NCBI GenBank assembly: GCA_047619315.1
Contig: JBLHKB010000058.1
Coordinates: 1-19,416, forward strand
Origin: Polyangiales bacterium
Lineage (GTDB): Bacteria > Myxococcota_A > Polyangia > Polyangiales > Houyiibacteriaceae
DNA length: 19,416 bases
Reading direction: 5' to 3'
Shown: positions 1 through 19,416 of the stretch, one piece after another
Layout of the letters: each line of letters opens with the position of its first letter
How positions within the stretch are numbered: the stretch's first letter is position 1
Position numbers and translations under genes: made by a program
The notes under the pieces: generated by a model
Seen by the model: the letters and a program-made list of their open reading frames with translations, nothing else
Database searches by the model: none
What the model was told of the DNA's origin: nothing

Positions 1-78
1 AAGATGAAGAGTCGCATGAGTCCGTTGAATGCGTTGACGGGCCGCTACATTCCCCTGGGCCACGGAAGCAGCGTATAG
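1..78 (+). CDS. 3' end of an upstream gene (C-terminal ~25 codons, ...KMKSRMSPLNALTGRYIPLGHGSSV*). Product unknown.
   Basis: Open frame 1 runs from the window edge to a TAG stop at 76-78, 24 bp upstream of the lepB-like start. No recognisable motif in the fragment. Confidence 0.3.
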   Translation, partial: KMKSRMSPLNALTGRYIPLGHGSSV

Positions 79-101
79 GGTTCTGGGGCCGTGATGTTTA
101 G

Positions 102-701
102 GTGCAAGGGATGACACGTCGCGAGTCACTGCGATCCACTGGGTGGGGCGCTCTCATCGCGCTGCTCATCAGTGGCGTTGGCTTTCTCTGGGAAGAGATT
201 GGGTACGAGCCCTTTGTCGTCGAAGGCCCGTCGATGCAGCCGACTCTTGCGCCTGGCGACCGCTTCTTACTGGAGCGCGGCGCGTACGGGCTCGATTCCA
301 TTCAGTGGGCAGAGCCGACTCCGGGGGATGTGGTGGTTGCGCAAAGCCCAGTCGACGAGTCCATCGTTGTGAAACGTGTCGTGGCCGTCGGCGGCGACAC
401 CATCGATTGCCTAGGTGGTGTGCTTCGCATCAACGGACAAGTAGTCTCCATGGGCCAAGACGAGCCCTGCCGCTTTGATGAGCACACGAGCGGTTGTCGT
501 GTACGGACCGAACGCTTCGTCCAAGGCGCTTCTCACCGGGTCGCGTGGGACCGGCTGCAAGACTTCGGGCCTATTGTAGTTCCCCTCGGGTCTGTATTTC
601 TTCTTGGTGATCAGCGGGATCGAAGCAACGACAGCCGCAATCCTCTGATGGGTTCCGTCTCTCAAACACGCATCCTTGGCCGCGTCGGATGGACCTATTG
701 A
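102..701 (+). CDS. lepB: Signal peptidase I (LepB family)
   Basis: N-terminal TM helix (WGALIALLISGVGFLW). Catalytic Ser box GPSMQPTL, box C VKRVVAVGGDTI, and box E GDQRDRSNDSR. These are the classic S26 peptidase motifs. An alternative start at ATG 111 is possible. Confidence 0.85.
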   Translation: MQGMTRRESLRSTGWGALIALLISGVGFLWEEIGYEPFVVEGPSMQPTLAPGDRFLLERGAYGLDSIQWAEPTPGDVVVAQSPVDESIVVKRVVAVGGDTIDCLGGVLRINGQVVSMGQDEPCRFDEHTSGCRVRTERFVQGASHRVAWDRLQDFGPIVVPLGSVFLLGDQRDRSNDSRNPLMGSVSQTRILGRVGWTY

Positions 702-1183
702 GCGACGGGTCAAAGACGGACCTACAAGAAGCGACGCGTGACGCACGAGCCGCCGCGCTCTTCATCGACCTCGCTTTGCGCGCCTTTTCGTTCTTTGCCC
801 TCGCAGGCATTGGCATCAGCGCCGGCAGTGTCCCGCTCGTCACCTTTGCGCCACTCTCCCTCTACATCAGCATCACGGCCTTCGCGCTCATCGATGCTGT
901 CCTTCTGGTTTGGCGCGGCCAGACCATCGGCAAGCGTATCGTCGGCATCTACATCGCTCGCCCAGACGGAGCGCCCGCTTCGTTTGGGCGAGTCGTCTTG
1001 ATGCGCTCGTTTTTTCCCAGCGTCCTAGCGTTACTGCCCTACTTGGGTGTGCTCTGGCTCTTCCTCGACCATCTCTGGGCACTGGGCCCCGAGCGCCGTG
1101 CTGTCCACGACCGGCTCGCGGACACTGCGGTATTCGTCAGCCCAACGACACAAACTCAGCAGCGATCGTACGCACCTGCTTGA
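689..1183 (+). CDS. RDD-family membrane protein
   Basis: Around three hydrophobic helices. R...D...D pattern (RDARAAALFIDL ... HDRLADTAV) typical of the RDD domain. Overlaps the lepB stop by 13 nt, so probably co-transcribed. 3' end is convergent with the hybrid-kinase gene and overlaps it. Confidence 0.6.
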   Translation: MDLLSDGSKTDLQEATRDARAAALFIDLALRAFSFFALAGIGISAGSVPLVTFAPLSLYISITAFALIDAVLLVWRGQTIGKRIVGIYIARPDGAPASFGRVVLMRSFFPSVLALLPYLGVLWLFLDHLWALGPERRAVHDRLADTAVFVSPTTQTQQRSYAPA

Positions 1184-2897
1184 GGTTGAACGGCTTCTCC
1201 ATCACGCGCGAACTAGTTTCCGTGATGAACGCTTGAGCGCCCGCTGTGAAGGCCCCGCCGGTCATGAACACGAAGCGATTTTTGAGCGACACGTCCTGGG
1301 CCACCGCCTGCCGGTACACGTCCATTCCTGAGAGCCCAGGCATCATCAGGTCGCAAAAGATCAGATCGAACTTCTGTCTGGCCAGCAATTGAAGAGCATC
1401 GACGCCGTCGGTGATCACCGTCACCTGGTGTTGCGAAAGTGCCCGCTTCAGGGCGCGCCCGATGAGGCCCTCATCATCGATCACTAGAATGTCCGCGTGG
1501 GAACCTGCGGGCGGCCTCGACGAGAGCTTCTTGGGCCGGCGTTGCAAGGCAGTCGGCGGAAGATAGACCGTGAATTTCGCACCGGACCCCGGGACAGATT
1601 CGACGTGAAGTTCGCCATGCGCCTGCGTGACGAGGTTTCGGCAAATCGACAGCCCAAGACCGGTGCCCTCGATGGCTGACTTCGTCGTAAAGAATGGCTC
1701 GAAGATACGACGCATGTCTGCCGGCGCGATACCAGGGCCGTTGTCCTCGATGGTGACGCAGGCCCAGCCACGCGAATCCGTGCCTACGGATACTCGGACA
1801 ACACCCCCATCCATGCCTTCGATGGCTTGGGCTGCGTTGATCAGAAGGTTCACGAAGACCTGGACAAGGCGTGACGCGTTGATCTCAACGCTGGGGCTCG
1901 TGTCGACCGTGAGCTCGAGGGTTCCTCGGTGCCGAACCTCGTTCTCGCACATCTGCAGGGCGGATCGCAGAGAGGAGACCACATCCACAACGTCCGTGGC
2001 TGTCGTGGGCTCGCGCGCGAACGTCTTTAGGTCACGGACGATGTCCGCCATGCGGTGAGCCCCTTCAATCGCCGTATCGACCTCCTCGAGAAACTCTGGG
2101 GCGTTGTGACGGCCAAGGCTCTCACGCATCATCTGCAAGTTCGCGAGGACGTACGCCAAGGGGTTGTTGAGCTCATGCGCCACACCCGCTGCCAACGTAC
2201 CCACCGACGCCATTCGGTCGGCCAGCACCATCTGATCGTCGAATTCTCGCTCGAGTGGTTGAGGTCGAACAAAACGCAGAACGGCCGCCCGCCCGAAGAA
2301 GGTCAGGGGCAGGGCCCAACTCTTGACCGAGAGCGCCGAGCCATCCGAACGCAGCAGGCGAAACTCCACAACGTCAGAGGGAGCTCTGGCGCAAATACAC
2401 TCATCGCTCTGTTCGTGAATTCGGTCCGTGTCATCCGGATGAGCGAGGGAACCACAGGAACGACCGACGAAGTCTCGCCCACCATCGAGAAGCATCTCGG
2501 CGAATGCGCGATTTGCATAAGTGATGGTGTGATCGGTGGTGATGGTGACACCGTCGGGCGCGCCGATGAAGAGGTCCATCAGCCGCTTCTCGAACGCGGC
2601 GGAGTCACGCTCAAGTCGAGTCAGCAAGATGCGAAGGCGAGTCTCAAGATGCTTGTCGATTGGAACGACATCAACCACTCCCGCGTCGAGCATCTCGGTG
2701 ACGTTGAAGTACTCGCCGAAGAAGAGAACCGCGGTGTCCGGCCGCGTGCGCGCGAACTCGATCGCGCGGCTGGGGTCACCATCGAGGCACGCGACGTCCA
2801 GATGTTGAAGCGAGCGCTCCGTCGTCAGATCATGCTTCTGGAGGGTGATTCGAAGTCGAGCAGCAAGCGCCTGCGACGTATCGATCAGAATCCGCAT
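1137..2897 (-). CDS. Cytoplasmic hybrid sensor histidine kinase: N-terminal receiver-like domain, PAS, HisKA, HATPase_c, C-terminal receiver
   Basis: H-box AHELNNPLAYV; N/G boxes (NLLINAAQA, DNGPGI, GTGLGLSI). C-terminal REC domain with ILVIDDE...FCDLMMPG...K. PAS-like segment (ITITTDHTITYANRAFAEML). No TM segment. The ORF track extends to 3005, but the extension (MGLGTVRRRKSPLS...) is low-complexity. The internal ATG at 2895-2897 (MRILIDTSQ) begins the receiver-like domain and removes the overlap with the upstream gene. Confidence 0.85.
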   Translation of the reverse strand: MRILIDTSQALAARLRITLQKHDLTTERSLQHLDVACLDGDPSRAIEFARTRPDTAVLFFGEYFNVTEMLDAGVVDVVPIDKHLETRLRILLTRLERDSAAFEKRLMDLFIGAPDGVTITTDHTITYANRAFAEMLLDGGRDFVGRSCGSLAHPDDTDRIHEQSDECICARAPSDVVEFRLLRSDGSALSVKSWALPLTFFGRAAVLRFVRPQPLEREFDDQMVLADRMASVGTLAAGVAHELNNPLAYVLANLQMMRESLGRHNAPEFLEEVDTAIEGAHRMADIVRDLKTFAREPTTATDVVDVVSSLRSALQMCENEVRHRGTLELTVDTSPSVEINASRLVQVFVNLLINAAQAIEGMDGGVVRVSVGTDSRGWACVTIEDNGPGIAPADMRRIFEPFFTTKSAIEGTGLGLSICRNLVTQAHGELHVESVPGSGAKFTVYLPPTALQRRPKKLSSRPPAGSHADILVIDDEGLIGRALKRALSQHQVTVITDGVDALQLLARQKFDLIFCDLMMPGLSGMDVYRQAVAQDVSLKNRFVFMTGGAFTAGAQAFITETSSRVMEKPFNLKQVRTIAAEFVSLG

Positions 2898-2916
2898 CGT
2901 GGACAAGTGTACCCTC

Positions 2917-3603
2917 TCAACGCCGGGGCGCACGAAGTTCGCGCACGCGCCTAAATACACAGCCGAGAGCGGGCTCTTCCTCCGCCGCACAGTCCCAAGA
3001 CCCATGGAGAATCTCGGTGCTTTGGATCAAGCGCTCGTTATCGAGCGCCAACACTTCGTGTCGTTCGATGGTGTGACATTCGCCTTCCTGTCGCCACGAG
3101 CGCCGCTGAGACCCGACCCAAGAACCCTCGGAGTCCACCAAAATGTCCGGGGGTGAAGCCCATTCCGCCCAGTTCACATCAGCCACAGAGCCCCTGAAGG
3201 TCGCAGGCTGACCCAGGTCCGGATCGCGCTGACTGACCGTTTGGCACTGCTGCGGAAGTCTGCAGTCCACCAGAACGGGTCCCAGGGGAAAGCCCTGGTG
3301 AATCCCCACGAAGATACCCTCGGTCGGTCGGGACGAGGAAGTGTCACAACCGACCTCTTCGCTCGCGACAGCGTAGTAGGAGGCCAAGCGCTCGCCTTGA
3401 ATGCGGTGTTCCTCCACTTGCTCAACCCGGCGCGTAATGAGCCAGAGCGCGAATGCTGAGGCAAACACGGCTGCCGCTGCGAAGAGCCGAAGACGGATTC
3501 GGTTCCAGCGCTTACGCTCTAGACCGAAGGGTGGTTTTGGCTCGCGTAGCCTCGGCTGGTTGTCGTTGCTTGCGAGCCCTGGTCTCTCCCGGTTCACCGC
3601 CAA
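2917..3603 (-). CDS. Hypothetical membrane-anchored protein: cytoplasmic N-terminus, one TM helix, Cys-containing extracytoplasmic domain
   Basis: 228-aa ORF with a single hydrophobic helix (LFAAAAVFASAFALWLI) after a basic N-terminus. Its start overlaps the TolB-like stop by 10 nt. It ends 20 bp before the corrected kinase start, so it is the middle gene of a minus-strand operon. No recognisable domain. Confidence 0.5.
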   Translation of the reverse strand: MAVNRERPGLASNDNQPRLREPKPPFGLERKRWNRIRLRLFAAAAVFASAFALWLITRRVEQVEEHRIQGERLASYYAVASEEVGCDTSSSRPTEGIFVGIHQGFPLGPVLVDCRLPQQCQTVSQRDPDLGQPATFRGSVADVNWAEWASPPDILVDSEGSWVGSQRRSWRQEGECHTIERHEVLALDNERLIQSTEILHGSWDCAAEEEPALGCVFRRVRELRAPRR

Positions 3604-4883
3604 CGAAGGGTTTCGGCGTTACCGGCAATGACCCGATTCTGGTTCAAGCCCTCAGGGTTCGATACGAAGATACCACCGCGTGAAGAGTAGAATGCGACCA
3701 TCCGGCAGTCTGGTGAGAACGCAGGGTCCTTATTGCTGCCCTGCCCCTGCGTCAGGCGCGAGTACTGCTGGGTGCTGATGTTGACGGTGAAGATGTCCAT
3801 GCCGCCGCTTCGACCCGTGAAGGCGATCAACGGATCTTGGCCGTTCATGCACCAGGCCGGGGTTTGATTGTGAGAGCCACGGAAGGTCACGCGACGAGCG
3901 CCGGACCCGTTGCCGTTCATAACGAATACCTGGGGACTGCCGTGGCGGGTGGAAACGAACGCCAAGCGCCCGCCAGGCCCGCAGCGAGGGCTGACATCGA
4001 TGGCTGGGTGACGTGTGATCCGCCGGACATCACCACCGTTCAAATTAGCGCTGTAGATCTCGCTGTTGCCGTCTCTTGTCGAGGTGAAGTAGACGCGGCC
4101 TCCGCAAATACTCGGGCCCATGTTGAGACCGTCACCATCGATGATGCGGCGCCCCCCCGCGTTGGAGTGCGTGATGAACATGCCGAGGTCTGTGAGGCGA
4201 CTGAACCATACGCCACCGGGACCAAAAGCCGGGAGCATGTTGACGCCATCACCGCTCGAGACGCGGCCTACCGTCGAGCCATCCCACGAGGCGACGAAGA
4301 CGTCCTTGCGACCGGGCCCGAGCCGCCGTCCAAAGGCGATCCTTGAATTGAAAGCGCCCGCTTGGCCGGTGATCGTTCTCAAGATCTCGTTGGCGAAGTC
4401 ATGCATGAAGCTGCGCATCTCACCCGGCCCGCCACGGTAGGTTTTCGTCAGAGTGGGCGCCGCACCGCTGCTCAGTTCGTAGAGGCGCATCTCCACCACG
4501 ATGCTGTTGCCGTTTCGGGTGACATTTCCCTTCACAACACCTTGGGCACCCACCGCGCTCCAAGCTGGCGGTCGCATGTCGAGACCCTCTTCGTCGAGGT
4601 TGGCGATGAAAGAGCGTGAATCGAGCACCTCGAAGAGGCTGACCAAGCGCAAGTCATTTCGAACGATCTCGGCGCCGCTTCCACCCAAGTTGGCATCGCC
4701 GCGAAGGTTAGGAATAGCGATTTTGTAGAGGGCACGCTCCGGCGAGTCGATCTCCACGACGACTCCGCGCTCCGGCAGGGGCTCGTCTTCGCTCCGCTGG
4801 GAACGCCCAGGTGTAGCGACCACTACAAGTGCCGCTAGCATCGAGGACAGAGCGACAATGACTGGAATTCGTTTAGAAATCAT
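3594..4883 (-). CDS. TolB-like periplasmic beta-propeller protein (TolB N-terminal domain plus WD40-like/PD40 repeats)
   Basis: Signal peptide (MISKRIPVIVALSSMLAALVVVATP). Repeated beta-propeller blade motifs (PAFSPDCRMVAF, RLAFVSTRHGSPQVFVMNGNGSG, YFTSTRDGNSEIY). No adjacent tolQRA or pal genes, so a stand-alone TolB paralogue is more likely than the canonical Tol-Pal component. Confidence 0.8.
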   Translation of the reverse strand: MISKRIPVIVALSSMLAALVVVATPGRSQRSEDEPLPERGVVVEIDSPERALYKIAIPNLRGDANLGGSGAEIVRNDLRLVSLFEVLDSRSFIANLDEEGLDMRPPAWSAVGAQGVVKGNVTRNGNSIVVEMRLYELSSGAAPTLTKTYRGGPGEMRSFMHDFANEILRTITGQAGAFNSRIAFGRRLGPGRKDVFVASWDGSTVGRVSSGDGVNMLPAFGPGGVWFSRLTDLGMFITHSNAGGRRIIDGDGLNMGPSICGGRVYFTSTRDGNSEIYSANLNGGDVRRITRHPAIDVSPRCGPGGRLAFVSTRHGSPQVFVMNGNGSGARRVTFRGSHNQTPAWCMNGQDPLIAFTGRSGGMDIFTVNISTQQYSRLTQGQGSNKDPAFSPDCRMVAFYSSRGGIFVSNPEGLNQNRVIAGNAETLRWR

Positions 4884-4997
4884 GGGTTAAGCCTTGTCCG
4901 GAGACCTTAGAGCACATCGAAGGGATAGACGAGTGCCAGAGTGAGATCTTCATGTGCGGGCGCCATCACATCCCTCTGCGTGTTGTATGCTCCAGCC

Positions 4998-5513
4998 ATG
5001 AAGTGGGACGGAACAGGCGTGACGATGGAGGTCTTCACGTACAAAGATGGGCTCCTCTCGAAAATCGCGCACGACCTGCGCATCGTGGTCCCGAACCCTC
5101 GGGTTCAATTTGACGGGGAGTCGATCAAGGTCCGCATCGACCTTCGAAACCTTCAGGTCGCCTCCGCTCAAACAGACGGACGAGACGATCCTTCACTCAG
5201 TGATGGAGACAAGAAAAAGATCTTGAAGGGCCTCAACAAAGAGGCACTTCGCACGGATCGTCACCCGGAAGCGATCTACGAGGCGAAGGCTCGGTTTCCG
5301 GATCAGACGAGCGCCGAACTCGAAGGTAAGCTGACGTTGCACGGCACAACGCGCGACCTCCGGATTTCCCTCGTTCGAAAGGACGAGCGGTGGTGTGGTG
5401 AAGTCCTAATTCATCAGCCGGACTTTGGAATCAAACCATACACGGCGATGTTTGGAGCGCTCAAGGTCAAACCCGACGTGCGCGTCACCTTCTCCGCTGC
5501 GGTGACTGCGTGA
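4998..5513 (+). CDS. YceI-like domain protein (polyisoprenoid/lipid-binding beta-barrel family)
   Basis: Family-like motifs GKLTLHGTTRDL and PDFGIKPYTAMFGALKVKPDVRV. The ORF opens at 4941, but the ATG at 4998 (MKWDGTGV...) is the more likely start. No convincing signal peptide in either case. The stop overlaps the next gene's GTG start (GTGA). Confidence 0.7.
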   Translation: MKWDGTGVTMEVFTYKDGLLSKIAHDLRIVVPNPRVQFDGESIKVRIDLRNLQVASAQTDGRDDPSLSDGDKKKILKGLNKEALRTDRHPEAIYEAKARFPDQTSAELEGKLTLHGTTRDLRISLVRKDERWCGEVLIHQPDFGIKPYTAMFGALKVKPDVRVTFSAAVTA

Positions 5514-6652
5514 GCAGCGACGAGCTCTTCTACGAGAACCTGCCTCCTCTGGCAGACTTTGGGGACGTTCCCGATCCGTCCTACTACGCCGCGGCTCCAG
5601 CGACATGGCTCCTCGTCATCACCGATGTCGAAGGATCCACAAAGGCTATCGAAGAAGGCCGCTACAAAGACGTCAACGCCCTTGGCGTCGCGTCAATTGT
5701 CGCGATTCAGAACGCGTGCTCTGGCATCGAACTTCCTTTTGTCTTTGGAGGGGATGGCGCGACGTTGCTTTGCCCAGGCTCGAAACGACCAGCCCTTGAA
5801 TCCGCGATTCGCGGTCTACAGCAGCGAGCGAAAGACGGCTTCAAACTTGGCATGCGCGGCGGCATCGTCCCCGTCAGCACCCTTCGTGAAGCAGGACACG
5901 ACGTCCTCGTCGCGCGGTTTGCGGCGAGTAAAAGCGCGAGCTTCGCGATGCTCGCAGGCTCTGGAATCTCGAAGGGTGAGGAGTGGGTCAAAGATAAGGT
6001 TCGCGGCAAGGAGTTTGCCGTCGAAGAAGGCCCTGTCGACGCCAACTTCGAAGGGTTTGAATGCCGCTGGAAACCCATCCCGTCTCGAAACGGTGAGATG
6101 CTCAGCGTGCTGGTGCAGGCTCTTGGCGATGATCGCGAAGGCCTCACGCAGGTCTACCAACACGTCATCATCAACTTCGAACGAATCCTGGAGGGTGATG
6201 GGCGACCCGTCACGACGTCCAATCTTCGCCTGGGCGATTCCCTGGACGATTTCGACTCGGAACTGAATATCCGAGGCAAAAGCAGCGTGCTAGCGGGCGC
6301 CGCGATGCTGGCAAAGAACCGCGTCGCCCAGAACTCGATGGACACAGGGAAGACGCGGCTCGGCTTCGACGGTCGTGAGTACCGCCGAGAGGTCGCGGCG
6401 AACACCGACTTTCGAAAGTTCGACGAGACCCTTCGCATGGTCATCGACGTCAGTACGCCGCAGAAAGATGCGCTCCTGGTTTTCCTACAAGCAGAGCGCG
6501 AGTTGGGGCGATTGATCTATGGCGTTCATTCCGCAAAGTCGGCGCTCATGACCTGCGTCATTCGCGAACGCAAAGGCAACCACGTGCATTTCGTGGACGG
6601 TGCGAACGGCGGCTATGCGCTCGCCGCGAAGCAGCTCAAAGCCATGCTCTAG
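5510..6652 (+). CDS. DUF3095-like protein with nucleotidyl-cyclase-like palm motifs (putative signalling enzyme)
   Basis: 380-aa soluble protein. WLLVITDVEGSTKAIEEGRYKDVNALG resembles the F-A-D-I-x-G-F-T first metal-Asp strand of class III adenylyl/guanylyl cyclases and GGDEF palms. FVFGGDGATLLCPG resembles the second GD metal motif. From memory the overall architecture and length match Pfam DUF3095; I cannot verify this here. GTG start is coupled to the YceI stop. Confidence 0.7.
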   Translation: MSSDELFYENLPPLADFGDVPDPSYYAAAPATWLLVITDVEGSTKAIEEGRYKDVNALGVASIVAIQNACSGIELPFVFGGDGATLLCPGSKRPALESAIRGLQQRAKDGFKLGMRGGIVPVSTLREAGHDVLVARFAASKSASFAMLAGSGISKGEEWVKDKVRGKEFAVEEGPVDANFEGFECRWKPIPSRNGEMLSVLVQALGDDREGLTQVYQHVIINFERILEGDGRPVTTSNLRLGDSLDDFDSELNIRGKSSVLAGAAMLAKNRVAQNSMDTGKTRLGFDGREYRREVAANTDFRKFDETLRMVIDVSTPQKDALLVFLQAERELGRLIYGVHSAKSALMTCVIRERKGNHVHFVDGANGGYALAAKQLKAML

Positions 6653-6659
6653 CGCGACG

Positions 6660-7352
6660 CTAGTTGGCGCTAGGTAAGCGCTGCAGCTCTTCTTGCGCTT
6701 TCGTCCGGCTGCGGGAGCCATACACAATGAGTGTCACAGGAACGCAGCCGAGCATCAGAGCCACCGCCAGTTTCACCACGAGGCTGCTGACGGCGGTGAC
6801 GATGAGCGCGATCCCGAGCAGGAGAAAAACAGAGACGCCGAAGAGGACGTGAGTGCCTCGCATTCGAGAGGCCAGCTCAGCACGCGCTCCTTCAAGAAGC
6901 GGCACCCCAAAGAGGTCGGCGGCGGTATCGAACTTTCCAGCGAGGCTCCCTCGCATCGAAGCCTCCGCGCTCGGTGAAAGAAACTGAGTCTCGCCCACCT
7001 TTTCAAGGTCAAGTCCGGCGAAGGGCGTCGCAAGCTCAAGAAGCTCGGCGAGAGAGAACGGCACCGCGTGGCTTCCGCCAAAGTGGATCTCTTTGAGCTT
7101 CGCGTCACCGCCCACGACCAACGCGCGGGTCTCACTTTGAGCGAGCAAGTACGCGTCCGCGTCGAACTCAATATCGTCCCGAGCCGTCGCGGGAAAGAAC
7201 GTAAAACTACCGACGCGGACGTCCCGTGGCCCTGCTGCTCCGACCTGAAGCGGACCGAGCCCCTCGAACTCCGCTCCAGCCTCACCGCCCACAGCATCTT
7301 CTGAGCCCGCCTTCGCGACGAAGCCTTCCCACGCTGTGTCGAGTGCGTCCAT
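6660..7352 (-). CDS. Hypothetical protein with two C-terminal transmembrane helices
   Basis: ATG at 7350-7352 (MDALDTAWEGF...) lies 1 bp after the ychF stop, so translational coupling or an operon. The upstream part of the listed ORF (7353-7415) lies inside ychF in another frame and is discarded. C-terminus has hydrophobic helices (VLFGVSVFLLLGIALIVTAVSSLVV, LAVALMLGCVPVTLIVY). Confidence 0.55.
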   Translation of the reverse strand: MDALDTAWEGFVAKAGSEDAVGGEAGAEFEGLGPLQVGAAGPRDVRVGSFTFFPATARDDIEFDADAYLLAQSETRALVVGGDAKLKEIHFGGSHAVPFSLAELLELATPFAGLDLEKVGETQFLSPSAEASMRGSLAGKFDTAADLFGVPLLEGARAELASRMRGTHVLFGVSVFLLLGIALIVTAVSSLVVKLAVALMLGCVPVTLIVYGSRSRTKAQEELQRLPSAN

Positions 7353-7353
7353 C

Positions 7354-8463
7354 TTAGACGTTGAACCGGAAGTGCATGATGTCCCCATCACGGACGACGT
7401 ACTCTTTGCCTTCAACGCCCATCTTACCGGCGGCTTTGACCGCTTGCTCGCTTTGGAGCTCGAGCATGTCCTGCCAAGCGATCACTTCCGCTCGGATGAA
7501 CCCGCGTTCGAAGTCCGTATGAATCTTGCCGGCCGCCCCAGGCGCCTTCGTGCCGCGCTCGATGGTCCAAGCGTGCACTTCCGTCGGCCCGACGGTGAAA
7601 AACGTGATCAGGTCTAGAATCGCGTAGCCCGTGCGAATCACGTGGTTCAGCCCAGGCTCTTCAAGTCCGAGGGACTCCAAGAACTCTCCGCGCTCTTCTT
7701 CAGGGAGCTGCATGATCTCCGCTTCGATGGCGGCGCTGATGACAACGACGGGAACGCCGCGCTCTTCACCCAGTGCTCTAACCTTGGCGACGAGTTCGTC
7801 GTTGTCGATGTCGTCCAGCTGGTCTTCTTTGACGTTCGCGACAAAGAACATCGGCTTCTCGGTGATGAGAAAGAGTTCGTGAACGATTTCGAGCTCGTCT
7901 TCGACGAGGTCGCTCTTGTCGTAGACGCTCGCTGGCTGACCCGAATCGAGAATCTTCTCGATGGCTTCGCAGATGACGACGGCCTTCTTCTCGATGGCGT
8001 TCGTTCCCTTGGAGGCTCGACGCGCACGATCAAGGCGCTTTTGAACGCTCTCAAGGTCCTTGAGAATCAGCTCCGTTTCGATGGTCTCGATATCCGAGAG
8101 TGGATCGACGCGGTTGTCGACATGGATGATGTTGTCATCCACGAAGCAGCGAACGACGTGCGCGATGGCATCGGCATCTCGAATCGTCGACAAGAAGGCG
8201 TTGCCGCGTCCTTCGCCTTTAGACGCGCCGCGGACGAGACCTGCAATATCGACGAAGTCGACGCTGGCGCCGATCTCTTTGCCGGGCTTGAACAGCTTCG
8301 ACAGCGCGTCGAAGCGCGGGTCTGGCACCTGAACGACACCGACATTCGGGTCGATGGTGCAAAACGCGTAGTTTGCCGCTTCCGCCTGTTTGGACGAGAG
8401 CGAGTTGAAGAGCGTGGACTTTCCGACGTTTGGAAGCCCGACAATGCCGACTGATAGACCCAT
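7354..8463 (-). CDS. ychF: Ribosome-binding ATPase YchF (Obg-like ATPase)
   Basis: G1 [13 protein letters not shown]3 DIAGLV, coiled-coil insert, and C-terminal TGS domain ([24 protein letters not shown]...GFIRAEV). Full-length at 369 aa. Confidence 0.95.
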
Positions 8464-8523
8464 TTGCGTCGCGCGTTAGCTCCTCAGTCGGCACCGCGCA
8501 AGCGCCGCCATCACTTGCACGCA

Positions 8524-8552
8524 CGTCACTTGGGCGTCACCGGAGTGACAAA
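8524..8552. promoter_or_regulatory. Direct repeats CGTCACT-N4-CGTCACC (11-bp periodicity) followed by inverted GTGAC. Candidate response-regulator (Pho-box-like) site in the ychF/phoB-like divergent region.
   Basis: Seen directly: cgtcact tggg cgtcacc ggag tgacaaa. Two 7-mers spaced like PhoB boxes (CTGTCAT-N4-CTGTCAT) about 90-115 bp upstream of the response-regulator ATG at 8641. Confidence 0.3.
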
Positions 8553-8640
8553 CTAGGGCTCCACGGTCCACACTATGCTCTCCTCGGCATCCCGCTCCGC
8601 CACTCGCCAGAAACCGCCTTTCGCTGAACAAGTCGCATTT

Positions 8641-9327
8641 ATGGGCAAACGTATCCTCGTAGTCGAAGACGAAGCAGACCTTGCTGAGCTCGTTGCCTTC
8701 AATCTCCAGCAGGCAGGCCATCGCGTGACCACCGCTGGTGACGGCGCCACGGCCCTCGCTGAGATCAGGCGATCGGCGCCTGACTTGGTCGTCCTCGATG
8801 TGATGCTCCCGGACATCACGGGCATCGAGGTCTGCCGGCAGCTTCGCCGATCCGAAGCCACGGCCTCGATTCCCGTCGTCATGCTCACCGCCAAAGGCGA
8901 AGAGGTCGATCGTGTTGTGGGCTTCGAGGTCGGCGCCGATGACTACGTCGTCAAACCTTTTAGTCCGCGGGAGCTGGTCCTTCGCATCGAGGCGATCCTT
9001 CGCCGCCTCGGCGGTTCCGAGAGCGCCTCCTCCGCCACCATCGAGGTCGGCTCCCTCTTCATCGACGTCGGCGCTCACACCGTCGACGTGGCCAACGAAG
9101 AGGTCCCGCTCACGGCGCTGGAGTTTCGTCTCCTCCTCGACTTGGCGAAACGACGCGGCCGCGTGCAGTCACGCGACTCACTTCTCGAGCGTGTCTGGGG
9201 TTACGCCCCTGGCATCGAGACACGAACCGTCGACACGCACGTGAAGCGTCTCCGCGAAAAGCTCGGCGAAGCCGCCGCCTACATCGAGACGGTTCGAGGC
9301 GTCGGCTATCGCATGATCAAAGACTAG
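8641..9327 (+). CDS. OmpR/PhoB-family response regulator (REC plus winged-helix DNA-binding domain)
   Basis: MGKRILVVEDE...LVVLDVMLPD...LTAKG...KPF receiver signature. C-terminal trans_reg_C (LTALEFRLLLDLAKRRGRVQSRDSLLERVWG...RTVDTHVKRLREKL...VRGVGYRM). The ORF track starts at 8575, but the ATG at 8641 begins the REC domain. Confidence 0.9.
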   Translation: MGKRILVVEDEADLAELVAFNLQQAGHRVTTAGDGATALAEIRRSAPDLVVLDVMLPDITGIEVCRQLRRSEATASIPVVMLTAKGEEVDRVVGFEVGADDYVVKPFSPRELVLRIEAILRRLGGSESASSATIEVGSLFIDVGAHTVDVANEEVPLTALEFRLLLDLAKRRGRVQSRDSLLERVWGYAPGIETRTVDTHVKRLREKLGEAAAYIETVRGVGYRMIKD

Positions 9328-10373
9328 TCTTCACGGGCGTGGACGCTCTCGAAAGAAGCGCCCAAGGACAGCGCCTGGCACATGCCCTCGACGGGCTCAG
9401 TCTCCGCAAAGCCCTCCAGAAGGTTCCGCGCCTGCTCAACGCTGATTCCAGGGTTCATCGCCATTGCTACTGCAAGCTCTCCAAGGTCCAAAGAGCCAGC
9501 GATCATCCCTCTAAGAAGCGTGGAGTCTTCGATATTCGCGCTCACGCGCGCATCGGAGAGCGGTAGAAACGAGAGGTCGGATAGCAGCCCGATGCTGAAT
9601 GGTATCTCCGAGAAGACAGCACGGAAGCGCCCCTCAACGATGGCACCCGTCGCGACGGAAACAGGAGAGATCGCAGTCATGGTTTGACCACCGTCGACAA
9701 GTCCGTCGTCATCAAAGGTTGGTGTCCCCACGATCATTCCGTACCAAAGGCTCACATCCACGCTCTCGTCGTCGGCACCGTCCACACCCTCGAGCTTGAT
9801 CACCATAAGCAACTCGCCCTCGACGAGGGCGTTCGCATAGAGCTGGGAGAGGCTCATGGTGGTCATCCCGTCAATGACCGGGAGGAAAGTGGAGACGGCG
9901 TTGTCGACGCCTCGTGTCCCGTCGAGGGCGCTCGTTTGGTCGGGCGTTCCACAGCCCGTGGGGTCACCGAAGCGGGTCTGTTCACCGTCCAGGTTCTCGC
10001 CGTAGACTCGGCTTTCGGAGTCTCGCGTTGGAATGTCGAACATGCGCGAAACGAACACGCAGGTTCCGTCATCGCAGTTGTCATCCATGATGACGGGTAT
10101 GTCGGGCCCGCCTGAGTCCGCGGCACCCCCGTCCGCGGCCGCTCCATCGGGCAGCGATTCACCAGCGTCCGCCATCTCCGCGTCGAGCTCCATGCCGGCG
10201 TCGCTGTCCATACAGACGCATCCTTCAAACGAACCCTCCGAATCACAGAGCTGCGCTCCTTCTCCACCTGGACACTCACAAACGACGCTCAACCCGGGGA
10301 CGCAGGCTGCGTCATCATCCCCACACGCGGTGAGGATCAAAGCGAAGATAAGAAGTGTATGCAGTCGGCTCAT
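9324..10373 (-). CDS. Secreted Cys- and Asp-rich lipoprotein, hypothetical
   Basis: Signal peptide with lipobox (MSRLHTLLIFALILTAC|G), then a Cys-rich acidic stretch (CVPGLSVVCECPGGEGAQLCDSEGSFEGCVC) and a roughly 250-aa domain of unknown function. Alternative start at 10388 (MPESVMSR...). 3' end overlaps the convergent response regulator by 4 nt. Confidence 0.65.
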   Translation of the reverse strand: MSRLHTLLIFALILTACGDDDAACVPGLSVVCECPGGEGAQLCDSEGSFEGCVCMDSDAGMELDAEMADAGESLPDGAAADGGAADSGGPDIPVIMDDNCDDGTCVFVSRMFDIPTRDSESRVYGENLDGEQTRFGDPTGCGTPDQTSALDGTRGVDNAVSTFLPVIDGMTTMSLSQLYANALVEGELLMVIKLEGVDGADDESVDVSLWYGMIVGTPTFDDDGLVDGGQTMTAISPVSVATGAIVEGRFRAVFSEIPFSIGLLSDLSFLPLSDARVSANIEDSTLLRGMIAGSLDLGELAVAMAMNPGISVEQARNLLEGFAETEPVEGMCQALSLGASFESVHARED

Positions 10374-10411
10374 GACCGACTCTGGCATCGAATAATGAGC
10401 TGCGCCCGAAC

Positions 10412-10432
10412 AAAGTGAACGTGATTCACTTT
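10412..10432. promoter_or_regulatory. Perfect 8-5-8 palindrome AAAGTGAA-cgtga-TTCACTTT. Candidate operator about 25-40 bp upstream of the lipoprotein start.
   Basis: Seen directly in the 365-bp divergent intergenic region (10389-10737). Core GTGAA-N5-TTCAC is reminiscent of CRP/FNR-type half-sites (TGTGA-N6-TCACA). Confidence 0.4.
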
Positions 10433-10737
10433 TAGAACCGTACTATTCGGCGCAGATTCGCATGTCGTAGATCAGCTCGCTGGCGTCGGCGCTGAGGTGT
10501 CTTCTTAGCTTTTTCGTCTCGGCTACGACGGGCCATCCACTCACTCGAAGCGACGCATCCGATCTCCCTTAGGTGGGAAGACCGGGGCAAGGACCGAACC
10601 TGACTTCAGAATCCGCCCGAAACCACATCGCCGCTTCGCGACGCGCCCATTCAGCTTTCCATCGAAACCCCGTTAGGACTAAGCGGGAAGAGCATCATCC
10701 CAAAAACCCGACGAGAGACGGGTCGACGTGTGAGAAC

Positions 10738-11229
10738 GTGCTGACAATCGACAAGATCGACGGAGATCACGCGGTCGGGCACACGGAATCTGTATTGATC
10801 AATCTGTGGCGCCGTGACGTGACGTGCGACGCGATCAGCAACCTCCTGCCGATCACACATATCCTTGGAGCCAAGGGCAAGGCCGGAATGCTGATCGTCG
10901 TGGAGGAAAGCGCGAGCGTACCCACCACGGCGGTGCGTGCGGAGATCGCGAAACTCTTGAAAGGAGCGGCTGGCTCGCTGGTGTGCACAGCGCTTGTTTT
11001 TAGAGGAGAAGGCTTTCGGGCGGCGGTGGTTCGTGCCGTCACAACGACGATCTACCAGTTGGCGAATCAGCCCTTTCCGCTCCGCACGTTCAACCATGTG
11101 GACAAGGCAGCACTTTGGATGGCCAGGTTCGAAGCCAGAGTCACTGCGAGCGATCTTGTGAGCGACTTCGGCACCCTTCGGCGGACCCTTGATGAGCATG
11201 ATGAGGCACGCCGAATGATGAGCGCTTAG
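10738..11229 (+). CDS. Hypothetical protein (about 163 aa) upstream of the PhoR-like kinase
   Basis: The plus-strand frame has balanced composition (GMLIVVEESASVPTTAVRAEIAKLLKGAAGSLVCTALVFRGEGF...). The antisense ORF is Arg/Ser/Pro-rich. The ORF track begins at 10573, but the first 55 codons are low-complexity. GTG 10738 (VLTIDKIDG...) is chosen as the start; the start is uncertain. No recognised domain. Confidence 0.5.
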   Translation: MLTIDKIDGDHAVGHTESVLINLWRRDVTCDAISNLLPITHILGAKGKAGMLIVVEESASVPTTAVRAEIAKLLKGAAGSLVCTALVFRGEGFRAAVVRAVTTTIYQLANQPFPLRTFNHVDKAALWMARFEARVTASDLVSDFGTLRRTLDEHDEARRMMSA

Positions 11230-11330
11230 GAGCATCCCGCGACCACGGGTGGGCAACAGACTAGGGAAAACAAGCGAGATGTGGCCTCGTAAAGTCACTT
11301 CGCGTTCCCAGTATCAAGCCCCACTGATCG

Positions 11331-13067
11331 TTGCTGTGCTACACACCCAGCATGAACGCGGGCGGCCTGCGGCGAAGCTTGGTGAGTGCCATCGTCACGG
11401 CGATCGGCGCCCTCGTCCTCGTGTTGCTGCTCCTCGAAGATCCCCTCGTCGAGTATCGGCTTCGACAGCTCTCCCAAGAGCTGCTTTCAGACGCGGCGAC
11501 TCAGGTCCTCGAGGCCGAAGGCGGTGAGGGGAGCTACCAGGAAGCCGCGTCACGCGTCGGCTCCGAGGTTGGCTGCAGTCTGACGGTGATTCGAGACGAG
11601 CGCGTTATCGCCCATAGCGCGTTCCCTTCTCCAGTGAGCGACGGCGCGATCTTTGACGGAGCCCTCGCGGATTTCCAGGCCAGCGGCACCGCCCACGCCG
11701 AGCTCCTTGCCCAACACGTCTACTTTGCGCGCGATGGAGACGTCATCGTTCAGGCGTCCTTGCCGACGACTTTTAGCAGCAGCGTTCGCGCCTCGGTCCG
11801 TGAGCTCGTGATCATCGGCGGCATCATGGCCGCCCTCGTCGCGGTGTTTCTCACCTACGTTTTGGGCCGGACCCTCGTCGAACCCGCTCGGGAACTCAAA
11901 CGCGTCGCTGACGCCCTCGCCTCCGGCGACCTCAGCGCACGTATGGAGAGCAACCGTGACGACGAACTCGGCCAAATTGGACACGCTCTCGGCCGAATGG
12001 CGGACATCCTCGATGACCGCATCAACAACCTACGCGGTGAGCAAGACCGCCTTCGAACGGTCCTCGACGCGATGGTCGAAGCGGTCTTTGTCACAGATCC
12101 TCTAGGACGAATCACCGAGACGAACGCCGCGTTTGAGACCCTCGCGGGCAGCGAAGCCGTCGGCAAGACATCCAGCGAGGTCTTCGGCCACACCCATCTA
12201 CACGAAGCCGTGCGGGCAGCACGCCACCAAGACTCGAGCCAGGTCGAGTTCGAGTTCGAAGACCGCGGCAACCGCTACTACCTCACCGCAGAGGTCGCGC
12301 GACTCCCCGACGAAGCCGGTGTTGTCGTCGTGCTTCATGACGTCTCAGGCCTCCGCCACGCGGACCGCGTCCGCCGAGACTTCGTCGCCAACGCCAGCCA
12401 TGAGCTCCGCACCCCGCTCACGGCGATCCGCGGCTTCGCCGAAACGCTTCGTGACGGCGCCATCGACGACCCGGCAGCCGCGACGCGCTTCCTCGACGTA
12501 ATTCTACGACACACCCGCCGCTTGGACGCCCTCGTTGGCGATCTCTCCGCGCTCTCCAAAGCGGAGTCGCCGGAACATAATCTCGCCATGGAGCGCGTCG
12601 ACGTCGAGAAGGCCGTGTCCGAGGTCATGCGCGGGCTCACATCCAAGGCCGAAGAGCGAAAGATTCAACTCCTGTACATCCCCAGCGGACAGCCCGTGTG
12701 CGCGTGGGCGAGCCATCGCGGACTCGATCAGGTGCTCGTGAACCTCGTCGACAACGCGATCAAGTACGCGCCGGAAGAGTCCGCCGTGAATGTCACCGTC
12801 GTCATGGATGAGAACGTCAAGGTGAGTGTCCACAACCCAGGCCCAGGCATCGCCGCCGTGCACCATGGGCGCCTCTTTGAACGTTTCTATCGAGTCGACG
12901 AAGGTCGGTCTCGGGACGTCGGCGGCACAGGCCTTGGCCTCGCCATCGTCAAACACCTTTGCACGCAAATGGGCGCCAGCGTCGGCGTCAAGAGCGCCCC
13001 GGGCCAGGGCGCCACGTTCACAGTCTCGCTTCAGATCCCCGAGGTAGATTCCGGGGAAGAGGAGTAG
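11331..13067 (+). CDS. Membrane sensor histidine kinase, PhoR-like (TM, periplasmic loop, TM, HAMP, PAS, HisKA, HATPase_c)
   Basis: Two hydrophobic helices (LVSAIVTAIGALVLVLLLL; LVIIGGIMAALVAVFLTYVLG). HAMP (ELKRVADALASGDLSARMES...DELGQIGHAL). PAS (LRTVLDAMVEAVFVTD). H-box FVANASHELRTPLTAIRGFAETL. N/D/G boxes (LVDNAIKYAP, HNPGPGI, GGTGLGLAIVKHL). Alternative start at ATG 11352. Confidence 0.9.
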   Translation: MLCYTPSMNAGGLRRSLVSAIVTAIGALVLVLLLLEDPLVEYRLRQLSQELLSDAATQVLEAEGGEGSYQEAASRVGSEVGCSLTVIRDERVIAHSAFPSPVSDGAIFDGALADFQASGTAHAELLAQHVYFARDGDVIVQASLPTTFSSSVRASVRELVIIGGIMAALVAVFLTYVLGRTLVEPARELKRVADALASGDLSARMESNRDDELGQIGHALGRMADILDDRINNLRGEQDRLRTVLDAMVEAVFVTDPLGRITETNAAFETLAGSEAVGKTSSEVFGHTHLHEAVRAARHQDSSQVEFEFEDRGNRYYLTAEVARLPDEAGVVVVLHDVSGLRHADRVRRDFVANASHELRTPLTAIRGFAETLRDGAIDDPAAATRFLDVILRHTRRLDALVGDLSALSKAESPEHNLAMERVDVEKAVSEVMRGLTSKAEERKIQLLYIPSGQPVCAWASHRGLDQVLVNLVDNAIKYAPEESAVNVTVVMDENVKVSVHNPGPGIAAVHHGRLFERFYRVDEGRSRDVGGTGLGLAIVKHLCTQMGASVGVKSAPGQGATFTVSLQIPEVDSGEEE

Positions 13068-13139
13068 CGTGGGACCACGGGACAAAACGAGTCGCTGTGA
13101 GAAGGAAAGAGCTGTGACCACGAAGCCACCGAGCGCCCC

Positions 13140-14003
13140 ATGCTGAGCCGGCCTCATCGAGGAGTCGGGATCGAGATCTCAGACGTGGACCTACGAACCG
13201 TGGATGACGACACCTTTGCGACGATCCGTGCGCTCTTCATCGAGCACGGGCTGGTCTTCTTTCGCGGACAAGAGCTGAGCGAGGACGACCACATCGCCCT
13301 CGCGACGCGCTTCGGCACGATCAATGTGAACCGGTTCTTCCCAAAGAACCAAACTCGGCCAGAGATCGCGCTCGTCGCGAAGGAGCCTGGTCAGCGGTCG
13401 AACACCGGAGGGGTCTGGCACACGGATCACTCTTACGACGTAGACCCAGCGCTCGGTTCGATCCTCGTCGCTCGTGAGCTTCCCCCCTCCGGCGGCGACA
13501 CCTGGTTCGTCAGCATGTATGACGCCTTCGAAGGGTTGCCCGAGGGAATGAAGAGCAAGCTCCGCGGGATGAACGCCGTGCACTCGTCCAAGCACGTCTT
13601 CGGCGGCAAAGGTGCGCTCCTTCGACGGATCATTCGAAGCGATGAGACGGTCTACAACCCGGAGCTGGCAGACGAGATGGACGACGTCGTTCATCCCGTC
13701 GTGATCAAACATCCCCTCTCGGGACGTGAGGCCTTGTACGTCAACCCAGGGTTCACCATTCGCTTCGAGGACCGGAGTCTTCTGAGGTCGCTACCACTCT
13801 TGGCGTACCTCTACTGGCACGCGACGCGGTCTCATCGCGTCGCGAAGTTCAAGTGGGAACCAGGTTCCGTCGCCTTCTGGGACAACCGCGCGACTTGGCA
13901 CTTCGCAAAGAACGACTATGCCGGCCATCGCCGCCTCATGCATCGGATCACCCTGGAAGGCTGCGCGATAGAGCCCTCACGTTCTGTGGCGGAAACGCGC
14001 TAG
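13140..14003 (+). CDS. TauD/TfdA-family Fe(II)/2-oxoglutarate-dependent dioxygenase (taurine/alkylsulfonate dioxygenase-like)
   Basis: 2-His-1-carboxylate motif in GGVWHTDHSYD (HxD); distal His in RATWHFAKND...HRRLMHRIT. N-terminus typical of TauD (IEISDVDLRTVDDDTFATIRALFIEHGLVFFRGQ). Confidence 0.85.
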   Translation: MLSRPHRGVGIEISDVDLRTVDDDTFATIRALFIEHGLVFFRGQELSEDDHIALATRFGTINVNRFFPKNQTRPEIALVAKEPGQRSNTGGVWHTDHSYDVDPALGSILVARELPPSGGDTWFVSMYDAFEGLPEGMKSKLRGMNAVHSSKHVFGGKGALLRRIIRSDETVYNPELADEMDDVVHPVVIKHPLSGREALYVNPGFTIRFEDRSLLRSLPLLAYLYWHATRSHRVAKFKWEPGSVAFWDNRATWHFAKNDYAGHRRLMHRITLEGCAIEPSRSVAETR

Positions 14004-14022
14004 GCGCACGAACGGCTAGCGC
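13997..14022. terminator. Hairpin GCGCTAG-N12-CTAGCGC between convergent stops. Possible bidirectional terminator or REP-like palindrome.
   Basis: 7-bp perfect stem seen directly. Overlaps the TauD stop (14001-14003) and lies 8 nt before the convergent stop (14030-14032). No U-tract on either side. Confidence 0.3.
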
Positions 14023-14029
14023 CGCGCTT

Positions 14030-15703
14030 CTAGTCCGCGTCGCACGCCTCCCAAGCTTGTCGCTCATGGAGCTCGGCGACAGCGACCTCGCCTCGCTCGA
14101 GCTCCCCGCTCTTCGCGTCGACGATGCGAAACGGGAGCGTTTTGGATCCAAGTCCTTGTGCGCCTACGAAGATGCAACGTAGTTCGCCTTCTTCAAACTC
14201 GCACTGAGCCTGCACTTTCTCGAGGAGCGCTTCACGGTGGAGGTGGCCATCCCCAAAGTTCCACCCGAGGACCAGCCCACCGATGATCTCGCCGTCGAGG
14301 TACTCGTAGTCTTCGAAGCAATCGACGGCGCGCGGTATCAAATGGCGGAGGATGCGGCCGTGCAAGTGCATGAGGCGAAAGCCGAGGACCTTGCCGACGA
14401 GAGCGCGAGATGTCTGCTCGTCGTAGAAATACCCAAGCTGGTCGTAGACCCAAGGCGCTGTGGTCGTGAGCCGCTCGAGCTTGCGATGGCTCTCGCCGCG
14501 AAAGAGCCAAACGCTGTAGGGCCAGTTCCCCGCGTAGTAGCGCATGGCCAAGAGGAAGGAGATCCGTGAAGGCCAGATGTTGCCAGCCAAGGGCAGCGCG
14601 ATGCTTGCGGCGAACAAGAGCGCGCCGGCGGTGGTGGACGAGAACGCCTCGATGGGCGCGAGGCCAGGTCGCGCCCAGAAAAGCGCGAAGGCCGAATAGA
14701 CGACCATCGCGTTCCATTCGAGGGGGACACCCATCGGGACATTGCTCAGAATATAGCCGTGAAGGACGAGCATCGCGACCATGGCGACGATGAGCGTGGT
14801 GTGGGCAGCTTCGCCATGCTGCACCGAACTGAGAACGAAGAGCGTAGGGACACCAAGTTCCATCGCGGTACCGGCGTGCGCCATCAGCCGAGCCAAAGGT
14901 GAAGGTCGGAGGTCGCGGGGATAGTCGCGGTAGACGAGTCGTCGCATCCACGCAAAACGCGTGATGGGGCTGTTGCTCGTCATCACGCACGCCACATAAG
15001 GGAAGTGCGAGTTGAGCTTGGAGAAACCTGCCCAAAACCAGAGCGCGAGCGTCACGACCTGGGCCCCGGCGAAGGCGTTTCCAGGTAGGACGAAGCACGC
15101 GAGGATGACGACGTAGTGCTCTGGGCGGAGCGCGAGGAACGCGGTCCGGTCGAGGACGCCGAGCACGCAGGCGAGACCCACGATGAGCGCGGCGAGCGTC
15201 GTGTCGAGACCCGGGAGCCAGAGCGCGTAGAGCGCGGTCCCGTGGAGCGCAGCGTAGACGCCCACATCAAGCCAGGAGCGGCGGGCGCCACCGATGACGG
15301 GCACCTTCGCAAAGAGCGGGAGCTTGGTGGTGCCGGGACGAAGCCAGTAGAGGACGCCGCCGATGGGCGGCAGATAGCGACCCGTGAGCGGCCCACTCCC
15401 GCAGCCAAAACCGGTGCCTTCAAACACCAAGCTCCAGAGGACAGCCTTCTGGAACGCCAAGGGCTCAAGCCACCAGGAGCCGATCTCACCAATGCTGCCA
15501 AGGGAGGGCGAAAGCGAGCAGAACCCAGCCCAGCCCGCCACGTAGAGGGCCATTTTCAGAGCGTAGAAGGCATATGCAGCGACTGGCGTGCCGTAGCCGT
15601 CCATCGCCCACGCATCGCAGACCATCGCGCCGCGCTGGGCGAAAGGCAGCTTGCACCACTCAACGCCGTCGTAGGGCGTCGGTTTGGGATCGAGGAGGCC
15701 CAT
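14030..15703 (-). CDS. Large polytopic membrane protein (557 aa), DUF3556-like
   Basis: At least 10 hydrophobic helices over the first roughly 400 residues, then a soluble C-terminal domain (about 150 aa) rich in acidic residues. From memory, size and topology fit the DUF3556 transmembrane family; I cannot verify this here. A downstream internal start (MVCDAWAM, residue 27) is possible. Confidence 0.7.
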   Translation of the reverse strand: MGLLDPKPTPYDGVEWCKLPFAQRGAMVCDAWAMDGYGTPVAAYAFYALKMALYVAGWAGFCSLSPSLGSIGEIGSWWLEPLAFQKAVLWSLVFEGTGFGCGSGPLTGRYLPPIGGVLYWLRPGTTKLPLFAKVPVIGGARRSWLDVGVYAALHGTALYALWLPGLDTTLAALIVGLACVLGVLDRTAFLALRPEHYVVILACFVLPGNAFAGAQVVTLALWFWAGFSKLNSHFPYVACVMTSNSPITRFAWMRRLVYRDYPRDLRPSPLARLMAHAGTAMELGVPTLFVLSSVQHGEAAHTTLIVAMVAMLVLHGYILSNVPMGVPLEWNAMVVYSAFALFWARPGLAPIEAFSSTTAGALLFAASIALPLAGNIWPSRISFLLAMRYYAGNWPYSVWLFRGESHRKLERLTTTAPWVYDQLGYFYDEQTSRALVGKVLGFRLMHLHGRILRHLIPRAVDCFEDYEYLDGEIIGGLVLGWNFGDGHLHREALLEKVQAQCEFEEGELRCIFVGAQGLGSKTLPFRIVDAKSGELERGEVAVAELHERQAWEACDAD

Positions 15704-15740
15704 TGCGTTATCGCTCGTGTCGCTCCAGAAACATCAGTGC

Positions 15741-16253
15741 ATGAGCCACCTTCGCTATCGTAGTGCCGCAGGCGCTTGCCTCGCATTCTTTTTCGCCGCG
15801 AGTGCCCTGGCTCAAACATCCGCGGTTTCGCTGCGAGGCGCCATCGATCGCGAGCACCACGGCACAGAGTGGATCAGCACCGCGGACCTCGCGGCGCGCC
15901 TCACACAGGCGGAACACCCGATTCTCCTCGACGTACGTGCACCCGCCGAGTTCGCCCAAAGCCACCTCCATGGCGCCATTCGCGTCGAGCCGGGCACCAC
16001 TGACTTGAGTCAGCTCCAGCTGAACGGACGCGACGTCGTCGTCTATTGCTCCGTGGGCTACCGGAGCGCAGCGCTCATGCCCGCCGTTCGAGCCGCCGGC
16101 GCTCGATCCGTGAAGAACCTCATCGGCGGCATCTTCCAGTGGGCCAACGAAGACCGAGTCTTGTGCGACGACGACGGAAGAGCGACCCAGGTGCATCCCT
16201 ACGATGCGGAGTGGGGGCGCTTTCTGAGCGATGCGCGGAGAGCGCCACTCTAG
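15741..16253 (+). CDS. Periplasmic single-domain rhodanese-like sulfurtransferase
   Basis: Signal peptide (MSHLRYRSAAGACLAFFFAASALA|Q). Rhodanese motifs LLDVRAPAEFAQSHLHGAIRV and active-site loop VVVYCSVGYRSAA (catalytic Cys). The ORF opens at 15684, which would overlap the divergent gene. 15741 is preferred. Confidence 0.8.
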   Translation: MSHLRYRSAAGACLAFFFAASALAQTSAVSLRGAIDREHHGTEWISTADLAARLTQAEHPILLDVRAPAEFAQSHLHGAIRVEPGTTDLSQLQLNGRDVVVYCSVGYRSAALMPAVRAAGARSVKNLIGGIFQWANEDRVLCDDDGRATQVHPYDAEWGRFLSDARRAPL

Positions 16254-16290
16254 TCGTTTTCCACAGCGAACGGATCGTCACGCCAGCCTT

Positions 16291-16327
16291 ACAAATAGAA
16301 ACAGGGCGGCGCCCGAAGACGCCGCCC
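16291..16327 (-). terminator. Rho-independent terminator for the SPFH gene (10-bp GC stem CAGGGCGGCG / CGCCGCCCTG, 8-nt loop, then UUUCUAUUU on the minus strand)
   Basis: Perfect inverted repeat at 16300-16309 and 16318-16327, read directly. T-rich run immediately 3' in minus-strand sense (revcomp of aaatagaaa, 16291-16299). Lies 15 nt after the SPFH stop and 47 nt after the convergent rhodanese stop. Confidence 0.6.
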
Positions 16328-16341
16328 TGCTCAGTGTCGCC

Positions 16342-17427
16342 TCAACCCTTCGGCAAGCGAAGACCGGCCAGACTTCCGGGACCGTCACCAACCACAACGT
16401 GGAGGTCGCCAACACCCGAGAGGATGTCCTTGAGCGCTTCCATCTCCTTGAGACGCATCGCACCTGGGGACTCTTCGAGCACCTTCGCGCTCTGCGCCAG
16501 CGAACGCATCGCCGCCACGTCTTCGCGTCGCAGAATCACCTTCGCCGCCGCTTCCTTCTCCGCCTCGATGACGCGGTTGAGGAGCACCTTCATGTCACCG
16601 GGAAGAACGATGTCCTTCACGCCAAGTCGAATCAGCTTGAGGCCCATGGCCTCTGCGTCGCTCGTCAGCGCCTCGTGCAAATGCGAAGCGAAGTCGCTCC
16701 GACCATCGAGGAGCTCGTCGAGCTTCACGCCCGCCACGTACTCACGCGCGGCAAGCTGCAGTCGCAAGTAGATCGCGTCGCGCACGGACTCCCGCAAGAG
16801 CACGCTGCGCAGCACGTCCTGCACTTCGTACTCCGCCGTGAGCGTCAAACGAAGCGTGACCTTGTCCCGCGTCATCAAGTCCTGGCCCATCACGTTGACG
16901 AGCTGCGTTCGCAGGTCGACCTTGGTGACGGCTACCGGCGCGTGGGCCTGCGTCCAGAACACATGCATGCCTGGCGCAAGCTCGCGGTCCACGCGGCCTG
17001 CCACGAAGAGCACGCCGCGTTCGTATTCCGCGATGACTTGAAACGACACCTCGCTCGCCGGAATGAGCTGCATGAGCTCCTTCGTAGGCTTCGCGAGGGC
17101 CTTTCCCGCGTCGTAGCGCACGAGCTTCATCTCGGCTTCGAGGTTCCATCGGCGGTGAACACCGGGACGTAGGTAGCGCCGCGGCACACCGTCGACGAAG
17201 AGCACTGCGCGCTCATCCTCAGCGACCTCGAACTCCTCGTACCAGTCGCTTGGGATCACCGCGCGCAGCTCCGCCGGCACGTTCATCACAAGCTCGTTGA
17301 GATCCAAACGCACCACCTCGGTCTTGCCGAAGTAGTGATGACGCCCGGGCATCAACGCGGCCGTGGCGACGCCGTTGCGCAAAAGAATGCCTCGTTCGTG
17401 GAATCGGATTTCGTGCGTGCTGAACAT
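16342..17427 (-). CDS. SPFH/Band-7 (stomatin/prohibitin-like) domain protein without a transmembrane anchor
   Basis: SPFH core (VTLRLTLTAEYEVQDVLRSVLLRESVRDAIYLRLQLAAREYVAGVKLDELL...) followed by a coiled-coil stretch (LLNRVIEAEKEAAAKVILRREDVAAMRSLAQ). N-terminus has two related beta-rich segments (FHERGILLRNG...MPGRHHYF and YERGVLFVAGRVDRELAPGMHVFW). No hydrophobic helix. Confidence 0.85.
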   Translation of the reverse strand: MFSTHEIRFHERGILLRNGVATAALMPGRHHYFGKTEVVRLDLNELVMNVPAELRAVIPSDWYEEFEVAEDERAVLFVDGVPRRYLRPGVHRRWNLEAEMKLVRYDAGKALAKPTKELMQLIPASEVSFQVIAEYERGVLFVAGRVDRELAPGMHVFWTQAHAPVAVTKVDLRTQLVNVMGQDLMTRDKVTLRLTLTAEYEVQDVLRSVLLRESVRDAIYLRLQLAAREYVAGVKLDELLDGRSDFASHLHEALTSDAEAMGLKLIRLGVKDIVLPGDMKVLLNRVIEAEKEAAAKVILRREDVAAMRSLAQSAKVLEESPGAMRLKEMEALKDILSGVGDLHVVVGDGPGSLAGLRLPKG

Positions 17428-17743
17428 TGTCTTCTCTCTTTCCTACGGCGCAGTCGCGCCAGGCGGCCTCACCAGTGGCGAGACGCAAAGATGCTGAAAC
17501 TCCGCCCCTCGCCCGCACTTGCGCCGAGCGCAGATGCACAACGAACGAGGAAGAGCGCTGGGTTCATCGTCGGGTCGCCGAGGCGAGGGCCCATCCCTCC
17601 GAAGAAGCTGGACTACCTTGGCCAAGGAGATGCGAGAATGAATGCAGCCGCGCTTGCTGCCATCGCTGGAGCCGCCAAAGTGCGACACCACGAAGGAACG
17701 GAGTTTCTGGATGGCCCCGATGCGGAGGGCCAGACCGTCGTGA

Positions 17744-17820
17744 AATGAAGCCTAATACTCTACCAATGAGTTACCGACCCGAAGGCCGGACGGGAATCGA
17801 ACCCGCTACCGTCAGGTAAT
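17744..17820 (-). tRNA. tRNA-like element with canonical D-arm, T-arm and acceptor pairing but in circularly permuted gene order (3' half, then 2 nt, then 5' half). Possibly a pseudogene or recombination scar.
   Basis: Minus-strand read: CCUGA CGGUA GCGGG-UUCGAUU-CCCGU CCGGCCU U c GGGUCGG UA ACUC-AUUGGUA-GAGU A UUAGG CUUCAUU. T-loop T54-Psi55-C56-R57-A58 with G53:C61. D-loop has A14, G18G19, A21. U8, A26. Acceptor strands pair 7/7 (including G1-U72 and U4-G69). Anticodon-stem halves pair 5/5 (U28-G42). No canonically ordered partner halves within about 300 nt on either side. Confidence 0.4.
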
Positions 17821-18178
17821 GTTCGACCAAAGAGCAGGCATGGTTTCAGGCCATGCTGTGCCACAACGTTTCGAACCCAGTCACCTACCCAATCACGGGG
17901 GCCTGGAACGCTGCTTTCGGTTTGTGAACACAGGACTCACTAGAGCAGGAGACGTGCCAGACGAAAAACAAGCGTTTTCTGCCTATGATGCCCACGAACT
18001 TTATCTGTTTGTATCGTGTTTTATCACGGCACAGATTGCCGAACTCGCCGTGACTGCCAGTGCACCGGTTGGGGTCTACGCACCTTGAAAAGGTCTGGTT
18101 TCGTCTCTCGAACACCCAGAATTGACACGGTGTGGCACAAAAAGGCACTGGCGCAGGGTGTGCAGCTACGACCTACAT

Positions 18179-18865
18179 ATGCGTACTATCTTCCTCTGCC
18201 TGGTGACGCTCATGATCACCACCACCGTCCACGGTCAGGCCCTCCCACCTGCGCCTGCCACGAGAGTCCTGCCGCAGCTTACACCTCTGGAAGAAGAGCC
18301 GGCTTCGGCACGCGCTCTTTTCCATGTAGGCGGCGGCGGCGGATTCCTCACCCGAGAGACCTCGTCATCCGGGTATCAGCAGCTTGAGAGCGCCCGTTAC
18401 AACGCGCCCGACACCTCGTGGCATCTCAACGCCGGGGCTCAGTTCGTCGCCACGGACTGGCTTCGCATCGGTGGAGAGCTCTCCTACGAGTTCGCAGGAG
18501 ACACCACAGAGATGATCATACGAGGGGAGATGGAGGCGCGCTCGACTCGTTTCCACATGGGGATCCTCGACCTCACTCTCACGCCCTACATCCGAGCAGG
18601 CCGTTTGCAGCTGGGACTTCGCTTCGCCGGCGGCTTTGGCTTCTCACGTTGGGTCCATAACTCGCGAGCCTCAGGCGGTGGAGTCTACCGAGCCAGCGCC
18701 GCGTTCGACATCTTCATTCCGCTCTCTCGCCGAAGTTCAAAAGGGCTCAACGTTCGCTTCGGCTATCAGCTCAGGCGCACTCTCCCGACGGGCCCCATCG
18801 ACCTCGTCTTTGACCACTCTTCTGTCTTCTTCAACGTCGCTTTCATGTTTGGAGCCAGCTCATGA
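18179..18865 (+). CDS. Secreted protein, probable outer-membrane beta-barrel
   Basis: Signal peptide (MRTIFLCLVTLMITTTVHG|Q). Alternating hydrophobic beta-strand patterns (LQLGLRFAGGFGFS, SAAFDIFIPL, NVRFGYQL, VFFNVAFMFGA). The ORF track opens at 18122, but the ATG at 18179 gives a proper signal peptide. Confidence 0.6.
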   Translation: MRTIFLCLVTLMITTTVHGQALPPAPATRVLPQLTPLEEEPASARALFHVGGGGGFLTRETSSSGYQQLESARYNAPDTSWHLNAGAQFVATDWLRIGGELSYEFAGDTTEMIIRGEMEARSTRFHMGILDLTLTPYIRAGRLQLGLRFAGGFGFSRWVHNSRASGGGVYRASAAFDIFIPLSRRSSKGLNVRFGYQLRRTLPTGPIDLVFDHSSVFFNVAFMFGASS

Positions 18866-19290
18866 TTCGCCTTGGTGCACTCTTATTCGCAATCGTCTTA
18901 CCCATCAGCGCAACGCTCACCGGCTGCTTCTGCGAGGAGTTCATTATCACGGAAGAGTTTGAAAACTTCTGTGACGACGGCGTGCCCTGCGGCTGGACCG
19001 CGACTGGACCCGTGACTCAGGTCCCCACGTACCACGACAATGTTTTCGGCGTCGCCGTCCCCGCTGGCACCACACTCTCGTCGCTCGAAGACTTCGGCTC
19101 CCGCCGACCTGGGGTCTTGGCGCGATGCGACGCCGGCGCGTCACTTGTGCTCAACGGCGAGACGACGACGGTGCCAAGCGATTCCTTCGACTGGGTCTTC
19201 TCAGGCAGCGGTGCCACCACGATCACCGTCACCGGCACTGGCCAATGCGTGATCGATGACATTGGCTTCGAGGATGATTGTCTGTACTAG
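18862..19290 (+). CDS. Small Cys-rich lipoprotein, hypothetical
   Basis: ATGA start/stop overlap with the upstream gene. Lipoprotein signal (MIRLGALLFAIVLPISATLTGC). Cys pairs (CFCEEF...FCDDGVPCGW...C...C...C) and Thr/Gly-rich beta-like repeats (TTITVTGTG). Confidence 0.65.
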   Translation: MIRLGALLFAIVLPISATLTGCFCEEFIITEEFENFCDDGVPCGWTATGPVTQVPTYHDNVFGVAVPAGTTLSSLEDFGSRRPGVLARCDAGASLVLNGETTTVPSDSFDWVFSGSGATTITVTGTGQCVIDDIGFEDDCLY

Positions 19291-19416
19291 CGACGCTTCT
19301 GCATCCACGCCGTGCTCTTCTCGAGCACGGTGTAGAACGCTTCTGGCGCAGCACGCTTCAAACGCCAGAGCGCTTTTCCATCCGCCATGGGCACGGAGTA
19401 GATCCGCCCCTTCGTA
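19287..19416 (-). CDS. 3' end of a minus-strand gene running off the window (...YSVPMADGKALWRLKRAAPEAFYTVLEKSTAWMQKRR*). Product unknown.
   Basis: Open frame from the window edge to a TAG stop (revcomp of 19287-19289). Overlaps the convergent lipoprotein stop by 4 nt. Too short for domain assignment. Confidence 0.3.
   Translation of the reverse strand, partial: TKGRIYSVPMADGKALWRLKRAAPEAFYTVLEKSTAWMQKRR

What the first reader, a model, noticed from the sequence alone, without database searches (positions are those of the whole stretch)
17744..17830. tRNA-like element with every tRNA hallmark but circularly permuted order (3' half - UC - 5' half)
**What the sequence shows.** Read on the minus strand from 17816 down to 17744, the sequence gives these tRNA positions in order:
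- 39-43 CCUGA and variable loop CGGUA
- T-arm GCGGG/UUCGAUU/CCCGU, with T54-Psi55-C56-G57-A58 and G53:C61
- 3' acceptor strand CCGGCCU, then U73
- one C
- 5' acceptor strand GGGUCGG
- U8 A9, D-arm ACUC/AUUGGUA/GAGU (A14, G18G19, A21), A26
- 5' anticodon-stem strand UUAGG, followed by CUUCAUU...

**Why it is notable.** The two acceptor strands pair over 7 of 7 positions. The two anticodon-stem strands pair over 5 of 5. Both pairings cross the junction between the halves. A chance T-arm look-alike would not satisfy both stems. The halves, however, are in the wrong linear order for a normal gene. Within about 300 nt on either side I found no correctly ordered partner. Both putative breakpoints carry CAUU: cuuCAUUucacg in one half and gaaCAUUAccuga in the other.

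**Possible explanations.**
1. A relic of a head-to-tail tRNA duplication, with the outer halves deleted.
2. A scar from a site-specific recombinase that crosses over in the anticodon loop, a favoured integrase target.
3. A genuinely permuted tRNA gene. These are known in red-algal nuclei and a few archaea; to my knowledge none is known in bacteria.

The element sits in a 750-bp gene-free, AT-richer stretch.
Basis: seen in the sequence. Interest (0 to 1): 0.75.

Follow-up and report, generated by a model that had tools for sequence, protein, structure and literature searches.

The report
Permuted tRNA mimic beside slipin gene
The "scrambled tRNA" is real and conserved, but it is a member of a known class of bacterial tRNA-mimicking non-coding RNAs (YrlA-type), here paired with a Band-7/slipin protein of the Rtc RNA-repair family instead of the usual Ro protein.

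Summary
On the minus strand, 17816-17751 encodes a T arm, a UUCG-capped acceptor-like hairpin and a D arm, closed by a helix between the 5' and 3' ends. Eight orthologous loci conserve it: 95% of cells pair, five pairs change on both sides, and 0 of 500 shuffles match.

[quoted passage not shown] Rfam's YrlA model matches only the tRNA-like domain (37-43 bits, below the gathering score of 69).

It is not a canonical Ro-linked YrlA:
- No rsr gene lies within 10 kb in any orthologue.
- The GNCGAA Ro-contact motif is not conserved.

Its constant partner is a 361-aa Band-7/slipin gene about 320 nt downstream on the same strand. A conserved sigma-54-type promoter (TGGCAC-N6-TGC) lies upstream. The same slipin subfamily sits behind tRNA-like RNA in Bacteroidota, Alphaproteobacteria, Bacillota, Enterobacteria, Burkholderia and phage contigs. 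In some of these it lies in RtcR/RtcB/RlaP operons.

This fits the Band-7-associated tRNA-like RNA predicted by Burroughs and Aravind (2016). It is a new member of a known, experimentally unvalidated kind. It is not a permuted tRNA gene, a recombination scar or a pseudogene.

The parts
17751..17816 (-). Permuted tRNA-like (YrlA-type) module: closing helix, variable loop, T arm, capped acceptor-like hairpin, D arm
   Evidence: Sequence read. Rfam YrlA local hit at E = 8.6e-07. Covariation test. Model R1 scores 88.9 bits at exactly these coordinates.
17812..17816 (-). 5' strand of the closing ('anticodon-stem') helix, CCUGA. It pairs with UUAGG at 17751-17755.
   Evidence: Three of the five pairs change on both sides among eight orthologues: CCUGA/UUAGG, UCUAG/CUAGA, UCCGU/AUGGA.
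17790..17806 (-). T arm, GCGGG-UUCGAUU-CCCGU
   Evidence: GGGUUCGA is invariant in all orthologues. Pair 11-27 varies among A-U, G-C and G-U.
17774..17789 (-). Acceptor-like (AS) hairpin, CCGGCC-UUCG-GGUCGG. It is closed by a tetraloop and has no CCA.
   Evidence: Stem kept in 93.8% of cells. Loop is UUCG, CUCG or ACCA; stem is 5-7 bp; L245 has a 12-nt insertion in the loop.
17757..17771 (-). D arm, ACUC-AUUGGUA-GAGU, with the unusual A10:U25 pair
   Evidence: Invariant except in L246, where A10:U25 becomes G10:C25. The A10:U25 pair is shared with slipin-linked modules L122, L123, L149 and L198.
17945..17959 (-). Sigma-54-type promoter, TGGCACGTCTCCTGC (GG-N10-GC). The inferred transcription start is near 17934.
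   Evidence: Only match in the window, with 0.20 expected by chance. TGGCAC-N6-TGC is invariant in all eight orthologues, 156-175 nt upstream of the T loop. Equivalent promoters precede the slipin gene in E. coli, Citrobacter and Burkholderia.
17838..17856 (-). Hairpin GCAUGG-CCUGAAA-CCAUGC, just 5' of the module
   Evidence: Flagged. The loop is invariant in 7 of 8 orthologues and the stem covaries (U-A to C-G, A-U to G-U or G-C). It folds independently in 5 of 8. A similar CUGAAA(A/C)-loop hairpin follows the T arm in L046, L254, L255 and E. coli L258.
17822..17827 (-). GUCGAA, a look-alike of the YrlA GNCGAA Ro-contact motif. Probably fortuitous.
   Evidence: It matches GNCGAA (definition) but lacks the following G. 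In orthologues it reads GUCGAG, GCGGAG, GUCCUG or is absent.
17713..17731 (-). Downstream hairpin GGCCC-UCCGCAUC-GGGGCC. Its 5' arm (CUGGCCC, 17727-17733) is also complementary to the acceptor 5' strand.
   Evidence: Conserved in A1 and A2. It folds in most orthologues. The alternative pairing is used by Rfam's tRNA model in L242.
17428..17750 (-). Conserved non-coding stretch between the module and the slipin start codon (rest of the presumed leader)
   Evidence: High conservation with indels that are not multiples of three. No credible ORF. No Rfam hit apart from one chance-level match at E = 4.1.
16342..17427 (-). Partner gene: 361-aa Band-7/SPFH (slipin) protein of the Rtc-operon-associated subfamily
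   Evidence: Pfam Band_7, E = 7e-28. Orthologues at 62-91% identity always lie downstream of the module. Homologues at 24-36% identity lie behind tRNA-like RNA in other phyla and inside RtcR/RtcB/RlaP operons.
18124..18166 (-). Conserved palindromic repeats (GCACA-N3-TGCGC / TGTGCCA) about 170-200 nt upstream of the promoter. Candidate binding site for an enhancer-binding protein.
   Evidence: Conserved in the five close orthologues. The functional assignment is inference only.

Best explanation
The element is the tRNA-mimicking domain of a non-coding RNA, or of an RNA leader, that works with the Band-7/slipin protein encoded just downstream. Its fold is that of YrlA-type bacterial Y RNAs: a T arm and a D arm form a tRNA elbow, the acceptor stem is closed by a tetraloop, and the anticodon stem is made by the incoming and outgoing strands.

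**Shown here.**
- The fold is maintained by selection.
- It is always on the same strand as this slipin subfamily and a few hundred nucleotides upstream of it.
- A conserved sigma-54-type promoter precedes it.
- The same slipin subfamily elsewhere sits in RtcR-controlled RtcB/RlaP RNA-repair operons, behind tRNA-like RNA.

**Inferred.**
- An enhancer-binding protein (RtcR-like, or another of the many in Myxococcota) fires the sigma-54 promoter under RNA or translation stress.
- The tRNA-like RNA and the slipin mRNA are made as one transcript.
- The stable tRNA-shaped domain is released or persists. It then acts as the RNA cofactor of the Band-7 oligomer, presenting a tRNA elbow to a tRNA-recognising factor. 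This would parallel the way Y RNA serves Ro60 in rsr-yrlBA-rtcBA operons.

In this Kofleriaceae-like lineage the RNA-slipin pair is stand-alone, with no RtcB, RlaP or RtcR nearby.
For: **Fold.**
- 95% of cells pair, five pairs change on both sides, and 0 of 500 shuffles match.
- Rfam YrlA local hits score 38.8, 36.8 and 42.6 bits. They cover model positions 23-88, which is the whole tRNA-like domain.
- Model R1, built only from this family, finds full-length matches in Rsr-linked YrlA loci (up to 68.9 bits) and in slipin-linked loci (34-55 bits).

**Partner gene.**
- The module lies upstream of the slipin gene in 8 of 8 orthologous loci, although the upstream neighbours differ.
- Six further loci found through the RNA pattern have a slipin homologue 240-580 nt downstream on the same strand.
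- Loci chosen by protein alone also have tRNA-like RNA upstream: L254, L255, Burkholderia L260 and Subdoligranulum L261. E. coli L258 and Citrobacter L259 have at least a T arm.

**Rtc link.**
- Citrobacter has an annotated rtcR divergent from slipin plus RlaP.
- Burkholderia has RtcR | slipin | RtcB | RlaP, and Subdoligranulum has slipin | RtcB | RlaP.
- The P. aeruginosa SPFH gene paFlo8 is embedded in the rtc locus (PMC13086221).

**Promoter.**

**Literature.**
- YrlA RNAs are described as circularly permuted tRNA mimics.
- Burroughs and Aravind predicted a Band-7-associated tRNA-like RNA, with YrlA occasionally found next to Band-7. This is as summarised in bioRxiv 10.1101/312249.
- In Anabaena, a slipin, RtcB and a tRNA array share one stress regulon (PMC10272220).
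Against: - There are no expression, processing or binding data. Co-transcription and RNP formation are inferred by analogy.
- No RtcR, RtcB or RlaP lies within 10 kb in any Myxococcota locus. The link to RNA repair therefore rests on homologues at about 35% identity in other phyla.
- The Rfam YrlA score is below the gathering threshold.
- E. coli and Citrobacter slipin leaders are not hit by R1 or by any Rfam model. The RNA partner is therefore heterogeneous across the subfamily.
- The roughly 320 conserved nucleotides between the module and the start codon are not explained by a simple RNA-cofactor model.
- I could not read Burroughs and Aravind (2016) directly. Its content is taken from a citing paper and from memory.
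Confidence: 0.65

Rival explanations
1. It is a canonical Ro-binding Y RNA (YrlA proper) that serves an Rsr protein encoded elsewhere in the genome. Its position next to the slipin gene is incidental.
For: Rfam YrlA is the only RNA family that matches. The window carries GUCGAA and UUAC where YrlA has GNCGAA and YUAY.
Against: - Only model positions 23-88 match, and none of the Ro-binding stem does.
- GUCGAA is not conserved in the orthologues.
- No TROVE gene lies within 10 kb in 8 of 8 loci.
- In the control set, 24 Rsr-linked modules all lie within 1 kb of rsr, and Rsr and slipin never co-occur.
Confidence: 0.07
2. It is mainly a cis-acting regulatory leader. The roughly 500-nt 5' UTR, including the tRNA-shaped domain, controls transcription read-through or translation of the slipin gene. 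A tRNA-binding factor could be sensed by the elbow, or the acceptor 5' strand could re-pair with CUGGCCC. This reading is not exclusive of the best explanation.
For: - The whole stretch from the promoter to the ATG is conserved, with non-triplet indels.
- Mutually exclusive pairings are possible and are kept in 7 of 8 orthologues.
- The distance to the start codon is constrained across phyla, at 240-580 nt.
Against: - GGCC-rich palindromes give such complementarity cheaply.
- No terminator or RBS-sequestering helix could be shown to covary.
- In the related rsr operons the tRNA-like RNAs act in trans.
- Single-sequence folding is no better than for shuffled sequence (z = -0.4 and -0.7).
Confidence: 0.15
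3. It is a non-functional remnant of two tandem tRNA genes whose outer halves decayed.
For: - L242 and L243 keep an anticodon-arm-like hairpin (CUAGA-CUUUUAA-UCUAA) and score as T-arm-less tRNAs.
- Low-GC relatives sit at the ends of tRNA arrays.
- A dimeric-tRNA origin has been proposed for YrlA.
Against: - Compensatory changes maintain all four helices, including the cross-junction helix.
- The T loop and D arm stay invariant across orthologues whose proteins are only 62% identical.
- The parts that tandem tRNA genes would need are the parts that have been lost: the CCA or spacer, and the second T arm.
Confidence: 0.03
4. It is a scar of site-specific recombination in a tRNA gene (option 2), or a true permuted tRNA gene processed into a working tRNA (option 3).
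For: tRNA genes are common integration sites. Permuted tRNA genes exist in red algae and in one archaeon, and the YrlA literature discusses the resemblance.
Against: - There is no integrase or direct repeat.
- The element stays with the slipin gene while the upstream neighbours change.
- The acceptor is capped by 4 nt with no CCA. L245 tolerates a 12-nt loop insertion.
- No anticodon loop can be reconstituted in the window, L244 or L245.
- ARAGORN, which handles permuted tmRNA, finds nothing.
- No parent isotype can be identified.
Confidence: 0.02

Closest known systems
YrlA (Y RNA-like A; Rfam RF02553), the tRNA-mimicking Y RNA of rsr-yrlBA-rtcBA operons
   Same: - Same order of elements: closing helix, variable region, T arm, closed acceptor-like stem-loop, UA, D arm.
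- Conserved T and D stems and loops.
- Variable AS length.
- Transcribed from a sigma-54 promoter in Salmonella (own knowledge, and PMC7790460 abstract).
- Cross-recognition by covariance models in both directions.
   Different: - No Ro-binding stem and no conserved GNCGAA motif.
- No rsr nearby.
- A short 4-5-nt variable loop instead of a V arm.
- An A10:U25 D-stem pair.
- The partner gene is Band-7/slipin.
- Below the Rfam gathering score.
[quoted passage not shown]
   Same: A tRNA-like non-coding RNA encoded next to a Band-7/SPFH protein of RNA-repair systems. The same source notes that YrlA is occasionally found next to Band-7.
   Different: - b7a-tRNA is described as strongly resembling an authentic tRNA in normal order, as seen here in L046, L254, L255 and L260.
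- The window's RNA is the permuted YrlA type.
- RtcB is not adjacent in this lineage.
- The class has not been validated experimentally and has no Rfam family.
Circularly permuted tRNA genes (Cyanidioschyzon merolae and other algae; one archaeon)
   Same: The 3' half precedes the 5' half. The acceptor stem is initially closed, and the anticodon stem is formed by the transcript ends.
   Different: - Those genes are processed through a circular intermediate into real, chargeable tRNAs by a splicing endonuclease that bacteria lack.
- Here there is a 4-nt cap, no CCA and no restorable anticodon loop.
Two-piece tmRNA from permuted ssrA genes (Alphaproteobacteria, some Cyanobacteria)
   Same: A bacterial RNA in which the T arm and 3' acceptor strand are encoded upstream of the 5' acceptor strand.
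   Different: - tmRNA has a CCA end, an excised intervening segment, a tag reading frame and a degenerate D region.
- ARAGORN finds no tmRNA here.
- The Rfam tmRNA hit is only the 15-nt T arm.

Membership tests
YrlA / bacterial Y RNA (RF02553; Chen et al. 2014) | tRNA-like domain: T arm, closed acceptor-like stem-loop and D arm, closed by a helix between the 5' and 3' strands | tested here: met
YrlA / bacterial Y RNA (RF02553; Chen et al. 2014) | Reaches Rfam's curated gathering score (69 bits) | tested here: not met
   No hit at gathering threshold. Local scores are 38.8, 36.8 and 42.6 bits.
YrlA / bacterial Y RNA (RF02553; Chen et al. 2014) | Ro60/Rsr-binding module: conserved GNCGAA(N0-1)G near the 5' end, within a stem formed by the RNA termini | tested here: not met
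   The window has GUCGAA without the trailing G. The motif is not conserved in orthologues. Rfam model positions 1-22 and 89-114 are never aligned.
YrlA / bacterial Y RNA (RF02553; Chen et al. 2014) | Encoded within about 4 kb of rsr (TROVE), on the same strand | tested here: not met
   No TROVE gene in the window or within up to 10 kb in L242-L253. Positive control: 24 loci have Rsr within 1 kb on the same strand.
YrlA / bacterial Y RNA (RF02553; Chen et al. 2014) | Physically bound by Rsr; modified by TruB and DusA | not testable with these tools
   Needs immunoprecipitation and modification mapping.
Band-7-associated tRNA-like RNA (Burroughs and Aravind 2016, as cited) | Encoded next to a Band-7/SPFH protein gene of the RNA-repair-associated subfamily | tested here: met
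   Band_7 gene 317 nt downstream on the same strand. Homologues lie in RtcR/RtcB/RlaP operons. The association recurs in more than 14 independent loci.
Band-7-associated tRNA-like RNA (Burroughs and Aravind 2016, as cited) | RNA folds like a tRNA | tested here: met
   Permuted cloverleaf with covariation. The T loop, G18G19, U8 and A14 equivalents are all present.
Band-7-associated tRNA-like RNA (Burroughs and Aravind 2016, as cited) | Strongly resembles an authentic tRNA (normal order of arms) | tested here: not met
   - The window's element is permuted.
- There is no ARAGORN or Rfam tRNA hit in the window.
- L242 and L243 have an overlapping T-arm-less tRNA hit.
- The source states that YrlA-type RNAs occasionally replace b7a-tRNA next to Band-7.
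Band-7-associated tRNA-like RNA (Burroughs and Aravind 2016, as cited) | Part of an RtcB (RNA ligase) operon | tested here: not met
   No RtcB, RtcA, RlaP or RtcR in the window or in the flanks of the eight orthologues. These genes are present in Burkholderia, Subdoligranulum, Citrobacter and E. coli homologous loci.
RtcR/sigma-54-controlled Rtc operon | Sigma-54 promoter (GG-N10-GC) upstream, with an RtcR activator | tested here: inconclusive
   The promoter motif is present and invariant. No RtcR or other sigma-54 activator gene is seen in the loci held, and whole genomes could not be searched.
Canonical tRNA gene | Acceptor stem with free ends, anticodon arm, arms in the order acceptor-D-anticodon-T | tested here: not met
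   ARAGORN finds 0 genes. No Rfam tRNA hit at E up to 10 in 17300-18300. The acceptor is capped by UUCG.
Processed circularly permuted tRNA gene (algal/archaeal type) | Intervening sequence between the 3' and 5' acceptor ends that can be opened by RNase P/Z, and transcript ends that ligate to give an intact anticodon loop | tested here: not met
   The cap is 4 nt, and a 12-nt insertion is tolerated in L245. Flanks beyond the closing helix are not conserved as an anticodon loop. The processing enzymology cannot be tested here.
Two-piece (permuted) tmRNA | CCA-ending acceptor piece plus a coding piece with a tag ORF | tested here: not met
   ARAGORN tmRNA search is negative. The Rfam tmRNA match is 15 nt of T arm only.

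The most novel reading that the evidence does not exclude
In this Kofleriaceae-like lineage the tRNA mimic and the Band-7 protein have been uncoupled from RtcB, RlaP and RtcR. They form an autonomous sigma-54-driven unit with a roughly 500-nt conserved leader. The leader would act as a structured sensor. The tRNA-shaped domain is read by a tRNA-binding factor or a damage signal, and the acceptor 5' strand re-pairs with CUGGCCC (17727-17733) to set slipin expression. That would make it a tRNA-mimic riboregulator rather than a passive RNP cofactor. In addition, L242 and L243 would be living intermediates showing how YrlA-type RNAs arise from tandem Band-7-associated tRNAs.
Probability: 0.12. Interest if true: 0.7.

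Novelty: new member of a known kind. Interest (0 to 1): 0.38.

Why it matters
**Provenance of the key source.** I could not obtain the primary paper on Band-7-associated tRNA-like RNAs. I know its prediction only through a citing paper and from memory.

**What is missing for this class.**
- According to that citing paper (2018), the class had not been validated experimentally.
- It has no Rfam family.
- Neither ARAGORN nor Rfam at its gathering thresholds reported it in this window.

**What this locus adds.**
- Covariation evidence that such an RNA is under selection.
- Evidence that the same permuted tRNA-mimic module serves two different scaffold proteins, Ro60 and Band-7, which never occurred together in the loci examined.
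- Evidence that the RNA-slipin pair can exist without the RtcB ligase.
- Sequences (L242 and L243) that look intermediate between a tandem tRNA and a YrlA-type mimic.

**Practical uses.**
- The eight-sequence alignment and model could seed an RNA family.
- The pairing gives a concrete hypothesis for a poorly understood SPFH subfamily: it may be an RNA-binding scaffold in the tRNA-damage response rather than a membrane-microdomain protein.

Tried and rejected
- **Large pattern scans.** They returned mostly tandem tRNA genes and no close relative of the window. Orthologues had to be reached through the neighbouring protein instead.
- **L001.** It is 100% identical to the window and so uninformative.
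- **Single-sequence folding.** It is no better than for shuffled sequence (z = -0.38 and -0.69) and does not recover the closing helix.
- **Small ORFs.** Those overlapping 17428-17820 on either strand were considered and rejected. They are Arg-rich, and indels among orthologues break the frame.
- **c-di-GMP-II-GAG hit.** The Rfam match at 17452-17518 (E = 4.1) was treated as chance.
- **Cross-phylum leader alignment.** An alignment of whole slipin leaders is unreliable beyond the T arm, so no leader-wide homology is claimed.
- **Parent isotype.** The in-silico un-permuted tRNA ties between Lys and Gly at about 75% identity in the window and L242. In L246 it ties between Phe, Thr and Arg.
- **Phage collection.** It holds no homologue of the slipin at E <= 1e-15.
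- **Primary literature.** Burroughs and Aravind (2016) could not be retrieved.
- **Integrase scar and functional permuted tRNA.** Both rejected, as set out under the rival explanations.
Full report

Yes. The reverse complement of 17816-17751 reads CCUGA CGGUA GCGGG-UUCGAUU-CCCGU CCGGCC-UUCG-GGUCGG UA ACUC-AUUGGUA-GAGU A UUAGG.

The only refinement concerns the junction.

ARAGORN finds no tRNA or tmRNA anywhere in the window. Rfam at gathering thresholds finds nothing.

**2. Is it more than chance?**

The window appears to be a metagenomic contig, and a second sample holds an identical copy (L001). I therefore reached orthologues through the downstream protein.

- Four loci have that protein at 86-91% identity (L242-L245).
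- Three further lineages have it at 62-64% identity (L246/L247, L248-L252, L253).
- All contain the element at the same position.

On a module-only alignment (A4), the permuted cloverleaf has these properties:

| Measure | Observed | Control |
|---|---|---|
| Cells forming standard pairs | 95% | 28-47% with 3' partners slid by 1-3 columns |
| Pairs changed on both sides | 5 | 0-1 in slid controls |
| Shuffles reaching the observed values | 0 of 500 | n/a |

It reads CCUGA/UUAGG in the window, UCUAG/CUAGA in L248 and UCCGU/AUGGA in L246. In L246 the D stem switches from A10:U25 to G10:C25.

The capping hairpin varies in loop (UUCG, CUCG, ACCA) and in length. L245 carries a 12-nt insertion in the loop. 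That is the behaviour expected of a closed stem whose tip does not matter.

The CAUU shared by the two "breakpoints" is not conserved.

**3. What kind of RNA is it?**

In E-value mode, Rfam's YrlA model (RF02553, "Y RNA-like") is the only meaningful match.

| Source | Bits | E-value |
|---|---|---|
| Window | 38.8 | 8.6e-07 |
| L242 | 36.8 | 2e-06 |
| L246 | 42.6 | 3.9e-08 |

In L242 and L246 the alignment covers model positions 23-88. That span is the closing helix, T arm, AS stem-loop and D arm.

Chen et al. (2014) defined YrlA by these elements plus two more: a 5' GNCGAA(N0-1)G motif thought to contact Rsr/Ro60, and a location within 4 kb of rsr. Wang et al. (2018) solved the structure. [quoted passage not shown]

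**4. It is not a canonical Ro-linked YrlA.**

- The scores are well below Rfam's gathering score of 69.
- The Ro-binding part of the model (positions 1-22 and 89-114) never aligns.
- The window's GUCGAA reads GUCGAG, GCGGAG, GUCCUG or nothing in the orthologues.
- No TROVE gene occurs in the window or in up to 10 kb either side in the orthologous loci.

As a positive control, I sorted the 248 pattern hits from the two collection scans.

- Fifty hits, in 45 loci, overlap no predicted tRNA.
- Clustering their neighbouring ORFs and naming them with Pfam recovered Ro60 (TROVE plus vWA_Ro60), RtcB and RtcA.
- Rsr is present in 24 of the 45 loci, always on the same strand and within 1 kb of the module.

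**5. The real partner is a Band-7/slipin protein.**

The same clustering produced an unexpected family, an SPFH protein, in five loci. None of those five has Rsr.

A tblastn search with the window's 361-aa Band_7 protein found homologues at 24-34% identity, 240-580 nt downstream of the module on the same strand. They are in L049 (Aquimarina), L046 (Paralimibaculum), L122, L123, L149 and L198. Four of these share the window's unusual A10:U25 D stem.

I then went protein-first so that the sample would not be chosen on the RNA.

- Two evaluable viral or prophage contigs (L254, L255) have a tRNA-like element about 480 nt upstream of the slipin gene.
- In the plasmid collection the subfamily occurs in only 11 records.
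- Among them, Citrobacter freundii has an annotated rtcR divergent from slipin plus a nucleotidyltransferase.
- Burkholderia has RtcR | slipin | RtcB | RlaP. Subdoligranulum has slipin | RtcB | RlaP. E. coli STEC639 has slipin | RlaP. These were confirmed with Pfam.
- In each case, T-arm-containing tRNA-like RNA lies between a promoter and the slipin gene.
- A model built solely from the eight Myxococcota modules finds full-length matches both in Rsr-linked YrlA loci (up to 68.9 bits) and in slipin-linked loci (34-55 bits).

**6. Promoter.**

TGGCACGTCTCCTGC (17959-17945, minus strand) is the only TGGCAC-N6-TGC in the window, where 0.20 are expected by chance. It is invariant in all eight orthologues, 156-175 nt upstream of the T loop.

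E. coli, Citrobacter and Burkholderia have equivalent GG-N10-GC promoters ahead of their slipin genes. This matches the sigma-54/RtcR control known for rtc operons.

The roughly 500 nt from the promoter to the slipin ATG (17427) are conserved with non-triplet indels and have no credible ORF. The module therefore probably lies in a long leader, or in a co-transcribed non-coding RNA.

**7. Relation to what is known.**

Wang et al. summarise Burroughs and Aravind (2016) as follows. [quoted passage not shown] The b7a-tRNA had not been validated experimentally.

Two other papers bear on this.

- A 2026 paper notes that a P. aeruginosa SPFH gene is embedded in the rtc locus.
- In Anabaena a slipin, RtcB and a tRNA-array operon belong to one translational-stress regulon.

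The window's element therefore fits the "YrlA next to Band-7" case. What differs here:

- The RNA-slipin pair is stand-alone in this Myxococcota lineage. Named relatives of the protein are Kofleriaceae.
- The variable region is short.
- A long conserved leader surrounds the module.

Rfam has no family for the E. coli slipin leader. NCBIfam has no specific model for the protein.

**8. Origin.**

In L242 and L243, the D arm is followed by CUAGA-CUUUUAA-UCUAA, which is an anticodon arm. Rfam's tRNA model scores 36.7 and 34.6 bits there by pairing the acceptor 5' strand with a downstream CUGGCCC. That makes a T-arm-less second tRNA.

It does not describe the present state of the element. No parent isotype can be named.

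**9. Mechanism.**

*Shown:*
- a selected tRNA-shaped fold;
- a fixed partnership with, and orientation towards, the slipin gene;
- a sigma-54-type promoter;
- membership of the slipin in a subfamily found in Rtc operons.

*Inferred:*
- stress-activated sigma-54 transcription yields one transcript;
- the tRNA-like domain persists and serves as the RNA cofactor of a Band-7 oligomer, analogous to Y RNA with Ro60;
- it presents a tRNA elbow to an unknown tRNA-recognising factor.

A cis-regulatory role for the leader is a live, non-exclusive alternative.

**10. Verdict.**

The element is real and conserved. It is a new member of a known but experimentally unvalidated class. It is not a bacterial permuted tRNA gene.

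Noticed in passing
window 17945-17959 (-): A conserved sigma-54-type promoter, TGGCACGTCTCCTGC. It is the only such match in the window and is invariant in all eight orthologues.
   Followed up: yes
window 18124-18166 (-): Conserved palindromic repeats (GCACA-N3-TGCGC, TGTGCCA) about 170-200 nt upstream of the sigma-54 promoter in the five close orthologues. They may be an enhancer-binding-protein site.
   Followed up: no
window 17838-17856 (-); also L046, L254, L255, L258: A hairpin with an invariant CCUGAAA loop and a covarying stem lies just 5' of the module. In other phyla, a similar CUGAAA(A/C)-loop hairpin directly follows the T arm of slipin-linked tRNA-like RNAs. In the window it is preceded by a degenerate GGGUUCGAAA, which may be a relic of a first tRNA-like unit.
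   Followed up: partly
window 17428-17750 (-): About 320 nt between the module and the slipin start codon are as conserved as the module, with frame-breaking indels. L242 carries a triplicated CAGCUUCUUCGGAA insert there. The function is unknown.
   Followed up: partly
window 17727-17733 vs 17774-17780 (-): CUGGCCC downstream of the module is complementary to the acceptor 5' strand GGGUCGG. It is also the 5' arm of the next hairpin (17713-17731). The complementarity is kept in 7 of 8 orthologues. It could be a structural switch, or a by-product of GGCC-rich palindromes.
   Followed up: partly
L242 9597-9656; L243 6647-6703: Rfam's tRNA model passes its gathering score on a T-arm-less tRNA (acceptor, D arm, Lys-like CUUUUAA anticodon arm) that overlaps the permuted module. 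This looks like an evolutionary intermediate between tandem tRNAs and a YrlA-type mimic.
   Followed up: partly
L049 263-416; L122 1194-1325; L123 1024-1154; also L041, L068, L157, L168, L230: Permuted T-AS-D modules often occur as two or more tandem copies. This holds in both Rsr-linked and slipin-linked loci.
   Followed up: no
L049 ~470-520; L122, L123, L149, L198 (3' of the tRNA-like units): Low-GC slipin leaders share a pseudoknot-like motif, AGAAG-[X]-CUUCU(C)UAAAAA-[X'], in which X and X' covary. The motif is absent from the window family.
   Followed up: no
window 16342-17427 (-), residues 1-160: The slipin has no obvious N-terminal membrane segment. It carries three repeats of an ER(G/A)(I/V)L...G...L.PG.H..W motif, and the third repeat opens the SPFH domain. 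The N-terminal region is conserved across phyla (alignment A5).
   Followed up: no
L254 4417-5022: In one viral contig, the gene after the slipin encodes an Nmad2 (nucleotide modification associated domain 2) protein instead of RtcB or RlaP.
   Followed up: no
L023, L027, L015, L055, L082 and seven other loci: Twelve loci with clear permuted modules show no Rsr, slipin or RtcB in the 8 kb held. Further partner proteins may exist, or the genes may lie beyond the fetched stretch.
   Followed up: no
window 19291-19416 (-): The C-terminal end of a minus-strand gene runs off the right edge of the window. It was not identified, so an Rtc-related gene immediately beyond the window cannot be excluded for this contig. 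The orthologous loci show none there.
   Followed up: no
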